Shown here one piece after another: positions 1-64,000 of a stretch of DNA of 64,000 nucleotides; position 1 is the stretch's first letter; each line of letters begins with the position of its first letter. The stretch is from Myxococcota bacterium (GTDB lineage Bacteria; Myxococcota_A; Polyangia; Nannocystales; Nannocystaceae). The notes below the pieces were generated by a model. That model had not been told where the DNA came from, searched no databases, and saw only the letters and a program-made list of their open reading frames with translations. The stretch is taken from contig JBCCHT010000011.1 of the NCBI GenBank assembly GCA_039028615.1, positions 199,916 to 263,915 on the forward strand, in the 5' to 3' direction. Position numbers and translations under genes: made by a program.

Positions 1-1760
1 AAGAGCCGGTCGAGCCGCTGCTCGAGCTTCTGCGGTCCCCCGTGGCGCGCCACCAAGCCGCCGACGTCGTGGGGTACGAAGAAGCCGTACTGCCACGCGT
101 TGGCCTCGGTGTAGTGAATGTTGACCTCGCGCGGCTCGAAGTCAGGCACGAAGGCCCCGTTCTCGCGCGCCCGAAACAGCCCCGAGCTCGGGTCGAAGAT
201 GTTCTCCCAGTGCTGCGCTCGCGCCATGAAGCGCTCGTGCTCGGCTCGGTTGCCCACCCCCTCCGCGAGCACGGCGATGCACCAGTCGTCGTAGGCGTAC
301 TCGAGCGTCTTGGAGACCGACTCGTGCTCTTGCTCGGCCGGCACGAAGCCGTGGGTGCGATAGCCGGGCAACCCGAGGTGGTCGGCATCGGCCGAGGCGA
401 TGGAGGCCTGCAGGGCCTGCTCGAGGTCGAAATCGGTGATGCCCTTGGCCCATGCATCCACGATGACGGGCACCGCGTGGTAGCCGATCATCGTGCCCGT
501 GTAGTTGCCGGCCAGCTCCCACATGGGCAGCTGCCCGCCCGTCTGCGCCTGCGATAGCAGGGTGTGCACGAAGTCCCGCGTCCGCACCGGATCGATGAGC
601 GTCAGCAAGGGGTGCGTCGCCCGAAACGTGTCCCACAGCGAGAAGACGGTGTAGTTGGTGAAGTCGGGCGACTCGTGGATCTTCGCGTCCATCCCCCGGA
701 AGCGCCCGTCGACGTCCTCGTAGAGGTTGGGCGCCAACATCGAGTGGTAGAGCGCGGTGTAGAACATGCGCTGCTGAGCCTCGGTACCACCCTCGACCTC
801 GATGGTGCTCAAGGCCCGCTGCCAGCTGTCGTGGGCCTCGCCGCGATAGGCCTCGAAGTCCCAGTGGGGCGCCTCGGTCTCGAGGTTGCGCAGCGCCCCC
901 TGCTCGTCGACGGCGGACAGAGCCACCTGCACCAGCAGCGGCTCGTCGCTGGCGGCCGGCTCGAGCAAGAGGCGAACGTCCGGCCCGACATAGTGGACGG
1001 CCCCATCGGTGGAGCCCGGCTGCGGCGTGACGGCACTGACCGCGGTCACCCCCTCCACGGGCCGAGACAGCCGCATGGCAAAGAACACCCGCTGGTCGCG
1101 AGCCCACGACTTCGAGCGTCGCAGCCCCACGAAATCGGTCGCAGAGACCTGCTTCACCCAGGTATCGAGGACCTCGTCGCGATGCCGCAGGTCGAGATAG
1201 AGCGCCGGTCGCCCGGGCCCCTCGAAGGTGTAGCGATGCACGCCCACGCGCGGCGTCGCGGTGAGCTCGACCTGCACCGCCGGCTCGTCCAGCCGGACCC
1301 GATAGTCTCCGGGGTGGGCCTGCTCGTCCGCATGATCGAAGCGCGCGGCAAAGGGATGCTCGGGATCGCCGAGGCCGGCGGGTGCCCCCTCGCCCAGCAC
1401 CGTGGGCATCAGCAAGATGTCGGCATAGTCGGCGATGCCCGTGCCGCTGAGGTGGGTGTGGCTGAAGCCGTAGACCATCGAGTCGTCGTAGTGATAGCCG
1501 GAGCAGCCATCCCACCCGGTGAGCCGCGTGTCGGGGCTGAGCTGCACCATGCCGAAGGGGCGCGTGGCTCCGGGGAAGGTGTGCCCGTGCGCCTGCGTGC
1601 CGATGAAGGGATCGACCAGCGGCGTGGGATCGAAGCGCTCGGCCGTGGCGTCGGGCAGCCGAGGCAAGGGCGGCGTCTCGGCCGGCCCCTTCGCTCGGCA
1701 AGCGGCGAGGCTCACCAGCGCGACCGTGCAGATCGTGGCAGCAGTGTTCCAACCGGGCAT
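1..1760 (-). CDS. GH92 family alpha-1,2-mannosidase, putative lipoprotein (3' end runs off window)
   Basis: Not in the ORF track; read manually from ATG at 1760: MPGWNTAATICTVALVSLAAC... VDPFIGTQAHGHTFPGATRPFGMVQLSPDT..GWDGCSGYHYDD..GFSHTHLSGTG, the typical GH92 N-terminus; later FSLWDTFRA and MIGYHAV motifs. Confidence 0.92.
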   Translation of the reverse strand, partial: MPGWNTAATICTVALVSLAACRAKGPAETPPLPRLPDATAERFDPTPLVDPFIGTQAHGHTFPGATRPFGMVQLSPDTRLTGWDGCSGYHYDDSMVYGFSHTHLSGTGIADYADILLMPTVLGEGAPAGLGDPEHPFAARFDHADEQAHPGDYRVRLDEPAVQVELTATPRVGVHRYTFEGPGRPALYLDLRHRDEVLDTWVKQVSATDFVGLRRSKSWARDQRVFFAMRLSRPVEGVTAVSAVTPQPGSTDGAVHYVGPDVRLLLEPAASDEPLLVQVALSAVDEQGALRNLETEAPHWDFEAYRGEAHDSWQRALSTIEVEGGTEAQQRMFYTALYHSMLAPNLYEDVDGRFRGMDAKIHESPDFTNYTVFSLWDTFRATHPLLTLIDPVRTRDFVHTLLSQAQTGGQLPMWELAGNYTGTMIGYHAVPVIVDAWAKGITDFDLEQALQASIASADADHLGLPGYRTHGFVPAEQEHESVSKTLEYAYDDWCIAVLAEGVGNRAEHERFMARAQHWENIFDPSSGLFRARENGAFVPDFEPREVNIHYTEANAWQYGFFVPHDVGGLVARHGGPQKLEQRLDRL

Positions 1761-1761
1761 G

Positions 1762-2967
1762 TCAGTCCTGTCCTGTCGTTGTCGGTGATCGGGCGACGGT
1801 GGCGAACCACGCGATGTAGCCGTAGGCCAGCGCGGTCGACAGCAGCGCCACGCGATAGCCCCACTGGTCGGCGAGCAACCCCATGAGCACGGGGATCACC
1901 GCACCGCCCACGATGGCCATGACCAGCACCCCCGAGCCGCGGCGCGTCTCCTCGCCCAGGCCGTCGACGGCGAGCGAGAAGATGGTGGGGAACATGATCG
2001 AGTTGCACAGGCCCACCGCGAGCAGGAGCGGCACCGCGGTCGTCCCCATGGCGATGACGGTGAGCACCACCAGGCCGATGGCCAGGCCACAGGAGGCCAC
2101 CAAGACCCACGCGGGAGAGACCCGTCGCTGCAGCGCCGCCCCCACGAAGCGCCCGACCATCGCGGCGCCCCAGTAGTACGAGACGAGATAGCCCGCCTCC
2201 GAGGCATCCATGCCCGCGACCTCCGGGAGCCCGAAGAACAGCACGAGCACGCTGCCGATGCCGACCTCGGCCCCCACGTAGACGAAGATCGCGATGGCGC
2301 CGAGCCGCAGCCGACGGTGTCGCCAGATGCTCTGTCCCCCACGAGCGGCCGTGGGCGCGGCGCTGTCGATCGAGGGCAGCCGCACCAGCGAGAACACCAG
2401 CGCCAGCACCACCAACACCGCCGTGATGGCCAGGTAGGGCATGCGCACCGACTCCGCCCCCTGCCCCTCGAGGATGAGCCAGGCCCCCAACGCGGGCGCC
2501 AGCGTGGTGCCCAGCGAGTTGATGCCCTGCGTCAGGTTGAGGCGACTCGAGGCCGTGCGCGACGGACCCAGCAAGGTCACGTAGGGATTGGCCGCCACCT
2601 GCAGCACGGTGATGCCCGCCGCGAGCACGAACAAGGCGATCAAGAACGCCGCGTACGAGTGGATCCACGAGCTGAGGGCGAAGCACACCGCCCCGACCGC
2701 GGCGATGCCCAGCCCCGCCACGATGCCGCCGCGATACCCGACCCGACCGATCAGCCACCCCGCGGGGACCCCCATCACGAAGTAGGCGCCGAAGAAGCTC
2801 AGCTGCACCAGCATCGCCATGGTCGCGTTGAGATCGAACAACGCCTTGAGATGCGGCACGAGGATGTCGTTGAGCACCGTGACGAAGCCCCACATGAAGA
2901 AGAGCAGGGCCAGCAGGGCCAACGCCGCCGGGTAGGTGCCTTCGGAGGTGGAGCGCGGATTCGCCAA
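1762..2967 (-). CDS. MFS sugar:H+ symporter, FucP/GluP family
   Basis: LFFMWGF..LNDILVPHLK, LQVAANPYV, YVGAEV, SIMFPTIF and MAIVGGA motifs; about 12 hydrophobic segments. Confidence 0.92.
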   Translation of the reverse strand: MANPRSTSEGTYPAALALLALLFFMWGFVTVLNDILVPHLKALFDLNATMAMLVQLSFFGAYFVMGVPAGWLIGRVGYRGGIVAGLGIAAVGAVCFALSSWIHSYAAFLIALFVLAAGITVLQVAANPYVTLLGPSRTASSRLNLTQGINSLGTTLAPALGAWLILEGQGAESVRMPYLAITAVLVVLALVFSLVRLPSIDSAAPTAARGGQSIWRHRRLRLGAIAIFVYVGAEVGIGSVLVLFFGLPEVAGMDASEAGYLVSYYWGAAMVGRFVGAALQRRVSPAWVLVASCGLAIGLVVLTVIAMGTTAVPLLLAVGLCNSIMFPTIFSLAVDGLGEETRRGSGVLVMAIVGGAVIPVLMGLLADQWGYRVALLSTALAYGYIAWFATVARSPTTTGQD

Positions 2968-3185
2968 GGGCCGGACGATACCGCGGCTTCACCCGCCGCG
3001 GGGCCCCACCACGGCCCATCGCCTCGAACCGCGATCGGACGCTCCGCTGTTCGTCAACGCGGGGAAGCCCCCGTGCCGTCGTCGGGCGGACCCCCTGGTC
3101 GCGGGTCGATCCCCTCTCCGATCGAGGGTAGGCACGACGAACTGAGTCGAGGCATGAAACTTCTCGTGCTCTAGCGCGTCGGGAT

Positions 3186-4349
3186 GTGCCGATGATGGTG
3201 CGGTGGGTGGCGGCGACAGGATTGGTGGTGGGCATGGCCATGGCTTCGGGGTGCACGAAGGTGCGTGCACCCGAGCCGACCGCGGTGCCCGACCTGGCCC
3301 AAGCGACCTCGCAATCGAAGTGCGAGGTCCGTCGCAGCGCCGACAAGCCGCTGGTCATCGAGTGGCCCGCCGCCGACCGAGCCGCGCTCGAAGCCCGCGC
3401 CCGCGACAGCCTCGTCGCCGTGCGTTACCAGGGCTGCACGATGGAGGTGCTCAATCACTGTGACATCTCGGGCAGCTACGACTATGTGGCGCTCAATCCC
3501 AAGCACGAGCAGGTGAAGATCCGCGAGGCCGACGAGCTGTACGCGCGGCTTCCGGTCGGGGCCGCGGCCCTCGAAGGCAAGCTCGAGCGTAGCGGCGAGC
3601 TGGTCATCGACCTGTCGATCGTGGGTCGACACCAGGCCGATCGCCACGTCGTGTCCGATCGAGAGCTCGAAGGCCGCTGTGAAGGTGCCACGCATGTGCT
3701 CACCGGGCTGACCGTCGGCGCGTTCACGCTGCGCCAGGCCGCCCACGGCGAGGCGGGAGCGCATGCCAAGGCCGGTCCCGCGGGCGCGGGGGGCTCGATC
3801 GAGCGCTCCCACGAGATGCTGGCCCGCGACGGCGATCCCCAGTCATGCGAGCACCCGACCGCGGACGAGCTCGCCTCCAGCCAATCGCAGCCCCCCGCCC
3901 GCTGCGGCGCTCTGCTGCGCGTCGAAGCGGTCCCGTTGGTTCGCTCCACCGTCGCCAGCACCAGCAACAGCACCAGCACCAGCCCCACTGCGGCCGAGCC
4001 GACTTCCCGAGACCTGAAGCGCTCCCATCGTCGCGCGGTGGCCTGGCGGGCGACGGCCGCGACTTCGGGCGTGCTCGCGGCGGCCTCCGTGGGCGGAATC
4101 TTCGGCGGCGGCGTGCTGATCGCTCAGGCCAACGATCACGCGGTATGGGAAGAGCCCACCGCCGACGACCTGAGAAAGAAGCGGATCGGCACGGGCATGC
4201 TCATCGGCTCCTCGATTGGGGTGATGGGCTTCAGCACCCTGGCCGTCGTCGCCGCGACCGCGTCCCGCCGCGCTCGCTTCGAACGCCTCGCCGTCACCCC
4301 CACCCTCGGACCCACGGGCGGCGGCCTCCAGCTCATGGCGCGGTTCTAA
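3186..4349 (+). CDS. Hypothetical lipoprotein with C-terminal transmembrane segments
   Basis: Lipobox MASGC; Cys-containing N-domain (PLVIEWP...VRYQGC); two hydrophobic helices near the C-terminus. Confidence 0.7.
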   Translation: MPMMVRWVAATGLVVGMAMASGCTKVRAPEPTAVPDLAQATSQSKCEVRRSADKPLVIEWPAADRAALEARARDSLVAVRYQGCTMEVLNHCDISGSYDYVALNPKHEQVKIREADELYARLPVGAAALEGKLERSGELVIDLSIVGRHQADRHVVSDRELEGRCEGATHVLTGLTVGAFTLRQAAHGEAGAHAKAGPAGAGGSIERSHEMLARDGDPQSCEHPTADELASSQSQPPARCGALLRVEAVPLVRSTVASTSNSTSTSPTAAEPTSRDLKRSHRRAVAWRATAATSGVLAAASVGGIFGGGVLIAQANDHAVWEEPTADDLRKKRIGTGMLIGSSIGVMGFSTLAVVAATASRRARFERLAVTPTLGPTGGGLQLMARF

Positions 4350-5044
4350 GCCGTCGTGTCGGGCGGGTCGCCCAAGTACACCGATAGATAGCGGCGCAGC
4401 ATCAGCTTGGTCTCCGCCACCAACGCCTCGCCTTCCCCCGAGTCTTCGGCGCGCACGACCGCCAGCATCAACGTCACCACCGCGTTGACCAGCGTGGTGG
4501 CGACGATCCTTCGCTTCGCGGCCTCGAGCGTGGGCACCCAGCCCGCGAACAAACCCGCCGTCGCCTCGATGAGCTCTTGCGTCATCGCCTGATCGGCCTC
4601 GGCAAACTCTCCGTACAGATCGAGGTTGCGCCAGATCGCCTGCATCTCGACGACCTCGTGGTTGATGCGCACGAAGCCGTCGATGAAGCGGTCGAGCAGC
4701 GCAGCCCAGGGTTGCGACAGCGGGTCCGTGCCCAGCATCTCCACATAGGACTGCCGCGTCAGCTTCAGGCAACGGTCGGCCACCTCGACGAACAACGCCC
4801 GCTTGTTCGGAAAGAACTGATAGACCGATCCGATGGACGTGCCCGCCCGCGCGGCGATGCCTTCCATGGTCGTGTCGCCGAAGCCGAACTGCGCGAACGA
4901 CTCGGCCGCGGCCTGCACGATGCTCTCGAAGCGGCGCTGACTGCGCGCCTGCGTCGGCCGACGTCGCTCCGATGGGGCCGCGGGGGCCTTGCGACGCGAA
5001 CTCGCGACCTTGTTCGTCGCTTTCGCGTTCTTGCTGCGCGCCAC
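4346..5044 (-). CDS. TetR/AcrR family transcriptional regulator
   Basis: PTQARSQRRFESIVQAAAESF...TTMEGIAARAGTSIGSVYQFFPNK HTH. GTG at 5044 preferred because a TTGACA -35 lies at 5080-5075; TTG at 5050 is the alternative. Confidence 0.92.
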   Translation of the reverse strand: MARSKNAKATNKVASSRRKAPAAPSERRRPTQARSQRRFESIVQAAAESFAQFGFGDTTMEGIAARAGTSIGSVYQFFPNKRALFVEVADRCLKLTRQSYVEMLGTDPLSQPWAALLDRFIDGFVRINHEVVEMQAIWRNLDLYGEFAEADQAMTQELIEATAGLFAGWVPTLEAAKRRIVATTLVNAVVTLMLAVVRAEDSGEGEALVAETKLMLRRYLSVYLGDPPDTTA

Positions 5045-5054
5045 TTGCAAAATC

Positions 5055-5068
5055 TGAGGCTAGCCTCA
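5055..5068. promoter_or_regulatory. Perfect 14-bp palindrome TGAGGCTAGCCTCA, putative TetR operator 1
   Basis: Self-complementary; lies between the divergent TetR and P450 starts. Confidence 0.75.
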
Positions 5069-5082
5069 TGTTGTTGTCAAAC

Positions 5083-6468
5083 ATGAGGACGGCCTCACAT
5101 TCTTCCACGCCCCCGTTCGTCGCCGCCCCCCGCGACGGGCTCCCGCCGGGACCACCGGGGGTGCCGCTGCTGGCCATCATTCGTCTGCTGCGCAATCCGC
5201 TGCAGACCCTCACCGCCACCCGCGAGCAGTACGGCGACGTCACCTGCTTCCGGGTGGGGAAGATCCGCTTCGTGTCGGTGGCCGATCCCGAGCTCGCGCA
5301 CCACGTGCTGGTCCGCAACCACCGAAACTACATCAAGAGCGCCAGCTACCAGGGGCTTCAGCTCGTGCTGGGCCAAGGCCTGGTGACGAGCGAGGGCAGC
5401 CACTGGCGACGCCAACGCAAGCTCGCCCAGCCCGCGTTCCATCGGCAGCGCCTGGCCAAGCTCGCGGAGACCATGGCCGAGTGCGTGCACGAGCGGCTCG
5501 AGCAATGGGACGCCCGCCAGAGCCCCGAGGTCGACCTGCACGAAGAGATGATGCAGCTGACCCTGCGCATCGTGGGACGGACCCTCTTCGGCACCGACCT
5601 CGGCTCGGACCTCGGCGACCTCGGCCCGGTGATCACCACCTGCCTGCACAAGGCCAACGACTACGCCGAGTCCATCGTCAAGGTGCCGCTGTGGGTGCCC
5701 ACGCCCTCCAACCTCCGCTTCAATCGCGCCAAGAAGCGGCTCGACGACATCGTCCACGAGATCATCGAGCAGCGTCGCACCAGCGGGGAGGAGCGCGACG
5801 ACGTGCTGGGCATGCTCATGGGCGCGACCGACGACAGCGGCACCGAGCGCATGAGCGACCAGCAGCTGCGCGACGAGGTCATGACCCTGTTCATGGCCGG
5901 GCACGAGACCATCGCCACCGCCATGAGCTGGACCTGGATGCTGCTGCACGAGCACCCGGAGATCGCCCGCGAGGTCCGGGCCGAAGCGCAATCGGTGCTC
6001 GGCGGCTGGGCCCCCGGCTTCGACGATCTACCCAAGCTCACCTACACCGGCCGCGTCGTCGACGAGGTCATGCGGCTGTATCCCCCCGCGTGGATCGTCG
6101 AGCGCGAGGCGGTGGCCGACGACCAGCTCGGTCCGTGGTCCATCCCCGCGGGCACCACCGTCGCCGTCTCACCGTGGCTGATGCATCGCCATCCCGACTT
6201 GTGGGAGCGGCCCGAGCACTTCGACCCCGATCGCTTCACGGCCGAGCGCGCGGCCGACCGCCCCAAGCACGCGTACCTCCCCTTCGGCGCAGGGCCGCGG
6301 ATCTGCATCGGCAATCACTTCGCGCTGATGGAGGCCAAGATCATCCTGGCCACCATGATCCAGCGCTACGACATCGAGCTGGTCGACCCCGACGCGATCG
6401 TGCTCGACCCCCGCGTGACCTTGCGACCGCGCAACGGTATGCCTGCCCGCATCCGACCTTGCTCGTAG
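5083..6468 (+). CDS. Cytochrome P450
   Basis: I-helix AGHET, K-helix EVMRLYPP, FDPDRF, heme ligand PFGAGPRICIG. Confidence 0.97.
   Translation: MRTASHSSTPPFVAAPRDGLPPGPPGVPLLAIIRLLRNPLQTLTATREQYGDVTCFRVGKIRFVSVADPELAHHVLVRNHRNYIKSASYQGLQLVLGQGLVTSEGSHWRRQRKLAQPAFHRQRLAKLAETMAECVHERLEQWDARQSPEVDLHEEMMQLTLRIVGRTLFGTDLGSDLGDLGPVITTCLHKANDYAESIVKVPLWVPTPSNLRFNRAKKRLDDIVHEIIEQRRTSGEERDDVLGMLMGATDDSGTERMSDQQLRDEVMTLFMAGHETIATAMSWTWMLLHEHPEIAREVRAEAQSVLGGWAPGFDDLPKLTYTGRVVDEVMRLYPPAWIVEREAVADDQLGPWSIPAGTTVAVSPWLMHRHPDLWERPEHFDPDRFTAERAADRPKHAYLPFGAGPRICIGNHFALMEAKIILATMIQRYDIELVDPDAIVLDPRVTLRPRNGMPARIRPCS
5084..5097. promoter_or_regulatory. TGAGG-ACGG-CCTCA, putative TetR operator 2
   Basis: Same TGAGG-N4-CCTCA half-sites as 5055-5068; overlaps the P450 start codon. 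Confidence 0.7.
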
Positions 6469-6568
6469 TCTCCACCACAATTGCGGCAAAAGCCGTGGAA
6501 CGTCGCCAGGCGAAGGTCGTTCAGCCACCGGCGAACCAACCCGCGGTACCGGTCCTTCCGGCGGCCTA

Positions 6569-7159
6569 TTGAGCAATCCCCATGCTGGCGGACGCCCCGG
6601 TTCGCTCGCCGCTACGCCCGCTGCCGACCCGGTGGTAGGCTCCCGCTCCGTGGCGGTCTTCAGCCCCGAAGATGGCGATCATCTCGACTTCCAAGTCCTC
6701 GCCGCCGGCGGCGTGTCGCTGTACTTCCAGCACGAGGTCCTCGCCGAAGACCTCGCGGCGCTCGCAATCGAGAGCTACGAGATCGTCCAGTTCGACGAAG
6801 AGGCGCTGGACTCGGTCGAGGGCTTCCACTTCGAGGCTCGACTCAAGCTCGGCTTCCCCGAGACCTACGAGCCCACCGTGGCGAGCCTCCGCGACGCGCT
6901 GTCGAAGATGTCGATCTCCGAGTCGGGCGGCATGGCGCTGATCCTGCCCGGCATCGAGCGCATCGCGGCCGAAGACCGCAACGGGCTGCAGGAGATCCTC
7001 GACGTCATCTTCGAGCTGTCGCACCGCTTCATGCTCACCGGGCGCCGCTTCCTCGCCCTGCTGCAGAGCGACGACCCCGAGCTCGAGCTCGGCACACTGG
7101 GCGCACGCCCGATCCCCTGGAACTCGCGAGAGTCCGAAGGCTGGACCCGCGGGCTCTAA
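6569..7159 (+). CDS. Barstar-like (RNase inhibitor family) protein
   Basis: LGFPETY...SLRDALS..., LILPGIERIA...ILDVIFELSHRFMLTGRRFLALLQSDDP pattern resembles the barstar family. Confidence 0.6.
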   Translation: MSNPHAGGRPGSLAATPAADPVVGSRSVAVFSPEDGDHLDFQVLAAGGVSLYFQHEVLAEDLAALAIESYEIVQFDEEALDSVEGFHFEARLKLGFPETYEPTVASLRDALSKMSISESGGMALILPGIERIAAEDRNGLQEILDVIFELSHRFMLTGRRFLALLQSDDPELELGTLGARPIPWNSRESEGWTRGL

Positions 7160-7174
7160 AAGGTCCCGCTCGCG

Positions 7175-8026
7175 ATGCTCTTCGCCAGCACCGAGCTCGT
7201 GGCTCGCATCGAGCGAGCCGAGTGCAGCCTGCTCACCGACGGCGCCGCCTCGACCGGCCGTCGGCATCCGAACATCGAGGTCTTCACCCGTGAGATCTCC
7301 GGGGGCGTCGCCACGCATGCCGGACCCGACTCGCCCCTGAACAAGGTCGCGGGCCTGGGCTTCGACGGCTCGGTCGACGAGGCCGAGCTCGAGGCGATCG
7401 AGCAGATCTTCCATCACCGTGACACTCCGGTTCAGGTGGAGCTGTCGTGCCTCGCCGATCCCGGCATCGGGGGCATGCTCAGCGACCGCGGCTACCGATT
7501 GGTGGGCTTCGAAAACGTGCTCGGGTGCCCGCTCACGCCCGATCGCCAGGCTCCGTCCACGCCCGACATCGAGATCGTCGCCACTGCCGACGATGATCTC
7601 GCCGCCTGGGTCGATGTCGTGGTCACTGGTTTTGCGACGCCTGATACCGAGGGCGTGGCCTCGCCGGAAGAATTTCCTCGCGAGGCGCTCGAGCGAGTCC
7701 TCGGCGACATGGCCAGCTCGACCGGCTTCAGCCGTTATCTGGCCCGACGTGGGGGAGAGATCGCGGGCGGCGGCAGCCTGCGGCAAAGTGAGGGTATCGC
7801 GCAGCTGTGCGGCGCTTCGACTCTACCCGCGCATCGTCGTCGCGGAGTCCAAACCGCCCTGCTGCACACGCGACTGGCCCTTGCGGCGCAGTCTGGCTGC
7901 GACCTGGCGATCATGACCACGCTGCCGGGCTCTCGCTCGCAGAAGAACGCCCAGCGCCGCGGGTTCCAACTACTGTACACCCGGGCAATCCTTCAGCGCA
8001 GCCCCGGCGGCGACAGAACCCTCTAA
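7175..8026 (+). CDS. GNAT family N-acetyltransferase
   Basis: Acetyl-CoA motif ASTLPAHRRRGVQTALL; SQKNAQRRGF. Confidence 0.9.
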   Translation: MLFASTELVARIERAECSLLTDGAASTGRRHPNIEVFTREISGGVATHAGPDSPLNKVAGLGFDGSVDEAELEAIEQIFHHRDTPVQVELSCLADPGIGGMLSDRGYRLVGFENVLGCPLTPDRQAPSTPDIEIVATADDDLAAWVDVVVTGFATPDTEGVASPEEFPREALERVLGDMASSTGFSRYLARRGGEIAGGGSLRQSEGIAQLCGASTLPAHRRRGVQTALLHTRLALAAQSGCDLAIMTTLPGSRSQKNAQRRGFQLLYTRAILQRSPGGDRTL

Positions 8027-8213
8027 ACGCGATTCTCAGGGGGCGACGAGGGCCGCGCGATGACGCGCCACGCCCAATTCACGCGCCTTCGCACGCGCCA
8101 ATGCGTCCTTTCGCGCTTGCCCTTCCCGGCCGGCCTGCACGATCATCGGGGCCGCTCGGCTCGGCGGGGCTCCTGCCCACGTCGCCCGCGCAACGGAGAA
8201 GAGGATCCGAATC

Positions 8214-11200
8214 GTGCCCAAAGCATTGCGCCCAGCCCTGTCGCGTGCCGCCCTGTCGTTAGGCCTCACGATCGCCGCTCCCCTCGGTGCAGCGATCGCC
8301 CTGATGCCCGGCTCCGCCGAAGCCGCGGAGAACGGAACGATCAGCGGTGTCGTCACCCACGGCAAGACCAAAGAGCGCATCCCCGAAGCGCTGGTCATCT
8401 TGCAGTGCTCCTGTCTCCAGGACGCCCGCGAGACGCAGACCAACTCGAACGGTCTGTACGCGTTCCGCAACCTGCCGCCGGGGACCTACACCATTCAGAT
8501 CCTCGCCGGGCAGGCGGACGTCGCCAAGGTTGCGACCCTGCCCCGCGGCGCAAAGTTTCGCGCAAACTTCACGGTCGACCCGGACGACGAGTTCCGCCGG
8601 GTGATCCGCGTCGAGTCGGCGCCGGTCGAGCAGCGCACTTCGGTGGGCCGCACGGTGAGCATGGAGGAGTTCCGCAACATTCCGGTCGGTAACTCCACCG
8701 GTCGCGACTTCACCCAGGTCGTCGAGTCCTCCGCCACCGCCTCCCGCGACTCCGCCGGCATCAGCCTTGCCGGTACCACCGGCGCCGAGTCGAAGTACAC
8801 GGTCGAGGGCGCCAACGTGAACAACCCCGCCTTCGGTACCGTGGGCGCGTCGATCGTCCAGGAGTTCGTCGAGACGGTCGAGGTCCAGGAGTCCGGCTAC
8901 GACGCCGAGTTCGGTGGTGCTTCGGGTGGTCAGGTCAGCGCCCGCCGCGTGTCCGGTACCAACCAGACGCGTGGTGTCGCCCGCTTCACCTACACGCCGC
9001 GACTCGCCACGCCGCGCTTCATCCAGGCCACCGACAACGCGGTCCGGGCCACCGAGACCCCCGACTTCGTCATGCAGGGCGTGGTCGTGGCCAGCGGCCC
9101 CATCATCAAGGACAAGCTGTTCTGGTCCGCGGGCATCTCGGCCACGGGTGGTCGTAGCTCGCTGCTGCAGACCTTCCACAACCGGATCGACAAGGACGGG
9201 TCCGGCGGCTACGAGGACTGCCCCTACCAAAACGGCAACAACGACTGTGTCGACGGCGGTGACTACATCTCCACCGAGAAGTTCGCCGACCAGAAGTTCT
9301 TCACCGGTGCGGTGCAGGCCGGCTACCAGCTGGGCATCGACTGGGCCATCAACCCCCGTCACCGCATCCGCTTCACCTTGGGTGGCGCGCCGAACTTCAC
9401 TCGCCGCACCTACCGTCGCTCGGCGACCAGCCCGCTCAACCCCACGCTGACCGCCGACCCGCTGGGCGGCGGCTCGCTCGTCGCCAACGGCGTGGTCAAC
9501 GAGCACTTCGGCTGGGACCGCAACAACTCGATCAACACCTCGGCCCGGTACCTCGGTCGTATCGCCGACGACAAGATCGAGATCGACGCCACCTTGGCCT
9601 ACGCCCAGTTCGCCAACGAGGTGGCCTGGCGGGTCGACAACCCCGAGCTGCTCAACACCCCCGCCACGCAGGAGACCGACTCCGAGGGCGAGAACCTCTT
9701 CGAGTTCCTCGACCGCGACGGCCGCCTCGACCTCGTGCCCGGCGTGGCCGAGGCCTGTAACGCCTCCAGCCTGCCCGGCCTCGCGTGCCCGGTGCGCCTG
9801 TGGCTGTCCGGCGGTGTCGGCCAGATCAGCGTCGACCGCTCGCGTCGCGCCGAGGGTCGCCTGGCCCTGACCCACTTCTTCAACGCGGCCGGTGCCCACC
9901 AGGTCAAGTACGGCGTGCACTTCGAGCACCTCGCTCGACGCACCGTGGCCAGCTACTCCGGCCAGAACGCGGGCGACTTCTACAGCAACTGCTCGGCCAA
10001 CGGCCTGGGCGGACAGGCCCCCGACGAGGGCGGCGAGTGGTGCTACGACGCCGCCAACAACCAGTACAACATCACCACCGTCAACCGGGTCGACAACCAC
10101 CGCTACATCCTGGTGGACACCGACAACCCGGACCTGCGGACCTCCGTCGGCTACGGTCGTGTCCGCAAGGAGCAGGGTGAGCTGCGAGCCATCGCCACCC
10201 CGCTCGGCGCGGGTGCTCGCGTCCCCGCCTACGACGAGACGCTGACCACTCAGAACTACGGCGTCTTCCTGCAGGACAAGTGGGCCATCCTCTCCAACTT
10301 GTTCCTCTCCGCGGGTGTCCGCTGGGAGCTCCAGGACATGCGCGACGTCCTCGGCGAGCGCGCCATGCTCATCTGGGACAACGTCGCTCCGCGCGTGGGC
10401 GTCGTCTACGACTGGACGGACGAGGGTCGTAGCCGCCTCTTCGCCAGCTACGGCTGGTTCTACCAGCCCCTGCCCGTGCAGCTGAACTCCCGCGTCTTCG
10501 GTGGCCTCGTCACCGTGCGCCGGACCTACCGCAACGCGCAGTGCCAGGGCCAGCAGGTCACCATCAACGGCGAGACCTTCTCCCGCGAGGAGAGCGGTCA
10601 GCCCACCGAGTACTGCCCCGACTTCGCCTCGAGCACCACGCAGCTCACCGAGGGCGCCGTCGTCCCGCGGCTCCGCGGTCAGTACAACCAGCAGTTCCAG
10701 GTCGGGTACGAACAAGAGGTCATCGAGGACCTGACCCTCGGCGTCCGCTGGCTGCACACCGACCTGGGTCGGGCCGTCGAGGACATCTCCACCAACGGTG
10801 GCCTCAATTTCATCATCGCCAACCCCGGCGTCGCCGTCGACCAAGAGGACCTCAGCCGGCAGCAAGCCGAGTGTGACGCCCTCGAGAGTCAGCTCGACGG
10901 CCTCGACATGGACGCCTCGGACCGCCCGCAGATCGCCCGCGAGCTGCAGCGCTGCCTGTTCCTCGCCGACGCCTTCGGCAAGATCAACCAGCTCTTCGAC
11001 CGGCCGCGGCGTAACTTCGACGCCTTCACCTTCGAGGTGAAAAAGCGCTTCGCTCGCAACTGGACCCTGCTCGGCAGCTACACCTTCAGCCGTCTCATCG
11101 GTAACTACGACGGCTTCGTCGACCCCATCAGCGGCAACGTCAACATCGGTGCCAGCGTCCAGTACGACATTCCCGAGCTCGTTCGGAACAGCTTCGGTCC

Positions 11201-11714
11201 CCTGTCCTTCGACACGCCGCACCGCGCCAAGCTCGACGGCTTCTACTCCTTCGACCTTCGCGAGGCCGGCCGCCTGACCCTGGGCACCAGCTTCCGCTTC
11301 AGCTCCGGCTTCCCCATCTCGCTCCGCGGCGGTCACAACCTCTACGGTGGTGCGCCCGTCTACGTCGTCCCCCGTGGCGCCGGCGGTCGAGTCGAGCCGA
11401 ACTACACCTGGAACCTGTCCGCGAGCTACGCGTACCCGCTGCCCGGCAACCTCGAGATCGAGGCCGCCGCCCGGCTCATCAACATCACCAACGCCCGCGC
11501 CATCATCCGGGTCGACGAGATCTACTCGTTCCAGAACACCCGGGCCGTCGCGGGTGGTGACCTCAACGACCTCAAGCACACCAAGATCCAGAACTCCGGT
11601 AACCCCACCGAGTTCTTCCAGCGCACCGTGCTGGCGCCGCAGGGCAACTTCGGTGTCGAGACCTCGTTCCAGACCCCGCTGGCCGCCTCCTTCGAGGTCC
11701 AGCTCCGGTTCTAG
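8214..11714 (+). CDS. TonB-dependent outer-membrane receptor, Oar-like, with N-terminal carboxypeptidase-regulatory-like domain
   Basis: Signal peptide; NGLYAFRNLPPGTYTI; plug GYDAEFGGASGG; FLQDKWAI, APRVGVVYD; C-terminal aromatic residue (QLRF). Confidence 0.9.
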   Translation: MPKALRPALSRAALSLGLTIAAPLGAAIALMPGSAEAAENGTISGVVTHGKTKERIPEALVILQCSCLQDARETQTNSNGLYAFRNLPPGTYTIQILAGQADVAKVATLPRGAKFRANFTVDPDDEFRRVIRVESAPVEQRTSVGRTVSMEEFRNIPVGNSTGRDFTQVVESSATASRDSAGISLAGTTGAESKYTVEGANVNNPAFGTVGASIVQEFVETVEVQESGYDAEFGGASGGQVSARRVSGTNQTRGVARFTYTPRLATPRFIQATDNAVRATETPDFVMQGVVVASGPIIKDKLFWSAGISATGGRSSLLQTFHNRIDKDGSGGYEDCPYQNGNNDCVDGGDYISTEKFADQKFFTGAVQAGYQLGIDWAINPRHRIRFTLGGAPNFTRRTYRRSATSPLNPTLTADPLGGGSLVANGVVNEHFGWDRNNSINTSARYLGRIADDKIEIDATLAYAQFANEVAWRVDNPELLNTPATQETDSEGENLFEFLDRDGRLDLVPGVAEACNASSLPGLACPVRLWLSGGVGQISVDRSRRAEGRLALTHFFNAAGAHQVKYGVHFEHLARRTVASYSGQNAGDFYSNCSANGLGGQAPDEGGEWCYDAANNQYNITTVNRVDNHRYILVDTDNPDLRTSVGYGRVRKEQGELRAIATPLGAGARVPAYDETLTTQNYGVFLQDKWAILSNLFLSAGVRWELQDMRDVLGERAMLIWDNVAPRVGVVYDWTDEGRSRLFASYGWFYQPLPVQLNSRVFGGLVTVRRTYRNAQCQGQQVTINGETFSREESGQPTEYCPDFASSTTQLTEGAVVPRLRGQYNQQFQVGYEQEVIEDLTLGVRWLHTDLGRAVEDISTNGGLNFIIANPGVAVDQEDLSRQQAECDALESQLDGLDMDASDRPQIARELQRCLFLADAFGKINQLFDRPRRNFDAFTFEVKKRFARNWTLLGSYTFSRLIGNYDGFVDPISGNVNIGASVQYDIPELVRNSFGPLSFDTPHRAKLDGFYSFDLREAGRLTLGTSFRFSSGFPISLRGGHNLYGGAPVYVVPRGAGGRVEPNYTWNLSASYAYPLPGNLEIEAAARLINITNARAIIRVDEIYSFQNTRAVAGGDLNDLKHTKIQNSGNPTEFFQRTVLAPQGNFGVETSFQTPLAASFEVQLRF

Positions 11715-11739
11715 GACCCGGCCTCCCGAGGCCACGAAC

Positions 11740-11777
11740 GAGGCCTTCGCGACGATGTCGCGGAGGCCTTCTTCTTT
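11740..11777 (+). terminator. Rho-independent terminator after the Oar-like gene
   Basis: AGGCCTTCGCGAC-GAT-GTCGCGGAGGCCT hairpin (one G-U pair) followed by TCTTCTTT. Confidence 0.75.
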
Positions 11778-11796
11778 GGTTCCCCCCGAAAACGCT

Positions 11797-12330
11797 TCAG
11801 CCGCAGTAGGACTGCATCACGTCGTTCTGACAGTCCTCGGCACAGGGCGCGCCCTCGCAGACCATGCACTGCACCAGCTCGGTCAGGGGCTCGACGCCGC
11901 TGGGGATGATCTCGTTGCACTCCGCGACGCAGTCCAGCGTGCCGCCGCAGGCGAAGGGGCAGTCGAGCAGCTGGCTGCAGGCGAGGTCGGCCTTGCAGGT
12001 GTCGAGCGCTTCGCAGGAGGCACTGTTGTCCTCCCAGCAGCCGTAGCAGGCGCGGACCGCCAGGGGGTCGTTCGGATCGTCGGGATCGCCTCCGACTTCA
12101 TCGGCGGCCCCGCCATCGGCTCCGCCCCCCTCGTCGGCGGGGTCGCGCCCGTCGTCGCGGCCGCCCGGGACTTGGCCATCGGCGCCCGGGTCTCCTCGCT
12201 CGTCGCCGGAGCCTTCGTCGGTCTCGCCGTCGGAGGTCGATGCTCCGGGGTCCTCGACCTGGGGGCCGCAGCCGAGGGCCGGTAGGCAGGCGAGTATGGC
12301 GGTGGCCAGGGCTTCTTGGATTCGGATCAT
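11797..12330 (-). CDS. Small Cys-rich lipoprotein
   Basis: Lipobox LPALGC, acidic/Gly linker, C-terminal domain with many paired Cys (CYGCWEDNSASC...CVAEC...CMVCEGAPCAEDC). Confidence 0.75.
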   Translation of the reverse strand: MIRIQEALATAILACLPALGCGPQVEDPGASTSDGETDEGSGDERGDPGADGQVPGGRDDGRDPADEGGGADGGAADEVGGDPDDPNDPLAVRACYGCWEDNSASCEALDTCKADLACSQLLDCPFACGGTLDCVAECNEIIPSGVEPLTELVQCMVCEGAPCAEDCQNDVMQSYCG

Positions 12331-12439
12331 CGCGGTCGCTTCCCCGAATCCATGATTGACCAGAAAGGGCTGCGCGTTACACACAAAGTTGGCGGGCGTG
12401 GGGATTTGTCCGGGGTTGGTGAGGGGGCTGTTGGGTGCG

Positions 12440-13909
12440 CTAGAGGGTCCTTAGATGCGACAGCAGGGCGTCGCGATCGCTCTCGGGAAGGTCGAGGGCG
12501 TGGCGGTGGCCGGGGATCGGTCCGGGGCCGCGGGTACCTTGGGTGTAGTCGGAGCTCAGGCGGTCGGAGGAGAGGAGGGCTTCGAGTGAGGGGAGCGAGC
12601 CGTCGTGGAAGTACGGGGCGGCGTCGGCAATGCGGAGCAGAGGGGCGGGGCGGTACTTGCCCGTGCCGCGGGCGCGGCCGAAGGCGAGGGTGGGCTCGGT
12701 GCCGACGGAGGTCGCGGCGACCGGGCGCCCGCCGTGGGCGGCGTTGTCGTGGCACGAGTCGCAGTGTTGGTCGAACAGCTGCGTGCCGCGGGCGTCCGCG
12801 ACGACGGCGGGTCGGGGTGGAGGCTGCAGCGAGTAGACGTACATCGCCAGTGCCCAGGCGAGCTCCCGCGGCGGTCGGCTGCGCTCGCGGTTCGCGTGGA
12901 GGATCTGCGTCTCTTGGCGAATGGCCAGGGCGGCGGGATGCAGGTGGACGATGGTGCCGGCTTGGGTCAGGGCGCTCTGCTCTCGGACGCCCCACAGGTC
13001 GGGAATGGCGACCGGATCTTCGTCGTCGTCCTCGGTGATGTCGGCGCGCCCCGGGCCCCAGTTGGCCATGCGCTCGGCCAGATCGGGCGGCAGGGGCTCG
13101 GCGCGGTCGCGGTGGTAGGCGAGGCGGAGGCGGCCGTAGTCGAAGGTGCGACGGGCTCGACCGATGACGAGGTCGTGGCCGTCCATGGCGGTGTGGCACA
13201 GGGCGCAGGTGATGCCGATGCGGGCGCGGCCGTCGATGTCACCGAAGGCGACGAGGCCAGGCCATTGGCCATCGGGGGTCTGCACGAGTCCGGCTTCGTC
13301 GGCGACCTCGGGACGGGCGAGGGCATGCTCGGCGAAGACCTCGGGGCGCAACGGGTAGTCGAAGAAGACGCGACGGCCGAGCTCGACCCATCCGGCGGTG
13401 GTGGTGGGGCGCTCGCCATCCCATACAGGGGTGGCGTCGGAGGGGAGGATGACGGTACCGCTCGAGCGGAGCGGGGCGACGACGCTGGGCGTGACGGGGG
13501 CGGCGCGGGGGACCCAGGTCGGCAGGACGTCCCATCCTCGATCGCCGTGGCCGTAGGCGCTCAGGCGAGCGGCGGAGTAGAGGTTGTCGTGGTTGGCCAG
13601 CGAGCGCTCGACGATGTCGCGGCGAAATGCGGGGTCGTCGAGGTAGCGCGGGGCCTGGGCGAGCATCCAATCGTCGGACCACGGAGGTGCGGGGAACGAC
13701 TCGGGGGCATCCGAGGACTCGCGCTCGAGGGCAGCGACCGCGGGCGAATCGGGCTCGGCAGGAGCGGGTGTGGTGGCGGATGGGCGCGGAGCATCGGGCT
13801 GCCCCGAGTCGCACGCGAGTGCAGCCAAGACGAACGTGCCCGCGAGCGCGAGGCGGGCGGTCGTGCTCGCGCCCGAGGGCACGAGCCGAGGGCGAGCGCC
13901 GAGGGGCAC
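12440..13909 (-). CDS. Di-heme c-type cytochrome lipoprotein (CcP/MauG/RoxA-like superfamily)
   Basis: Two CxxCH motifs (CALCH, CDSCH); YRPAPLLRIADAAPYFHDGS motif; lipobox LAALAC. Confidence 0.85.
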   Translation of the reverse strand: MPLGARPRLVPSGASTTARLALAGTFVLAALACDSGQPDAPRPSATTPAPAEPDSPAVAALERESSDAPESFPAPPWSDDWMLAQAPRYLDDPAFRRDIVERSLANHDNLYSAARLSAYGHGDRGWDVLPTWVPRAAPVTPSVVAPLRSSGTVILPSDATPVWDGERPTTTAGWVELGRRVFFDYPLRPEVFAEHALARPEVADEAGLVQTPDGQWPGLVAFGDIDGRARIGITCALCHTAMDGHDLVIGRARRTFDYGRLRLAYHRDRAEPLPPDLAERMANWGPGRADITEDDDEDPVAIPDLWGVREQSALTQAGTIVHLHPAALAIRQETQILHANRERSRPPRELAWALAMYVYSLQPPPRPAVVADARGTQLFDQHCDSCHDNAAHGGRPVAATSVGTEPTLAFGRARGTGKYRPAPLLRIADAAPYFHDGSLPSLEALLSSDRLSSDYTQGTRGPGPIPGHRHALDLPESDRDALLSHLRTL

Positions 13910-13910
13910 T

Positions 13911-15125
13911 TCAGGTCACGACCACGTGGGGGCGCTCGCGGGGGAACTGCGGGGAGCGAATGGTCTGGGTCTCGTTGCCGATGGACAGGTCGACCTCGAT
14001 GATGAACATCTGGCCGAAGCTGGTGCCGCCGAGCTTCTTCTCGATGGGGCCCCAGTCGGGCACGGTGATGCGATAGGCGGCCTTGACCTCGGTGTTGGCG
14101 GGCACGCTCTCGTCCCACTTTTCGTAGGTGGAGCCGTTCCAACGGGTGGGGTCGCGCGGCTGCACGGTGCCCACCGGGTCATCGCTGCCGGGGATGAGCA
14201 CGCGGATGGCCTCGATGGTGATCTTGTTGGTCTCTTCGCCGTTGGCCGCGAAGTTGAGCTGCATCGCCGACTGCGTACAGAAGCTGGGCATGGGACCGAA
14301 GCTGTCGCCCGGGGCGAAGCCGGCGGCGGGTCGATCGGCGGCGGGAGGCATGGCGCGCCGCATGGGTCGCGCCATTGCACCCGCGACGGGAGCCCGGGGG
14401 GCGGGCTCGTCGGCGGCGGGAGGTTCCGGCATGGCGCGCGGCGAGGTGGGCATGGTGGGCACGCGTGGACTGGCGACGGGCCCGGGTGCTGGCGCGGGGC
14501 GAGCGGGTGCGGCCGCGGAGGGCTGCCGAGGGTTGATGGGGCTGCCGGCTTTGGGCGCAGGCATGCGAGGGTCCACCGAGGGCAGCGGCCTGGGCTGCGC
14601 GGGGCGAACGGCACTGCCCGTCGTGGGGGGTGGCGGCTCGGCCGATGGAGCGACGGGTTGGGTGCCGCTGGAGGGCAAGCCGGGGATGCGCGGGCCCGGC
14701 TGGATGGGACGAGCCGAGGGCAGCGATCCGGGGCGTACGGGGCGGGCGGAGGGGGCCGGGGTTTCGGACCCCGCGGGAGGTCTCGGCTGGGCGGGAACGG
14801 CCGCACCGGGTCGCACGGGGCTGGCGGAGGGAGCCGGGGTCGCGGGCCCCTCCGCGGGAGCGGGCTGGGCAGGCGCGGCCGGAGCCGCGGGAGCGGCCGG
14901 AACGGCCCCGGCCCCGCGAGGAGGCGGCGGTGGGTCGTCGACCTGCGGGCAATCTTCGACCATCTGCACCGAAGCGATCGAGGCGGTGGACACGACCTTC
15001 TTGGGTGGCGGGGGCGGTTCGGGCTCGTCCGTCTTCTGACTGGTTTGGGTTTCCTTGGGCTTGTCGGTGGACGTGCAGCCGCTGGCGAGGACGAGGGACA
15101 GGGAGACGAGGATGCGAGTGAGCAT
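13911..15125 (-). CDS. Proline/alanine-rich lipoprotein
   Basis: Lipobox LASGC, long Pro-rich low-complexity linker, folded C-terminal domain. Confidence 0.75.
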   Translation of the reverse strand: MLTRILVSLSLVLASGCTSTDKPKETQTSQKTDEPEPPPPPKKVVSTASIASVQMVEDCPQVDDPPPPPRGAGAVPAAPAAPAAPAQPAPAEGPATPAPSASPVRPGAAVPAQPRPPAGSETPAPSARPVRPGSLPSARPIQPGPRIPGLPSSGTQPVAPSAEPPPPTTGSAVRPAQPRPLPSVDPRMPAPKAGSPINPRQPSAAAPARPAPAPGPVASPRVPTMPTSPRAMPEPPAADEPAPRAPVAGAMARPMRRAMPPAADRPAAGFAPGDSFGPMPSFCTQSAMQLNFAANGEETNKITIEAIRVLIPGSDDPVGTVQPRDPTRWNGSTYEKWDESVPANTEVKAAYRITVPDWGPIEKKLGGTSFGQMFIIEVDLSIGNETQTIRSPQFPRERPHVVVT

Positions 15126-15327
15126 GGCGATCTCGGGGGCGAGGGGGCGCGAAGCCGCGGGGGACCCGACGAGCGGTCCCTCTCCACGGTCTACGTACGG
15201 GACGAGGCTACCAGTATTTGACGAATGAAACGTGGTGCCGACTCCGAGCATCGGCGGACGGCGTTTCTGCTCCGAGCCCCAAAGCCGGTCCTGCGGGGAG
15301 GGTCGGCCCGAGTTGGTACCCTGAGGC

Positions 15328-17520
15328 ATGTTGCGGCTCACCCCCGTGCGGTTGGCGATCACGGTTTGGTGTGTAGCCGTCGTGGCGTGTGTCTTGCGCT
15401 TCCGTCCGCCCGCGCTCGAAGGCGATCAAAGCGAGCACTTCGCGGGGCAGCACGCCCACGAGACATTGCGACGCCTGCTACCCGATGATCGCCCGCACCC
15501 GCTGGGCAGCGACGCGCACGTGGCCATGCGCGCGCGCATCGAGGCGGAGATCCGTGCGTTGGGCTACGAGCCGACCGTGCGCGAGCACTGGTCGTGCTCG
15601 CGGTGGGGCCAGTGCGGGCGGGTCCGCAACATCACCTTCGAGATCCCCGGTGAGCGCCACGAAGCGGTGCTCTTCGTCGCCCACAGCGACAGCGCGATGG
15701 CGGGGCCGGGCGCGGCCGATGATGCGCATGCGGTCGCGATCCTCTTGGAGCTGGCCCGGCACATCCAGCGCGGCACGGCGACGCCACGCAACACCATCGC
15801 GTTTCTGATCTCCGATGGCGAAGAAGAGGGCATGCTGGGCGCGGGCAGCTTCGTCGAGCACGATCCGCTCGCCGGTCGGGTGGGCGTGGCGGTGAACCTG
15901 GAGGCGCGCGGCAATGCGGGGATCTCGATGCTCTTCCAGGCGCTGGGCGAAGATGCGTGGCTGATCGATGCCTACGGGCAATACGCGCGAGCGCCCTACT
16001 CGACGTCGTTGGCTCAGGTCGTCTACGAGCTGATGCCCAACTACACCGATCTCACCGTGTTGCGCGGCGGAGGGATCGCCGGCGTGGACTTTGCGTTCAT
16101 CGACGGAGTGTCGGCGTATCACTCCCCGCTCGACACCGTGGACAACCTCTCGCCGGGCGCCCTGCAGACACAGGGCGACAACGCGCTGGCGATGCTGCGA
16201 GGGCTGGGCTCGGCCGACCTTCGCGACCGACCTTCGGGGCACTCGGCATGGTTCGATCTGCTGGGAGTGGCGTTGATCCGCATACCGCGAGGAGCCGTGT
16301 TCCCGATCGCGCTGGCGAGCTTCCTGCTGGTCCTCGGTGGCTGCGTGGTGCTGCGACGGCAGGATCGAGTCACGGCGCGATCGATGGGGGCGGCCGCGGG
16401 AATCGCCGCGTTGGTCATCCTCGGAGCTGGGTTGGGTGGGGCGTTGCTGAGCTGGGCGGTCTCGATGTTCGATGGCGAGTCCGGAGCGGTCGCCGTACAT
16501 CCCTGGCCGTCGGTCGTGGCGATGGGGCTGGTCGCCATCGCGGTGCAGATCGCCATGGTTCGGGGCTCGACGCGCTCGGCTCTCGAGACCATCGCCGGTC
16601 TGCTGTTGTGGGTGACGACGCTGGGCGTGCCCATGGCGTGGTTCGCTCCCGGAGCCGCGTACTTGCTGGTGATGCCGCCGCTGGTCTTCGGGGTCACCGT
16701 GGCGGTGGTCTCCCTCGGTCGTGCGTCACGGTGGTCGTCGGCGTGGCCGTGGGGCTGCGCGGTGGCGGGCTTCGTGTCGCTGGCGCTGTGGCTCCCCACG
16801 CTGCACGGGTTGCGTCTCGCGCTCGGCGTGAACCCGGGGCTCGCCGTGGTCGCGGCGCTGGCCGGTCTGTGGTGCGGGCCCTTGTGGGTGGGCACCGATC
16901 GTCGGGTCGCGCCGACCTTCGCCGCGGGTGCCGTGATCGTGGCGTTGTCGACGCTCGCCCTCGGGGGTCACGACGCGGAGCATCCCCGTCGCCAATGGCT
17001 GACCCGTGTCCTAGGGGCCGACGGCAGCGCTCGAGTGCTGCGAGCCCCCGGAGCGGTCGCCGATGCCCGACTGCGAATCAAGGGAGACGAACTGGGCGAA
17101 GAGGCGCATGAAGCCGCGGCCGAGATCGCCACGCTGCCTCCGCCGCAGATGCTCGACGCCACGCTCAGCCCCGCCGTGACTCCCGGTCGCCAGCCCATCT
17201 CGGTGCTTCTCCAGAGCCCCCGCGGCGCCCCCTCGATCATCGTGTCGATCCCCAAGGCGGCGGGGCTCCAAGAGCTCTACGTCGAAGATGCCGTGGTGCC
17301 GCTGTCGTCGGCGCGCAAGGGCGCGACTCGGGTCGAGATCCACGCGGTCCCGACCGAGGGCGTACGGATCGAGGCCATCCTCGAGGATCCGCGTCAGCCC
17401 TGGCGCATCGCCGATCGCAGCCCGTGGCTCGATCCACCCACGGGCCTCCGCGCCCCCGATGCCCACCGCTCGTGGGATGGCGACACGACCTGGGTGGTCG
17501 CCGAGGCCGCGCTCCAGTGA
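15328..17520 (+). CDS. M28 family membrane-bound zinc metallopeptidase
   Basis: VAHSDS, GAADD, DGEEEGMLGA, NLEARG, YHSPLD ligands followed by multiple TM helices. Confidence 0.92.
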   Translation: MLRLTPVRLAITVWCVAVVACVLRFRPPALEGDQSEHFAGQHAHETLRRLLPDDRPHPLGSDAHVAMRARIEAEIRALGYEPTVREHWSCSRWGQCGRVRNITFEIPGERHEAVLFVAHSDSAMAGPGAADDAHAVAILLELARHIQRGTATPRNTIAFLISDGEEEGMLGAGSFVEHDPLAGRVGVAVNLEARGNAGISMLFQALGEDAWLIDAYGQYARAPYSTSLAQVVYELMPNYTDLTVLRGGGIAGVDFAFIDGVSAYHSPLDTVDNLSPGALQTQGDNALAMLRGLGSADLRDRPSGHSAWFDLLGVALIRIPRGAVFPIALASFLLVLGGCVVLRRQDRVTARSMGAAAGIAALVILGAGLGGALLSWAVSMFDGESGAVAVHPWPSVVAMGLVAIAVQIAMVRGSTRSALETIAGLLLWVTTLGVPMAWFAPGAAYLLVMPPLVFGVTVAVVSLGRASRWSSAWPWGCAVAGFVSLALWLPTLHGLRLALGVNPGLAVVAALAGLWCGPLWVGTDRRVAPTFAAGAVIVALSTLALGGHDAEHPRRQWLTRVLGADGSARVLRAPGAVADARLRIKGDELGEEAHEAAAEIATLPPPQMLDATLSPAVTPGRQPISVLLQSPRGAPSIIVSIPKAAGLQELYVEDAVVPLSSARKGATRVEIHAVPTEGVRIEAILEDPRQPWRIADRSPWLDPPTGLRAPDAHRSWDGDTTWVVAEAALQ

Positions 17521-17530
17521 GAAACGCTCG

Positions 17531-19459
17531 TCAGGTGCAGGTGCCGGTCGGCGTGCCGCACTCCCCTGCGCCTTCGCAGACTCCGCTCTCGCACTCCGCA
17601 TCGAAGCGGCACTCGGCCCCCGACACGATGCCACCGGGGCAGTAGGCCGCGCCGCACTCCTCGGGATAGGCGGCGATGCGCTCCGCGACCGGAGGCTCGG
17701 GCACGACCCCCGAGGCGTCGAGATCGTCGGTGGCCTCGGCCGGGCCGGAGCGCTCGCCCTCCGCCCGCTCCCACATGCGCACGAAGTCGTCGGCGGAGCG
17801 CCGCAGCGGCTCGGTGTCGCTGCCCAGCTGGTCGAGGTCGTCGAGCAGATCGGTCAGCAAGCCAATATGCCCCAGGCCCATCTCGTCGAAGCCGGTACCC
17901 AGGGGCGTGCTGCCTTCCCGCTCGTCGCGAGCCTGGCACTGGGCCTCGAGCGGGAACGAGGCCGAGCAGGCATCGGGGCCGAAGCGCGGCCGCGTCTGCT
18001 GGATGAACCCGTTGAGGTCCGAGCCCATACCGATGGAGACCTTCAGCCCGAGGCGACCGAAGTCGTAGGCCTGGGCGAAGGAGCGGCTCGAGCCGTGGCA
18101 CGTGTTGGAGACGGCCGAGCCCTCGTAGCCGTTGACCTCTTCGTGGGCGGTACGCAGGCCCACCATGCCGCCGGTCTCGCGCAGCATCTCGATCACCCAG
18201 GCGGGGGTGGTCTTCTCCTCGACTTGCTTGTCCGCGAGCATGATCTCGCGGAAGTGGGCGTGGGACAGATAGATCGGGAAGTAGTCGCTCTGAACGGACA
18301 GCTCGTAGACGTCGCGGATGCTCGCCTCCGACAGGTGTGCCGCGTCGATCAGCATGCCGCGATCGATCATCTCCTGGACCAGCTCGCGGCCTTCCCCGGT
18401 CAGCCCCTTGACGTTCTTGCACTCCGAGTCGACGTCGAAGCCCAGCGTCACCGACTCGGTAGTGAGCCCACAGTCCTCGTCGATGTGGCAGCTCTCCACG
18501 TACTGGGCGATCTGGAAGATCGGGTTGTGCGGCGCCGCCCCACCGAAGCGATTGTCGAGCTGGTGCACGGGCTGCAGCGTGCGAACGCCCAGCTCGTACA
18601 GCTCCTCGAACTGCGGTCGCCAGTCGCCGCCCTCCATGATGTGCGAGGTCTCGACGCTGAGGATGAACGCCAGCTTGTCCTCGGACACGATGCGGCGCAT
18701 GTCGGCGGCCGTGAGCGCGACCTCGACCCAGTCGTTGGCGTCGGCGAAGGCGTTGGCGGCCTGCAGCTGCACCCGTATGTCGTCCATCTCGTTGCAGTCG
18801 GGGCGCTCGACGTTCTCCTCGGGAATGGCCATGCACAGCCAGTCGAGCGACACGGCCGAGATCACGGCCACGCGCAGGCCGGCCGCGTGCGCGTCGGCGA
18901 GCTGCTCCTCCCAGACCTGCTGATGCGCGATGGCGTCCCAGCGCGGCCAACCTTCGAAGTTCGGGAAGCCGCTGGTGCGATCGAGATGCCGCCCCGTATC
19001 CCCCTGCGTCCCGGGAATGATGCTGATGAACTCGCTGACCAGCGGCCCTCCGCTCGCGAGCGTGCCCACCAGCGGGACCAGCTGCTCGAGCTCTTCGAGG
19101 GGCATGTCCTCGCAGGTGCCGAGCAGCGGAGCCAAGTCGTCGCGCAGACGACCGTGGTCACCCGGCGAGCCACCGTCGCACGGACCGATCGCCGAGCTGC
19201 CTGCGCCATCGTGCGTGCCGTGGAACCAACCCCCGCCGAACGCATGCTCGGCGAACATGTGAAGGTGGAGATCGGCGACGCCCATCAGCGGCTCGGCGGG
19301 CTCGGTTCCGACCGTGTCGTCCGCTCCTTCACTGCCAGCGGTCGTGCCCGCGCCCTCGGTCGCCCCCGACTCGGCCGAGGGCGTCTCGTTGCTCTTGCAC
19401 GCCCCTGCCGACACCAACAGAGACGCAACGACTAATTTGACCGACCGACCAGTCAACAT
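17531..19459 (-). CDS. Membrane dipeptidase (M19)/amidohydrolase-fold lipoprotein
   Basis: ADLHLH, GLTGEGRELVQEMIDRGMLIDAAHLS, SHAH, GMGSDLNG; lipobox SAGAC; Cys-rich tail. Confidence 0.85.
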   Translation of the reverse strand: MLTGRSVKLVVASLLVSAGACKSNETPSAESGATEGAGTTAGSEGADDTVGTEPAEPLMGVADLHLHMFAEHAFGGGWFHGTHDGAGSSAIGPCDGGSPGDHGRLRDDLAPLLGTCEDMPLEELEQLVPLVGTLASGGPLVSEFISIIPGTQGDTGRHLDRTSGFPNFEGWPRWDAIAHQQVWEEQLADAHAAGLRVAVISAVSLDWLCMAIPEENVERPDCNEMDDIRVQLQAANAFADANDWVEVALTAADMRRIVSEDKLAFILSVETSHIMEGGDWRPQFEELYELGVRTLQPVHQLDNRFGGAAPHNPIFQIAQYVESCHIDEDCGLTTESVTLGFDVDSECKNVKGLTGEGRELVQEMIDRGMLIDAAHLSEASIRDVYELSVQSDYFPIYLSHAHFREIMLADKQVEEKTTPAWVIEMLRETGGMVGLRTAHEEVNGYEGSAVSNTCHGSSRSFAQAYDFGRLGLKVSIGMGSDLNGFIQQTRPRFGPDACSASFPLEAQCQARDEREGSTPLGTGFDEMGLGHIGLLTDLLDDLDQLGSDTEPLRRSADDFVRMWERAEGERSGPAEATDDLDASGVVPEPPVAERIAAYPEECGAAYCPGGIVSGAECRFDAECESGVCEGAGECGTPTGTCT

Positions 19460-19744
19460 CGAATCAACCTACCGGAGCGCTCGTTCTTCGGTCAAGCGAT
19501 GGCCGGACATGATCGTTCCGGGACACGTCGCGTTCGTCGACCGCAGCGCCCTGCCATCGTGCAAAAGCGTTGAGTGCGAGTCGGGAGGCTGCAGCGCGAT
19601 GGGCGACGACCGAGCGCATCCCCGGGTGCCCGCACCGACGAAGTACGTTGTTGGACCAAGCGGGCGATTGTTTGGAGCTTCATCACAGGTTGTTCACGTC
19701 AGTGTCATCCGGGTCGCCTACACTCCGCGCCGACGGCCTGCGCA

Positions 19745-21184
19745 ATGAAGAATGTGACTCAGCGACTCATCGTGGTGTCCAACCGCTTGCCCGTGGCCGT
19801 CACCGAGACCGACGAAGGCTCACGGTTGATGCCGTCGCCCGGCGGCCTGGTCACCGCGCTCGGACCGGTGCTGCGCGAACGTGGCGGCCACTGGATCGGC
19901 TGGCCCGGCGCCACCTCCATGACCCCCGACGCCGATCAGGTGGGCGCGCTGGAGACCGAACTCGGCTATCGCCTGCACTCGATTCCGCTCACCGAAGAGC
20001 AGATCGACGGCTACTACCACGGCTTCTCCAACGAGGTGCTGTGGCCGCTGTTCCACGACTTCATCGGTCGCTGCAACTTCGATCCCTCGCACTGGCCGAT
20101 GTACCGCGAGGTCAACGAGACCTTCGCCAAGAAGGTGGCCGAGGTCTCCGAGCCCGACGACTACGTCTGGATCCACGACTACCAGCTCATCTTCGTGGCC
20201 AAGGAGCTCGCCCGCATGGGAGTCGAGCGGGACATCGGGTACTTCCTGCACATCCCGTTTCCCTCGCCCGACATGTTCTTCAAGATGCCGCGGCATCAGC
20301 AGGTGCTCGAAGGGCTGCTCGAGTACGACCTCATCGGGTTCCAGTCGCCTCGTGACAAGCGCAACCTGCTCGACTGCGTGCGCGAGCGGGTCCCGGGGGC
20401 GATCATCGAGGACGCGGGCGACGAGCGCTGCCGCGTGCGCCTCCCCAACGGTCGCAACATCCTGGTGGGGTCGTTTCCCATCAGCATCGACTACGACGAC
20501 TTTCTCAACCGCTCGGTGGAGAACGAGGTCTCCGAGATCGTGGCGCGAGTGCGGGCCAGCATGCCCAACCGCACCATCATCCTCGGGCTCGATCGTCTCG
20601 ACTACACCAAGGGCATCCCGCATCGGCTGCGGGCGCTGGGCAACGCGCTCGAGCGCTACCCCGAGCTCCATCGGCGCCTGAGCTTGCTGCAGGTGGTCAT
20701 CCCCAGCCGTACACTGGTGGACGACTATCGGCAGCTCAAAGACGAGATCGATCGCCTGGTGGGCAAGATCAACGGGGCCCACGCGCGGGCGGGGTGGACC
20801 CCGATCCACTACCTGTTCCGCAGCCTCGATCCGGCCGAGCTGCTCGCCTACTACCGCGTCAGCGAGGTCGCCCTCATCACGCCGCTCAAGGACGGGATGA
20901 ACCTGGTCTGCAAGGAGTACTGCGCGTGCAGCCTCGAGGGCAGCGGGGTGCTGATCCTCAGCGAGTTCGCGGGCGCGGCGTCGCAGCTGGCCGACGGGGC
21001 GCTGATCGTCAATCCGTTCGACATCGAGGAGGTGGCGGACGCGATCTACAAGGCGGTAGTGATGCCAGAGGCAGACCGGCGGCCACGGATGGACCAGCTG
21101 CGGTCGATCATCCGCGAGCACGACGTGCACCGCTGGGTCGAGGACTATCTCGGGGCCGCCGCGCAGGCGCGCGCCGACGCGTGA
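19745..21184 (+). CDS. otsA: Trehalose-6-phosphate synthase (GT20)
   Basis: [60 protein letters not shown]. Confidence 0.97.
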
Positions 21185-21185
21185 C

Positions 21186-21968
21186 TCAGCCGCGGCCGAC
21201 CAGGCGACGCAGGAACACCTCGACCGCGGCCGGATCGGCGAGGCCGTAGCGGGCGGCGGTGTCCCACTGCGGCTGCCCCACGAAGATTCCGACCCCGTGC
21301 TCGTGCACTTGGGCGAGCGCATCTTCGTCGGTGAGGTCGTCACCGATGAACAACGCGACGGGAGCGGTGCCTCCCGTGGTGGTGGCGAGGCGCTCGCTCA
21401 GCCAGCGCACGGCAGCGCCCTTGTGCCAATCGAGGGTGGGACGCAGCTCGAAGACCTTCTTGCCCGTGCCTTTGCGTAGGCTCGGGTGCTCCGCGATGAT
21501 CTCGTCGATGCCGGCCTCGATCTGCGCCGCTGCGGCCGGGTCGACGAGACGGACATGGATGGCGATCGACAGGCCCTTGTGCTCGACCACCACGCCTTCG
21601 ACCCCGGCCACGAGCGCATCGACCCGCTCCCGGAGCGACGCGAAGGTGGGCCGTAGGGTGGGATCGGGCTCGAAGCGGAAGTCCGGGCCCTCGATCTCCA
21701 AGCCGTGGTTGGTGGCATAGGCGAGCGTGGGGATGCCGACGAGCGCCCGTGCGTCGTCGAGGCCGCGGCCGGTCACGATCGCCACGAAGTGCTGCGCAGC
21801 CAGGTGCTGCACGGCCTCGCGCATGGACGGATCCATGATCGCGTCCTGGGGGCGAGCCTGGATCGGGGTCAGGGTCCCGTCGTAGTCGAGGAAGACCGCG
21901 ACGGGAGCCCCCTGCAGCCGTGCCTGCAGGGCGTCCCAGTGCTCGAGGGCGTCGGGGAGTACGGGCAT
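21186..21968 (-). CDS. otsB: Trehalose-6-phosphate phosphatase (HAD)
   Basis: FLDYDGTLTPI, GKKVFELRP, FIGDDLTDEDA. Confidence 0.95.
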   Translation of the reverse strand: MPVLPDALEHWDALQARLQGAPVAVFLDYDGTLTPIQARPQDAIMDPSMREAVQHLAAQHFVAIVTGRGLDDARALVGIPTLAYATNHGLEIEGPDFRFEPDPTLRPTFASLRERVDALVAGVEGVVVEHKGLSIAIHVRLVDPAAAAQIEAGIDEIIAEHPSLRKGTGKKVFELRPTLDWHKGAAVRWLSERLATTTGGTAPVALFIGDDLTDEDALAQVHEHGVGIFVGQPQWDTAARYGLADPAAVEVFLRRLVGRG

Positions 21969-21981
21969 CGCGGAGCCTACG

Positions 21982-23130
21982 CTAGTAGGGATAGCCGGGA
22001 ATCGCCACGTCGACGGAGTAGAGCGCCTCGCCGTTGTTGGGGTCGCCCGCGGTGATGAACAGGGTGCGCCCCTCGGAGCCGCCGAACGCAGAGTTCGTGA
22101 CGCTGGGCGCGACCATGATGACACCCAGCTCGGTCCCGCCCGGGTCGACCACGCGCAGCTGCCCCTGGTTGTGGATGCTGACGTACAGGTTGCCCGCGCA
22201 GTCGACCGCCATGCCGTCGACCGAGTTCAGCCCCAGCGCGCCCGCGAACTGAGTGCCCGCGCCCAGCGTGCCGTCGGCGGCCACGTCGTAGCGCATCACC
22301 CCCCCGGGCGTGCCCACGTACAGCAGCGACTCGTCGGGCGACAGCGAGATGCCATTGGGCATCGACTGGCTGCCGTCTTCGAGGTGGATGTTGCCCTCGG
22401 GGTCGATGCGGTAGATGCCGGTCTGCCCCTGCGGGTTGGGGTTGCTCGCCTGCCACGACGGATCGGTAAAGTAGATCGTGCCGTCCGAGCGCAAGGTGAG
22501 GTCGTTGGGCGAGTTGAGGCGCGTGCCCTCGTACTCGGCCACGATGGAGGTGCGGGTGCCGTCGAGCGCGAAGCGGGAGATGCCGCCGTCGTCGTGGGTG
22601 CCCGCGAGGATCATCCCGTCGGCGTCGACGGCCAGGCCGTTGCTGCCGCTCCCGGTGATGAACTCCTCGAGCGTGCCGCCTTCGGTGTAGCGAAGGATCG
22701 AGGATTGCGGCTCGGGGCCGGGGCCGAAGTGCGACAGGTACAGCGCGCCGTCGATCCACACCGGGCCCTCGACCAGGCCGCCCGGGTAGAGGTTGATCCC
22801 CGTGTTGGGCAGCTGCGTTGCGGTGACCTCGGGACCAATCAGCGGGGAGTCGGCGTAGGGCCCCCCGGGGCAGATCGCGGGCGGAGGCTCGCCGGTCTCG
22901 GAGGTGTCGTCCTCGCTGCCGTCGGTGGTGTCGCCCGGCGGCGTCGCGTCGCCGGTCTCGGTGGCGGTCGACTCGACCGAGCCCGGACCGCTCCCCGAGG
23001 AGTCGGACGGCGGGTTCAGGGTGGTGGTGGGCGTGCCACCGTCGGTGGCCATGCCTCCGTCGTCCCCGCAAGCGAGGGCGAGCAGCGAGGATGCGAGGCA
23101 GGTGAAGCGAAGCAGAGTAGAACGCGGCAT
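21982..23130 (-). CDS. SMP-30/gluconolactonase family lipoprotein
   Basis: EGPVW, RLNSPNDL, IYFTDP, PNGISLSPD, DGMAVD, TNSAFGG; lipobox LALAC. Confidence 0.93.
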   Translation of the reverse strand: MPRSTLLRFTCLASSLLALACGDDGGMATDGGTPTTTLNPPSDSSGSGPGSVESTATETGDATPPGDTTDGSEDDTSETGEPPPAICPGGPYADSPLIGPEVTATQLPNTGINLYPGGLVEGPVWIDGALYLSHFGPGPEPQSSILRYTEGGTLEEFITGSGSNGLAVDADGMILAGTHDDGGISRFALDGTRTSIVAEYEGTRLNSPNDLTLRSDGTIYFTDPSWQASNPNPQGQTGIYRIDPEGNIHLEDGSQSMPNGISLSPDESLLYVGTPGGVMRYDVAADGTLGAGTQFAGALGLNSVDGMAVDCAGNLYVSIHNQGQLRVVDPGGTELGVIMVAPSVTNSAFGGSEGRTLFITAGDPNNGEALYSVDVAIPGYPY

Positions 23131-23138
23131 CGGTCGGA

Positions 23139-24422
23139 TCACTCGGAGGGCTCGTCGTTCGCGAAGTCGGCGAGGTTGGGCATGCGGCCGCTCATCATCA
23201 TCAGGGACATCGCGGTCCACGAGCGCTGGTAATAGCGGCTACGCGTGGTCAGGTCGAGGCCGGCCACCCGCTCGGCGGCGCGGTCGATGAATTCTTGGTT
23301 CTCGGCGTCCGCCATCGCCCCCACGCCCGCGCAGCCGAGGAACACGGCGCTCTTGGTGGGCTCGTCGGAGCGCTCGTCCGGGCGCGGCGTGCCATCGAGC
23401 GCGTAGCCGTCGACGATGTCGTCCGCCCCGATCGACGTGTAAAAGGCGTTGATCTTGTCGAGATACGCCTTGGCGCGCGGCTCCTCGTTGTAGCACCAGT
23501 CCTGACCGATGCGGAACGGGATGCGGGCGGAGTCGTACTGCCAGTTGTCGTCGGGCAGCTGCGTCGGATCGTTGGGCGTGGGCGGTCGCGGCACGCCGTC
23601 GAAGTCGCACCACGCGGGCACGAGGCCGTTGTCGGTGTTGCCGTTGTCCTCGTTGAGCGAGTTTTCGATGATCTCGTAGCTGGTGTCGATGACCGCCTGC
23701 CAGCCCTCGACGTTGTCGGTCACCTCACCGAACACGCGATAGTACGAGGGAGCGAAGTACGAGGGGTTGGTCTGGGCGTAGCCGCCCCAGCCGTCGCCGG
23801 GCTTGAGCACCGACCAGCCATGGTCGACCTCCCACTGGAAGACCGTCTCGATCTGGCGACGGGCCAACACGCCGTAGGTCTCGTCCAGGCTGCCCTGCCC
23901 GCCCCACTTCTTCTCGGCCATGAGCAAGGCCCAGGCAATGTCTTCGTCGGAGTCGGTGGCCGCTCCGCAGGTCAGCTCGGGGTCGAGCCCGGGACACGCC
24001 TCGGTGCCCGTCGGGTCGATGTACCACATCATCAACCCGTGGTTGTCGAGCCACAGCTGCGAGTACTGCCACAGGTCATCGAAGAGCGGCTGGTCGTCCA
24101 TGATGACCGCCATCATCATCCCGTAGGCCACCCCCTCCGAGACGGTGGAGTTGGGCAGACCATCGGGCGTGTCGGGGCGACGCGTGCGGCGGAAGCCCCC
24201 CGCGCCCTCCTCGGTGACGATGTCCTCCAGCCAGATCGCGTAGGCATCCTCGACCTGTTGATCGGTGATGTTGGTGGCGAGCGTGCAGGGACCGAGCTGC
24301 TCGATCTCTTCGGCGGGCTCGAGGTCGGTGGAATCCCCGGGCGCACAGCCCAGCGCAGCGAGCAGCGACGTGGAGCCGAGAGTTGCGAGCAAGGCGGAGG
24401 GGCGAGAGATCGTGACGAACAT
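23139..24422 (-). CDS. GH8 family glycoside hydrolase (endoglucanase/lichenase-like) lipoprotein
   Basis: TVSEGVAYGMM, AATDSDEDIAWALL, TNPSYFAPSYY, YDSARIPFRIG. Confidence 0.93.
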   Translation of the reverse strand: MFVTISRPSALLATLGSTSLLAALGCAPGDSTDLEPAEEIEQLGPCTLATNITDQQVEDAYAIWLEDIVTEEGAGGFRRTRRPDTPDGLPNSTVSEGVAYGMMMAVIMDDQPLFDDLWQYSQLWLDNHGLMMWYIDPTGTEACPGLDPELTCGAATDSDEDIAWALLMAEKKWGGQGSLDETYGVLARRQIETVFQWEVDHGWSVLKPGDGWGGYAQTNPSYFAPSYYRVFGEVTDNVEGWQAVIDTSYEIIENSLNEDNGNTDNGLVPAWCDFDGVPRPPTPNDPTQLPDDNWQYDSARIPFRIGQDWCYNEEPRAKAYLDKINAFYTSIGADDIVDGYALDGTPRPDERSDEPTKSAVFLGCAGVGAMADAENQEFIDRAAERVAGLDLTTRSRYYQRSWTAMSLMMMSGRMPNLADFANDEPSE

Positions 24423-24551
24423 GCGAGAGGCTCCGAGGCGGGAGTCGTGCAAGGGGCGGGCCGCGAGGACCCAGCCGGAATCGTTGCACGTCACCCCGGT
24501 GCCGCGTCAGGTGAACGGTTTGTGCCGTAGCGATCGATCCACGGGGAACGG

Positions 24552-25583
24552 TTACTTCCCCGACTTTCGCTCCAGCACCAGCAGCACCGCCGCCATCAGC
24601 TCGAGATGCCCGTGGAAGCGCGCCATCCGAAAGTACCCGTGGTTGGCCGCGGCCAGGTCCCACAGCGCCCAACCGGCGATCCCCACCGCCAGCGCCGTCG
24701 CCACGGCCAGCCCCACGTCACCGAAATCTCGCCGCAGCCCCTGCACGCTCGCGCGGAAGGTGACCGGCGTCGCTCGCTCCCGATCTTCGTCGGGGATCGA
24801 GTGCACCCAGATCACGTAGTGCACCGATTGCGAGAAACAAAACAGCAGCACCAAGCGCAGGCCCAGCTCGGGACCCGCTCCGCCCGCCAGTCGCCACAGC
24901 TGAAAGGACTGACCCACCCCGGCCGGGCCTCCGTCGATCTGCGCCAGCGCGAGCGACAGCGGGCTGAGCAGGAACGCGGTGACCACCACCATGAGCACCA
25001 GCGGCACCCAGTGTCGTCGGCCCGATCGCGGGCGCCACCACCACCACAGCGCGATGGCGAAGAAGTTGTGGGCATGGCCGAAGACCACCTCGCCCGTGCT
25101 GCCGAGCGCGGCGAAGCCCAGCCCCAGTACGGCCAGCGCGGCCGCGGCCGCGACCTTGTGAGCCCATGGCGCGCGCGCGAGCAAAGCCACCGCACAGCCC
25201 CCGACGAAGCCGACGACCAGGTCTCCCCCGAATGCCAACCACGCCAGCGGGATGCCCCCCGCCAGCCACAGCCCGGTCCGCTCCGCGAACCCGGTGCGGA
25301 TCACCAGGTACCGCAGGTCGGAGACGAGATGCGGCGTACCCCACAGCACCGGGCCGAGCGCCAGCAGCCACAGCGGGATCCACAGCGTGCCGACGAGCGT
25401 GGTGATCGTGACCACCGACAGCAACACCGACACCCGAAGCTCGCGGTCGCGGACCAGGGCTCGACCCGGGCGCCCCAGCAAACGGAACCACTCCCGACGG
25501 ACACGGTCGGCGGCTCCGATCGCGGCATGGAGCGGCTGCACGAGCGCGCCCCAGGTGTCCGTGCGGGTGGCCGAGCCGCTCAC
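24552..25583 (-). CDS. Polytopic membrane protein with spaced His motifs
   Basis: Multiple hydrophobic segments; GTPH, HAHN, QSVHY, FHGHLE. Confidence 0.7.
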   Translation of the reverse strand: MSGSATRTDTWGALVQPLHAAIGAADRVRREWFRLLGRPGRALVRDRELRVSVLLSVVTITTLVGTLWIPLWLLALGPVLWGTPHLVSDLRYLVIRTGFAERTGLWLAGGIPLAWLAFGGDLVVGFVGGCAVALLARAPWAHKVAAAAALAVLGLGFAALGSTGEVVFGHAHNFFAIALWWWWRPRSGRRHWVPLVLMVVVTAFLLSPLSLALAQIDGGPAGVGQSFQLWRLAGGAGPELGLRLVLLFCFSQSVHYVIWVHSIPDEDRERATPVTFRASVQGLRRDFGDVGLAVATALAVGIAGWALWDLAAANHGYFRMARFHGHLELMAAVLLVLERKSGK

Positions 25584-25981
25584 GTCACCACACGAGGCTC
25601 ATCGCTCATCCGCATGTCGACGCGCGCCCGAACGGGCGAGGACACCCTCACCATGCGCGAGACGTTCCCCGAGCCCGCCAGCGCCTGGACCGTGTAGTTG
25701 CCCTCGGGCAGGTCCTTGAAGCTATAGGCCCCTTGCGCGTTGGTGGTCGTCTCGAGGCTGCCCTCGAGGCACTCGCACTGCAGCACGACCAAAGCCCCTT
25801 CGATCGGGGTCTCGAGATCGGCGTTGGAGATGAGTCCGGCGATGTTGCTGGTCGTGGTGCCCTCGGGCATCGGCTCGTACGTGGGCGCAGAGGGCCCCGA
25901 CGAACTGCTGCCGATCACCCCGGCCGCGCATGCTGCACATAGCGCCCCGGCAACGATGGAAACTACGCTACGTCTTTGCAC
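25580..25981 (-). CDS. Secreted stand-alone carboxypeptidase-regulatory-like domain protein
   Basis: ALVVLQCECLEGSLETTTNAQGAYSFKDLPEGNYTVQ; aligns by eye with the N-terminal domain of the Oar-like receptor. Confidence 0.8.
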   Translation of the reverse strand: MQRRSVVSIVAGALCAACAAGVIGSSSSGPSAPTYEPMPEGTTTSNIAGLISNADLETPIEGALVVLQCECLEGSLETTTNAQGAYSFKDLPEGNYTVQALAGSGNVSRMVRVSSPVRARVDMRMSDEPRVVT

Positions 25982-26137
25982 GCTTCAGGATGGGGATTGG
26001 CGCCGCGCTTTGGCAAGCGCCGAGGGGCCGTCTGTGGCGTCGTCGGGGTCACTCGCGGCGGCCCGGGTCGAACGCTCCCTCGGACCGCGTTCGTGAACTC
26101 CTATCCCTGCGATGGGGCATGCGCTACACCGCCCTTC

Positions 26138-26671
26138 GTGCGCCCCGTGTCCGTCTTCGTCGTCCTCGGGCTCGTGACGAGCCTGGCCTGCACCACGGCC
26201 CAGGAGTCCCCCGCGCCCACGAAATCGGCCGCGCCCGCCAAGCCGGCGGCCCCCGAGGCACCTGCGGCTCAACCCGTGCCGGCGAACGAGCCCGCGGCTA
26301 CCCCACCGGTCACGCCGATCCAGATCACCCCCGGCTTCGTCGACGAGGCCACGTATCGCCGCGTGATGGGGGCCGTGATGGACAGCCTCGAGACCGACCT
26401 CCAGGCGTGGGCCCAGCGCGATTTTTCCACCAAGGAGGAAGGCGGGGACGCGCTCGCGGCCCTGCTGGCCCCGACTCCGGGCATGCAGCAGCGCTTGTTC
26501 GACGTGGTCGAGCAGCAAAAGGTCGACTGGACCGGCTTCGGCAAGTACCTGCAGGACAACCCCGAGGTGGTCGCGAGCATGAAAACGGAGATCGACGAGC
26601 GGATCGCCGCCATGCAGAAGACACCGGAACACCTCGCTCAGCTCGAGCGGCTCGAGGCTCTGGGTCGATGA
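26138..26671 (+). CDS. Hypothetical lipoprotein
   Basis: GTG start, lipobox TSLAC, Pro/Ala linker, helical C-terminal domain. Confidence 0.7.
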   Translation: MRPVSVFVVLGLVTSLACTTAQESPAPTKSAAPAKPAAPEAPAAQPVPANEPAATPPVTPIQITPGFVDEATYRRVMGAVMDSLETDLQAWAQRDFSTKEEGGDALAALLAPTPGMQQRLFDVVEQQKVDWTGFGKYLQDNPEVVASMKTEIDERIAAMQKTPEHLAQLERLEALGR

Positions 26672-26703
26672 GCGGCCGCGGGAGCTGATAGCCTCGTGCT
26701 CGC

Positions 26704-28611
26704 ATGGACCTCTACAGCGCCTCGCGTCGCCTGAGCCGTCCTTTCGTCTTTGCCGAGCCGACCGCGGGCTCGTCACTCCCTCTCGATGCGCGAGGCCTGA
26801 TCGGCGACGGGCACACGGCCGCCCTCGTGCGCGCCGACGGAGCCATCGACTGGGCCTGCTTCCCGCGCTTCGACAGCCCCTCGGTCTTCGGCGCCATCCT
26901 CGACGACGAGGCGGGCGGCCTGGCGGCCATCACCCCCGTCTCGCCCTTCGAGAGCCTGCAGCGCTACGACCCCGACACCAACGTCCTCGAGACGCTGTTT
27001 CGGGTCGAGGGCCAGGGCGTCGTGCGGCTGCTCGACTACATGCCCTGGAGCGACGACCCCAAGGCGGGCCTGCACGAGCTGCATCGACGGGTCGAGGTAC
27101 GCGAGGGCGAAGTGGAGCTCCGGGTGATCTTCGATCCCCGCTTCGACTACAGCCGCGGCACCACCACCGTCGAGCGACGCGAACACGGCGTCCTCGCGCT
27201 GGGCTCGGGCGGCGAGCGCATGGTCGCGGTGATCGGCGGCGAGGCGGACTGGAAGGCACGCGAGCGGGGCGGCATGGAAGCTCGCCTCCGGCTCAAGCCC
27301 GGCGATCGTCGCTGGATGGTGATGCGCTGGGACGCCGAGTCGCCGTGGCCGATCCAGGCCTATCGACCCTGGGACTACCTTCGCATCACCCGGCAGAGCT
27401 GGCGGGCGTGGGCCCAAGGCCTGCGCTACGAGGGTCCCTGGCGCCACCACGTCATGCGCTCCGCCCTGGCGCTGAAGCTGCTCGTCTACGGACCCACGGG
27501 TGCCATGGTGGCCGCGCCCACGACCTCCTTGCCCGAGTGGCACGGCGGCCAGCGCAACTGGGACTACCGCTTCATCTGGACCCGCGATGCGGCGATGTCG
27601 ATCCGCGCCCAGAACCTGCTCGGCTACTCCAACGAGGCCCGCGAGTTCTTCCACTTCATGCGCGGCGCCCTCGAGGCGGACGACACGCTGCGGGTGATGT
27701 ACGCGGTCGATGGTCGCCCCGTGCCCGAAGAGCAGGTGCTGTCGAACCTCCGGGGTTTTTGGGGCTCGGGACCGGTGCGCATCGGCAACGGGGCTCGCGA
27801 TCAGCTCCAGCTCGATACCGCGGGAGCGCTCGTCGACGCGGCCTACCTGCACGAGCGCTTCGGCGGCGTACTCTCGCTGCGTACCTGGTCACGCATCCGC
27901 GAAGTCGTGGAGAAGCTGCGCGGCAACTGGAACGAGCCCGACGATGGCATCTGGGAGCCCCGCGGCGCGCGGCAGCACAACCTGCACTCCAAGGTGATGA
28001 GCTGGCTCGCCTTCGATCGGGCGGCTCGCATCGCCCCGCGCTTCGGCGACCACGATGCGGCCCGCCGCTGGAGCGAGGCCGCCGCGGCGGTCAAGGGCGA
28101 CGTGCTCGCCAACGGCCTCGATCCCAAGGGGAAACACTTCTGCGCCGCGTACGGGGCCAATCATGTCGACGGCGCGCTGTTGGTGATGCCGCTGCACCAG
28201 TTCCTGCCCTCCGACGATCCCCGCATGATCGCCACCGTGCAGCGCATTCGCGACGAGCTGGGCACGGGGGCCTACGTGCACCGCTACCACGTCGACGACG
28301 GCGTAGGCGGGGCCGAGGGCTCGTTCGTGCTGTGCGGGTTCTGGCTGGCGGAAGCGCTCGCGCTGCAGGGCAAGATCGACGAGGCCATCGACGTCTTCAG
28401 TGCCCACGCCGAGGTCTCCAACCACCTCGGCCTGCTCGCCGAGGAAGTCGAGCCGACGAGCCGGGAACAGCTCGGCAACTTCCCGCAGGCGTTCAGCCAC
28501 CTCGGGCTCATCAACGCGGCGGCCCGAATCGACCTGGCGCTACGGATGCGCGACGAAGGCCTCGATGGCATGCCGCACGTGACCGACCGCCTCGAGACGC
28601 CGCGCGGCTGA
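26704..28611 (+). CDS. GH15 family glycoside hydrolase (trehalase/glucoamylase-like)
   Basis: LIGDGHTAALV, AAPTTSLPE..GG.RNWDYRFIWTRDA, QLQLD, GIWEPR, GNFPQAFSHLGLI. Confidence 0.95.
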   Translation: MDLYSASRRLSRPFVFAEPTAGSSLPLDARGLIGDGHTAALVRADGAIDWACFPRFDSPSVFGAILDDEAGGLAAITPVSPFESLQRYDPDTNVLETLFRVEGQGVVRLLDYMPWSDDPKAGLHELHRRVEVREGEVELRVIFDPRFDYSRGTTTVERREHGVLALGSGGERMVAVIGGEADWKARERGGMEARLRLKPGDRRWMVMRWDAESPWPIQAYRPWDYLRITRQSWRAWAQGLRYEGPWRHHVMRSALALKLLVYGPTGAMVAAPTTSLPEWHGGQRNWDYRFIWTRDAAMSIRAQNLLGYSNEAREFFHFMRGALEADDTLRVMYAVDGRPVPEEQVLSNLRGFWGSGPVRIGNGARDQLQLDTAGALVDAAYLHERFGGVLSLRTWSRIREVVEKLRGNWNEPDDGIWEPRGARQHNLHSKVMSWLAFDRAARIAPRFGDHDAARRWSEAAAAVKGDVLANGLDPKGKHFCAAYGANHVDGALLVMPLHQFLPSDDPRMIATVQRIRDELGTGAYVHRYHVDDGVGGAEGSFVLCGFWLAEALALQGKIDEAIDVFSAHAEVSNHLGLLAEEVEPTSREQLGNFPQAFSHLGLINAAARIDLALRMRDEGLDGMPHVTDRLETPRG

Positions 28612-28669
28612 GCGCTCTCGGGGAGGGAAGCCTCGGCGCGGGGTTCGGGCTCGGTGGTATCGTGCGGTC

Positions 28670-30256
28670 GTGATCACCCGCCTGCCGTCCCGCGTCGCGC
28701 TCAGTCTCCTCCTGGCCACCGCCTACGGCTGCGACAAGAAGGACGAGAAGGACCCGTCGTCGGCGGCAGGCGAAGAGGCTTCGTCGAGCGAGTCGTCGTC
28801 CGGCAAGAAGTCCGGTCGCAAGGGCAAGCGCATGCCCTCCATCGAGATCTCCGAGCTCGTGCCCGCCGAGGCGGCCGGGGTCTTGGTGGTGCGCACCCCC
28901 GAGTCGATGTTCGCCGCCATCGCCAGCTTCGACATGCTGGGCGAAGCCGACACCGACGACATCGAGACCCTCCGCAAGGAGCTCGATGACTTCCTCGAGG
29001 CGCAGATCGGCCTGAAGCTCACCGACGTCGATGCCCTGACCGGGTTCTTCATCCCGGACAAGGGCGCGGCCGGAATCCTGGCGGGCACGAAGGGCAAGCC
29101 CAAAGGCAAGGCGGTGGGAGAACACGAGGGCGTCACGCTCATCGGCCTCGACGGCGACGATTTCGTCGCCGCAGCCCACGACGACGGCCTGCTGGTGGGG
29201 CAGCGCGAGGCGGTCGAGGCCGCGCTGTCGGCCGCGGAGGGCAAGGGCGAGACGCTCGAGAGCAAGGGCGGACCGCTCGTCGACCTCATCACCAAAGACT
29301 CGCGCGGCGTGAGCCTGGCCGTGGCCGTGGCCGTGTCCCGCATGCCCTCGGAACTCCGTCGCGAGGCCGAGCCCTTCGGGGTCGAGCACGCCAGCTTCCG
29401 CTACGGCGGCGACGGGATCGAGGTCGTGGCCACCGGCTCCGAGTCGTCCATGAAGACCCTCGCCACCCAGATCGAGGGCGGCATGGCCATGCTCACCAGC
29501 ATGGCGCAGTCGGAGAAGGACCGGGCCATGAAGCGCGAAGACACGCTCGAAGGGGTGGGCGCGATCGTGGCCGAGCACTCCGCTCGACGCCTGAGCAAGA
29601 TGCTGAAGCCCGAGGTCTCCGACGGCCAGCTGCGCATGGAGGTCCCCGTGCGGCTCCAAGACCCCGCCCTGCTGACCGCGTTCGCGGGCGTCGGGGCGGC
29701 CATCGCCATCCCGGCCATGGTCAAGTACACGCGGCGCGCCAAGACCTCGGAGGCCCGCGTTCAGATCGCCAAGATGTTCGACGCCGCCTCGGCCTACTTC
29801 AACGAGGAGCACGTCGATCGGGGCGCGACCGTGTTCCTCGGCGGGGGTGGCATGCCCGTCGACTCGGCCCCGCACAAGTGCCCGAACAACGGCTCCCTCA
29901 GCGGTTCAGCCGGGACCACTCCGCCGATCTCGGTCGACTGCAGCCAGGGCCCGGACGGTCGCTGCGTGCCCGTTGCCGGTCGCCCCAGCGAGCCCTGGGA
30001 GTACGACATCTCCTTGTGGACCGACAACGAAGTGTGGAACGGCCTCAACTTCATGCAGGAGATGGGGCACTCGTTCCACTACAACTTCGTCTACACGAAC
30101 ACCGACAGCGGGTACGGCAGCTGCCAGTTCACCGCGCAGGCCTTCGGCGATCTCGATGGCGACGGCGTGTTCTCGACCTACGAGCGCTCGGGCGCAGCCG
30201 ACGAGCACGGCGTGAACGCGGCCGCGGGCCTGTACATCGACAAAGAGGTCGAATAG
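28670..30256 (+). CDS. Lipoprotein with C-terminal type IV pilin-like domain
   Basis: Lipobox TAYGC; from ~29670 AAIAIPAMVKYTRRAKTSEARVQI (pilin alpha-1) and FTAQAFGDLDGDG (deltaproteobacterial PilA-like C-terminus). Confidence 0.8.
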   Translation: MITRLPSRVALSLLLATAYGCDKKDEKDPSSAAGEEASSSESSSGKKSGRKGKRMPSIEISELVPAEAAGVLVVRTPESMFAAIASFDMLGEADTDDIETLRKELDDFLEAQIGLKLTDVDALTGFFIPDKGAAGILAGTKGKPKGKAVGEHEGVTLIGLDGDDFVAAAHDDGLLVGQREAVEAALSAAEGKGETLESKGGPLVDLITKDSRGVSLAVAVAVSRMPSELRREAEPFGVEHASFRYGGDGIEVVATGSESSMKTLATQIEGGMAMLTSMAQSEKDRAMKREDTLEGVGAIVAEHSARRLSKMLKPEVSDGQLRMEVPVRLQDPALLTAFAGVGAAIAIPAMVKYTRRAKTSEARVQIAKMFDAASAYFNEEHVDRGATVFLGGGGMPVDSAPHKCPNNGSLSGSAGTTPPISVDCSQGPDGRCVPVAGRPSEPWEYDISLWTDNEVWNGLNFMQEMGHSFHYNFVYTNTDSGYGSCQFTAQAFGDLDGDGVFSTYERSGAADEHGVNAAAGLYIDKEVE

Positions 30257-30260
30257 CCGC

Positions 30261-30290
30261 GCCCGCGGGGGGGCGGGCCCCGCTTTATTC
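30261..30290 (+). terminator. Probable intrinsic terminator
   Basis: GCGGGG...CCCCGC stem followed by TTTATT. Confidence 0.5.
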
Positions 30291-30371
30291 AAAGATGTTA
30301 CGAAATATTGCTTCGCGACAAAGAGTGTCGTTCAGGTTCGCAAAATCGCCTAAGTACCTGAAAATACAAAG

Positions 30372-30387
30372 TGGTCATCGCGTTGCA
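30372..30387 (+). promoter_or_regulatory. Putative sigma-54 promoter (TGGTCATCGCGTTGCA)
   Basis: GG-N10-GC spacing with TTGCA -12 box; AT-rich upstream region; 12 nt before ATG 30400. Confidence 0.6.
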
Positions 30388-30399
30388 AGCCACTAGGGC

Positions 30400-31401
30400 A
30401 TGCGCCGAATCCTTGCTGCCCTCTCGCTGATGCTCGTGCCCTCCATCGCTTCGGCCGATGCTCGGCAGGACATCATCGACCTGCGCCGCGGCCAGCTCGA
30501 GTCCCAGTCGACCTTCTTGGGTTGGACCGACGACGGCCGTGCCGTGTCGCGTCGTCTGGTGTGCAGCGAAGGCGGAGCCGTCGTTTGCCGCGCCAGCATC
30601 GACGCGCTCGAGGTGGGGGCCGACGAGGAATCGACGGTCTTGTTCCACAGCGACAACTTCGAGGGCGACTACGAAGACCCGCGCAAGGGCCCGGTCTCGA
30701 CGGCGGAGGCGATGGCCTTCATCCGCGGCGAAACCAAGGCGCTCGACGACCTCGGTGCGCTGGAGGCCGGCACCAAGAGCAGTGACCCCAAGGGCGTGTT
30801 CGGTGTCGTGGGCGGAACCCAGACCAAGGTCTACCTCCGAACCTCGCGGCACCGCACCGACGAAGAAGCCCTCAACCTCTTCATCTCCGTCCGCGGGCCG
30901 CGTGGAGCGTCCATCGATCTCGAGCACATGGTCAACGCGCCGTGGCGGGTCGACTCGGAGCAGGTCATCGATGCTCGCATCAGCCCCGATGGTGAGTCGG
31001 TGTGGCTGGCGATGCACTACACCGACGGGGTGATGTGCTGGGACGGCGAGGACATCGAGCTGACGATCGCCGATCGCGGCCGGGTGCGAGCTCAGCTGGC
31101 GAACGCGGCGGGGATGCGGGCGTACCGGAGCGGGGACTTCGACGAGGCGGCGGAGCTGTTCGGCGAGGCTACGGCCGAGGACCCGAGCTATGGCTGGAGC
31201 TGGTTCAACCAGGGGGCGATGCACAGCCGCAACGGTGACTTCGAGGAAGCCGACCAGAGCTTGCGCAACGCAATGAACACCGACCACCGCTTCGCGGAGC
31301 GGGCCTGCGCGGACGATGACTACCACGCCCTGATGGTCGAAGATCCGGCCTACGCGGCGATGTGCAACGAGCAGGAAGAGGGCTACGACGCGGGCTGCTG
31401 A
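30400..31401 (+). CDS. Secreted protein with C-terminal TPR repeats
   Basis: Signal peptide (ASA-DA); ANAAGMRAYRSGDFDEAAELFGEA...WFNQG TPR pattern. Confidence 0.85.
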   Translation: MRRILAALSLMLVPSIASADARQDIIDLRRGQLESQSTFLGWTDDGRAVSRRLVCSEGGAVVCRASIDALEVGADEESTVLFHSDNFEGDYEDPRKGPVSTAEAMAFIRGETKALDDLGALEAGTKSSDPKGVFGVVGGTQTKVYLRTSRHRTDEEALNLFISVRGPRGASIDLEHMVNAPWRVDSEQVIDARISPDGESVWLAMHYTDGVMCWDGEDIELTIADRGRVRAQLANAAGMRAYRSGDFDEAAELFGEATAEDPSYGWSWFNQGAMHSRNGDFEEADQSLRNAMNTDHRFAERACADDDYHALMVEDPAYAAMCNEQEEGYDAGC

Positions 31402-31575
31402 GCCTTCGAATCCCCTGCGCGGACGCGTCCGCGGACCAAAGCTCGCGGCGCTTCGCTCGTTCGTCGACGGAGGCTCGGGCCTGCGTTGGGTGATTGCGGC
31501 TCTGCTACCGCGGAGACTGGCTTGCTCGTAGCCGGGTGCAGGACGGTTGCTGGCGGAGGCTGGACTGCTTGCGTC

Positions 31576-31603
31576 TGAGGGGGAGACCGCACTCTCCCCC
31601 TCA
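31576..31603. repeat. 11-bp inverted repeat (terminator/REP-like hairpin) between convergent genes
   Basis: TGAGGGGGAGA-CCGCAC-TCTCCCCCTCA. Confidence 0.65.
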
Positions 31604-31634
31604 AACAACCCCCCAACAAGCCCTACAACCCCAC

Positions 31635-32411
31635 TTACGCCCCACCCCCTCCAACCTCCACCACCCCCCCACTATCAAATCCCCCCACCGGCTCATCCGG
31701 GTACCCCCGCTGATTACTCACCACCCGAGTCCCCCCCACCCGATAGTCCACACAATGATGCGTATGCCCATGCACCCATAACTCCGCCCCCGACCCCGCA
31801 ACCATCTCGTCGAGGCGACTCGCATACGCTGGACTCAGCCGATCCTTCGCAAACCGAGGATCGAGCGATCGAGCACTCGGAGCATGATGCGTCACCACCA
31901 CCGTGCTCTCCGCCTCCGTCTCCTCCTCCAGCCGCTCTTTCAACCAGGCCTTCGCGAGCGCATGCTCCCGCCGCGTATCCACCGGTCGAAGCCGTCGATA
32001 CCGCGGACTCGTGCGGATCTTCTGGTAGTCGTTCATCGCCGCCGCCGCCACTTCCCCCGACGCCCACGCCCGGTCCTCACCGAACAAGGCAAAGTCGGTC
32101 CACAGCGTGGTCGCCAAGATCCGAACCGGCCCCACCCGAACTTCCGCTCGCTCGAGGACCTGCACGTTCGTCCCCGCTGCCGCCGCCTGCATCTTCTCCA
32201 GGGTCCGCGGCATGGCCCCTCCGTAGTACTCGTGGTTGCCCGCCACATACACGACCGGAACGTCGGGAAACATCTTCTGCGCCCACTCGACCCCGCGGAC
32301 CCCTTTGCCGATGTCTCCCGCGAGCACGACCAAGTCGGCCTCCACCCGCGGCAGGTGAAAGGGCGCGAACTCGGTGTGCAAGTCCGAAAAGACTCGAAGG
32401 CGAGTGGCCAT
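31635..32411 (-). CDS. Calcineurin-like metallophosphoesterase
   Basis: SDLH, LAGDI, VAGNHEYY, TLWTDF, THHAP, WVHGHTH, NQRGYP. Confidence 0.95.
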   Translation of the reverse strand: MATRLRVFSDLHTEFAPFHLPRVEADLVVLAGDIGKGVRGVEWAQKMFPDVPVVYVAGNHEYYGGAMPRTLEKMQAAAAGTNVQVLERAEVRVGPVRILATTLWTDFALFGEDRAWASGEVAAAAMNDYQKIRTSPRYRRLRPVDTRREHALAKAWLKERLEEETEAESTVVVTHHAPSARSLDPRFAKDRLSPAYASRLDEMVAGSGAELWVHGHTHHCVDYRVGGTRVVSNQRGYPDEPVGGFDSGGVVEVGGGGA

Positions 32412-32415
32412 CGGC

Positions 32416-34863
32416 TCAGCTTCCAAGCGCGACGAAGCCGTCGACACCTTCGGTGACGGTGATCGCGGAGTCGACCTTCACCCCTTCGACCCGCTGCACG
32501 GTGCCGCTCGTGGGCCAGGTGATCTCCAGCTCCTCGATCTCGCTGCCCCCGCCGAGTCCGATCTCCTGCTGCAGGCTATTGGCCCCGAAGCTCGCGCCGC
32601 TGCTCACCCAGGTGTAGACGTCCCGCGACTGGCCGCCGTCGAGCACTCGCACCCGCACCCGCGCCCCGATGGCCGCCCGGTTGGTGGTGTCGCCGACCAG
32701 GCGCACCGTGAGCCAGTGGTTGCCGTAGCCCGGGTTCTCGAACAGGGCGTTGTAGAAGGCGTCGGCCTTGTACCAGCCACCCATCTGAATGAAGACGTCC
32801 TGGTCTCCATCGCCATCGAGATCGCCGAAGGCCACGGCGTGGCCCTTCTGCAGGTGGCCCATGTTCACCGCGGAGGTCACGTTCTCGAAGCGCTTGCCGC
32901 CGTCGTTGCGATACATGACGTTGGGCACGAGGATCTCGAAGGGCGGCGACCCGGTGCCCAGGTAGATGTCGGGGAAGCCGTCGCTGTCGATGTCGCCGTA
33001 GTTCGCTCCCATGGGGAATCGAACGTCGAACAGCTCCATGTCCTTGGTCGCGTCGGTGAAGCCGCCGTTGCCATCGTTGATGTAGATCTGCAGGCGCTCC
33101 TGGTCCTCCATGTTGTCCGGGCCGGGAAAACCGAGGAAGTCTGCGGCCCAGACCTCGAGCTTGGCGGGCGGGTAGCCCCCCACGAAGAGGTCGAGGTTGC
33201 CGTCCTGGTTGGCGTCGAAGAACCAGCTGGTGAAGCTATGCACCCCCTGCCCGCGCTCGAGGTCCACCCCGAGATCGGGCGCGACGTCGACGAAGCTGCC
33301 GTTTCCTTCGTTGCGATACAGGTGGTTGGGCTGGTTCAGGTTCGAGACGTACAGGTCGAGGTCACCGTCGTTGTCGTAGTCGCCGAAGGTCGCCCCCTTG
33401 GTGTTGGGCGGACCGGGCAAGCCCCAGACGTTCTCGACGCCGGCCTCGTGGGCGACGTCGACGAAGGTGCCGTCGCCTTCATTGTGGAACAGCTGCGAGG
33501 GGTACCACTCGTTGCCGACGTAGAGGTCGACGAACCCGTCGTTGTCGTAGTCGCCCCAGGCGGCGGCTTGGGCCGGGTAGGCGCGGAGAGCCAGGCCGGC
33601 CTCGAAGCTCACGTCGGTGAAGTTGCCCTTGCCATCGTTTTGCAGCAACGAGTTGCGCTGCCGCCCGGGCGCATGCAGCTGCCACGCGCCACGCACGACA
33701 TAGATGTCGAGATCACCGTCGTTGTCGTAGTCGGCGTGCATGAGGTTGAAGCCGCCGAGCTGCTTGGAGATGCCCGACTGATCGGCCCAGTCGGCAAACG
33801 TGCCGTCCCCCTCGTTGCGATAAAAGTGCATGGTCGAGCACGAGTCGTAGCTCGACGAGACGATGTCGAGGCGGCCGTCGCCATCGAAGTCGTCCATGAT
33901 CGCGCCGCCGATCACGTTGAAGTCGTCCATGCCCTTCTCGCCCGCGAGCTCGGTGAAGCCCGCCATGTCGCGATCGGGCTTCAGGCGCTCGGGCGGCAGC
34001 ACGAAGCGCTCGTCGACGCCCTCGGGGTAGATCCCCACCGCCATGGCGGCCACGTTGAGCAGCCACCGCGCCCGCACGTCGTCGGGGTCGGCCTCGAGGA
34101 CCTCCATCAGCCACTTGATGGCGGTGCGCCCGGCCTCGGGATTGGCCCACACGCCCTCCTTCTGGATGGGGAAGAGGCAGCTGTCGGGGTTGTGCCCGTG
34201 CAGACAGTGGGTGACCTCGCCGCCCCGCAGCGCGGCCACGGCCAGCTCGGTGCGCAGGCCATTGACCTGCTCGAGCGGGTACTCGGCCTTCTGCGCTGCC
34301 CGCAGGGCGAGCAACAGCTGCTCCTGGGCGGGCGCGATGTCGTTGTGGCGCAGCAAGTGCGTCGACAGGGTGCGCCGGGTCTCGATGATCGCATCGACGT
34401 CGCCCTGCCCCTCGAGCTCGGCGACCTTGGCCGTCAGCTCGTCGATGCGCCCGCGACCGAGCATGGGGTCGGTGCTCTTGCCGATGGTCTCGCAGAACGA
34501 CTCGAGGCTGGCGACGTCCCGCTTGATGAGGTCGGCGCGCAGGGCCGTGGCGTAGCCGCCGATCCCGGCGAGCACCAAGGTCAGGCCCCACACCGCGGGC
34601 TCGATGCCTCGACCCCAGCGCCGTCGCGGCGCCCGAACGATGAGCACCATGGCGCCCAGCAGCAACGCCGCCTGCAGCCCTCGGACGGCGAGTAGCCGAC
34701 GGCTCCCGAAGTATTCGTAGGGGGTGAGCAGCTCGAACTGGGCGAGCGCTCGATGCCCCACGAGCATCGCGGTCACGACCCAAAAAGCCCCCAGCAACCG
34801 CCGTCGGGCGGCGCGGAGGGCCTCGAGGTTCGACTCGTTCGGTTCAGAGGGAGTTCTGCTCAT
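32416..34863 (-). CDS. CRTAC1-family FG-GAP/VCBS repeat protein with C-terminal ASPIC/UnbV domain; N-terminal TM helices
   Basis: Repeated DYDNDGDLDLYV motifs; GHLQKGHAVAFGDLDGDGDQD; NRAAIGARV...SFGANSL..EIGLG...ITWPTSG. Confidence 0.92.
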   Translation of the reverse strand: MSRTPSEPNESNLEALRAARRRLLGAFWVVTAMLVGHRALAQFELLTPYEYFGSRRLLAVRGLQAALLLGAMVLIVRAPRRRWGRGIEPAVWGLTLVLAGIGGYATALRADLIKRDVASLESFCETIGKSTDPMLGRGRIDELTAKVAELEGQGDVDAIIETRRTLSTHLLRHNDIAPAQEQLLLALRAAQKAEYPLEQVNGLRTELAVAALRGGEVTHCLHGHNPDSCLFPIQKEGVWANPEAGRTAIKWLMEVLEADPDDVRARWLLNVAAMAVGIYPEGVDERFVLPPERLKPDRDMAGFTELAGEKGMDDFNVIGGAIMDDFDGDGRLDIVSSSYDSCSTMHFYRNEGDGTFADWADQSGISKQLGGFNLMHADYDNDGDLDIYVVRGAWQLHAPGRQRNSLLQNDGKGNFTDVSFEAGLALRAYPAQAAAWGDYDNDGFVDLYVGNEWYPSQLFHNEGDGTFVDVAHEAGVENVWGLPGPPNTKGATFGDYDNDGDLDLYVSNLNQPNHLYRNEGNGSFVDVAPDLGVDLERGQGVHSFTSWFFDANQDGNLDLFVGGYPPAKLEVWAADFLGFPGPDNMEDQERLQIYINDGNGGFTDATKDMELFDVRFPMGANYGDIDSDGFPDIYLGTGSPPFEILVPNVMYRNDGGKRFENVTSAVNMGHLQKGHAVAFGDLDGDGDQDVFIQMGGWYKADAFYNALFENPGYGNHWLTVRLVGDTTNRAAIGARVRVRVLDGGQSRDVYTWVSSGASFGANSLQQEIGLGGGSEIEELEITWPTSGTVQRVEGVKVDSAITVTEGVDGFVALGS

Positions 34864-37800
34864 GCGACCCGTGGGGCAGGAGGGCCCGCAGGTCGGAGAC
34901 CGAGGGAGGTCCTGCCATCGCCAGTAGAACACGCCCTTGCGCGTCGGTCACGATGGTCGAGGGCAAGACGTCCTTGCGCACGAGTGCGTCGAGCACGGCC
35001 TTGGCCGCCGAGCGCTCGGTGACGCTCAGGTTCACCAGCAGGTCGTAGCCGGGATGGTGCTCGTCGATGTAGCTGCGGAGCATGTCCGGCGTGTCCTGGT
35101 CGTCCATGGGCAGGCCGAAGAGCGCGAGCTCGTCTTTGCCCAGGGCCTTCCGAAGCACCGACAGCTGCGGCATGTGCTTCTTACAAGACTCACACCACGT
35201 GGCCATGGTGGAGTAGAGCACCAGCTTCGCCTCGCCCGCGCGCTCGTGGGCGGCATCGACCACGAAGGAGCGCCCTTCTTCGGGCAGGGCCACCGGGTTG
35301 GCGGTGGCCAGCGTTGCCTCACGGTGCAGGTACGGGTGCAGCACCACGCCCGAGCCGTCGACGGTGTCCGCGGGGTTCTCGAACAGCTCGACCCGCTGCC
35401 CCACGGCCACATCGCGCACGGTGCTCGTCTTGCCCGAAGGCCAGGTGATCCGCATGGCCGACACGGTGGTCGCTTCGCCCACGCCGATCACCAGCGTGGA
35501 GGAGTTTTGGGAGGCGAACCCTTCGCCCAGTCGCTTCTCGCGGAGCAAGGTGGTGCCGCCGGGCAGGTCGAGCTGGATCCGAGTGCCGATGGCGTCGCGG
35601 TTGCTCCACTCGGTGCTGGCCTCGGTGCCCTTCAGGCCGCCGCGCAGGTCGACCGCGATCATGTTGCCGATGGTGGCGGGGTCGAAGACCTCGGATGCGC
35701 CGTTGCGGTAGAGCACGAAGCCGGGCTCGTTGGCGTTGACCATCGCGATGTCGTTGAGGCCGTCGTGGTCGAAGTCGATGCTCGACCACGCGCGGGAGTC
35801 GGAGGGAGAGTCGAGCCCCACCACACCCGCGATGTCGTCGAACTGCTTGCCGCCGAGGCTGAGGAAGAAGTGGTTTCGCTCGCCTCCGCTGAACGAAGCC
35901 GAGGCCGAGGACTTCCAGCCCTCCTCGCGCCAGCGCGACTTCCAGGGGTCCTTGTTCTGAATGCCGGAGTGAAGGTTGTCCGAGGAGCGCACGACCGTGC
36001 GCCAGAACTGGCTTCACAAATCTACGTCGACGGCGATCTCCTTGGGCGCGGTGTAGAAGCCCGAGAGCGCGTAGATGTCGAGGAACCCGTCGTTGTCGAA
36101 GTCGGTGAACTGCGAGCCCCAGCCCCAGCCCCCCTTCTCGACCATCATCTTGGGCGCCTCGAGGCCGGACACGTGGTCGAAGGCGCAGTCGCTGCCCATG
36201 TTGCGGAACAACGAGTTGCCGCTGGCCATCTTGACGAAGTTGCCATCGATGAGGTTGCCCAGGCCGCCCGCGATGCGGCGCCCGGCCTTGCTGTACATGT
36301 TGGTCACGTACAGGTCTTGGGCGCCGTCGTTGTCGTAGTCGCCCCAGCTCACGCCCATGCCGAAGCCGACGTCGGCGGTCTGGGTGAGCTCGGTGATGTC
36401 GGTGAACTTGCCGTCGCCGTCGTTGCGGAAGAAGTTGTTCGAGGCGAAGTCGTGCGCCAGGTACAGGTCCTGATCGCCGTCGTTGTCGTAGTCGGCCCAG
36501 CCCCCGTGGTAGGTGTGCCGCCAGACGCCGAGCTGCTCCTGCAGCGGCGATTCCTCGAAGGTCCCGCCCACGTTGGACAGAAACAGGTTGGGCGGACCCA
36601 CCTGGTCGATGAACTCGTGGGCGGTGAGCGAGCGCTTGTGCAGCTCTTTGGCGTCCTCGGGCGACAGATAGGGCGCCAGCAGGGTCTCGGCCGGCTCGAT
36701 GGGGATCTGCCCCGCCCGCTGCGAACGCATCATCTTGACCGCGTAGGTCGACAGGTAGACGTCGAGGCGGCCGTCGCCGTCGTAGTCGGCGGACGAGATG
36801 GAGGTGGTCAGGTTGGGCAGCTCGACCGCGACCTTGTCGCTGGCGTCGGTGAAGCGCCCGTCCACGTTCTCCATGTACATGGAGCGCTTGGCCGTGCGAC
36901 CGAGGAACAGGTCGGAGTCACCGTCGTTGTCGAAGTCGCCGAACAGGCCGCTCGAGACGAACGGAATCCCGGTCAGCCCATACTGCTCGGTGACGTCGGT
37001 GAAGGTCCCGTTGCCGCGATTGCGCAGCAGCTTCATGTCGCTGAAGTGCGGCATGACCAGGACGTCGTCGAAGCCGTCGTGGTCGATGTCGGTCACCGCC
37101 AAGCCGGGGTGGTGGTCCCACGCGATGAAGTGGAAGCCCCAGTAGGGCTCCTTCCACTCCGGGTCGGTGGCCATGCCCACGATGATGTCGTGCAGCTCGG
37201 AGTGACGCAGGGCCTGCCGGGTCTCGGGGTCCGGCACCGCCTGCGCCAGCACGTCCTGGAACATCTTGTTCTTGGCCTGGACGCCCTTGAGCTCCTTTTG
37301 TTTCCACTTGTAGATGCGCCAGGGACGACGGCCCTCTTCGTCCGGCTCGGCGCTGGTGTCCTCGCGCCAGAACAGCTCCTGCTTGCCCTTCATGGTCAGC
37401 CAGGTGCCGTCTTTGGCTCGCGCCAGCGCAGAGAAACCGGACAAGGCCTTCCACTCGGTGAGGTCCTCGTTGGTGAACTCGCCGCGAATGAAATAGATCT
37501 TCGCGTGCTCGAAGTAGTCGACCTTCTCGAAGAGCGGATCCCACGGAGACTCCGTGATCGCCCCCGTCGAGAAGTCGTCCTCGAGCGGCCATTCGAAGTG
37601 AACGGGCGCGACCTGGGACGTGGGCTCGGGCAGCTCGCCGCCCGAGGCGAGGCCGAGCACCTTCACCTTCGGCTCGAACAGGTCGGCGCTGCGATAGTCG
37701 CCGAGGGATAGGTTCGCCACTGCCTTGGACAGCTGCTTGAGCCGCGGCGTGTAGCGGAGGATGAGCTCTTCGGACTCGATGACCCCCTCCAGGGTCTCGG

Positions 37801-37942
37801 CGGCCGCCTGCTCTTCGGCAGGGACGGGCGGATGGCGATGCAGGTACAGCGCAGTACCGCCCGCCGCGATCGCACTGGCGGCGCCTATGAGGAGAGGGAA
37901 TCTATTTCGAGACTTGGAGCGTTCAGCATCAAGGATTGGCAT
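34844..37942 (-). CDS. Probable selenoprotein: FG-GAP/CRTAC1 repeats - Sec643 - ASPIC/UnbV - TlpA-like thioredoxin (CESC); ~1032 aa with UGA readthrough at 36016-36014
   Basis: ORFs 36014-37942 and 34844-35992 are in the same frame, joined by GAT TTG TGA AGC CAG TTC TGG CGC ACG GTC GTG (DL-U-SQFWRTVV). The FG-GAP repeat array continues after the TGA; a SECIS-like hairpin starts 11 nt downstream. Confidence 0.8.
35987..36002 (-). other. Bacterial SECIS-like stem-loop GCGCAC-GGUC-GUGCGC
   Basis: Perfect 6-bp stem with a GGUC loop; begins 11 nt after the in-frame UGA. Confidence 0.75.
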
Positions 37943-38088
37943 TGGGGACGGTGGGCTGGGGGCGCGATGAGACCAGGGTAGGGTCGACCGACCACGACAG
38001 CCTACATGCTTCTGGCGCTAGGGCATCAACCCGACCCGCAACGGAACCATGCCCGAATGACCGGTTGTTCGGGCCACCAACCGTTCAC

Positions 38089-39195
38089 TCAAAGATCAAT
38101 TGCCAAGAACGCAACGAGTTCCTCAGCGGGCCGGAAACCTTGGATCATGCGCAGTGGTGTACGGGCCCCAGGGTCGATCAACACGAACGCGGGCGTGGCC
38201 TGGAGATCGAGCCCTTCGAACAATGTCCACGTTGCATCGTCGGTAATGTCGCGCCGGGCAACGGTGAATTTTTGCATCGCGGCGTTCACTTTGGGACGTA
38301 AGAGTTCCGCCTCCTGTCGCTCGCAGGCCCCACAACCTTTCGCCGTCAGGTGTAATAGCAGCGGCACGTTCCGCGCGTTCGCGTCGCGAAGCGCGGAGTC
38401 GATCGGCGCCCAATTAATTTCGACGCGCGACGGTTCTTGCGGATCGCGCCCCGTCAACCGAGCCAGCTCGCGTTCCACGCCTGCCTCGTTCGCCCATTTC
38501 AACTTCGCGGCGACATTGCACGACCCGTCGATCACGAAGGCCGCATTCGGCCAACCCTTGTAGGCATTCGCGGTCGCGTCATCGGGCGTGTCGAGCAACA
38601 CGGGAATCGTGCCCGGCACCTCGTCGCGCAGCCGACGAGCCAGCGCGCGCCGCTGTTGCAAGGTGGTCGGTGTCGCCACCTCGTCGAACTCGTCGATGCG
38701 CCGGATCGACACCGCCTCGTGCGACGCGACCTCGCCGTCTCCGTTGACGTCACACGAACCAAAGAACGAAGGCGAGCCCCCGTACTCCGCCTGCGTGACG
38801 ATCCCGTTGCCGTCCTTGTCGGACGCCAGCAAGCGATCGAGCTCCGCGTTGAGCTCGTCGCCGCCTTGTCCTTTTGCATGCGCTTCCTTCGAGAACACGA
38901 AGGCGAAGCGGGCGTCGTCACCCCATCGATCGGCTTGGGCCTCGAACCGAGGCACCTTCATCCGAAAGGGGGGTCAACTATAGGAGCCGAAGATCAGCAC
39001 CGTCGGCGCCGCGCCGCACAGGTCCTTCAGCTGGACCTGCGAGCCCCCCAACGCGTCCAGCGAGAAGGCGGGCGCCGCGTCGCCGACCTTGGGATCGAGC
39101 TGGTCGAAGGGCACGGGCGGCGGGCGCTGGTCGCTGCGACAGCCGAGCGAGACGAGCGAGAGCAAGGGCCACGACACCAACGACGACCAGCGCAT
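38089..39195 (-). CDS. Probable selenoprotein: iodothyronine-deiodinase-like lipoprotein (Sec74) with EF-hand insertion and C-terminal thioredoxin (CGAC); 368 aa with UGA readthrough at 38976-38974
   Basis: TTC GGC TCC TAT AGT TGA CCC CCC TTT CGG = FGSYS-U-PPFR, matching the deiodinase FGSxxUPPF site; KVGDAAPAFSL before it, FVFSKEAH after it; DKDGNGIVTQAE and DVNGDGEVASHE EF-hands; lipobox VSLGC. Confidence 0.9.
38937..38956 (-). other. Bacterial SECIS-like stem-loop GG-U-GCCUC-GGUUC-GAGGC-CC
   Basis: GC-rich stem with a 5' bulged U; loop begins GGU about 25 nt after the in-frame UGA. Confidence 0.7.
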
Positions 39196-39258
39196 CGCCG
39201 TCCAGGGTAGCAGCGATTGCAGGGTGCCCGGCGGCGATCGATGGGCGATGATGGGCGG

Positions 39259-40968
39259 GTGAGCAGCCGACGTCAGTTCTTGACCGCGCTTGCGGCCTCC
39301 GCCGCGGCCTGCCGCGTGACGCCGACCGGACAGCCGGGCACGGCCGCGACCGCCTCGACCGACCTCGACAGCCTCGCCGCCGCCGAGAAGGTCCTCGGCA
39401 TCGAGCACACGCCCGCCGAACGGGAACAGATCGCCGCCACCCTCGACGAGCAGCTCGGTCTCGTCGCCTCTCGCCGCGGACATCCGCTCCCCAACGAACT
39501 CGCGCCTGCCACCGTCTTCGACCCGCGGCTACCTGGCACGGCCGTGCCGACCAGCACCACGCGGGCCTTTCCCGAGGTCGGCGAAGCCCTGCCCGCCGAC
39601 GACGAGTCGATCGCCTTTGCGAGCGTCGCCTCGCTGTCGAAGTGGATCGCGACCAAGCAGATCACCAGCCGACGGCTCACCGAGCTCTACTTGGAGCGAC
39701 TCGAGCGGATCGGGCCGAGCTTGGAGTGCGTGATCACGCTGACCCGGGAGCTGGCGCTGCAGCAGGCCGACCGCGCCGACAAAGAGATCGCCGCCGGCAA
39801 GCTCCGCGGGCCGCTGCACGGCATCCCCTGGGGCGCCAAAGACCTGTTCGATACCAAGGGCATCAAGACCACCTGGGGCGCCAAGCCCTACGAAGACCGC
39901 GTCGGACCGAGCGATGCCACCGTCGTGCAGCGCCTCGAAGCGGCCGGGGCCGTGTTGGTCGCCAAGCTCTCGCTCGGGGCCTTGGCCTATGGTGACCTGT
40001 GGTTCGGCGGGCGGACCCGCAACCCGTGGAATCCGGTCGAGGGTTCGAGTGGCTCGAGCGCAGGCTCGGCTTCGGCCGTCGCAGCCGGGCTCGTGGGGTT
40101 TGCGTTGGGCACCGAGACTCTGGGGTCGATTGTCTCGCCGTCCATGCGATGCGGCGTCACGGGCTTGCGACCCACCTTTGGTCGTGTGCCGCGGACCGGG
40201 GCGATGGCGTTGTGCTGGTCGATGGACAAGGTCGGACCCATCACCCGTCGAGTCGAGGATGCCGCGATGGTCCTGGCTGCCATCGATGGAGCCGACCCCG
40301 GCGATGCCTCCAGTCGCGATGTTCCCTTGGCGCTCGATCTGAAGCGCCCACTCGAGGGTTTGAAGGTCGGCATCATCCCGGGATGGTTTGCCGACCCGGA
40401 GCTGAGCGAGCCCGAGAAGGCGCTGCCCGCCGTCGTCAAAGAGCTGGGCATGGAGCTGGTCGAGCTACCCTCGCTTCCCGACCTGCCCTACGCCGCCATG
40501 CTCACCGTGCTGTACACCGAGGCCGCCGCCGCCTTCGAGACGCTGATGCTCGACGGTAGTGACGACCAGCTCGTCTGGCAGGACCTCAACGCCTGGCCCA
40601 ACAGCTTTCGGCGCACGCGGCTGCTCGGCGCGATCGAGTTCGTGCAAGGGCAACGGATCCGTCGCGAAGTCATGGGGGCGCTGGCCGAGCGCTTTGCCCA
40701 AGTCGACGTCATGGTCGGGCCCAGCTACGCGGGCGGCATGCTGACGATCACCAACATGACCGGGCACCCCTGTCTCACGATTCCCGCCGGGTTCGTCGAG
40801 CGACCGCCGATCGACTCGTTGAGCAATGCACCGATGGACGGGGACGCGCGATCGATGCCGCAGGGGATCACGGTGTGGGGGCGGCTGTACGACGAAGGCA
40901 CGCTGTGCCGGGTGGGCTTGGCGTTGCAAGAGCACTACGGCGTGGCACCCAAACGCCCACCCATGTGA
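39259..40968 (+). CDS. Amidase-signature family enzyme, Tat-type signal/lipoprotein
   Basis: SSRRQFL..AAAC; GPLHGIPWGAKD, GSSGSSAGS, GTETLGSIVSPS. Confidence 0.93.
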   Translation: MSSRRQFLTALAASAAACRVTPTGQPGTAATASTDLDSLAAAEKVLGIEHTPAEREQIAATLDEQLGLVASRRGHPLPNELAPATVFDPRLPGTAVPTSTTRAFPEVGEALPADDESIAFASVASLSKWIATKQITSRRLTELYLERLERIGPSLECVITLTRELALQQADRADKEIAAGKLRGPLHGIPWGAKDLFDTKGIKTTWGAKPYEDRVGPSDATVVQRLEAAGAVLVAKLSLGALAYGDLWFGGRTRNPWNPVEGSSGSSAGSASAVAAGLVGFALGTETLGSIVSPSMRCGVTGLRPTFGRVPRTGAMALCWSMDKVGPITRRVEDAAMVLAAIDGADPGDASSRDVPLALDLKRPLEGLKVGIIPGWFADPELSEPEKALPAVVKELGMELVELPSLPDLPYAAMLTVLYTEAAAAFETLMLDGSDDQLVWQDLNAWPNSFRRTRLLGAIEFVQGQRIRREVMGALAERFAQVDVMVGPSYAGGMLTITNMTGHPCLTIPAGFVERPPIDSLSNAPMDGDARSMPQGITVWGRLYDEGTLCRVGLALQEHYGVAPKRPPM

Positions 40969-40993
40969 ATGGAGATCCCGTCGCCGACTCTTG

Positions 40994-41476
40994 TTACGGG
41001 CTCTCGGTCGACTCGGCTGCCTCGAGTGCCTCGACGTCCGCAGCATCCTTGAGATGCCCAGTCGCTCGCTGGTTCTCGAGAAGCTCCGTGCGGCCGATGA
41101 CGCGAACATCGACACCGTCGATCGTTCGAACGAAACTCCCAGCCCAAGCGGAGTCGAACTCTACGCCCTCAACACTCGTGAGGAGGTCGACTGCGAATGG
41201 CCGCCTTCCAAAGCGGAAGCCAGTGGGAGGACTTCCTTCGACCCTCGCCAGGTCATCGACGGACAGGCCGGGCGGCATTCCGAATTCACGAAGCGCCGTC
41301 ATGACGCGATGCGCATTCTAGAGCGACGGCCGAAGCCAGACATCGAGGTCCTCGGTGGCGCGCACGGGGCCATGAGCCATCACGGCGTAGCCATCGACGA
41401 GCATGTACTCGACCTGCGCCTCTTCGAGGCAGACGAGCAAATCCATGAAGTCGGGCGGCAGGCTGGGATTCGTCAA
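40994..41476 (-). pseudogene. Nucleotidyltransferase (DUF6036/AbiEii-like), interrupted by in-frame TAG at 41320-41318
   Basis: From TTG 41476: ..VEYMLVDGYAVMAHGPVRATEDLDVWLRPSL*NAHRVMTALREFG..ATGHLKDAADVEAL. Has RATEDLD and KD..D motifs; the usual GG motif appears as DG. Confidence 0.75.
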
Positions 41477-41703
41477 CCGATACGCTCCAGCGGCCACTTT
41501 TGGCGTTCTTCTCGTGGCGTCGGGCCCTCTGGGTAGGGCACGCCGGCGAGGGCGAACCCCGCCCGTCGGAGGCGCTCTAGCTGTGCGAACCGCTCCACGA
41601 GCGTCGTTGGTGGTGCGAGCGGCGAGTCCGAGAGTTCCTGAAGACGCCAGGTCTCGCGCCGTCGCTGGGCGCGAGCGCTACGGGCTTCTGCGTCGTCGAC
41701 CAC
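41473..41703 (-). CDS. Small protein translationally coupled to the nucleotidyltransferase (antitoxin-like partner)
   Basis: 76 aa; its TGA overlaps the downstream TTG (TTGA); extended -10 TGCTATGAT 6 nt upstream of the GTG. Confidence 0.6.
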   Translation of the reverse strand: MVDDAEARSARAQRRRETWRLQELSDSPLAPPTTLVERFAQLERLRRAGFALAGVPYPEGPTPREERQKWPLERIG

Positions 41704-41808
41704 GGCACCATCATAGCACCGCGGAGGAGCCGTCGTCGGGACGCCCCCTGGGTCAGCGAACGGCCGTAGGCATAAAGCCCCGGCCGTGCACCGACCCATT
41801 CCCGACGG

Positions 41809-43752
41809 TCAGCCGTCTTCGCCGCGGAGCTTCGCGAGGACCGAGATGTCTTCGAGCGTGGTCACGTCGCCTGCGGGCTGCTTTCCGGCGGCCAGCTCGG
41901 CCAACAGCCGCCGCATGATCTTCCCGCTGCGAGTCTTGGGCACGGCGTCGGCAAACCGGACGCTCGCGGGGCGGGCGAACTTGCCGATCTCTTTGCCGAC
42001 ATGCTCGGTCAGCTCCTTCTTGAGGTCCTCGCTCGGGGTGACGGTGCCCTTGAGGGTGACGAAGGCGACGAGCGCCTGCCCGGTCAGCTCGTCGGGGCGG
42101 GCGACGACGGCGGCTTCGGCCACGGCCGGGTGGGCGACCAGGGCACTCTCGAGCTCGGCGGTACCGAGGCGATGGCCGGAGACGTTGACGACGTCGTCCA
42201 CGCGACCCATGACCCAGAAGTAGCCGTCCTCGTCGCGGCGGGCTCCGTCTCCAGTGAAGTACTTGCCCTCGAACTTGGAAAAGTAGGTGTCACGGAAGCG
42301 CTGGTCGTCACCCCAGACGGTGCGCAGCATGGAGGGCCAGGGCTGGTCGACGACGAGGTAGCCGCCTTCGTTGGCGTCGGCCTCGGTGCCGTCTTCACGC
42401 AGGATCTTGGGCGAGACGCCGAAGAAGGGCAGCGTGCAGGAGCCGGGCTTGGCCGCGATGGCCCCGGGCAGCGGGGTCATCATGATCCCGCCGGTCTCCG
42501 TCTGCCACCAGGTGTCGATGATGGGGCAACGGTCGCCACCGATGACGGAGCGGTACCAGATCCACGCCTCGGGGTTGATGGGCTCGCCGACGGTGCCGAG
42601 CAGACGCAGCGAGCTCATGTCGTGCTTGTTGGGATGCTCGTCGCCCCACTTGATGAAGGCCCGAATCGCAGTGGGCGCGGTGTAGAAGATGGTGACCTTG
42701 TGGCGCTCGACCATGTCCCAGAAGCGGTCGAGACCGGGGTGGTTGGGCGCACCTTCGTACATGACGACGGTGGCTCCGTTGGCGAGCGGACCGTAGACGA
42801 TGTAGCTGTGGCCGGTGATCCAGCCGACGTCGGCGGTGCACCAGTACACGTCGTCCTCGCGCAGGTCGAAGACGTACTTGCTGGTGACGTAGGTGCCCAC
42901 CATGTAGCCGCCCGTGGTGTGCATGACCCCCTTGGGCTTGCCCGTGGTGCCCGAGGTGTAGAGGATGAACAGCGGGTGCTCGGCGGGCAGGGCCGGGGCC
43001 TCGTGGGTGTCGGCGACGCCCTCGAGGGCGGCGCTCCACTCGATGTCGCGGCCCTCCTCCATGGTGATGTCGTTGTTGGTGCGGCGCAGCACGAGGGTGC
43101 GGGCGACGTCGGGGCAGCTGGCGAGCGCAGCGTCGACCTGGGCCTTGAGCGGCACGACCTTGCCGCGTCGCCAGGCGCCGTCCTGGGTGATGACGGTGGT
43201 GGCCCCGGCGTCGAGGATGCGATCGCGAACGGCATCGGCGGCAAAGCCCCCGAAGATGACGCTGTGGATGGCCCCGATCCGAGCGCAGGCGAGCATGGCG
43301 ATGGCCGCCTCGGGCACCATGCCCATGTAGATGACGACGCGATCGCCCATGGCCACGCCGGACTTCAGCAAGGCGTTGGCGAAGCGACTGACCTCGCGGG
43401 TGAGCTCGGCGTAGGTCAGCGTCACGATCTCGCCCGGCTCGCCCTCCCAGACAAAGGCCCGCGCGTCACCCCGGCCGGCCGCGACCTGACGATCGAGACA
43501 GTTGTAGGCGAGGTTGGTGGTGCCGTCCTCGAACCACTTGGCGAAGGGCGGGTCCCACTGGCGGATCTTGGTGGGCGCGGTGAACCAGTGCAGCTCCTTG
43601 GCCTGCTCGGCCCAGAATCCCTCGGGGTCCTCGATACTGCGGCGATACAGCTGCTCGTACTCCTCGCGCGACTTCACCCGAGCCTGCTCGGCGAAGGCGG
43701 CGGGGGGCTCGAAAACACGGGACTCCTTGGAAACGCTCTTGATCGTCGTCAT
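41809..43752 (-). CDS. acs: Acetyl-CoA synthetase
   Basis: [55 protein letters not shown]. Confidence 0.98.
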
Positions 43753-43928
43753 GGCTCGGGCAGTTCGGGGGCACGCGCGGCCCGAGGGTGGGCCAGCGTA
43801 GGTGCCGGGATTACCACAGATCGACCGCAGCGGTCGTGCAGCGAGCGGCCGGTTTCGGGCACGCGTGAGCGGGCGCCCGCTCGTGATTGCCCCGCAGCGA
43901 TAAAAACTCGGACAAACTGGGTTCCGCC

Positions 43929-44603
43929 GTGAGCACCCCTCCCCCCGCACTGGCACGAGTCCGAAAGCTGCTCGCGCTGGCGACCTCGCCCAACCCCCAC
44001 GAAGCCGCAGTGGCGGCCGCCCGGGCGCAAGCGCTGATCGAGACCCACCGCCTGCAGGCATGGCTCGAAGCGGAGGAGCGCGCCGAGGCGGACCCGGACC
44101 CGATCGTCGACGCCCGCGACACCCCCCTGGCCACGGGTCGTCGCATTCGAAAGTGGAAGTCGGCGTTGGCCTCGGTGCTCGCGCAGGCCAACGGCTGCGT
44201 CGCCTATACCGGTCAGGCAGGGCGCGAGCAGTCGATCGTGTTGGTGGGTCGCAGCCGCGATCGCGAGGCGGTGCGCGAGCTGTGGGACTGGCTGGTCAAG
44301 CGCATCGAGTGGCTGTCGGCGACGCATGGCGAGGGCCACGATCGCAAGTGGCACGAGGCGTTTCGGATCGGCGTGGTCGATGCGGTGGCCCAGCGCCTGA
44401 GCGAGGCCCGCTCGGAGGCGCGCGCCGAGCTCGGCGAGGCCGCGTTGGTGCGCGTGGACCCGGCGATCGTGGCGCACCGTGACGCGCTCGAGCGCTTCGT
44501 GGGGGAGCACCTGAAGCTGGGCAAAGGGCGCTCGATCCGGGTGGATGCCGACGCCTGGGAGCGCGGGCGCAAGGCCTCGGGCGACCTCGTGCTGCCGGAC
44601 TGA
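43929..44603 (+). CDS. DUF2786 domain protein
   Basis: [29 protein letters not shown]-terminal motif. Confidence 0.85.
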
Positions 44604-44627
44604 GCCCGGTGTACCCTCCCGACCGCG

Positions 44628-44879
44628 ATGATCTACCCCTACAGCAACGAGACGCAGACCAACTGGGGGCGCGGCAAGTACAAGGTGCAGCTCAACCTGC
44701 CCAACAACTCGCGCCCCATGGGGTTTTGCGACGGGACGGACGCCGACGTGGCGGAACTGCAAGCCATCGCCGAGAACGAGGGCGCCGACGAGATGCGCAT
44801 CGAGAAGAAGTTCCTCAAGACGGGGCGCGAGATCTGGACGCTGCACGGCGGCGACCAGCCCCACTACGAGCAGGACTGA
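44628..44879 (+). CDS. Small hypothetical protein (83 aa)
   Basis: GC3-biased codon usage like neighbouring genes; fills the gap between neighbours. Confidence 0.7.
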   Translation: MIYPYSNETQTNWGRGKYKVQLNLPNNSRPMGFCDGTDADVAELQAIAENEGADEMRIEKKFLKTGREIWTLHGGDQPHYEQD

Positions 44880-44903
44880 TCGCGCCCGCCCGCCGCGACG
44901 CGC

Positions 44904-47363
44904 TCAGCTCTTGATGCGCTCCATCTTGGGGTCGTACATGGGGCGAATCGAAAGCCGCGCAGGCACCCGGCGTCCCGCGACATCGACCTCCCAGGTCCCG
45001 CCCTCGATGTACGCTTTTTTGATCGGCTCGTCCGCCTCGATCATCGCCAGCCCGACCGCCCCGCCGAGGGTGTGACCGTACGACGCCGCCCGGATGTACC
45101 CGGCCGGCTTGCCATCGCGATAGACGATCTCCGCGTGGTACATCATCGGCTCTGGCTCGAGCAGCAGCACCTGTAGGAGCCGCCGCTGCAGCGGACCCTT
45201 GGCCTTGAAGGCCGCGACCGCGTCGCGCCCGATGAACCCGCCCGGCTTGTCGAGCGCCACCGCAAAGCCGAGCCCGGCCTCGAGCGGCGAGTCGGTGTTG
45301 TCGATGTCGTGGCCGTAGTCGCGATAGGCCTTCTCCATGCGCAGGCTGGCCAGCGCCTTGAGGCCGGCGTGGCGCAGGTCGAAGTTCTTGCCCGCGTCGA
45401 TGAGCCGGTCGTAGACGTGCGCCGCCTGCTCGGAGGGGATGTACAGCTCGTAGCCCAGCTCGCCGAGGTAGGTGATCCGCACGCATAGCAGCCGCGCAAA
45501 GCCGATGTCGATCTCCCGCGCGGTACGGAACGGAAACGCCTCGTTCGACAGGTCGGCGGTGGTGAGCGACTGCATCAGCTCGCGCGAGCGGGGGCCCTGC
45601 ACGTTGATCTGGCAGTAACCCGAGGTCACGTCGGTGGCGAAGACGTGGGCGTCCTCGGGGAAGTGCCGCCGCATCCAGGTCAGCGCATGGCGATGGGCGG
45701 TGTCGGAGGCCACGACCCAGAAGCGCTCGTCGCCGAGCTTGGTCACGGTGAGGTCGGCCTCGAGCGTGCCCCCCTCGTTGAGCCACTGCGTGTAGGTGAT
45801 GAGCCCGGTCTCGTCGTTGACCCGGTTGGCGGAGATCCAGTCGAGGGCCTTGCCCGCGTCGCGCCCCTGCACGAGGTATTTGGCCATGAACGACATGTCC
45901 ATGACGATGACGCCCTCGCGGCATGCGTCGTGCTCGGCCTTCCAGCGCGAGAACCACTGCGGGCGGCCCCAGCTGAGCGGGCCGGGATCGGGGGTCTGGC
46001 CCGGCTCGCCGTACCAGTCGGGGCCCTCCCAGCCGCTGACGTCCTTGAAGTACGCCCCTTGGGCCGCGAGGCGATCGTGGATCGCCGATTTCTTGCAGCC
46101 GCGCGCCGTCTGCATCGAGCGCGTGGGGTAGTGACACTGGTAGACCATGCCCAGCGACTCGACGGTGCGCGTGCGTCGGTACTCGGGGTTGGTCTGGTAC
46201 GGGTGCAGGCGGTCGATGTTCATGCCCGTGACATCGACGTCGGGGCGCCCCTCGAGGATCCAGTGCGCCATGATCTTGCCGAGCCCGCCGCCGGTCAGGA
46301 TGCCGATGGAGTTGAGGCCCGCGGCGACGAAGTAGTTCTTCAGCTCGGGCGCCTCACCGACGATCGGCGACAGGTCGGGGGTGAAGCTCTCGGGGCCGCA
46401 GAAGAACTTCTTGACCCCGGTGTCCACCGAGCACGGCACGCGGCTCATCGCCTTCTCGACGTAGGGCATCATGCGCTCCCAGTCGGGCTCGAGCTCGCCG
46501 AACGAGAAGTCCTGGGGCACGCCGCCCACCTTCCAGGGGGCACACACCGGCTCGAACAAGCCGATCATCAGGCCGCCGACCTCTTCGCGGTAGTAGCCGT
46601 AGGAGCTGGGGTCCTCGATCACCGGGCAGTCGGCGCTCAGCCCCTCCATGTCGTCGGTGATGAGGTAGTAGTGCTCGGCCGATTGCAGGGGGATGTGCAC
46701 CCCGGACATCTCGCCCAGCTGCCGCGCCCACATGCCCGCGCAGTTGACCACGACCTCGGCCTTGATGTCGCCGTGCGAGGTCCGAACCCCGGTCACCGCA
46801 CCGCGCTGCTGGGTGACTCCGGTGACGGTGACGCCCTCGCAGATCGTCGCCCCCTGCAGCCGGGCGCCCTTGGCCAGCGACATGGTGAGGTCGACCGGGT
46901 TCGCCCGCCCGTCGCCCTCGACATAGAAGCCAGCGAGGATGTCCTCGGTGCGCGCCAGTGGGAACAGGTCGGCGACCTGCGTGCCGGAAATCTCCTGCAC
47001 GTCGACACCGCAGTGGCGGTTGAAGGCGGACACGCGGCGAAACTCCTCGAGCCGGTCTTCGTTGGTCGCAAGCTCGATGAACCCGACCGGCTTGAACCCG
47101 GTGGACAGCCCCGTCTCCTCCTCGAGCCGCGAGTACAGGTCGCGGGTATAGGTCCGCATCCACGTCGACGTCTCGGAGGTCGAGCCGAAGGTCACGACCA
47201 AGCCCGCCGCGTGCCAGGTGGTGCCCGAGGTCAAGCGATCGCGCTCGAGCACCACGACGTCTTTGCAGCCCATGTGGGCGAGGTGATAGGCGACCGAGGT
47301 TCCGATGACGCCGCCACCGATGATGACGACCCGGGCCTGCGAGGGGAGCTGCGGTGCCTTCAT
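44904..47363 (-). CDS. FAD-dependent oxidoreductase with GcvT (THF-binding) domain, sarcosine/dimethylglycine dehydrogenase-like
   Basis: IIGGGVIG, SGTTWHAAG, GPESFTPD, DMSFMAK, TYLGELGYEL, SLRMEKAYR. Confidence 0.95.
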   Translation of the reverse strand: MKAPQLPSQARVVIIGGGVIGTSVAYHLAHMGCKDVVVLERDRLTSGTTWHAAGLVVTFGSTSETSTWMRTYTRDLYSRLEEETGLSTGFKPVGFIELATNEDRLEEFRRVSAFNRHCGVDVQEISGTQVADLFPLARTEDILAGFYVEGDGRANPVDLTMSLAKGARLQGATICEGVTVTGVTQQRGAVTGVRTSHGDIKAEVVVNCAGMWARQLGEMSGVHIPLQSAEHYYLITDDMEGLSADCPVIEDPSSYGYYREEVGGLMIGLFEPVCAPWKVGGVPQDFSFGELEPDWERMMPYVEKAMSRVPCSVDTGVKKFFCGPESFTPDLSPIVGEAPELKNYFVAAGLNSIGILTGGGLGKIMAHWILEGRPDVDVTGMNIDRLHPYQTNPEYRRTRTVESLGMVYQCHYPTRSMQTARGCKKSAIHDRLAAQGAYFKDVSGWEGPDWYGEPGQTPDPGPLSWGRPQWFSRWKAEHDACREGVIVMDMSFMAKYLVQGRDAGKALDWISANRVNDETGLITYTQWLNEGGTLEADLTVTKLGDERFWVVASDTAHRHALTWMRRHFPEDAHVFATDVTSGYCQINVQGPRSRELMQSLTTADLSNEAFPFRTAREIDIGFARLLCVRITYLGELGYELYIPSEQAAHVYDRLIDAGKNFDLRHAGLKALASLRMEKAYRDYGHDIDNTDSPLEAGLGFAVALDKPGGFIGRDAVAAFKAKGPLQRRLLQVLLLEPEPMMYHAEIVYRDGKPAGYIRAASYGHTLGGAVGLAMIEADEPIKKAYIEGGTWEVDVAGRRVPARLSIRPMYDPKMERIKS

Positions 47364-47580
47364 GGGAGCGGGAGGATACCCACCTTGGTGGCAATGTCGA
47401 CCCACCGCGACGAAGGCATCGGCGGCCGCTCGGGGCAAGGATCGACCGATGCGCGGCTAGCGGCTTTCGCCGGAAAAACCACGCTCCACGAGCACCACCC
47501 GGGCACGGCCCACCGCCTGCCCCAGCAGCACGAGTCCACAGACGGCGTTCATTCGCGATTTTCGGCCCACGGGCTCGTCG

Positions 47581-47600
47581 ATTTAAACGATCGTTTAAAT
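47581..47600. promoter_or_regulatory. Perfect 20-bp palindrome ATTTAAACGATCGTTTAAAT, putative TetR operator
   Basis: Self-complementary AT-rich island directly upstream of the TetR promoter. Confidence 0.8.
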
Positions 47601-47605
47601 TTAAC

Positions 47606-47634
47606 TTGCGATCGTTTCACGACCTCCCTACCTT
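47606..47634 (+). promoter_or_regulatory. Sigma-70 promoter TTGCGA-N17-TACCTT, leaderless for the TetR gene
   Basis: 17-nt spacer; -10 box ends 6 nt before GTG 47641. Confidence 0.6.
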
Positions 47635-47640
47635 GCCCTC

Positions 47641-48267
47641 GTGAGTGAAACCGCCGACCGGATCCGTGCCTGTGCGACTCGCTTGTTCGCCGACCTCGGC
47701 TATGCCGGCACCTCCGTTCGGGCGATCTGCACCGCCGCGGGCACCAACGTCAACGCGGTGAGCTACCACTTTGGCGGCAAGCAGGCGCTCTACGAGGACA
47801 TCATCGCCCGAATCGGTGACGACCGCCTCGCGAGCGCCCAGCGGCTCCTGGGCGAGCCGCCCCGAGATCTGGCCGATCTCGAGAGCCGGCTGCAGCTATT
47901 CGCCGAGGAGACGCTGGCCGCCCACCTCGACGACCCCGCGCCCCTCATCATCCTGTTCGCGGAGATGCAGCAGCGGTTCCGAAACTGCGACGCCGCGGTC
48001 ATCGGCAGCCTGGGCAAGCACCACGAGGTCCTGCTCGGGTTCCTGGCCTCGGCCCGCCACCGGAGGATGCTGCGCAAGGGCATCGACATCGACATCGTGG
48101 CCGGCTCGCTGCTCGAGCGGCTCAACAACCAAGTCCACTATGCCGAGTTCATCGAAGCGAACTACGGCACCTCGATCCGAGTTCCCAAGTACCGCCGGCA
48201 CTGGGTCCGGCAGACCATCGAAATGCTGTTGTTCGGCATCGCACGGGTGCCACTGGAGGATTCATGA
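47641..48267 (+). CDS. TetR/AcrR family transcriptional regulator
   Basis: RIRACATRLFADLGYAGTSVRAICTAAGTNVNAVSYHFGGKQALY. Confidence 0.93.
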   Translation: MSETADRIRACATRLFADLGYAGTSVRAICTAAGTNVNAVSYHFGGKQALYEDIIARIGDDRLASAQRLLGEPPRDLADLESRLQLFAEETLAAHLDDPAPLIILFAEMQQRFRNCDAAVIGSLGKHHEVLLGFLASARHRRMLRKGIDIDIVAGSLLERLNNQVHYAEFIEANYGTSIRVPKYRRHWVRQTIEMLLFGIARVPLEDS

Positions 48268-49163
48268 AAGTCACCATCGCGACCTACCATCGTCTCGCCC
48301 GCCTCATCGGAGGCCTGCTCACCCTGATGGGCCTGGGGCTCACCGCCGTGTTCGTCATGTTCACCTGGACGGGCGAAAACCCGCTCGTCGGCTCCGCGCT
48401 GACGCTCGACGGGCCCGGCTTGCTGATCATGGCGTCGATCGGTGCATTCGCGCTACCGCTGGGCCTGTCGCTGCTGTTCACCGATGCGGCGACCTCGGCT
48501 CGGCTTCGAATCGCGGCGTGTGCCCTCGGGCTGATGGCCTTGCTCCGACTCGTGGCCTTCGCCAACCCCGAGATCCGGGCGGCCGTCGGCCTCGCTCCCA
48601 TCGTCGAGTTCTTCGTGCTCGGCGGCTTGGGGTTCGTGGCCTTCGGTCTACGCCCCGACAACGAGTCGCCCATCGAGATGCGCATCGAGATCGAGGTCGA
48701 CGCACCCGCGTCCGAGGCCTGGCAGGTCCTCGGGGAGCAATTCGGCGACGTGGGACAGTGGGCGTCGAGCCTCCGCTCGTCCCAGCTCGACCGCAGCCCG
48801 GGCGTGGGCGCGGTGCGAACCTGCGAGCTGACGGGCTTCGGCCCCTTCTCCGCCGGGCGCATCTCCGAGGAGCTGCTCGAGTTCGACCCCGCGGCCATGA
48901 GGTTCATCTACGCCGCCCGCACCGGACTGCCGCGGATGTTCCACGCGGCGAAGAACCGATGGTCGGTGGAAGCGGTCGACGACCATCACTGCCGCGTACG
49001 AAGTCACGCCTCCATCGATCTGCACTGGTGGGCCCTGCCGCTGGCCACGTGGCTCGGCTGGGGCATTCGCTCGGGCGTCGATCGCTTCACCGAAGAGCTG
49101 CGGCACCGGGTGGAGCGAGGCACCGCGCATCCTCGCAAGGCGGCCGCGCTCGCTCGAGCCTGA
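48264..49163 (+). CDS. 4-TM membrane domain fused to SRPBCC/START-like ligand-binding domain
   Basis: Four hydrophobic helices, then IEVDAPASEAWQVLGEQFGDVGQWAS..GVGAVRTC..E.LLEFD; ATGA overlap with TetR. Confidence 0.8.
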   Translation: MKVTIATYHRLARLIGGLLTLMGLGLTAVFVMFTWTGENPLVGSALTLDGPGLLIMASIGAFALPLGLSLLFTDAATSARLRIAACALGLMALLRLVAFANPEIRAAVGLAPIVEFFVLGGLGFVAFGLRPDNESPIEMRIEIEVDAPASEAWQVLGEQFGDVGQWASSLRSSQLDRSPGVGAVRTCELTGFGPFSAGRISEELLEFDPAAMRFIYAARTGLPRMFHAAKNRWSVEAVDDHHCRVRSHASIDLHWWALPLATWLGWGIRSGVDRFTEELRHRVERGTAHPRKAAALARA

Positions 49164-49168
49164 AGGGC

Positions 49169-50143
49169 CTACTCGTCCCCGTCGCAGCGCGGCGCACAGC
49201 TGAGGTTGTGACGCCGCGCCGCTTCGTCGAGGGTGCCCTCGAAGTCGTCGTGGGGAATCGCGGTCGGATCCCAGCCCGCTTCGTCGACCAGGCAGCGCCC
49301 CGCCAGGCCTCGCAGGTCGATGTCGAAGCCAGGCTGGAGCCGCTGGGCGTTGGCGAGCAAGACCTCGGGCGACACGACGTCCTCGGCCATGGTCGAGACC
49401 ACCGAGGTCTGCACGTCGTCGGCGCTGCTGAAGCGGTAACAGTGGCGAAAGACCGCGGCCATGGTGGCGCGATCGGCCGGGTAGCGAGCGCTGCGTCGAT
49501 GCATGTTGGCCACGAGGACCCCGCCGGGGGCCAGGCGCGCGGCACAGGACTCGAAGAACTCCTGGGTGCGCAGGTGCTTGGGGATCGAGTGCCCGCGGTA
49601 GGCATCGTGCACGAGCAGATCGACGCTGGCCGGCTCCTGCTGCTCCACGAAGACCCGACCGTCGTCCACGTGGGTGCGGTAGCGCGGATCGTCGGGCACT
49701 CCGAAGTAGGCCCGGGCCAGGCGCACGACCTCGGGACAGATCTCCACCACGTCGATGGTCAGGCCGGGCACGGTGCGAAACAGGTAGTTGCTCAGCTGGC
49801 CGCCGCCCAGGCCGATCATGCACATGCGCTGGACCCCCGGCTGCACGAGCAGGCTGCCGACCATGGTCTGGAAGACCTCGTGGTGCAGCATCTGCGGCCG
49901 AGCCACGTCGTAGGTCGATTGCAGCAGCCGCTTGCCGTCGACCTCGAAGTACATCCGTCGCATCGACCCCTGCTGCGTCACCACCACGTGGTTGAACTCG
50001 GAGCGGCCCTCCTCCAGGACCCGCTCCTCTTCGACGGGCGGCGGGGCTTCAGCCGGCTCGGAGGGCGTGCTCGACGGCTGGCGATCGCACGACAGCGTCA
50101 GCGGCAGCAGGGCCGAGCCCACCATGAAGCGACGCCGATCCAC
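49169..50143 (-). CDS. Spermidine-synthase-like SAM-dependent methyltransferase with Tat/lipoprotein signal
   Basis: MDRRRFMVG..LTLSC; IGLGGG, VVEICPEV, DDGRVFV, HDAY, HLRTQEFF. Confidence 0.85.
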   Translation of the reverse strand: MDRRRFMVGSALLPLTLSCDRQPSSTPSEPAEAPPPVEEERVLEEGRSEFNHVVVTQQGSMRRMYFEVDGKRLLQSTYDVARPQMLHHEVFQTMVGSLLVQPGVQRMCMIGLGGGQLSNYLFRTVPGLTIDVVEICPEVVRLARAYFGVPDDPRYRTHVDDGRVFVEQQEPASVDLLVHDAYRGHSIPKHLRTQEFFESCAARLAPGGVLVANMHRRSARYPADRATMAAVFRHCYRFSSADDVQTSVVSTMAEDVVSPEVLLANAQRLQPGFDIDLRGLAGRCLVDEAGWDPTAIPHDDFEGTLDEAARRHNLSCAPRCDGDE

Positions 50144-50304
50144 GGCGCTCACGATGGCACGGGCACCGCCGCGAACGGCGAACCAACCTGGACCGTCCCT
50201 CCCGACGACGCGGGCACCACGGTGAGTTCGGCCGCCGCGGCTCGTCGACGTCCCCGCTAAAAATGGCCCGAAACGATGCGTGAGAGGGTTTATTGGGCTC
50301 AATT

Positions 50305-50323
50305 GAAAATGAAAACCGTTTTC
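50305..50323 (+). promoter_or_regulatory. Fur-like box GAAAATGAAAACCGTTTTC
   Basis: 14/19 identity to the classical Fur consensus GATAATGATAATCATTATC; AT-rich island in an intergenic region. Confidence 0.65.
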
Positions 50324-50373
50324 TATACGGTGCTCGACAACGCGCGTCGCCTTCGTCCGCGCGTGGCCGGCCC

Positions 50374-51246
50374 ATGCACTCGACGACATTCATCTCGCTC
50401 TGCGTTCTCGTCCTGCTTGCGGGGTGTGGCTCGTCGCCGAACGAACCCGCGGGGAGCTCGGGCGGGGCCGCGTCCACGAGCACGGGAGCCGCGACGACGA
50501 CGGCGACGGCCTCGGCCGAAGGCACCACCGCGGCATCGCCCGCCGATGGCTCGAGCAGCTCCGACACGGGGGCCGACTCGAGCGGCAGCATCGGCCAAGG
50601 CGAAGGCGGCATGTGCAGCATGTTCGAACAGGACTGCCAGGAGGGCCTCAAGTGCATGCCACGGATGGCGGACGGCGGGAAGATCGAGCCGGCATGTCTG
50701 CCGATCAACGGCACCGCCGTGCCCGGCGACGTCTGCTCCCACGATGGCATCGCGGCCGGCACCGACGACTGTGACGCGGACGGCATGTGCATGGGGGTCT
50801 TCAGCCTCTTCGCACCGTGGGAAGGCACCTGCCGTCCGTTCTGCGGAGGAACCGAGGAGACGCCGACCTGCACCGAGCCGAGCGACATCTGTACCGGCCA
50901 GTTCTTCCCGCTGTGCTTCGCGGGCTGCGACCCGCTCGCCCAGGGCTGCACCGGGCCCGGGGAGGGCTGCTACTACTTCGGAGCCATCGACACCTTCGTG
51001 TGCATGGCGCTGGGCAACGAAGGGCAGATCGGCGAGTCGTGCTCGTTCGGCAATTGCAGCGCGGGGTTGCAGTGCTGGAACTCGGATGCCGTGGCCGAGT
51101 GCGACAGCGGAGGCTGCTGCACCGAGTACTGCGACGTGACGGAGCCCAACACGTGCACCTTCGCCGCATCGGGAGCCGAGTGCGTCCCGGTGGGGACGGG
51201 CGGACCCGGCCTCGAGGACGTCGGCCTGTGCCTGCTACCGCAGTGA
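50374..51246 (+). CDS. Cys-rich myxobacterial-type lipoprotein
   Basis: Lipobox LLAGC, Ser/Thr/Gly linker, about 26 Cys in the C-terminal ~210 aa (CSMFEQDCQEGLKC...CDPLAQGC...GCCTEYCD). Confidence 0.85.
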   Translation: MHSTTFISLCVLVLLAGCGSSPNEPAGSSGGAASTSTGAATTTATASAEGTTAASPADGSSSSDTGADSSGSIGQGEGGMCSMFEQDCQEGLKCMPRMADGGKIEPACLPINGTAVPGDVCSHDGIAAGTDDCDADGMCMGVFSLFAPWEGTCRPFCGGTEETPTCTEPSDICTGQFFPLCFAGCDPLAQGCTGPGEGCYYFGAIDTFVCMALGNEGQIGESCSFGNCSAGLQCWNSDAVAECDSGGCCTEYCDVTEPNTCTFAASGAECVPVGTGGPGLEDVGLCLLPQ

Positions 51247-51253
51247 GAGCCCC

Positions 51254-52090
51254 CTAGGCCCGCTTGCGTTCGTCGCCCCAGAACACCCGCACGCCCTGCT
51301 TGTCCTCGAGTCCTTCGAGCAGCACACACAGCTCGGCCTGGAGCGCCGCCATGCGGTCTCGCGTGCCTTGTTCGATCTCCGAGCGGTGCTCGGCGTCGCG
51401 GAGCGACTGCACGGCGCGACCCGTGACGCCGTTGAGGGCTTCGTCTTCGTGGAGCTTGCGCAGGAAGTCTCGCTCCCCGATCGCGTCGAACTCGACGCCG
51501 TACTCGCCCGTGTACCGGTCCAGGGCGATGCGCCCGATGCCGATCTGATCGTTCCGATATACGCGCATCCCGGCGCCGAATCGTACGGTCGCGAACAGCT
51601 CGCCGATATGACGCGTGGACGACATGAACGCGTCGTCGTAGGCGTACTTCGTATAGCGCACCATGCAGTGCTCCCAGCCGAAGTACTGCGCCATGAGGTG
51701 GAGGACCTCGTCGGCATAGGCTCCGTCGGGATAGGCCTCGCGCAGCGCCACCAGCCCTTCCTGCGCGACGATGTTGTACAGCCGACTCTGCAGGGCCTCG
51801 GCCGCCAGCATGAAGGGCAAGGTGTACAGCGCCGCGCGACGGCGCTCTTCCGCTTCCTCGTGCTCTTGCTGGATCGCGAGCTGTCGCTCGCGCGCCCGCA
51901 GGCTGGCCGCTTCGCGCTGCTCGAGGGCGTTGCGCTCCTTTTCCTTCTCGGCCCGCCAGGTGTAGACCGTCCACAGCCCGGTGATCGCCGCGATGCCGGT
52001 CGAGACCAGCAGGCCCCAATTGATGGCGGCCTCCCCCGCGGCGAGGAGGACGGTGGGCATGGCGGCCGAGTACAGCAAGGTCGACGACAT
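51254..52090 (-). CDS. Hypothetical protein, N-terminal TM helix plus coiled coil
   Basis: Hydrophobic helix, charged coiled coil, LQSRLYNI..AQYFGWE domain. Confidence 0.7.
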   Translation of the reverse strand: MSSTLLYSAAMPTVLLAAGEAAINWGLLVSTGIAAITGLWTVYTWRAEKEKERNALEQREAASLRARERQLAIQQEHEEAEERRRAALYTLPFMLAAEALQSRLYNIVAQEGLVALREAYPDGAYADEVLHLMAQYFGWEHCMVRYTKYAYDDAFMSSTRHIGELFATVRFGAGMRVYRNDQIGIGRIALDRYTGEYGVEFDAIGERDFLRKLHEDEALNGVTGRAVQSLRDAEHRSEIEQGTRDRMAALQAELCVLLEGLEDKQGVRVFWGDERKRA

Positions 52091-52167
52091 GGCGACGGCT
52101 CCCCACGCTCATGGTGACAGAGCGCAACGAGAGCCGTCCAGCGATGGCGCCGCGGCCAACGAGCCGT

Positions 52168-53004
52168 TCAGGGGACGATGTCGACGAGATAGGCCGGCTT
52201 CACCACCGTCCACGGGCCACCCGCATCGAACTCGGCCACGTCGGCGGGGGGCTTCGACCCCAGCACCAAGTGCAGCGACCATCGCCCGGTCGGCAGCTCG
52301 AAGAGCTCACCGAAGGTCCCGACCAGCTCCACCACGCCCCGCTCGGAGACGGTGATCTTGCCCGGATCGATGAGCCGACGCTTCGCGCCTTCGGTATCGC
52401 CCTGGGCCTCGGCCAGCACCCGCAGCTGCAGCGACTCGCCGACGGACCGCTCGGGGCGAATGACCCAGTGCACCTGCGTCCGCGCCTGATAGACCTCGGC
52501 CTCCGCCTTCGGCCCGTCGTCGGCAGAGCGAATCTCGTGCACGGTCTCGTTGCGCACCAAGAGGCTGAATCCGGGCAGGGTGCTCGCGGCTCGTCCCGGC
52601 TCGACCGGGGCGCCTCCGTCCCGCGGCATCAGCCACAGCACCACGGCGGCTGCCACCAGCACCGCCACGGCACCCGCGACCCAGCCCGCCCGCGACGACC
52701 GACGATCACCCAGCGAGACGACATTGTCGGGCTCGGCGGCGGCGGGCGACGGCTCGGAGGTCGCGGCCGCCTCGGCCAGCTGATCGATCCACGCCTCGCG
52801 CTCGACTTCGCTCACGGGGGCGAGCTCTGCTTTCAGCGCTTCGACCTCGTCGGGATCGTCCCCCGCCTCGAGGCGCTCGGCCGCGACCTCGTCGGCGCTC
52901 CGAGTGCCACGCACCACGTCTTCCCACGCCTCGGGAAAGGCGTCGTCGTACTCGCGCTCGAGGGCTCCGAGCTGCCCGAGCAGATCGTCTTCGGCCTCGT
53001 TCAC
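52168..53004 (-). CDS. Putative single-pass anti-sigma factor
   Basis: GTGA overlap with the sigma gene; acidic cytoplasmic N-terminus, NVVSLGDRR then a TM helix, then an extracytoplasmic beta domain. Confidence 0.65.
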   Translation of the reverse strand: MNEAEDDLLGQLGALEREYDDAFPEAWEDVVRGTRSADEVAAERLEAGDDPDEVEALKAELAPVSEVEREAWIDQLAEAAATSEPSPAAAEPDNVVSLGDRRSSRAGWVAGAVAVLVAAAVVLWLMPRDGGAPVEPGRAASTLPGFSLLVRNETVHEIRSADDGPKAEAEVYQARTQVHWVIRPERSVGESLQLRVLAEAQGDTEGAKRRLIDPGKITVSERGVVELVGTFGELFELPTGRWSLHLVLGSKPPADVAEFDAGGPWTVVKPAYLVDIVP

Positions 53005-53666
53005 GCCGCCTCCTCGGCCCCGAGACCCCGCACCATGCGGCGCAGGCGGGAATTCCACTGATCGAGGGCGGCTCGGGTCATGCCCTCCATCTCACAGACC
53101 TCGGCGATCGGTCGCTGCTCGACGTAGAGCAGGTGGAAGAGTCGTAGGCCGCGCTCGTTGAGCCGAGCGCGGAGTTGCTCGAGCAACCGGGCCAGCCGCG
53201 CTCGAGACTCGAGGCGGCGGAAGGTCCCGCTGCGGTCGGCTTTCATGCCCTCGAGGTGCTCGTCCTCGGTGGGCTCGCCGCTCCAGGGATTGCCCTTGAA
53301 GCCCTCGAGCACCCGCGCCACGCGATGCCGGGTGACCATGCGGACGAAGCTCGACATGGAGCGGCCGCGCTCGGGATCCCAGCGCTTCAACACGCGGCCG
53401 CCGTCGGCCAGCAAGTGCACCATCACGTCCTGCACGAAGTCCTCGACGTCCTGTCGGGCATCGCGGCCCCGGGCGCTGGCGCGACGGCGCAGCGCCACCG
53501 AGACCTCCACCTTGATCACGGGCAACAAGGTGTCGACCAGCGTACCGAGCGCACGGCGTTCCCCCTGGCATGCGCGGCGGATCTCGTCGGGAGTCAAGGC
53601 GGAAGAACCGAAGCGTACCACGCCTCGGTTGCTCCCCTGGGTCGACACTTGACCAAGCATCGCCAT
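53001..53666 (-). CDS. ECF sigma-70 family RNA polymerase sigma factor
   Basis: DVEDFVQDV..., RWDPERGRSMSSFV (region 2); region 4 HTH IAEVCEMEGMTRAALDQWNSRLR. Confidence 0.88.
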   Translation of the reverse strand: MAMLGQVSTQGSNRGVVRFGSSALTPDEIRRACQGERRALGTLVDTLLPVIKVEVSVALRRRASARGRDARQDVEDFVQDVMVHLLADGGRVLKRWDPERGRSMSSFVRMVTRHRVARVLEGFKGNPWSGEPTEDEHLEGMKADRSGTFRRLESRARLARLLEQLRARLNERGLRLFHLLYVEQRPIAEVCEMEGMTRAALDQWNSRLRRMVRGLGAEEAA

Positions 53667-53684
53667 GTCCGTCCCGATTCATGT

Positions 53685-55922
53685 TCAGCGGACCACGTCG
53701 ATGACTTGGGTGACGGTCTGAGGCTTCATGTTCGGTACGGATACCGAGAAGCTCAGACGCCCGGATCTCACGCCGGAGCGGCCGTGAACCCAAGCGGCGA
53801 GCGTCTGCCCATTGGGCAGGGTGTAATCGTCGAGCTCGACCACCTGGTACGTCCACGCGCCGCTTTGGGGCGCCAGGGCGACGACCATCGAGGTGTTGGT
53901 GGCCGAGTCGTCGAGGGTGAGCACGGGCTGACTGATCGTCGCCCCGCTATAGGCCGTGTCGAGCCGCATGTAGAGCTTGTACGAGATCGTCAGCGGAGCG
54001 GGGCTGGCCGTGTTGCCGCTGCCCTGCGTGCCCGAGCCGCCGCTATTGGTCTCGTTGATGATCGGGCAGTTGGGACAGATCGGCACGTGCGGCTGCGGAC
54101 GGCTCTCGTCGGTTGCGGCAGACGATCCGGGCAGCGTGGCGGAGCCGGGCGCCCCGAACAGCTCGACCTGCAGCGGGCCACAGTTCGACGCCGAGCCCGG
54201 GTCACGGGAGCCCAAGGTCACTTCGGCGCTGGGGCTGTAGGGCTGCGGCTGCGAGTTCACGTACGTCGTGATCGCGGTCGACACCGGGTTGCCCGAGGTC
54301 ACCGTACTGCCGTAGGGATTCTGGCTCCCGGCGACCGACGACATCACCGAATTGAACCGGATGCGCTTGGTCTTGACGCTGGTCGACTGCCGCCACGTGG
54401 ACGCGAGGGTCATGGTCGTACCCCGGGTGTCGATCCGTCCGAGGACCTGCCGGGCCGTCTCGCTCGGTCGATGCGTCCAGACCTGAGCCGCCAGCGCGGC
54501 GAGCCCCGCCGAAGACACCGACGTCCCCGTCCACGGCTGCGTATGCGAGGAGCCGACCTCGACCGAAGCCTGGTGGGCATAAAGAGCCCGCGCCGGGATG
54601 CTGTTCATGCGGCTATTGGCGATGACGTTGCCCCCCTCGTCGAGGCCGCCCGCGCCGTAGACCAGCTGAGGCAGGGTACTGACGCCCTTCATCTCGAGAC
54701 CGAAGTACTGGTTGCACTCCGACGGCGTGAGCGGGTTGAGGCTCTCCCATGCCGCGGGGGCCAGCGCTCCGGTCTGCTCGCAGCCCTGGCCGCGGGAGTT
54801 GCCCGCCGCGGCGATGGCCAGGCTGCCCTGGCACGAGGCGTAAGCCAGGGCGTTGTGCACCGCCTGCACCGGGGCCGGGATCACGTTGTTGGGCGCAGCG
54901 ACGTCGAGCAGGGCCGCGTGGTTCGCCGGGAGGTTGCCGCCGTGGGTCTGGTCCCAGCCGAGGCTCATGTTGATGACCAGCGGCGAGTCTTCCGAGGCGG
55001 GCAGGACCCGCCAGCGGGCTACCGACTCGCCGAGCGCCGAGGCCAGCGATCCCAGGCTGCCCATCTGCCCGGCCGAGGCCGCGGGCACCACTTGGCCGGG
55101 AGGATAAGGAAAGGCCTGCGCGAAGAACTGCCGCGAGCGGCACGCGGTCTGGCCGTTGGGGCAGCGCGCGGACTCGATGATCGAGGCCATGGTCAGGCCG
55201 TGCTGATGGCGATCGTTCCAGCTGCCGAAGCCCGGAATGGACAGCGGGCTGCCGACTCCGGTGGGCACGGTGGAATCGGCGGTGTCGACCACGGCCACGA
55301 AGGCCAAGCCGGTCGTCCGCGTCGCATACGGCGAGCCCGACGGAGCTTGCGAGGCGCGAGGCGTGGCCCCCAGCTGCTCGAGCAAGCGCTGCGAGCGAGC
55401 CTGCTCGAGGGCGGTCCCCGCCGTGAGCGACGGAGCCTGCGGCACGACCACGTCGGGGTCGATGTCCACGCGAACCGAGCCGGGCACCACGGGCTTGGCC
55501 GCCGGGCTCCCGGCCCCGCCCCACGTGTACACGCAGAAGCGCTCGAGCGCGGGCGGCATGGGCGTGCCGCTGGCTTCGAGGGCTCCCCAGGCCGCGGTGG
55601 CATCGGCGGTCAGGCGAAACAGCGGCCGCTCGTTCCAGCGGTTGACCTGCGGGCAGGGCACGCCTGCGTTCATCAGCGCCACATAGCGGCGACGGGCGGT
55701 GGTCTCGCTGAGCGACACTTCGCGGGAGGGCAGAGCCCGCGCCCGCGTCCGGGGCCGCGGCGCCGCCTCGACGGTCGCCGCCTCCGTCTTCACCGCCTCG
55801 ACACTCACCGCTTCGGCCTCCGCCGCCGCCGCTTCGGCCTCATGATTCGTGGAATCCAGTGAGTCACATGAGGACACACTCAGGAGCAGCATCATCGCGA
55901 GTGGGGAGGTGAAGACCGGCAT
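53685..55922 (-). CDS. Secreted subtilisin-like (S8) serine peptidase
   Basis: Triad motifs VAVVDT, HQHGLTMASII, GTSVSS; INMSLGW; oxyanion AAAGN; RBS AAGGAG before ATG 55922. Confidence 0.85.
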   Translation of the reverse strand: MPVFTSPLAMMLLLSVSSCDSLDSTNHEAEAAAAEAEAVSVEAVKTEAATVEAAPRPRTRARALPSREVSLSETTARRRYVALMNAGVPCPQVNRWNERPLFRLTADATAAWGALEASGTPMPPALERFCVYTWGGAGSPAAKPVVPGSVRVDIDPDVVVPQAPSLTAGTALEQARSQRLLEQLGATPRASQAPSGSPYATRTTGLAFVAVVDTADSTVPTGVGSPLSIPGFGSWNDRHQHGLTMASIIESARCPNGQTACRSRQFFAQAFPYPPGQVVPAASAGQMGSLGSLASALGESVARWRVLPASEDSPLVINMSLGWDQTHGGNLPANHAALLDVAAPNNVIPAPVQAVHNALAYASCQGSLAIAAAGNSRGQGCEQTGALAPAAWESLNPLTPSECNQYFGLEMKGVSTLPQLVYGAGGLDEGGNVIANSRMNSIPARALYAHQASVEVGSSHTQPWTGTSVSSAGLAALAAQVWTHRPSETARQVLGRIDTRGTTMTLASTWRQSTSVKTKRIRFNSVMSSVAGSQNPYGSTVTSGNPVSTAITTYVNSQPQPYSPSAEVTLGSRDPGSASNCGPLQVELFGAPGSATLPGSSAATDESRPQPHVPICPNCPIINETNSGGSGTQGSGNTASPAPLTISYKLYMRLDTAYSGATISQPVLTLDDSATNTSMVVALAPQSGAWTYQVVELDDYTLPNGQTLAAWVHGRSGVRSGRLSFSVSVPNMKPQTVTQVIDVVR

Positions 55923-55966
55923 ACGGCTCCTTCTACATCGGCAAAGCCACTTCTGACGCGCGGTCT

Positions 55967-58807
55967 TCAGGGGCCCCAACCGCGTGTGTGCAACCATCCT
56001 CCATCGTCCTTTCGACGGGTTCGCAACGCCGTTTGAAGACTCGTTGGGGCATCGCGCCCCGCGGCAAAAGACTCGTAGAACACCTTTACGAGCGCCGCCG
56101 CGGCTTTGTCGTCCACCTCACGATCGGTGGCGATGACCAGATCGGATCCTCCCAAGACGAACGCGTGCGCGAGGCTCATGCCTCCGGCCAAGGCCTGCGG
56201 ATCGGTGCGCCCGGTCTCACAGCCATTGAGAACGACGGTCGGCGGGGTCTGGCCCAAGACCAGCACGTCCCCGACATCCACCGTGCCGTCGCGGGCGAGC
56301 GAGAGCGCACTGCTCCAGCCGCCGAGTTCGTCCGCGCGAGCGTGACCCACGTAGTGCAGCAGATCGACCCCAGCCAGCGCCCCCCGGACGACATCGCCCT
56401 GCGCTTGCTCACCTTCGAGCCGTCGGACCTTCCACCCTGCCCCGCTCAGCGCCGCGTCGACCCCTTCGATCTCGCCCGGGGCACTGCGCAAGTTACTCGG
56501 GGGCGCGACGATGGTGGCTCGACCCGCCGGGCGGACCGCGGCCTTCGTGGTGCGACCGGGAAGATCGAGGCCGTACCAGACGGGCATGACGTCGATCAGC
56601 ATCTTGCCCGGCTCGAAGGGCGCGGGCAGAGCATGAAAAGGCACCCGGTTGAGCGCTCCGGTCGGCATCACCCGCAGGCTCTTCGCGTCCGCGAGCGCGT
56701 CGGCAAAGGGCTCGACCAGCGTCGGTCCCCACGACGCGGCCACGCCTTCGTCCCGCGACTCGATCGCCCCCAGCTCGCGAACCCAGATGGCTCGCGCGTC
56801 GACGGCGAACCCGACCCAGCCCTCGTCCAGCTGCACGAAGTGGAGATCGACCCGCCCCGGGGGCACCGACGCCAAGTCCTCGCAGCTCGCCTCGGCCCCC
56901 TCGTGCGAGCCCCCGAGCGCGCGGTCGAACGCCTCTTGGTTGTCCTTGCGCTGGGCCGACAGCTCGCGCTGCCGCTGGCGCGCGGCCGCGGCGGGCAGGC
57001 TCCAGCTATCGTCCCACTGCTGCTCCAGTCGCGTCCGGGCGTCGCGATAGTCCTGGAGCGCCTTTTGTTGCTCGGCCGAGGCCTTCGACGCTCGCATCTG
57101 ACGGGCCACCGCCCGCAAGGCTCGGGTGCGGGCCAGCCGAGCGGTGCACAGCGCGTCGGCGGGCCGATCCATGCGCAGCAGCAACGCGACCAATCGCCGG
57201 GTCCCGCGGTCGCGCTCGGCGATGAAGCGCGCCCGCCCCTCCCCCATCGCGATGCGGGGCAGCTGCTCGTCGAGCACTCGCTCCGCGAGCGCATAGGTGG
57301 CGAGCGCATCGTCGAGCTTGCCCCGTCGCTCGAGGACCTCGGCCTGGCCGAGCAACGCATGCCAGCGCAGCTCGGGCTCGTAGCGGCGCTCCGCCTCGGT
57401 CGCCAGGGCCGTGAAGCCGCGCCGCGCCTCGGCCTCGTCCCCGGAGAGCAACGCCACGCGGGCCCGCAGCAGCTGTCGCCACAGCCGATCTTCGTGGTGA
57501 GGCAGCTGCTCGTCGGCGATCTTCGCCAGCCACTCCCGGGCTTGGTCCGCCTCGCCGTCGAGCACCGCCGCGTAGGCGAGGTTGAGCTGCGTGGTCGCTC
57601 GCATGCGCTGGCTGACGATGTCGGGCAGATCGAGCGCCGCCCGGGCCCGCAGCAGCAGGGGCGTGGGGTCCTCGGCGGGTCGCTGTCGCGCCCGCGCCTC
57701 GAGCAACATCCACGCCACCGTGTTGATGAGCTGCCCGCGGGTCGTCGGCGACACCTCGGACTCGAGGCTCTGCGCCCGCTGTCGCAGCGCTCGCGCCCGC
57801 TCCCATGCGCCCATGCGCCCCACCAAGAGCATCTGCTCGGTGACCGCCCCCGCTTCCACCGCCCCCAGGCCCAGCCGCCGCGCGATGAGGGCCCCGCGTT
57901 CGTGCGCGGCCAAGGCCCCCCGCAGGTTGCCCCGGCTCGCCTCGTAAAGACCGCGATAGTAGGTGTGCAGCGACAGCTGCTGGTGGTCGACGGCGGCGAG
58001 CGGAGCGTCGCGCTCGAGCCACGTGCTCGTGCACTGCTCGTCCGGGCGCAGCGCGACGCACAAGTACATCAGCAGCTGCGCCATCGTGCTGGCGTCGCGG
58101 ACGAGGCCGTGCTCCACCGCTTGCTCGAAGCCCTGCGAGTACATCGCTTCGATGGCGTCGTGGTCCTGCATCATGAAGGCGAGGTCGCCCGCCTGCATCA
58201 GCGCCTTGGCGCGCTCTTTGCCTTTGAACGTGGGCAGCAGCTCGGTCAGGCGCGCGCGGGCCTCCTTGGCCTTGCCCGACTTGCGCATCTGCACCAGCTC
58301 GTCGAGCACGGGAATGCTGAGCGCGGGCGAAGGATCGAGAGCCAAGGAAAAGCGCCCCGGCTTCCCGTCGAGATCGGCCCGCACCTCGAGCGTTCGAGCG
58401 CCCGACGGCGGCGACACGACCCACCGCTGCCCGCCCTCGACCTCCTCGGCCTCCGCCTCGAAAGCCGAGCCGTCGAACCACAACCTCGGGCCGAACGCGG
58501 CGTCGACATTCGCCCAGACGCGGAGCTTCGCCGTCTCGGGATCGTAGACACAAACCGGCCCGGCCCGGACCTCACGACAGCCGCTGAAGAGCACTTCGAG
58601 TGCCACCGGCTCCGGTTTTGGCTCCACGCGAACCGGCAGAACCTGCTCGGGCGACGCGTCGGGCGACGGCGCTGGCGAGCCTCCACACGCGAGGTCCAGC
58701 AGCACGATTCCCATCGTCGTGCGCAGGCTCGAGCCCAAGCGGCGGATCTGACGGTGCCCCAAAGCGTCCCCCGCGGAGGTTATCAGCCCGTGGCGCGGCT
58801 CCACCAC
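55967..58807 (-). CDS. TPR-CHAT domain (caspase-like) protease; start uncertain (58807 or 58714)
   Basis: Helical repeats, then LNRVPFHAL, LLHYVGHA (His) and VVLNGCETG (Cys), LAHAFVLGG. Confidence 0.9.
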   Translation of the reverse strand: MVEPRHGLITSAGDALGHRQIRRLGSSLRTTMGIVLLDLACGGSPAPSPDASPEQVLPVRVEPKPEPVALEVLFSGCREVRAGPVCVYDPETAKLRVWANVDAAFGPRLWFDGSAFEAEAEEVEGGQRWVVSPPSGARTLEVRADLDGKPGRFSLALDPSPALSIPVLDELVQMRKSGKAKEARARLTELLPTFKGKERAKALMQAGDLAFMMQDHDAIEAMYSQGFEQAVEHGLVRDASTMAQLLMYLCVALRPDEQCTSTWLERDAPLAAVDHQQLSLHTYYRGLYEASRGNLRGALAAHERGALIARRLGLGAVEAGAVTEQMLLVGRMGAWERARALRQRAQSLESEVSPTTRGQLINTVAWMLLEARARQRPAEDPTPLLLRARAALDLPDIVSQRMRATTQLNLAYAAVLDGEADQAREWLAKIADEQLPHHEDRLWRQLLRARVALLSGDEAEARRGFTALATEAERRYEPELRWHALLGQAEVLERRGKLDDALATYALAERVLDEQLPRIAMGEGRARFIAERDRGTRRLVALLLRMDRPADALCTARLARTRALRAVARQMRASKASAEQQKALQDYRDARTRLEQQWDDSWSLPAAAARQRQRELSAQRKDNQEAFDRALGGSHEGAEASCEDLASVPPGRVDLHFVQLDEGWVGFAVDARAIWVRELGAIESRDEGVAASWGPTLVEPFADALADAKSLRVMPTGALNRVPFHALPAPFEPGKMLIDVMPVWYGLDLPGRTTKAAVRPAGRATIVAPPSNLRSAPGEIEGVDAALSGAGWKVRRLEGEQAQGDVVRGALAGVDLLHYVGHARADELGGWSSALSLARDGTVDVGDVLVLGQTPPTVVLNGCETGRTDPQALAGGMSLAHAFVLGGSDLVIATDREVDDKAAAALVKVFYESFAAGRDAPTSLQTALRTRRKDDGGWLHTRGWGP

Positions 58808-58942
58808 GGCAAGGACCGCATGCGAACCCGCCCGGCAAGCTCTCGGCGCGTCAGCCTTTCCGAGGGCTCACGCAAACGGCGCAAAACCTGCGTTGCCCCC
58901 GCCTTGCATGCGCTGCGGGCCGGCGAGACACTCGGCGTCTAG

Positions 58943-61597
58943 ATGCTTGGCTTCGCTCCCGCTTTGCTTGCGTTTGCTGACAAAGTCCCCAACGAAGAGG
59001 CGTTGGCCCTGGGCCCCATGACGGGCTGGCTGATGCTGCTGGGGGCCGTGGCCGTCGTCTGCCTGTTCGTGCTCAACCACGAGCGCTGGCGACGATGGTG
59101 GTTGCAGCTCGAGGACCCGCGTTCGATCGGTCTTTACCGGATCGTGTTCGGGTTCTTCGTGATCTGCAACATGAACGACTTTTACGAGTACTTCACGTTC
59201 TTGTTCACCGACGAGGGCATCTTCACCGCGGATGTCGCTCGCCAGGTCCACGCTCGGGCCCAGTTCGCCGGCTTCGGCGACGGCTTCACCGAGGACAGCC
59301 CCTGGGGCTTCTTCGACTACCACGCCGTCCTCACCTTCCTCGAGGGCCCCAAGTACTCGCTGCTCTACTTCTGGGACACGCCCGAGTTCTTCCTCGGGCA
59401 CCTGATCGCATTCTACTTCGCCGGGGCGATGTTCATCATCGGGTTCCGCACGCGCCTGTTCGGCGTGCTGACCTTCTTCCTGATGAACAGCATCTTCTTC
59501 CGAAACCACCTGTTTTGGGAGGGCACGGAGCTGGTCTATCGGGTGTTCCTCGCCTACCTCATCTGCGCCCGCTCGGGGCACGCGTATAGCGTCGACAACT
59601 GGCTGCGCTGCCGCAAGCTACGACGCAAGGGCCTGTTGAGCACCGTCGACGGCCCGGGCGGAGGCGCGGGAGCTGCACCGAGTGAAGAGCACCCCAAGGG
59701 TCTGCAGGCCATCTACCGGGCCATCCCCGCGTGGCCGCGACGCTTGATGATGCTGCAGCTGGCCACCGTGTACATCTACACGGGCACGGTCAAAAACGGC
59801 AGCGTGTGGGCCAAGGGCGACGCGATCTACTACGCGTGGAACATGGACCACTTCTACCGGTTCTACCCGCAGCAGATCACGGCGGTCATCGGTACGAACA
59901 TCCTGCGGGTCATGACCTGGACGACCCACTGGGGCGAGGCGCTGTTCTGCATCAGCTTCTGCGGGGTCCTGTACTTCTGGGCGCGTCGCGAGGGCTTCGT
60001 GCCGTCGACCGGAATCCGCCGCGTGCTCATTCGAGTGTGCTGGGCGACCATCGGGTTGGTGGCCGCGGCCATGGTCTGGGTGACCTGGGACGTGCACTTC
60101 TCGCCGGTCGTCGACGCACCGCTGGCCAAGTGGGGGCTCATCCCGCGCGCGAACATGGTCGCCAAGCAGATCTGGGTCAGCGGCATGGTGCTGGTGATGC
60201 TGGGCATGTGGTGGCTATGGGGTCGGCTCGACCGCAAGCCGTTCATGGTGCGGACCTTCCTGTGGATCCGCCCGCTCAAGAAGCCGCTGGCCATCGACCG
60301 CGACTTCTTCGCCTCGTGGGTGCTGGGTCGTCGGGTCTGGATCCTCTGGCACATCGGCGTCATGGGCGGAATTTTCGTGCTCATGAACATCGGTCACTTC
60401 CAGACCGCGATGCTGTCCAACACCATCCTGTTCTTCACCGGGCTCGAGGTCGCCACGCTGGGCTGCTTCTTGTTCCAGCGTAGGAGCGGCCGCAAGCCCA
60501 TTCCCCCCGAGGACCTGTCCCTGCCCCACATCCACCGCGACACCGCCCGCTTTCCGCAGTGGGCCATGTTCGTGGTCGCGGCGGGGATCCTCGCGGGCGT
60601 CATCGTCAAGGGCGTGTGGGCACCGCAGTGGTGGGCCCGCATCTGGATCGGCTCGGCCCTGTTCGCGGCCGGCGTGGCCTTCCAGACCTGGCGAGCCAAT
60701 CGCGGCAACAAGCCCACGCCGGGCGCCCAAGTGTGGGCCTACGGCCCCTTCGGACGCTTCGTCATCTCGGGCCTGCTGATGTGGCAGATCGGTGCGGTCA
60801 CCACCTGGCTGATGCCGGACAAGTACTGCCTCAAGAGCTGGCGGACGCCCGCGCGCAAGGTCTTCGCCAAGTGGCTCACCGTCACTCAGACCGACCAGGG
60901 CTGGGGCATGTTCGCGCCCAACCCCCCGCGCAGCAACGTGTTCCTCAAGGTCCTGGTGACCGACCGCGAAGGCGAGGTCTGGGACATGCGGACCGACGTC
61001 TACGCCCCCGAGCGCAAGCCGATCCCGTGGATCTGGAACGACCGCATGCGCAAGATGAACCGCCGCATCATCGGCGGCGAGTCGGGCAACACCCAGTGGT
61101 ACCGCAAGTGGTACGCCCGCTATCACTGCCGCCAGTGGCAGCTCGAGCACGACGGGGACATCCCCCGCAAGGTCGAGCTAGTGAAGGTCTGGTACAAGAT
61201 TCCGACCCCCGAAGAGACCGCGCGCCGGGGCTACTACGTCCCCGAGGATCTGCTCGAGCGCACTGGACACGAGAAGGTCGAGCACACCGAGCACTGCCGT
61301 CGCACCGTGATGGGGCAGCTGTCCAACGAGATCCGCGAGCGGCACGGCTTGCCGCCCTTGCCCGAGAACATCACCTATCGCCGCTGGCTCAAGCACAAGA
61401 AGAAGGCGTGGGAGCGCAAGCGAGCCAAGGAGCGCGGCGAAGAGGTTCCCGAGGAAGACGACAAGGCGACCAAGAAGGACGCCAAGAAAGCCGACATCGA
61501 GGAGCGCAAGCGCAAGGCCCGAGAGCGCGCCCGCAAGCGAGCCGAAGAGCGCGCCGCCAAGAAGAACGAGGCGGCCAAGGACGACAAAGAGCCCTAG
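58943..61597 (+). CDS. HTTM-domain (vitamin K-dependent carboxylase-like) polytopic membrane protein
   Basis: SIGLYRIVFG, YSVDNWL, WPRRLMMLQLATVYIYTGTVK..W..G, QGWGMFAPNPP; Lys/Glu-rich tail. Confidence 0.85.
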   Translation: MLGFAPALLAFADKVPNEEALALGPMTGWLMLLGAVAVVCLFVLNHERWRRWWLQLEDPRSIGLYRIVFGFFVICNMNDFYEYFTFLFTDEGIFTADVARQVHARAQFAGFGDGFTEDSPWGFFDYHAVLTFLEGPKYSLLYFWDTPEFFLGHLIAFYFAGAMFIIGFRTRLFGVLTFFLMNSIFFRNHLFWEGTELVYRVFLAYLICARSGHAYSVDNWLRCRKLRRKGLLSTVDGPGGGAGAAPSEEHPKGLQAIYRAIPAWPRRLMMLQLATVYIYTGTVKNGSVWAKGDAIYYAWNMDHFYRFYPQQITAVIGTNILRVMTWTTHWGEALFCISFCGVLYFWARREGFVPSTGIRRVLIRVCWATIGLVAAAMVWVTWDVHFSPVVDAPLAKWGLIPRANMVAKQIWVSGMVLVMLGMWWLWGRLDRKPFMVRTFLWIRPLKKPLAIDRDFFASWVLGRRVWILWHIGVMGGIFVLMNIGHFQTAMLSNTILFFTGLEVATLGCFLFQRRSGRKPIPPEDLSLPHIHRDTARFPQWAMFVVAAGILAGVIVKGVWAPQWWARIWIGSALFAAGVAFQTWRANRGNKPTPGAQVWAYGPFGRFVISGLLMWQIGAVTTWLMPDKYCLKSWRTPARKVFAKWLTVTQTDQGWGMFAPNPPRSNVFLKVLVTDREGEVWDMRTDVYAPERKPIPWIWNDRMRKMNRRIIGGESGNTQWYRKWYARYHCRQWQLEHDGDIPRKVELVKVWYKIPTPEETARRGYYVPEDLLERTGHEKVEHTEHCRRTVMGQLSNEIRERHGLPPLPENITYRRWLKHKKKAWERKRAKERGEEVPEEDDKATKKDAKKADIEERKRKARERARKRAEERAAKKNEAAKDDKEP

Positions 61598-61621
61598 GGT
61601 CGTCCCGAGGAGGAATCCACC

Positions 61622-63259
61622 ATGTCCCGTGAGCCCGACGACCCCCGCGACCCGAAGCTGGATCCCCCCTCGACCGACACCCCGACGACCCGAGACACCT
61701 CGCTGGGGCGTCGCCGCTTCGTCGAGCTGACCGCCGTCGGCGTGCCCGCGCTGCTCAGCGCCTGCGCCGACGATGGTGCCCAGGACGGCGACGGCAGCGG
61801 GAGCGCCAGCTCGACCGGAGACGTCGCCACCAGCACCACGGGTGTGGGCAGCGAGCAGGACGAGACCCACGCCGACGAGACCGACACGGGCGGCACCGCG
61901 GGCGGGGAGCAGGGCAGCGAAGACACCGGCTCCGAGCCGGTCGACTTCGACCCCGAGGCGATTCCCGAGTCGATCGACCTGTTCCCGCGCACCGTCATGG
62001 CCGGGGACATGGACACCACCTCGATGACGGTCACCCTCTTCGTCTCTGATGCCGCGCCCAAGCGCCTGCGCGTGTGGCAGCCGGCCGACGAAGGCATGGT
62101 CGACCTGCTCTTCGACGAGGACGTCGAGCCCGATGCCGATGGCTTCGTCAAAGAGCGCATCGAAGGCCTGTCCGCGGGGCAGTGGTACCAGTACGCCTAC
62201 TTCAACGAGGTCGAGGGGCAGCTCGTCTCGCGCAGCCTCATCGGCAACGTCCACCTGCCGCCCGAGCCGGGCACCGCCGAGCCGGTCACCATCGCGTTCG
62301 GCTCGTGCGTGGGTCGAGGCACCCTGATCCCCGATTTCGTCAATCCCAACGACGTGCAGCCCTTCTTCTGGGACATCACCGACATGGCCGAGGCGCTCGA
62401 CTACGACGTCTTCGTCCACCTCGGCGACCAGGGCTACATGGACCAGGTGTATTCCGCGGGCGGCACCTACGAGAGCTATCTCGAGGCGTGGGGGGCCTAC
62501 CACGGCGGCGGCTTCCGGCAGATCTATCCCAAGACCGGCATGCTGTGCACCTGGGACGACCACGAGGTCACCGACAACGGCACCGTCGATCCCTGGACCA
62601 CCGACCCCAGCGAGCGCGAGCGCATCGACAATGCGATGGCCGCCTACTACCGGGTCATGCCCATCCTCGCCGACGACCACACCACCCAGCCGCTATGGCG
62701 GAGCATGCAGTGGGGGGACACCGTCGAGCTCGTCGTGCTCGACACCCGCTACGAGCGACAGCCCGAGCCGGGCCTGGCCTTCATGAGCGTCGAGCAGATG
62801 GAGTTCCTGCTCGACCGCATCGAGAACAGCCCCTGTCGCTTCATCTGTGTCGCGACCGGCAAGCCCTACTCCCACGTGCGCCTCGTGACCGGCGACTACC
62901 CGGGCGGCGAAGAGCGCTGGCAGGAGCATATCGAGGATCGACAGCAGGTCCGCGACCTCGTCAACGCCATCGACGCCCGCAACGTCGTGTGGGTCACCGG
63001 GGACATCCACATGTGTTACCTCGGCAATACCGACGAAGACGACGACAGCGCCGCCGGCCAGATGTGGGAGGTCTGCTGCACCTCGGGCAACACGAACCCC
63101 CTGGCGCTGCTGCTGTCGCCGCAGCAGTTCGAGTGGTTCAGCGACCGGCCGCACATGCCCGTGCTGACCTTCAACCCCGATGTGGGCGAGGTGCTGGTGC
63201 GTTTTTTCGACAGCGACGGCGGCATCGCGCACGAGCGCACGCTGTTTTTGCCCGCCTGA
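61622..63259 (+). CDS. PhoD-family alkaline phosphatase, Tat lipoprotein
   Basis: LGRRRFVEL..LLSAC; AFGSC, HLGDQGY, WDDHE, LDTRYER, TGDIH. Confidence 0.9.
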   Translation: MSREPDDPRDPKLDPPSTDTPTTRDTSLGRRRFVELTAVGVPALLSACADDGAQDGDGSGSASSTGDVATSTTGVGSEQDETHADETDTGGTAGGEQGSEDTGSEPVDFDPEAIPESIDLFPRTVMAGDMDTTSMTVTLFVSDAAPKRLRVWQPADEGMVDLLFDEDVEPDADGFVKERIEGLSAGQWYQYAYFNEVEGQLVSRSLIGNVHLPPEPGTAEPVTIAFGSCVGRGTLIPDFVNPNDVQPFFWDITDMAEALDYDVFVHLGDQGYMDQVYSAGGTYESYLEAWGAYHGGGFRQIYPKTGMLCTWDDHEVTDNGTVDPWTTDPSERERIDNAMAAYYRVMPILADDHTTQPLWRSMQWGDTVELVVLDTRYERQPEPGLAFMSVEQMEFLLDRIENSPCRFICVATGKPYSHVRLVTGDYPGGEERWQEHIEDRQQVRDLVNAIDARNVVWVTGDIHMCYLGNTDEDDDSAAGQMWEVCCTSGNTNPLALLLSPQQFEWFSDRPHMPVLTFNPDVGEVLVRFFDSDGGIAHERTLFLPA

Positions 63260-63277
63260 GCCGGGCGGCGGCGCGGC

Positions 63278-64000
63278 TCAGACCGTCTCGTCGCCGAAGC
63301 AGATGCCCACGTCGCGGGCCGTCTGCACCAGCTGCCCCTTTGGATCGACGGTGCGCTCGTTGGCGACCGCCTCGGCGATGGGGATGGTGACGATCTCCGG
63401 TGTGCGCAGGGCGACCATGTGCCCGAACTTGCCCTCGGCCACCGCGTCGACGGCCGCGGCTCCGAAGCGGGTGCCGAGGATGCGATCGAACTGGGTGGGC
63501 GAGCCGCCGCGTTGGATGTGGCCGAGCACGGTCACCCGCAGATCGAGCTCGAGCATGGGCTCGAGCGCGGCGCCCAGGCGATGGCCGGCCCCGAAGAGCT
63601 TGGGCATCTCGCCGAGCTTCTGCGGACCCTCGAAGGACTGCTGTCCGTCGGCCGGGCGCGCGCCCTCGGCCACCACCACGATGGAGTACGGGTGCCCGTG
63701 CTCCCGGCGGTTGCGAATCGAGGCCGCGATGGGCTCGAGGCGGTAGGGAATCTCGGGGATCAAGCAGGCGTTGGCGCCTCCGGCCATCGCGGCACACAGC
63801 GCGATCCAGCCCGCGTTGCGGCCCATGACCTCGAGGACCATCACGCGGTCGTGGCTCTCGGCCGTGTCGCGGAGTCGATCGATCGCCTCGGTCGCGGTCT
63901 GGACCGCAGTATTGAACCCGAAGGTGTAGTCGGTGGCGCCCAGGTCCTGGTCGATGGTCTTGGGCACGCCGACGATGTTGAGGCCCTTTTCGAAGAAGCG
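63278..64000 (-). CDS. pfkA: 6-phosphofructokinase (5' part outside window)
   Basis: GVPKTIDQD, TFGFNTA, EVMGRNAGWIAL, VVAEG, VLGHIQRGG. Confidence 0.95.
   Translation of the reverse strand, partial: RFFEKGLNIVGVPKTIDQDLGATDYTFGFNTAVQTATEAIDRLRDTAESHDRVMVLEVMGRNAGWIALCAAMAGGANACLIPEIPYRLEPIAASIRNRREHGHPYSIVVVAEGARPADGQQSFEGPQKLGEMPKLFGAGHRLGAALEPMLELDLRVTVLGHIQRGGSPTQFDRILGTRFGAAAVDAVAEGKFGHMVALRTPEIVTIPIAEAVANERTVDPKGQLVQTARDVGICFGDETV

Follow-up and report, generated by a model that had tools for sequence, protein, structure and literature searches.

Do four neighboring genes of a Myxococcota bacterium encode one extracytoplasmic, selenium-based redox system? The initial annotation, made from the sequence alone, proposed such a system for positions 31635..39195 of the window, by which we mean the whole 64,000-nucleotide stretch of DNA analyzed. 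The four genes, all on the minus strand and in the same orientation, are present as it described:

38089..39195, minus strand: g1, predicted 368-amino-acid lipoprotein with a deiodinase-like peroxiredoxin (Prx)/thioredoxin fold, Sec74, and a C-terminal DsbD-gamma/thioredoxin-like domain with CGAC
38974..38976, minus strand: g1 TGA (predicted Sec74), context FGSYS-U-PPF
38937..38956, minus strand: g1 putative SECIS hairpin, with a 13-nt core identical in 6 of 6 TGA orthologues
34844..37942, minus strand: g2, predicted 1,032-amino-acid membrane-anchored protein, a CRTAC1-like FG-GAP propeller with Sec643 and a C-terminal TlpA-like domain with CESC
36014..36016, minus strand: g2 TGA (predicted Sec643), context VDL-U-SQFWR
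35986..36003, minus strand: g2 putative SECIS hairpin, loop GGTC at 21 nt from the TGA
32416..34863, minus strand: g3, 815-amino-acid CRTAC1/UnbV paralogue with no Sec and no thioredoxin
31635..32411, minus strand: g4, 258-amino-acid calcineurin-like metallophosphoesterase with no export signal

A gap of 146 nt separates g1 from g2, the start of g3 overlaps the final 20 nt of g2, and g4 begins 4 nt past the g3 stop. Promoter and terminator scans of the locus gave results at chance level (1 versus 0.5 and 6 versus 4.3). Export signals had been claimed for both selenoproteins, and each has a candidate: in g1, a hydrophobic stretch precedes Cys19, which is shared by 7 of 7 aligned orthologues, and g2 has a single N-terminal hydrophobic stretch. 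However, the g1 lipobox is noncanonical and the g2 stretch is weak (Kyte-Doolittle value of 1.55). Three N-terminal hydrophobic stretches are found in g3. The calcium-binding-type motifs reported for g1 to g3 were also found: g1 has two EF-hand-like loops, and g2 and g3 have seven DxDxDG-type motifs apiece.

Both TGA codons are almost certainly read as selenocysteine

g1 and g2 each contain a single in-frame TGA followed by a hairpin with a small, G-rich apical loop, as originally noted. Databases call the halves of such genes as separate genes, and in the g1 family, 24 of 26 database clusters begin just past the TGA, bearing out the expectation that standard annotation would split them. This separate listing, and the fact that read-through is a prediction, would fit TGAs that are genuine stops or that arose as pseudogene lesions or sequence errors. 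(Over all 12,001 bases, a contig of the sequencing run that is the probable source shows 0 differences, but this is not independent evidence.) However, the homologues argue against that explanation, because the same column holds TGA, and always TGA, across several phyla, and Cys in other homologues. The Sec74 column has TGA in six and Cys in two of the eight distinct g1 orthologues with DNA. In 60 aligned places of the g2 family, the Sec643 column has 43 TGA, 15 Cys, 1 Ser, and 1 Ala, with no TAA or TAG. When 301 genomes of the phylum were searched, 34 had the g2 family, with 49 matches, of which 34 had exactly one TGA and 15 had none; again, TAA and TAG never occurred. A real stop would also cut the g2 propeller ahead of its last blade.

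The hairpin goes with the TGA, which is also not expected of a real stop. In g1, the loop GTT is closed by a G-C pair and starts 30 nt from the T of the TGA. The hairpin is more stable than expected from synonymous recoding (z of −2.05, P = 0.044), and its orthologues have z values of −3.2 to −4.3. It is altered or lost in L102, a Cys orthologue from a genome (78% complete) in which no selA match was found. For g2, the predicted SECIS stands out at the family level only. The single copy gave a P value of 0.08 (z of −1.24), and 8 of 43 family members were at P ≤ 0.05, but the mean hairpin energy was −11.8 kcal/mol at the 43 TGA places versus −5.7 kcal/mol at the 17 other places. Several other selenoprotein candidates of the same genome, which has about ten selenoprotein genes, have the loop at the same position as g2 does.

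All four components of the selenocysteine machinery sought were found in the genome: selA (403 bits), selB (281 bits), and selD (385 bits), each over its cutoff, and tRNA-Sec. Across the g2 family, selA was found in 47 of 49 searched genomes, including every genome with a TGA form, and the two without it hold Cys forms only. The in-frame UGA, the hairpin directly 3′ of it, the G in a small apical loop, and the selA/B/C/D set are all as in Escherichia coli fdhF-type SelB/SECIS recoding, from which we found no difference in g1 or g2. Because of their family-level conservation, both TGAs are beyond chance, and together with the Cys homologues, hairpins, and complete machinery, this supports the recoding originally proposed. 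Real stops, lesions, or errors are extremely improbable, and conservation suggests that the hairpin immediately 3′ of each UGA would allow SelB to decode it.

g1 is a variant of the bacterial deiodinase-like family

g1 matched Pfam T4_deiodinase (PF00837; E value of 9e-11, 42 bits versus a cutoff of 27) with Sec at the catalytic column, and its C-terminal part matched the DsbD C-terminal domain (E value of 4e-9). It scored 104 bits against the NCBIfam deiodinase family protein model NF038285, below the cutoff of 250. A structure model (pLDDT of 88) was closest to the animal deiodinases DIO2 (9h48; Z of 20.7, root mean square deviation [rmsd] of 4.0, 170 aligned residues) and DIO3 (4tr3; Z of 20.4). 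Like them, g1 has a Prx-like thioredoxin fold, and Sec74 aligns with the catalytic Sec/Cys of Dio3 in the 4tr3 alignment. It also keeps GS-x-S/T-U-PPF and the E-x-H part of the proton relay, with relay residues as given in PMC11592359.

The initial annotation suggested reductive dehalogenation. These similarities, and a probable source run that is a marine metagenome, would suit a true reductive dehalogenase of iodinated or brominated aromatics that works as the animal enzymes do. However, g1 lacks Dio-insertion loop-D and instead has about 68 residues of EF-hands (at about amino acids 109 to 176; helix-strand-helix in the model). Pro176 occupies the place of the second relay His, Pro-Asn stands where deiodinases have the Glu-Arg pair for binding the thyronine backbone, the proximal Cys is missing, and identity to DIO2 and DIO3 is 21 to 24%. 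Furthermore, TlpA/ResA and 1-Cys peroxiredoxin folds were within 2 to 3 Z units of the best matches, and a general redox function, different from deiodination, has been argued for the bacterial family (PMC1088965). The dehalogenation claim is therefore unsupported, and we regard a true dehalogenase as distinctly improbable.

The prokaryotic deiodinase-like selenoprotein family (PF00837) is already known (Zhang et al. 2005, PMC1088965; see also PMC9312934 and PMC13188914), and g1 has its fold, Sec position, and motif. The FGSY-x-U-PPFR, EAH, and Y-x-G-W-P motifs of g1 also occur in a family representative from the deep-Sep supplement. g1 differs in adding the EF-hand pair within the catalytic domain, the C-terminal CGAC thioredoxin, and the predicted lipoprotein anchor. 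It has UxxF rather than the UxxC given in reviews of the family, and Pro-Asn rather than the Pro-Asp-Arg of the representative. Therefore, g1 is a variant of a catalogued family, with an EF-hand pair, a fused thioredoxin, and no thyronine-binding residues. A metagenome scan with g1 alone gave 146 pattern matches, with 0 confirmed. The g1-family alignment (A2) found 27 loci, 3 of them full length and one identical to a known orthologue (L103).

g2 carries its predicted selenocysteine on a CRTAC1-like propeller

The Pfam domains over cutoff in g2 were FG-GAP_3, UnbV_ASPIC, and AhpC-TSA. Its architecture is an N-terminal alpha/beta domain (about residues 42 to 225), a propeller (226 to 750), the ASPIC/UnbV region, and a TlpA-like domain. 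According to the initial annotation, the ASPIC/UnbV domain was named from enediyne gene clusters. A structure model built across the TGA (pLDDT of 91, pTM of 0.91) matched murine CRTAC1 (9etn) with a Z of 34.7 and an rmsd of 2.3 for 458 aligned residues over 226 to 857. By this model, the parts of g2 on either side of the TGA fold together into a single CRTAC1-like propeller protein. It shares the FG-GAP propeller followed by ASPIC/UnbV with the CRTAC1/ASPIC-UnbV family (9etn; PF07593 and PF13517) but adds the N-terminal domain, a Sec-bearing helical insert, and the TlpA-like domain. The tail scored 28.8 bits against the TlpA equivalog NF047696 (cutoff of 230), and what it shares with TlpA is the fold and CxxC only. 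Atlas searches with the N-terminal domain, which may resemble NTF2/SnoaL topology, returned unnamed clusters only.

The initial annotation left open whether this arrangement is already catalogued. The deiodinase-like family is (PMC1088965, PMC13188914). For CRTAC1/UnbV, Table S9 of Kim et al. 2016 (PMC4807772) lists candidates only: four split planctomycete P1/P2 ASPIC/UnbV FG-GAP genes, three with a predicted SECIS. They have the same domains as g2, and the comparison is by domains only, as the table has no sequences or positions. A review of 119 families does not include the g2 family. In most known selenoproteins, Sec sits in a thioredoxin-like fold (PMC13188914), and selenoprotein catalogues have a real gap for Sec on a CRTAC1-like propeller. 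The g2 family (Sec or Cys form) is in about one-ninth of the sampled genomes of the phylum, with as many as 9 copies in one genome.

g3 has the same Pfam domains as this family, an FG-GAP propeller then ASPIC/UnbV, both over cutoff and assigned from sequence with no fold model. A Cys pair (C220 and C229) is retained in 44 of 45 aligned orthologue matches.

Fused CxxC domains might serve as internal reductants

Each selenoprotein has its own fused CxxC domain, as claimed: CGAC at residues 288 to 291 of g1, with C288 and C291 invariant in 7 of 7 aligned orthologues, and CESC at residues 917 to 920 of g2. In the g2 family, 32 of the 34 Sec/Cys members that have a thioredoxin tail retain the CxxC, versus 10 of 61 members without Sec/Cys, a comparison in which TGA members were sampled from DNA and the others mostly from a protein library. 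After correction for kinship, the link was not significant (5 independent pairs; sign test median P of 0.25). The thioredoxin tail is missing altogether from 11 Sec and 21 Cys members. Therefore, the fusion is not required. Even so, a CxxC that is kept with Sec/Cys and has mostly decayed otherwise suggests an internal relay.

Sec643 might instead not be catalytic. It could bind metal or form a structural or regulatory bond in an adhesin-like, ligand-binding propeller, with the thioredoxin domain serving other proteins. CRTAC1-type propellers are not known to have enzyme activity, and at the Sec column, Glu, Ser, Asp, or Ala is found in many full-length homologues whose surrounding motif is intact. 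There is also no conserved Cys partner in the propeller, where this copy has only C586. However, Sec643 is the first residue of a helix (643 to 652) within the propeller span of the model, and redox Cys/Sec residues are often found at helix starts. The tendency of the CxxC to decay once Sec/Cys is gone also speaks against this alternative. We consider a noncatalytic Sec643 somewhat unlikely.

The pairing of g1 and g2 is local

A conserved four-gene module was not supported, because the genomes and neighborhoods that hold g1, g2/g3, and g4 differ. No g2, g3, or g4 was found near any of eight g1 orthologues, and full-length g1 was absent from 43 g2-bearing genomes. Among 59 g2-type loci, which were often short (46 reach 12 kb), none had g1 or g4 and 6 had g3. 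These six g2-g3 neighbors are in Planctomycetota, Hydrogenedentota, and the same family. When 568 neighboring open reading frames of the 59 loci were clustered, the only recurring partners were other CRTAC1 paralogues (the calls were crude, and some were antisense). We conclude that g3 is an occasional paralogous neighbor of g2. g4 (Pfam Metallophos, E value of 7e-12), in which no N-terminal export signal was found and whose codon use differs from that of g2 and g3, is a probable passenger. The only g4 orthologue in 72 genomes of the family was in a genome without a g1, g2, or g3 match.

Might g1, g2, and g3 still be a coregulated, lineage-specific surface island, acting together, for instance against electrophiles of marine biofilms such as hypohalous acids and halamines? 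All three are predicted to be exported, they are co-oriented, and g2 and g3 overlap. Only one close relative (sequencing run X2, about 85 to 92% DNA identity) keeps them together, in the order amidase-g1-g2-g3, over contigs 32474-40962. Its g3 contig runs on for 1,855 unaligned bases, and no long piece covers g4, where depth was 0.4 to 1.4 versus 8 to 12 over neighboring genes, although a coverage gap alone does not prove absence. No full orthologue of g1, g2, or g3 was found in five same-genus genomes, as expected of a block acquired together, and g2-g3 adjacency recurs in the six other loci. By our estimate, a genome with about ten selenoprotein genes would have two of them adjacent by chance about 1% of the time, but this figure is after the fact, from a scan of many windows. 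Against an island, g1 is beside g2 in no distant genome searched, g3 is missing from 53 of 59 g2 loci, and g2 is missing from 38 of 44 g3 loci. The 146-nt spacing and the lower GC3 of g1 (0.79, and 0.68 at its 3′ end, versus 0.91 for g2 and g3) suggest a separate origin of g1; the GC3 of g4 is 0.76. The order retained in the close relative and the estimated rarity of adjacency leave room for local cofunction, but we judge the island rather unlikely. The locus itself matters less than the g1 and g2 families, as its pairing is local and the propeller family has already been flagged.

Proposed roles of g1 and g2

The explanation that we favor, and consider probable, is that two genuine, self-contained exported selenoproteins are side by side in this lineage only, with g3 as an occasional neighbor and g4 as a passenger. 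g1 would work like a deiodinase or peroxiredoxin, with the Sec74 selenolate attacking an oxidant or electrophile and the CGAC domain re-reducing the oxidized selenium. Ca2+ bound by the EF-hand pair, in place of the substrate loop, might gate the site. g2 would present Sec643 on the helical insert of its propeller, where Arg, Trp, Ser, and Met residues conserved family-wide nearby may form a ligand pocket, and the CESC domain would recycle the selenium. Electrons would most likely come from an inner-membrane DsbD/CcdA route, and a DsbD transmembrane domain is encoded in the genome. The likeliest role is not thyronine-type dehalogenation but, at the cell surface, the reduction of oxidized thiols or the removal of oxidants.

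g1 would be an example from nature of a deiodinase fold combined with its own reductant domain and a predicted calcium-binding loop, useful for studying the function of bacterial deiodinase-like proteins and the way in which the fold returns to its reduced state. g2 offers a candidate catalytic residue for a family without a known function. A bolder proposal, which we think unlikely, is that exported selenoenzymes built on a beta-propeller, and not on a thioredoxin fold, form a widespread, uncatalogued class to which g2 belongs. In this class, a Sec next to a conserved Arg/Trp pocket would turn over a specific small molecule and be recycled by the fused TlpA domain; here, g2 would be paired with a Ca2+-gated deiodinase-like selenoenzyme as a surface island against halogen oxidants. 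If this is true, bacterial CRTAC1/UnbV proteins would gain their first biochemical function.

Four co-oriented genes in a genome with selenocysteine machinery

The positions given in the initial annotation were confirmed for all four genes, for the two in-frame TGAs and their hairpins, and for the CxxC domains and calcium-type motifs. The genes and their divergent neighbor are as follows:

39195-38089, minus strand: g1, deiodinase-like selenoprotein with a fused CGAC thioredoxin, 368 aa, selenocysteine (Sec) at U74
37942-34844, minus strand: g2, CRTAC1-like propeller selenoprotein with a CESC TlpA-like tail, 1032 aa, Sec at U643
34863-32416, minus strand: g3, CRTAC1/UnbV paralogue without Sec, 815 aa
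32411-31635, minus strand: g4, calcineurin-like metallophosphoesterase, 258 aa
39217-40968, plus strand: amidase-signature gene, divergent from g1

The gap between g1 and g2 is 146 nt. The overlap of g2 with g3 measures 20 nt, and 4 nt separate g3 from the start of g4. GC3 falls from 0.93 at the 5' end of g1 to 0.68 in its 3' third (38089-38499), which may reflect recent recombination or relaxed codon selection. The amidase-signature protein has an N-terminal RRQFL, which we take to be a twin-arginine-like leader.

The source genome (12.27 Mb, 96.7% complete) was searched for selA, selB, selC, and selD. Profile matches to selA, selB, and selD exceeded curated cut-offs, and ARAGORN found a tRNA-Sec. 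A crude genome screen reduced 200 in-frame TGA sites to 17 with a SECIS-like hairpin; it did not pick up g1. Besides g2, eight of the 17 carry motifs like those of known selenoprotein types (presumably AhpD-like, redoxin-like, and MsrA-like proteins); their loops lie at 21-28 nt. These further selenoprotein candidates, which combine a SECIS-like hairpin with a CxxU, UxxC, or MsrA-like motif, are at C2:229521, C5:96454, C21:184047, C33:133832, C6:131401, C14:16632, C18:139362, and C29:36589.

g1: a known family in a new architecture

Full-length g1 orthologues were found in 6 of 72 host family genomes (44-46% identity; TGA in five, TGT in one), with weak partial matches in four more. The closest named orthologues are from Nannocystaceae, which makes a myxobacterial host probable. 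A metagenome scan gave 27 loci, three of them full-length: an additional TGA form, a Cys form, and a duplicate. The hairpin has a 13-nt core that is the same in every TGA form, synonymous positions included. When compared with synonymous recoding, it was stronger in all six TGA copies examined (z -2.05 to -4.29); the Cys copy showed no excess (z -0.05). Standard annotation had been expected to split the gene, and it does: 24 of 26 protein database clusters of the g1 family begin directly after the Sec column, and the two full-length clusters have Cys.

The g1 model (pLDDT 88) best matched DIO2 (Z 20.7) and DIO3 (Z 20.4). Alignment to Dio3 showed that Sec, PPF, and E-x-H are retained. However, the second relay His is replaced by Pro, Glu-Arg by Pro-Asn (roles of these residues are described in PMC11592359), and a short loop by about 68 residues with two EF-hands. 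g1 therefore belongs to the bacterial deiodinase-like family but, judged by its substrate residues, is not an iodothyronine deiodinase. These replacements leave the proposed dehalogenation unsupported. The C-terminal domain is most like that of DsbD, and fold and motifs suggest that g1 would act in the manner of a deiodinase or peroxiredoxin. A 2005 paper (PMC1088965) described deiodinase-like selenoproteins and presumed a general redox role for them; they appear in current family tables (PMC9312934 and PMC13188914). Within this known family, the architecture of g1 is new.

g2 belongs to an under-documented selenoprotein family

A 12-row profile of the g2 Sec region matched 49 places in 34 of 301 phylum genomes. 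There was one TGA in 34 places, none in 15, and no other stop in any. With further fetched loci, 60 places were aligned, and the Sec column held 43 TGA, 15 Cys, 1 Ser, and 1 Ala; the g1 column held 6 TGA and 2 Cys. Mean hairpin energy was -11.8 kcal/mol at TGA places versus -5.7 kcal/mol at the others. This gap is partly due to the encoded amino acids: compared with synonymous recoding, mean z was -1.06 in the Sec group (p<=0.05 in 8/43) versus +0.11 at non-Sec places (0/17). The hairpin is clear for g1 and, for g2, at the family level only, the window copy giving p 0.08. Among genomes tested for the g2 family, 47/49 have selA; the two without it carry Cys forms only, and most Cys-only genomes have selA as well. 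We are all but certain that g1 and g2 are both real selenoproteins.

Modeled with 104 sequences, the g2 read-through product is one compact protein (pLDDT 91, pTM 0.91). U643 opens a helix within the span of the propeller, whose last blade is encoded 3' of the TGA. Conserved non-repeat residues across the family include M529, S551, R556, W606, W608, W647, S683, and R717, which may share one pocket.

CRTAC, ASPIC, UnbV, FG-GAP, and their Pfam numbers were absent from the deep-Sep text and supplements, from the BSepDB text, and from the text of PMC9312934 and of the 119-family review PMC13188914. Among the papers listed by full-text literature searches, none was on a CRTAC1/ASPIC/UnbV selenoprotein family. 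Table S9 of PMC4807772 has four ASPIC/UnbV FG-GAP selenoprotein candidates. g2 belongs to an under-documented family, though not one flagged here for the first time. PMC12758564 places a CRTAC1-family FG-GAP gene between or beside hydrazine synthase subunit homologues in three clades.

One genome, G132, holds nine g2-family genes: seven Sec forms, one Cys, and one Ser, the last with a decayed CxxC too (L163, L167, L171, L175, L178, L183, L184, L188, and L194). L197, L198, and L199 form a divergent Sec subgroup (U-L/M-E/D-M) opposite a conserved gene whose start resembles that of an acyl-CoA ligase.

Sec or Cys and the thioredoxin tail

A propeller-cover filter kept 137 sequences for the tree, from 60 DNA places and 150 library proteins. 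The thioredoxin tail was present in 95 and missing in 42, including 11 Sec and 21 Cys forms. Among tail-bearing sequences, CxxC occurred in 32/34 with Sec or Cys versus 10/61 with another residue. The Sec column switched state at least 12 times on the tree, but the supported branches hold only five independent pairs. Of these, an average of 2.8 change in step with CxxC and 0.1 in the opposite sense (median p 0.25). This co-retention is a lead for a possible internal relay, not proof.

In a large clade of full-length homologues (P0039-P0178), the Sec column holds Glu, Ser, Asp, or Ala, and the thioredoxin domain lacks CxxC; these are possibly pseudo-enzymes or binding proteins. A Cys-only clade with a D-Y-C-x-x-F/Y-W-x-H-D motif is without hairpin and tail (L061, L108, L161-L173, L177, L180, and L188).

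g1-g4: a probable local arrangement

The four genes had been proposed as one system, and its conservation was not borne out. Among 133 fetched loci, 59 had a g2-type gene, 44 a g3 orthologue, and 6 both, and neither g1 nor g4 was found in any of these 59 or 44. None of 43 g2-bearing genomes yielded a full-length g1. In nine of them, a generic TGA-bearing deiodinase-like gene occurs elsewhere, and no FG-GAP motif lies within 1.5 kb of it. Within the 72 family genomes, g2 matched in three, g3 orthologues in three, and g4 in one, and none shared g1 with g2, g3, or g4. Neighbors of g1 orthologues differed (some contigs are short), with g2, g3, g4, and the flanking amidase near none. The closest g2 (54% identity; G008, 72% complete) is on a 21-kb contig with no g1 or g3.

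Two points favor a system. A close relative from one sequencing run keeps the amidase-g1-g2-g3 order over five contigs (g4 is without long cover); the amidase-signature gene adjoins g1 there, and other g1 orthologues have no such neighbor. The probability that two of about 10 selenoprotein genes among about 10,000 would be adjacent by chance is estimated at near 1%. We read g1-g4 as genes of similar function in an arrangement that is local.

The g3 family is widespread, with 44 loci. Its Cys pair (C220/C229), in an H-C-x3-H-N-x2-S-C-x-F-P motif, is kept in 44/45 aligned matches, and L069 has up to four tandem copies.

Follow-up and report, generated by a model that had tools for sequence, protein, structure and literature searches.

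Bacterial deiodinase-like selenoproteins (PF00837) were described by Zhang, Fomenko and Gladyshev in 2005 (PMC1088965) and also appear in two reviews (PMC13188914 and PMC9312934), in whose accessible text the term 'EF-hand' occurs zero times. As far as the available part of the 2005 paper goes, its proteins share with the gene family analysed here the fold, the Sec/Cys position and a bacterial SECIS inside the gene, but our family differs in a loop about 50 residues longer that carries an EF-hand pair, in a fused CxxC domain, and in KxxWA instead of GxGP. Xu et al. (2021; PMC9402790, Fig. 2B) presented a deiodinase-like selenoprotein with an EF-hand pair (Pfam13499), and the text and legend, by which we compared it, give neither the EF position nor a thioredoxin domain. 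Because this fusion is already in print, the novelty implied by a preliminary description of the present locus was overrated: both the components and their association with EF-hands have been published, and, judged against that text and legend, it is the arrangement of known parts that is new. Searches of the open-access literature showed neither an EF-hand placed within the deiodinase loop nor an activity assay of any bacterial deiodinase-like member.

The deiodinases Dio1–3 (PDB 4tr3, 9h48) have in common with our family the peroxiredoxin-like thioredoxin fold, SxTU-PPF, E-A-H and the conserved Arg of helix D. Unlike them, the family lacks Trp207, His219, the Arg275 turn, Cys168 and Cys239, and has a predicted lipid anchor in place of the transmembrane helix, a SECIS-type element inside the gene and a fused, putatively reducing domain. 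The last domain is best matched by DsbD gamma (2fwe, 1uc7), with the motif PGCxAC here and not WCxxC, and the insertion by compact bacterial EF pairs including lanmodulin (8fns, 6mi5), with loops here that have no Pro2 or Asp9; unlike in these systems, both modules are found here within one redox protein. With scores of about 495, P0122 and P0061 are examples of true members of NCBIfam NF038285; their EF-hands are N-terminal, and they possess the GxGP turn. NF038285 (deiodinase_rel, 'deiodinase family protein') was the best NCBIfam match of our gene, at 104 bits, far under the cut-off of 250, and a Cys relative (P0008) reached 119 bits.

Gene layout and the internal TGA codon

The window, i.e., the whole stretch of 64,000 nucleotides analysed here, contains one such gene, which is single-copy in a 12.3-Mb genome of 68% GC. 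Its features are as follows.

38089..39195, minus strand: entire gene of 368 codons followed by a TGA stop, in one frame
39139..39195, minus strand: predicted lipoprotein signal peptide with Cys19 (SLGC) at its end, at motif level
38875..39090, minus strand: deiodinase-like core, first half (residues 36-107), with S71, S73, U74-P-P-F and E104-A-H106, from PF00837 and the 4tr3 alignment
38974..38976, minus strand: in-frame TGA, codon 74, predicted selenocysteine, from TGA/Cys codon alternation in 22 distinct loci
38939..38953, minus strand: SECIS-type hairpin GCCUCG-GUU-CGAGGC, loop 26 nt past the UGA, from pairing in 14 TGA genes
38671..38874, minus strand: insertion (residues 108-175) replacing the deiodinase omega-loop and containing the EF-hand pair, from spacing versus Dio3 and a profile gap
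38785..38820, minus strand: EF-hand loop 1 (D126-E137), from ligand-position conservation
38716..38751, minus strand: EF-hand loop 2 (D149-E160), from ligand-position conservation
38446..38670, minus strand: deiodinase-like core, second half (residues 176-250), with a KxxWA end instead of the GxGP turn, from alignments and profile comparison
38098..38415, minus strand: thioredoxin-like domain with CxxC C288/C291 (38334-38323) and cis-Pro-type T334-P335; DsbD gamma the nearest solved relatives

All of the motifs listed in the preliminary description were recovered where it had placed them, in one minus-strand frame: FGSYS-TGA(38976-38974)-PPFR, FVFSKEAH, the two EF loops, PTTLQQRR..AYKGWPNAAFVID and CGAC at 288-291. 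The deiodinase-like fold that it proposed was borne out by an HMM scan of the readthrough product, in which the match of Pfam T4_deiodinase (PF00837) extended over the TGA, from residue 36 to residue 107, with 42 bits (cut-off 27), while neither half of the gene scored by itself; 35/41 family members matched the same model at E<=0.01. Thioredoxin-like models matched residues 265-364, with Thioredoxin_7 at 26.9-27.5 bits against a cut-off of 27. A lipobox-like Cys after a hydrophobic stretch was found in 23 of the 27 members with an N-terminus (P0015 was left out as a false match), which agrees at the motif level with the lipoprotein signal suggested before. The lipobox-like SLGC of the window gene deviates from the textbook form. 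The protein is predicted to be an exported, membrane-anchored lipoprotein.

To compare the codon at position 74 between loci, a DNA motif pattern with this codon left free was used, and 9 genome and 21 metagenome loci were obtained. Family members were 9/9 of the genome matches and 14/21 of the metagenome matches; the remaining seven of the 21 (L060, L061, L063, L064, L069, L072 and L073) were chance matches and were dropped. Removal of the duplicates L058 and L075 and addition of the window gene gave 22 distinct loci, one of which, L074, diverges from the family beyond the second EF loop. The pattern was built from the family consensus, so that divergent members, e.g., three with Ser, were missed by it. 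The codon was TGA in 14 loci and TGC or TGT in 8, with no other codon. A SECIS-type stem of 6 bp with a G in its small apical loop was intact in 14/14 TGA genes and 0/8 Cys genes. In all 14 TGA genes, Pro-Arg-Phe-Glu is written CCT CGG TTC GAG G, which forms the GUU-loop hairpin, and CCT is a rare codon in eight neighbouring genes (8/241 Pro codons). The paired cells of the hairpin amounted to 99% in the TGA genes versus 62.5% in the Cys genes, and in two TGA genes, including that of the window, one pair was changed on both sides. A tree made from the columns after the hairpin stretch gave three independent Sec/Cys switches, and the hairpin state followed in 3/3, an agreement with p 0.25, i.e., too few pairs for significance. 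The folding energy of the window hairpin alone was not significant (z -1.64), and a genome-wide scan for TGA plus hairpin was unspecific, since 210/922 candidates passed and the window gene was absent among the matches listed. The SECIS claim is therefore based on the comparative test across genes and not on folding energy.

The genome has SelA, SelB, SelD and tRNA-Sec, all above their cut-offs. From this machinery, the alternation of TGA with Cys codons and the restriction of the hairpin to TGA genes, it is very likely that the internal UGA is read as selenocysteine, as had been proposed. The public gene calls divide the window gene, and the databases hold it as two pieces split at codon 74 (P0003 and P0004 begin at M79, and P0025 stops at S73), as would be the case if the TGA were a real stop and the locus either a pseudogene or a pair of genes for small proteins. 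The chance of this is next to nil, because TGA stands at this codon in 14 distinct loci, whose identity goes down to about 40%, Cys codons are its sole alternative, the hairpin is tied to it and the genome has the full Sec machinery.

Some side observations concern the same decoding. The Cys member L057 (988-1041) has kept SECIS-type codons (ACT CCT .. TTC GA. GAG) with two mismatches, and its Cys codon looks as if it had recently been converted from Sec. In relatives, the loci L005, L009, L037-L040 and L042-L046 are deiodinase-like genes with an in-frame TGA and without the whole architecture. Among the matches listed for the window's own genome, in-frame TGAs in CxxU/UxxC motifs were found at C1:338912, C2:229521, C5:96454, C6:131401, C33:133832, C42:70173, C50:49269 and C68:22945, in genes that we take to resemble known AhpD-, peroxiredoxin-, TlpA- and DsbA-like selenoproteins. 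The genome seems to encode a large selenoproteome.

The EF-hand insertion and the family

Among 1.84 billion representatives searched, 20 proteins reached E<=1e-30, and the majority of these had the full architecture or started at Met79. This small clade combines a predicted lipoprotein signal, a deiodinase-like core, an EF-hand pair in place of the omega-loop and a DsbD-gamma-like CxxC domain; conservation was counted in a 41-member alignment, in which 14/41 members are natural Cys versions. The nine records that have titles belong, wherever the tree gives an origin, to Myxococcota (Nannocystaceae, Kofleriaceae and unassigned). The gene is patchy: whole-length matches were obtained in 2/61 related genomes and, with a stricter first pass than for these 61, in 1/401 phylum genomes. 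An orthologue 44% identical to the window gene, which likewise has TGA as this codon, is present in one genome of the same family (G032). In a tree of the core only, from which the insertion was cut out, the family formed one side of a branch (16/16 rows, SH-aLRT 100), beside bacterial homologues ending in a Trp motif and apart from those with the GxGP turn. Both this tree and the 41-row family tree are quick trees, the core tree with the mixture option off and with family rows from one alignment and other rows cut by motif.

The EF-hand pair is located between His106 and Pro176, inside the deiodinase insertion loop as had been noticed before, and the columns between these residues hold 68-74 residues in 39/40 members versus 16 in Dio3. 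The alignment of the family with Dio3 (4tr3) consists of two pieces, the first up to EAHPS and the second from Gln218-His219, and the profile comparison with ordinary bacterial homologues showed a 50-residue gap at the insertion loop and a turn four residues shorter. Positions 1, 3, 5 and 12 of loop 1 are D, D/N, D/N and E in 40/40 members having the loop; positions 1, 3 and 5 of loop 2 are D, D/N and D in 41/41, and position 12 is E in 40 and D in one. The EF-hand_1 model was weak in the window copy, below the Pfam cut-off (E 0.094), and matched 29/41 members at E<=0.01. The HMM check suggested for the EF-hands thus gave a weak match for the window copy by itself, while the matches across the family and the conserved ligand positions speak for them. 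The pair is predicted to bind calcium.

To see where EF-hands occur in other homologues, 150 top hits were sorted, of which 42 were unparsed, 8 were family members and 100 were others with the core found by motifs. Of these 100, 13 had EF loops at the N-terminus and 2 at the C-terminus, and none had them within the insertion loop. Because any EF-hands recognised in the other homologues examined are terminal, the insertion is, as judged from these alignments, peculiar to the clade of the window gene, whereas EF modules as such are a frequent addition, and the one here resembles compact bacterial EF repeats (P0057, E 3e-11). Three proteins of a separate clade (P0028, P0029 and P0053) have the order EF pair, deiodinase-like core and similar CxxC domain, and this different order of the three modules suggests a convergent assembly.

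The position of the pair raises the question whether it works as a true switch, as the preliminary description had suggested for calcium, in which calcium or lanthanide would open or close the access to Sec74 and make the protein a metal-gated selenoenzyme. The corresponding loop gates the pocket of Dio3, according to the portion of PMC7506546 available, and the ligand positions are nearly invariant. Lanmodulin is among the best EF-hand matches of the insertion, and the two loops are 11-13 residues apart in 38/40 members versus the 24-25 given for calmodulin in the accessible text of PMC10949232. In two members, P0022 and P0298, the catalytic Cys/Sec has disappeared together with EF loop 1. 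On the other hand, of the lanmodulin hallmarks named in the text on loop spacing (Pro2 and Asp9 of the loop), neither occurred in any of the 81 family loops, and a lanthanide specificity was rejected because of these missing residues. The terminal EF modules in the other top hits suggest a general calcium-binding add-on. Furthermore, an exported protein is exposed to the calcium of the medium, which usually fills such EF sites. Because calcium sites outside the cytoplasm are likely always filled, we consider the switch rather unlikely, and by default the EF pair is likely to be a structural lid over the active site.

The neighbouring FG-GAP gene

Downstream of the deiodinase-like gene, at a distance of 147 bp, the window has a second gene with an internal TGA.

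34844..37942, minus strand: gene with FG-GAP repeats, ASPIC/UnbV and a TlpA-like CxxC domain, 1032 codons, two same-frame ORFs joined by a single TGA

The in-frame TGA is at 36016-36014, and a GGUC-loop hairpin follows at 36003-35986, 17 nt on, with a folding energy that is not significant (z -1.10). Among the homologues listed (120 of the 471 found), 84 end exactly at the TGA codon and 2 end one residue later; of the full-length homologues listed, one has Cys at the TGA position, and the others have Glu, Asn or Ser. From these data the FG-GAP gene is a probable second selenoprotein gene. Candidates for ASPIC/FG-GAP selenoproteins are found in a supplementary table of Kim et al. (2016; PMC4807772), of which a part was available, and such candidates are not named in the main text of a 2026 review.

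Both genes are linked on a contig of another study, which covers 37516-39339 and differs at 240 positions, and three pairs of homologues share longest contigs of equal size (62585, 8365 and 12053), from which linkage can be presumed. The FG-GAP gene was absent at 11/11 other family loci with at least 2 kb of downstream sequence. The linkage of the two genes is limited to the window's own lineage. A third co-oriented FG-GAP/ASPIC-UnbV gene of 838 aa (32416-34932, minus strand) overlaps the end of the second and has no in-frame TGA; the three genes may be one transcription unit. A promoter scan found none; the three terminator-like hits all fell within the gene, with none in the stretch that separates it from the FG-GAP gene, a result that says little for this organism. 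An operon conserved throughout the family was tried and rejected: among 155 heuristic ORFs at 24 loci, neighbours were shared only between duplicates or sister loci. Elsewhere in the window, at 28670-30256 (plus strand), there is a protein of 528 aa that has no Pfam match and has a hydrophobic segment in mid-protein rather than at the N-terminus, a segment that we take to resemble pilin.

Active site, CxxC domain and proposed function

The residues of the core were compared with those of Dio3 (4tr3), in which the equivalents are S71=Ser167, S73=Thr169, U74=Sec170, E104=Glu200, H106=His202 and R182=Arg225. S71 is kept in 29/29 members, S or T at position 73 in 29/29, E104 in 40/40, H106 in 39/40 and R182 in 41/41. 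In contrast, Cys168 is replaced by Tyr72 (F/Y/S in 29/29 members), Cys239 by Thr196 (Cys in 0/41), His219 by Pro176 (Pro in 39/41), the omega-loop with Trp207 by the EF insertion, and the Arg275-Gly-Pro turn (Arg/Lys in Dio1–3) by KxxWA, which is four residues shorter. Besides the CxxC, Cys is conserved only at Cys19 and position 74, and the core has no other conserved Cys. The Arg/Lys275-Gly-Pro turn of Dio1–3 holds the amino-acid end of the hormone. According to the accessible text of Bayse et al. (PMC7506546), Glu200, Ser167 and Thr169 serve anchoring and proton relay, and the omega-loop, Trp207, Asp211, His219 and Arg275 shape the thyroxine pocket. The family thus retains the residues of deiodinase chemistry in its alignment and has dropped the hormone pocket, and the protein of the window is likely not a true deiodinase. 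The deiodinase activity considered in the preliminary description is made less likely by the lost pocket, although the proton-relay residues are kept. By these residue tests the family falls outside Dio1–3, yet it may work like them.

Ser occupies the catalytic position in three members (P0018, P0022 and P0298), in which the CxxC is kept. Ser or Thr at the Sec/Cys position was also seen in 25/106 parsed other hits (top hits P0028-P0156), and many bacterial deiodinase-like proteins may be redox-dead.

In the last domain, C288, C291 and P335 are present in 39/39 members reaching these positions, and its best solved relatives are DsbD gamma (PDB 2fwe, E 3e-11). The fused CxxC domain claimed earlier is therefore well founded, and the idea that it is a built-in reductant has gained support because the core is without both resolving cysteines of Dio3. 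The AT-rich dip described for the 3' part was also confirmed: GC3 is 75/111 (0.68) in the last domain versus 217/257 (0.84) in the rest (Fisher p 4e-4), a drop as large as in 0.55% of 3076 similar-sized heuristic ORFs of the genome. The recent fusion or acquisition that had been derived from it was rejected, because the domain is family-wide and the GC3 gap averages zero in 19 relatives (mean 0.001, sd 0.044); hence the dip does not date the fusion. The last domain of the window gene is nearest to its own clade (85, 50 and 43% identity versus 26-43% elsewhere), and the dip may stem from a local exchange with a homologue of lower GC or from less strict codon choice.

From these features, we propose a self-recycling cell-envelope oxidoreductase, i.e., a predicted lipid-anchored selenoprotein in which Sec74 would be re-reduced by the fused CxxC with the EF pair as a lid, and we give this reading a probability of about 0.5. 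The lipoprotein would be exported to the cell envelope, where Sec74, helped by S71, S73, E104 and H106, would attack an oxidant (peroxide and oxidised sulfur are candidates). The oxidised selenium would be passed to Cys288 and then to Cys291 of the fused domain, which would clear it because the core is without a resolving cysteine. A DsbD-like membrane protein of the genome could recharge the CxxC, and the calcium-loaded EF-hands in place of the flexible omega-loop would set which substrates reach Sec74. The only DsbD-type match in the genome (L078:892-2211, on C13) has the membrane and gamma (WCLPC) domains and is without alpha. The reductants named for Dio1 and Dio3 are Trx, Grx or GSH in the available part of PMC11592359. 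The loss of the hormone-pocket features and the resolving cysteines makes a general exported oxidoreductase likelier than a deiodinase, and the joining of core, EF pair and similar CxxC domain in the unrelated branch P0028/P0029/P0053 also favours it. The variation of neighbours between loci fits a general-purpose enzyme, whereas the patchiness (2/61 related genomes) is as compatible with a niche substrate as with a general role. In the part of their paper available, Zhang et al. (2005; PMC1088965) likewise expected a redox role other than deiodination.

A relay from selenium to CxxC need not be obligatory. The retention of the CxxC in the three Ser members indicates that it can be maintained in the absence of Sec/Cys74 and that it may have a different partner, and the two redox centres might then act apart, the CxxC as a DsbD-gamma-like shuttle for other exported proteins, with Sec74 reduced otherwise. 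The absence of an alpha domain from the DsbD-like protein fits this division of labour, and the FG-GAP protein might be the shuttle partner in the window's lineage. The latter, however, has its own CxxC domain and is missing at the other loci with sufficient downstream sequence, and the fusion is kept in all 39 full members around a core without any other conserved thiol, so that separate centres appear decidedly improbable.

To our knowledge, the only characterised members of the deiodinase fold are dehalogenases, and this counts against the oxidoreductase reading. A reductive dehalogenase for non-thyronine halogenated aromatics (e.g., bromo- or iodophenols), with a new substrate pocket built by the EF insertion, would agree with the nearest solved structures, Dio3 and Dio2, and with the retained equivalents of Sec, S167, T169, E200 and H202. 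One locus (L057) adjoins two FAD-dependent genes, one of which matches Trp_halogenase (E 4.6e-8), but such a halogenase-like neighbour was seen at 1/21 loci scanned, where 50/155 predicted ORFs were given to Pfam. With the ordinary bacterial homologues, the match to Dio3 runs over the full length at 125 bits and includes DGW and the GP turn, whereas the family of the window matches Dio3 in two pieces at 65 bits, with Trp207, His219 and the Arg275-Gly-Pro turn replaced. The named members come from several lineages and, judging by titles, from no single halogen-rich niche. We regard such a dehalogenase as unlikely. A combination of both ideas, a metal-gated, self-recycling selenoenzyme in which calcium or lanthanide would switch a dehalogenase or reductase and the DsbD-gamma-like domain would recycle selenium, appears quite improbable; if the metal gate were true, the protein would provide the first case of ion regulation in an enzyme of the deiodinase fold, as well as a soluble model, on a single chain, of deiodinase re-reduction.

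Whether oxidoreductase, as we prefer, or not, the clade bears on two questions, i.e., what the bacterial fold does and how selenium is re-reduced in the deiodinase fold without resolving cysteines. How Dio2 is re-reduced without them is still an open question, according to the available part of PMC11592359. The clade offers an easy entry to both, with natural Cys versions, no transmembrane helix and a likely reductant on the same chain. In addition, it is a clean natural case in which the SECIS decays whenever Sec turns to Cys, and it indicates that the substrate loop of the deiodinase fold accepts an entire predicted calcium-binding module.
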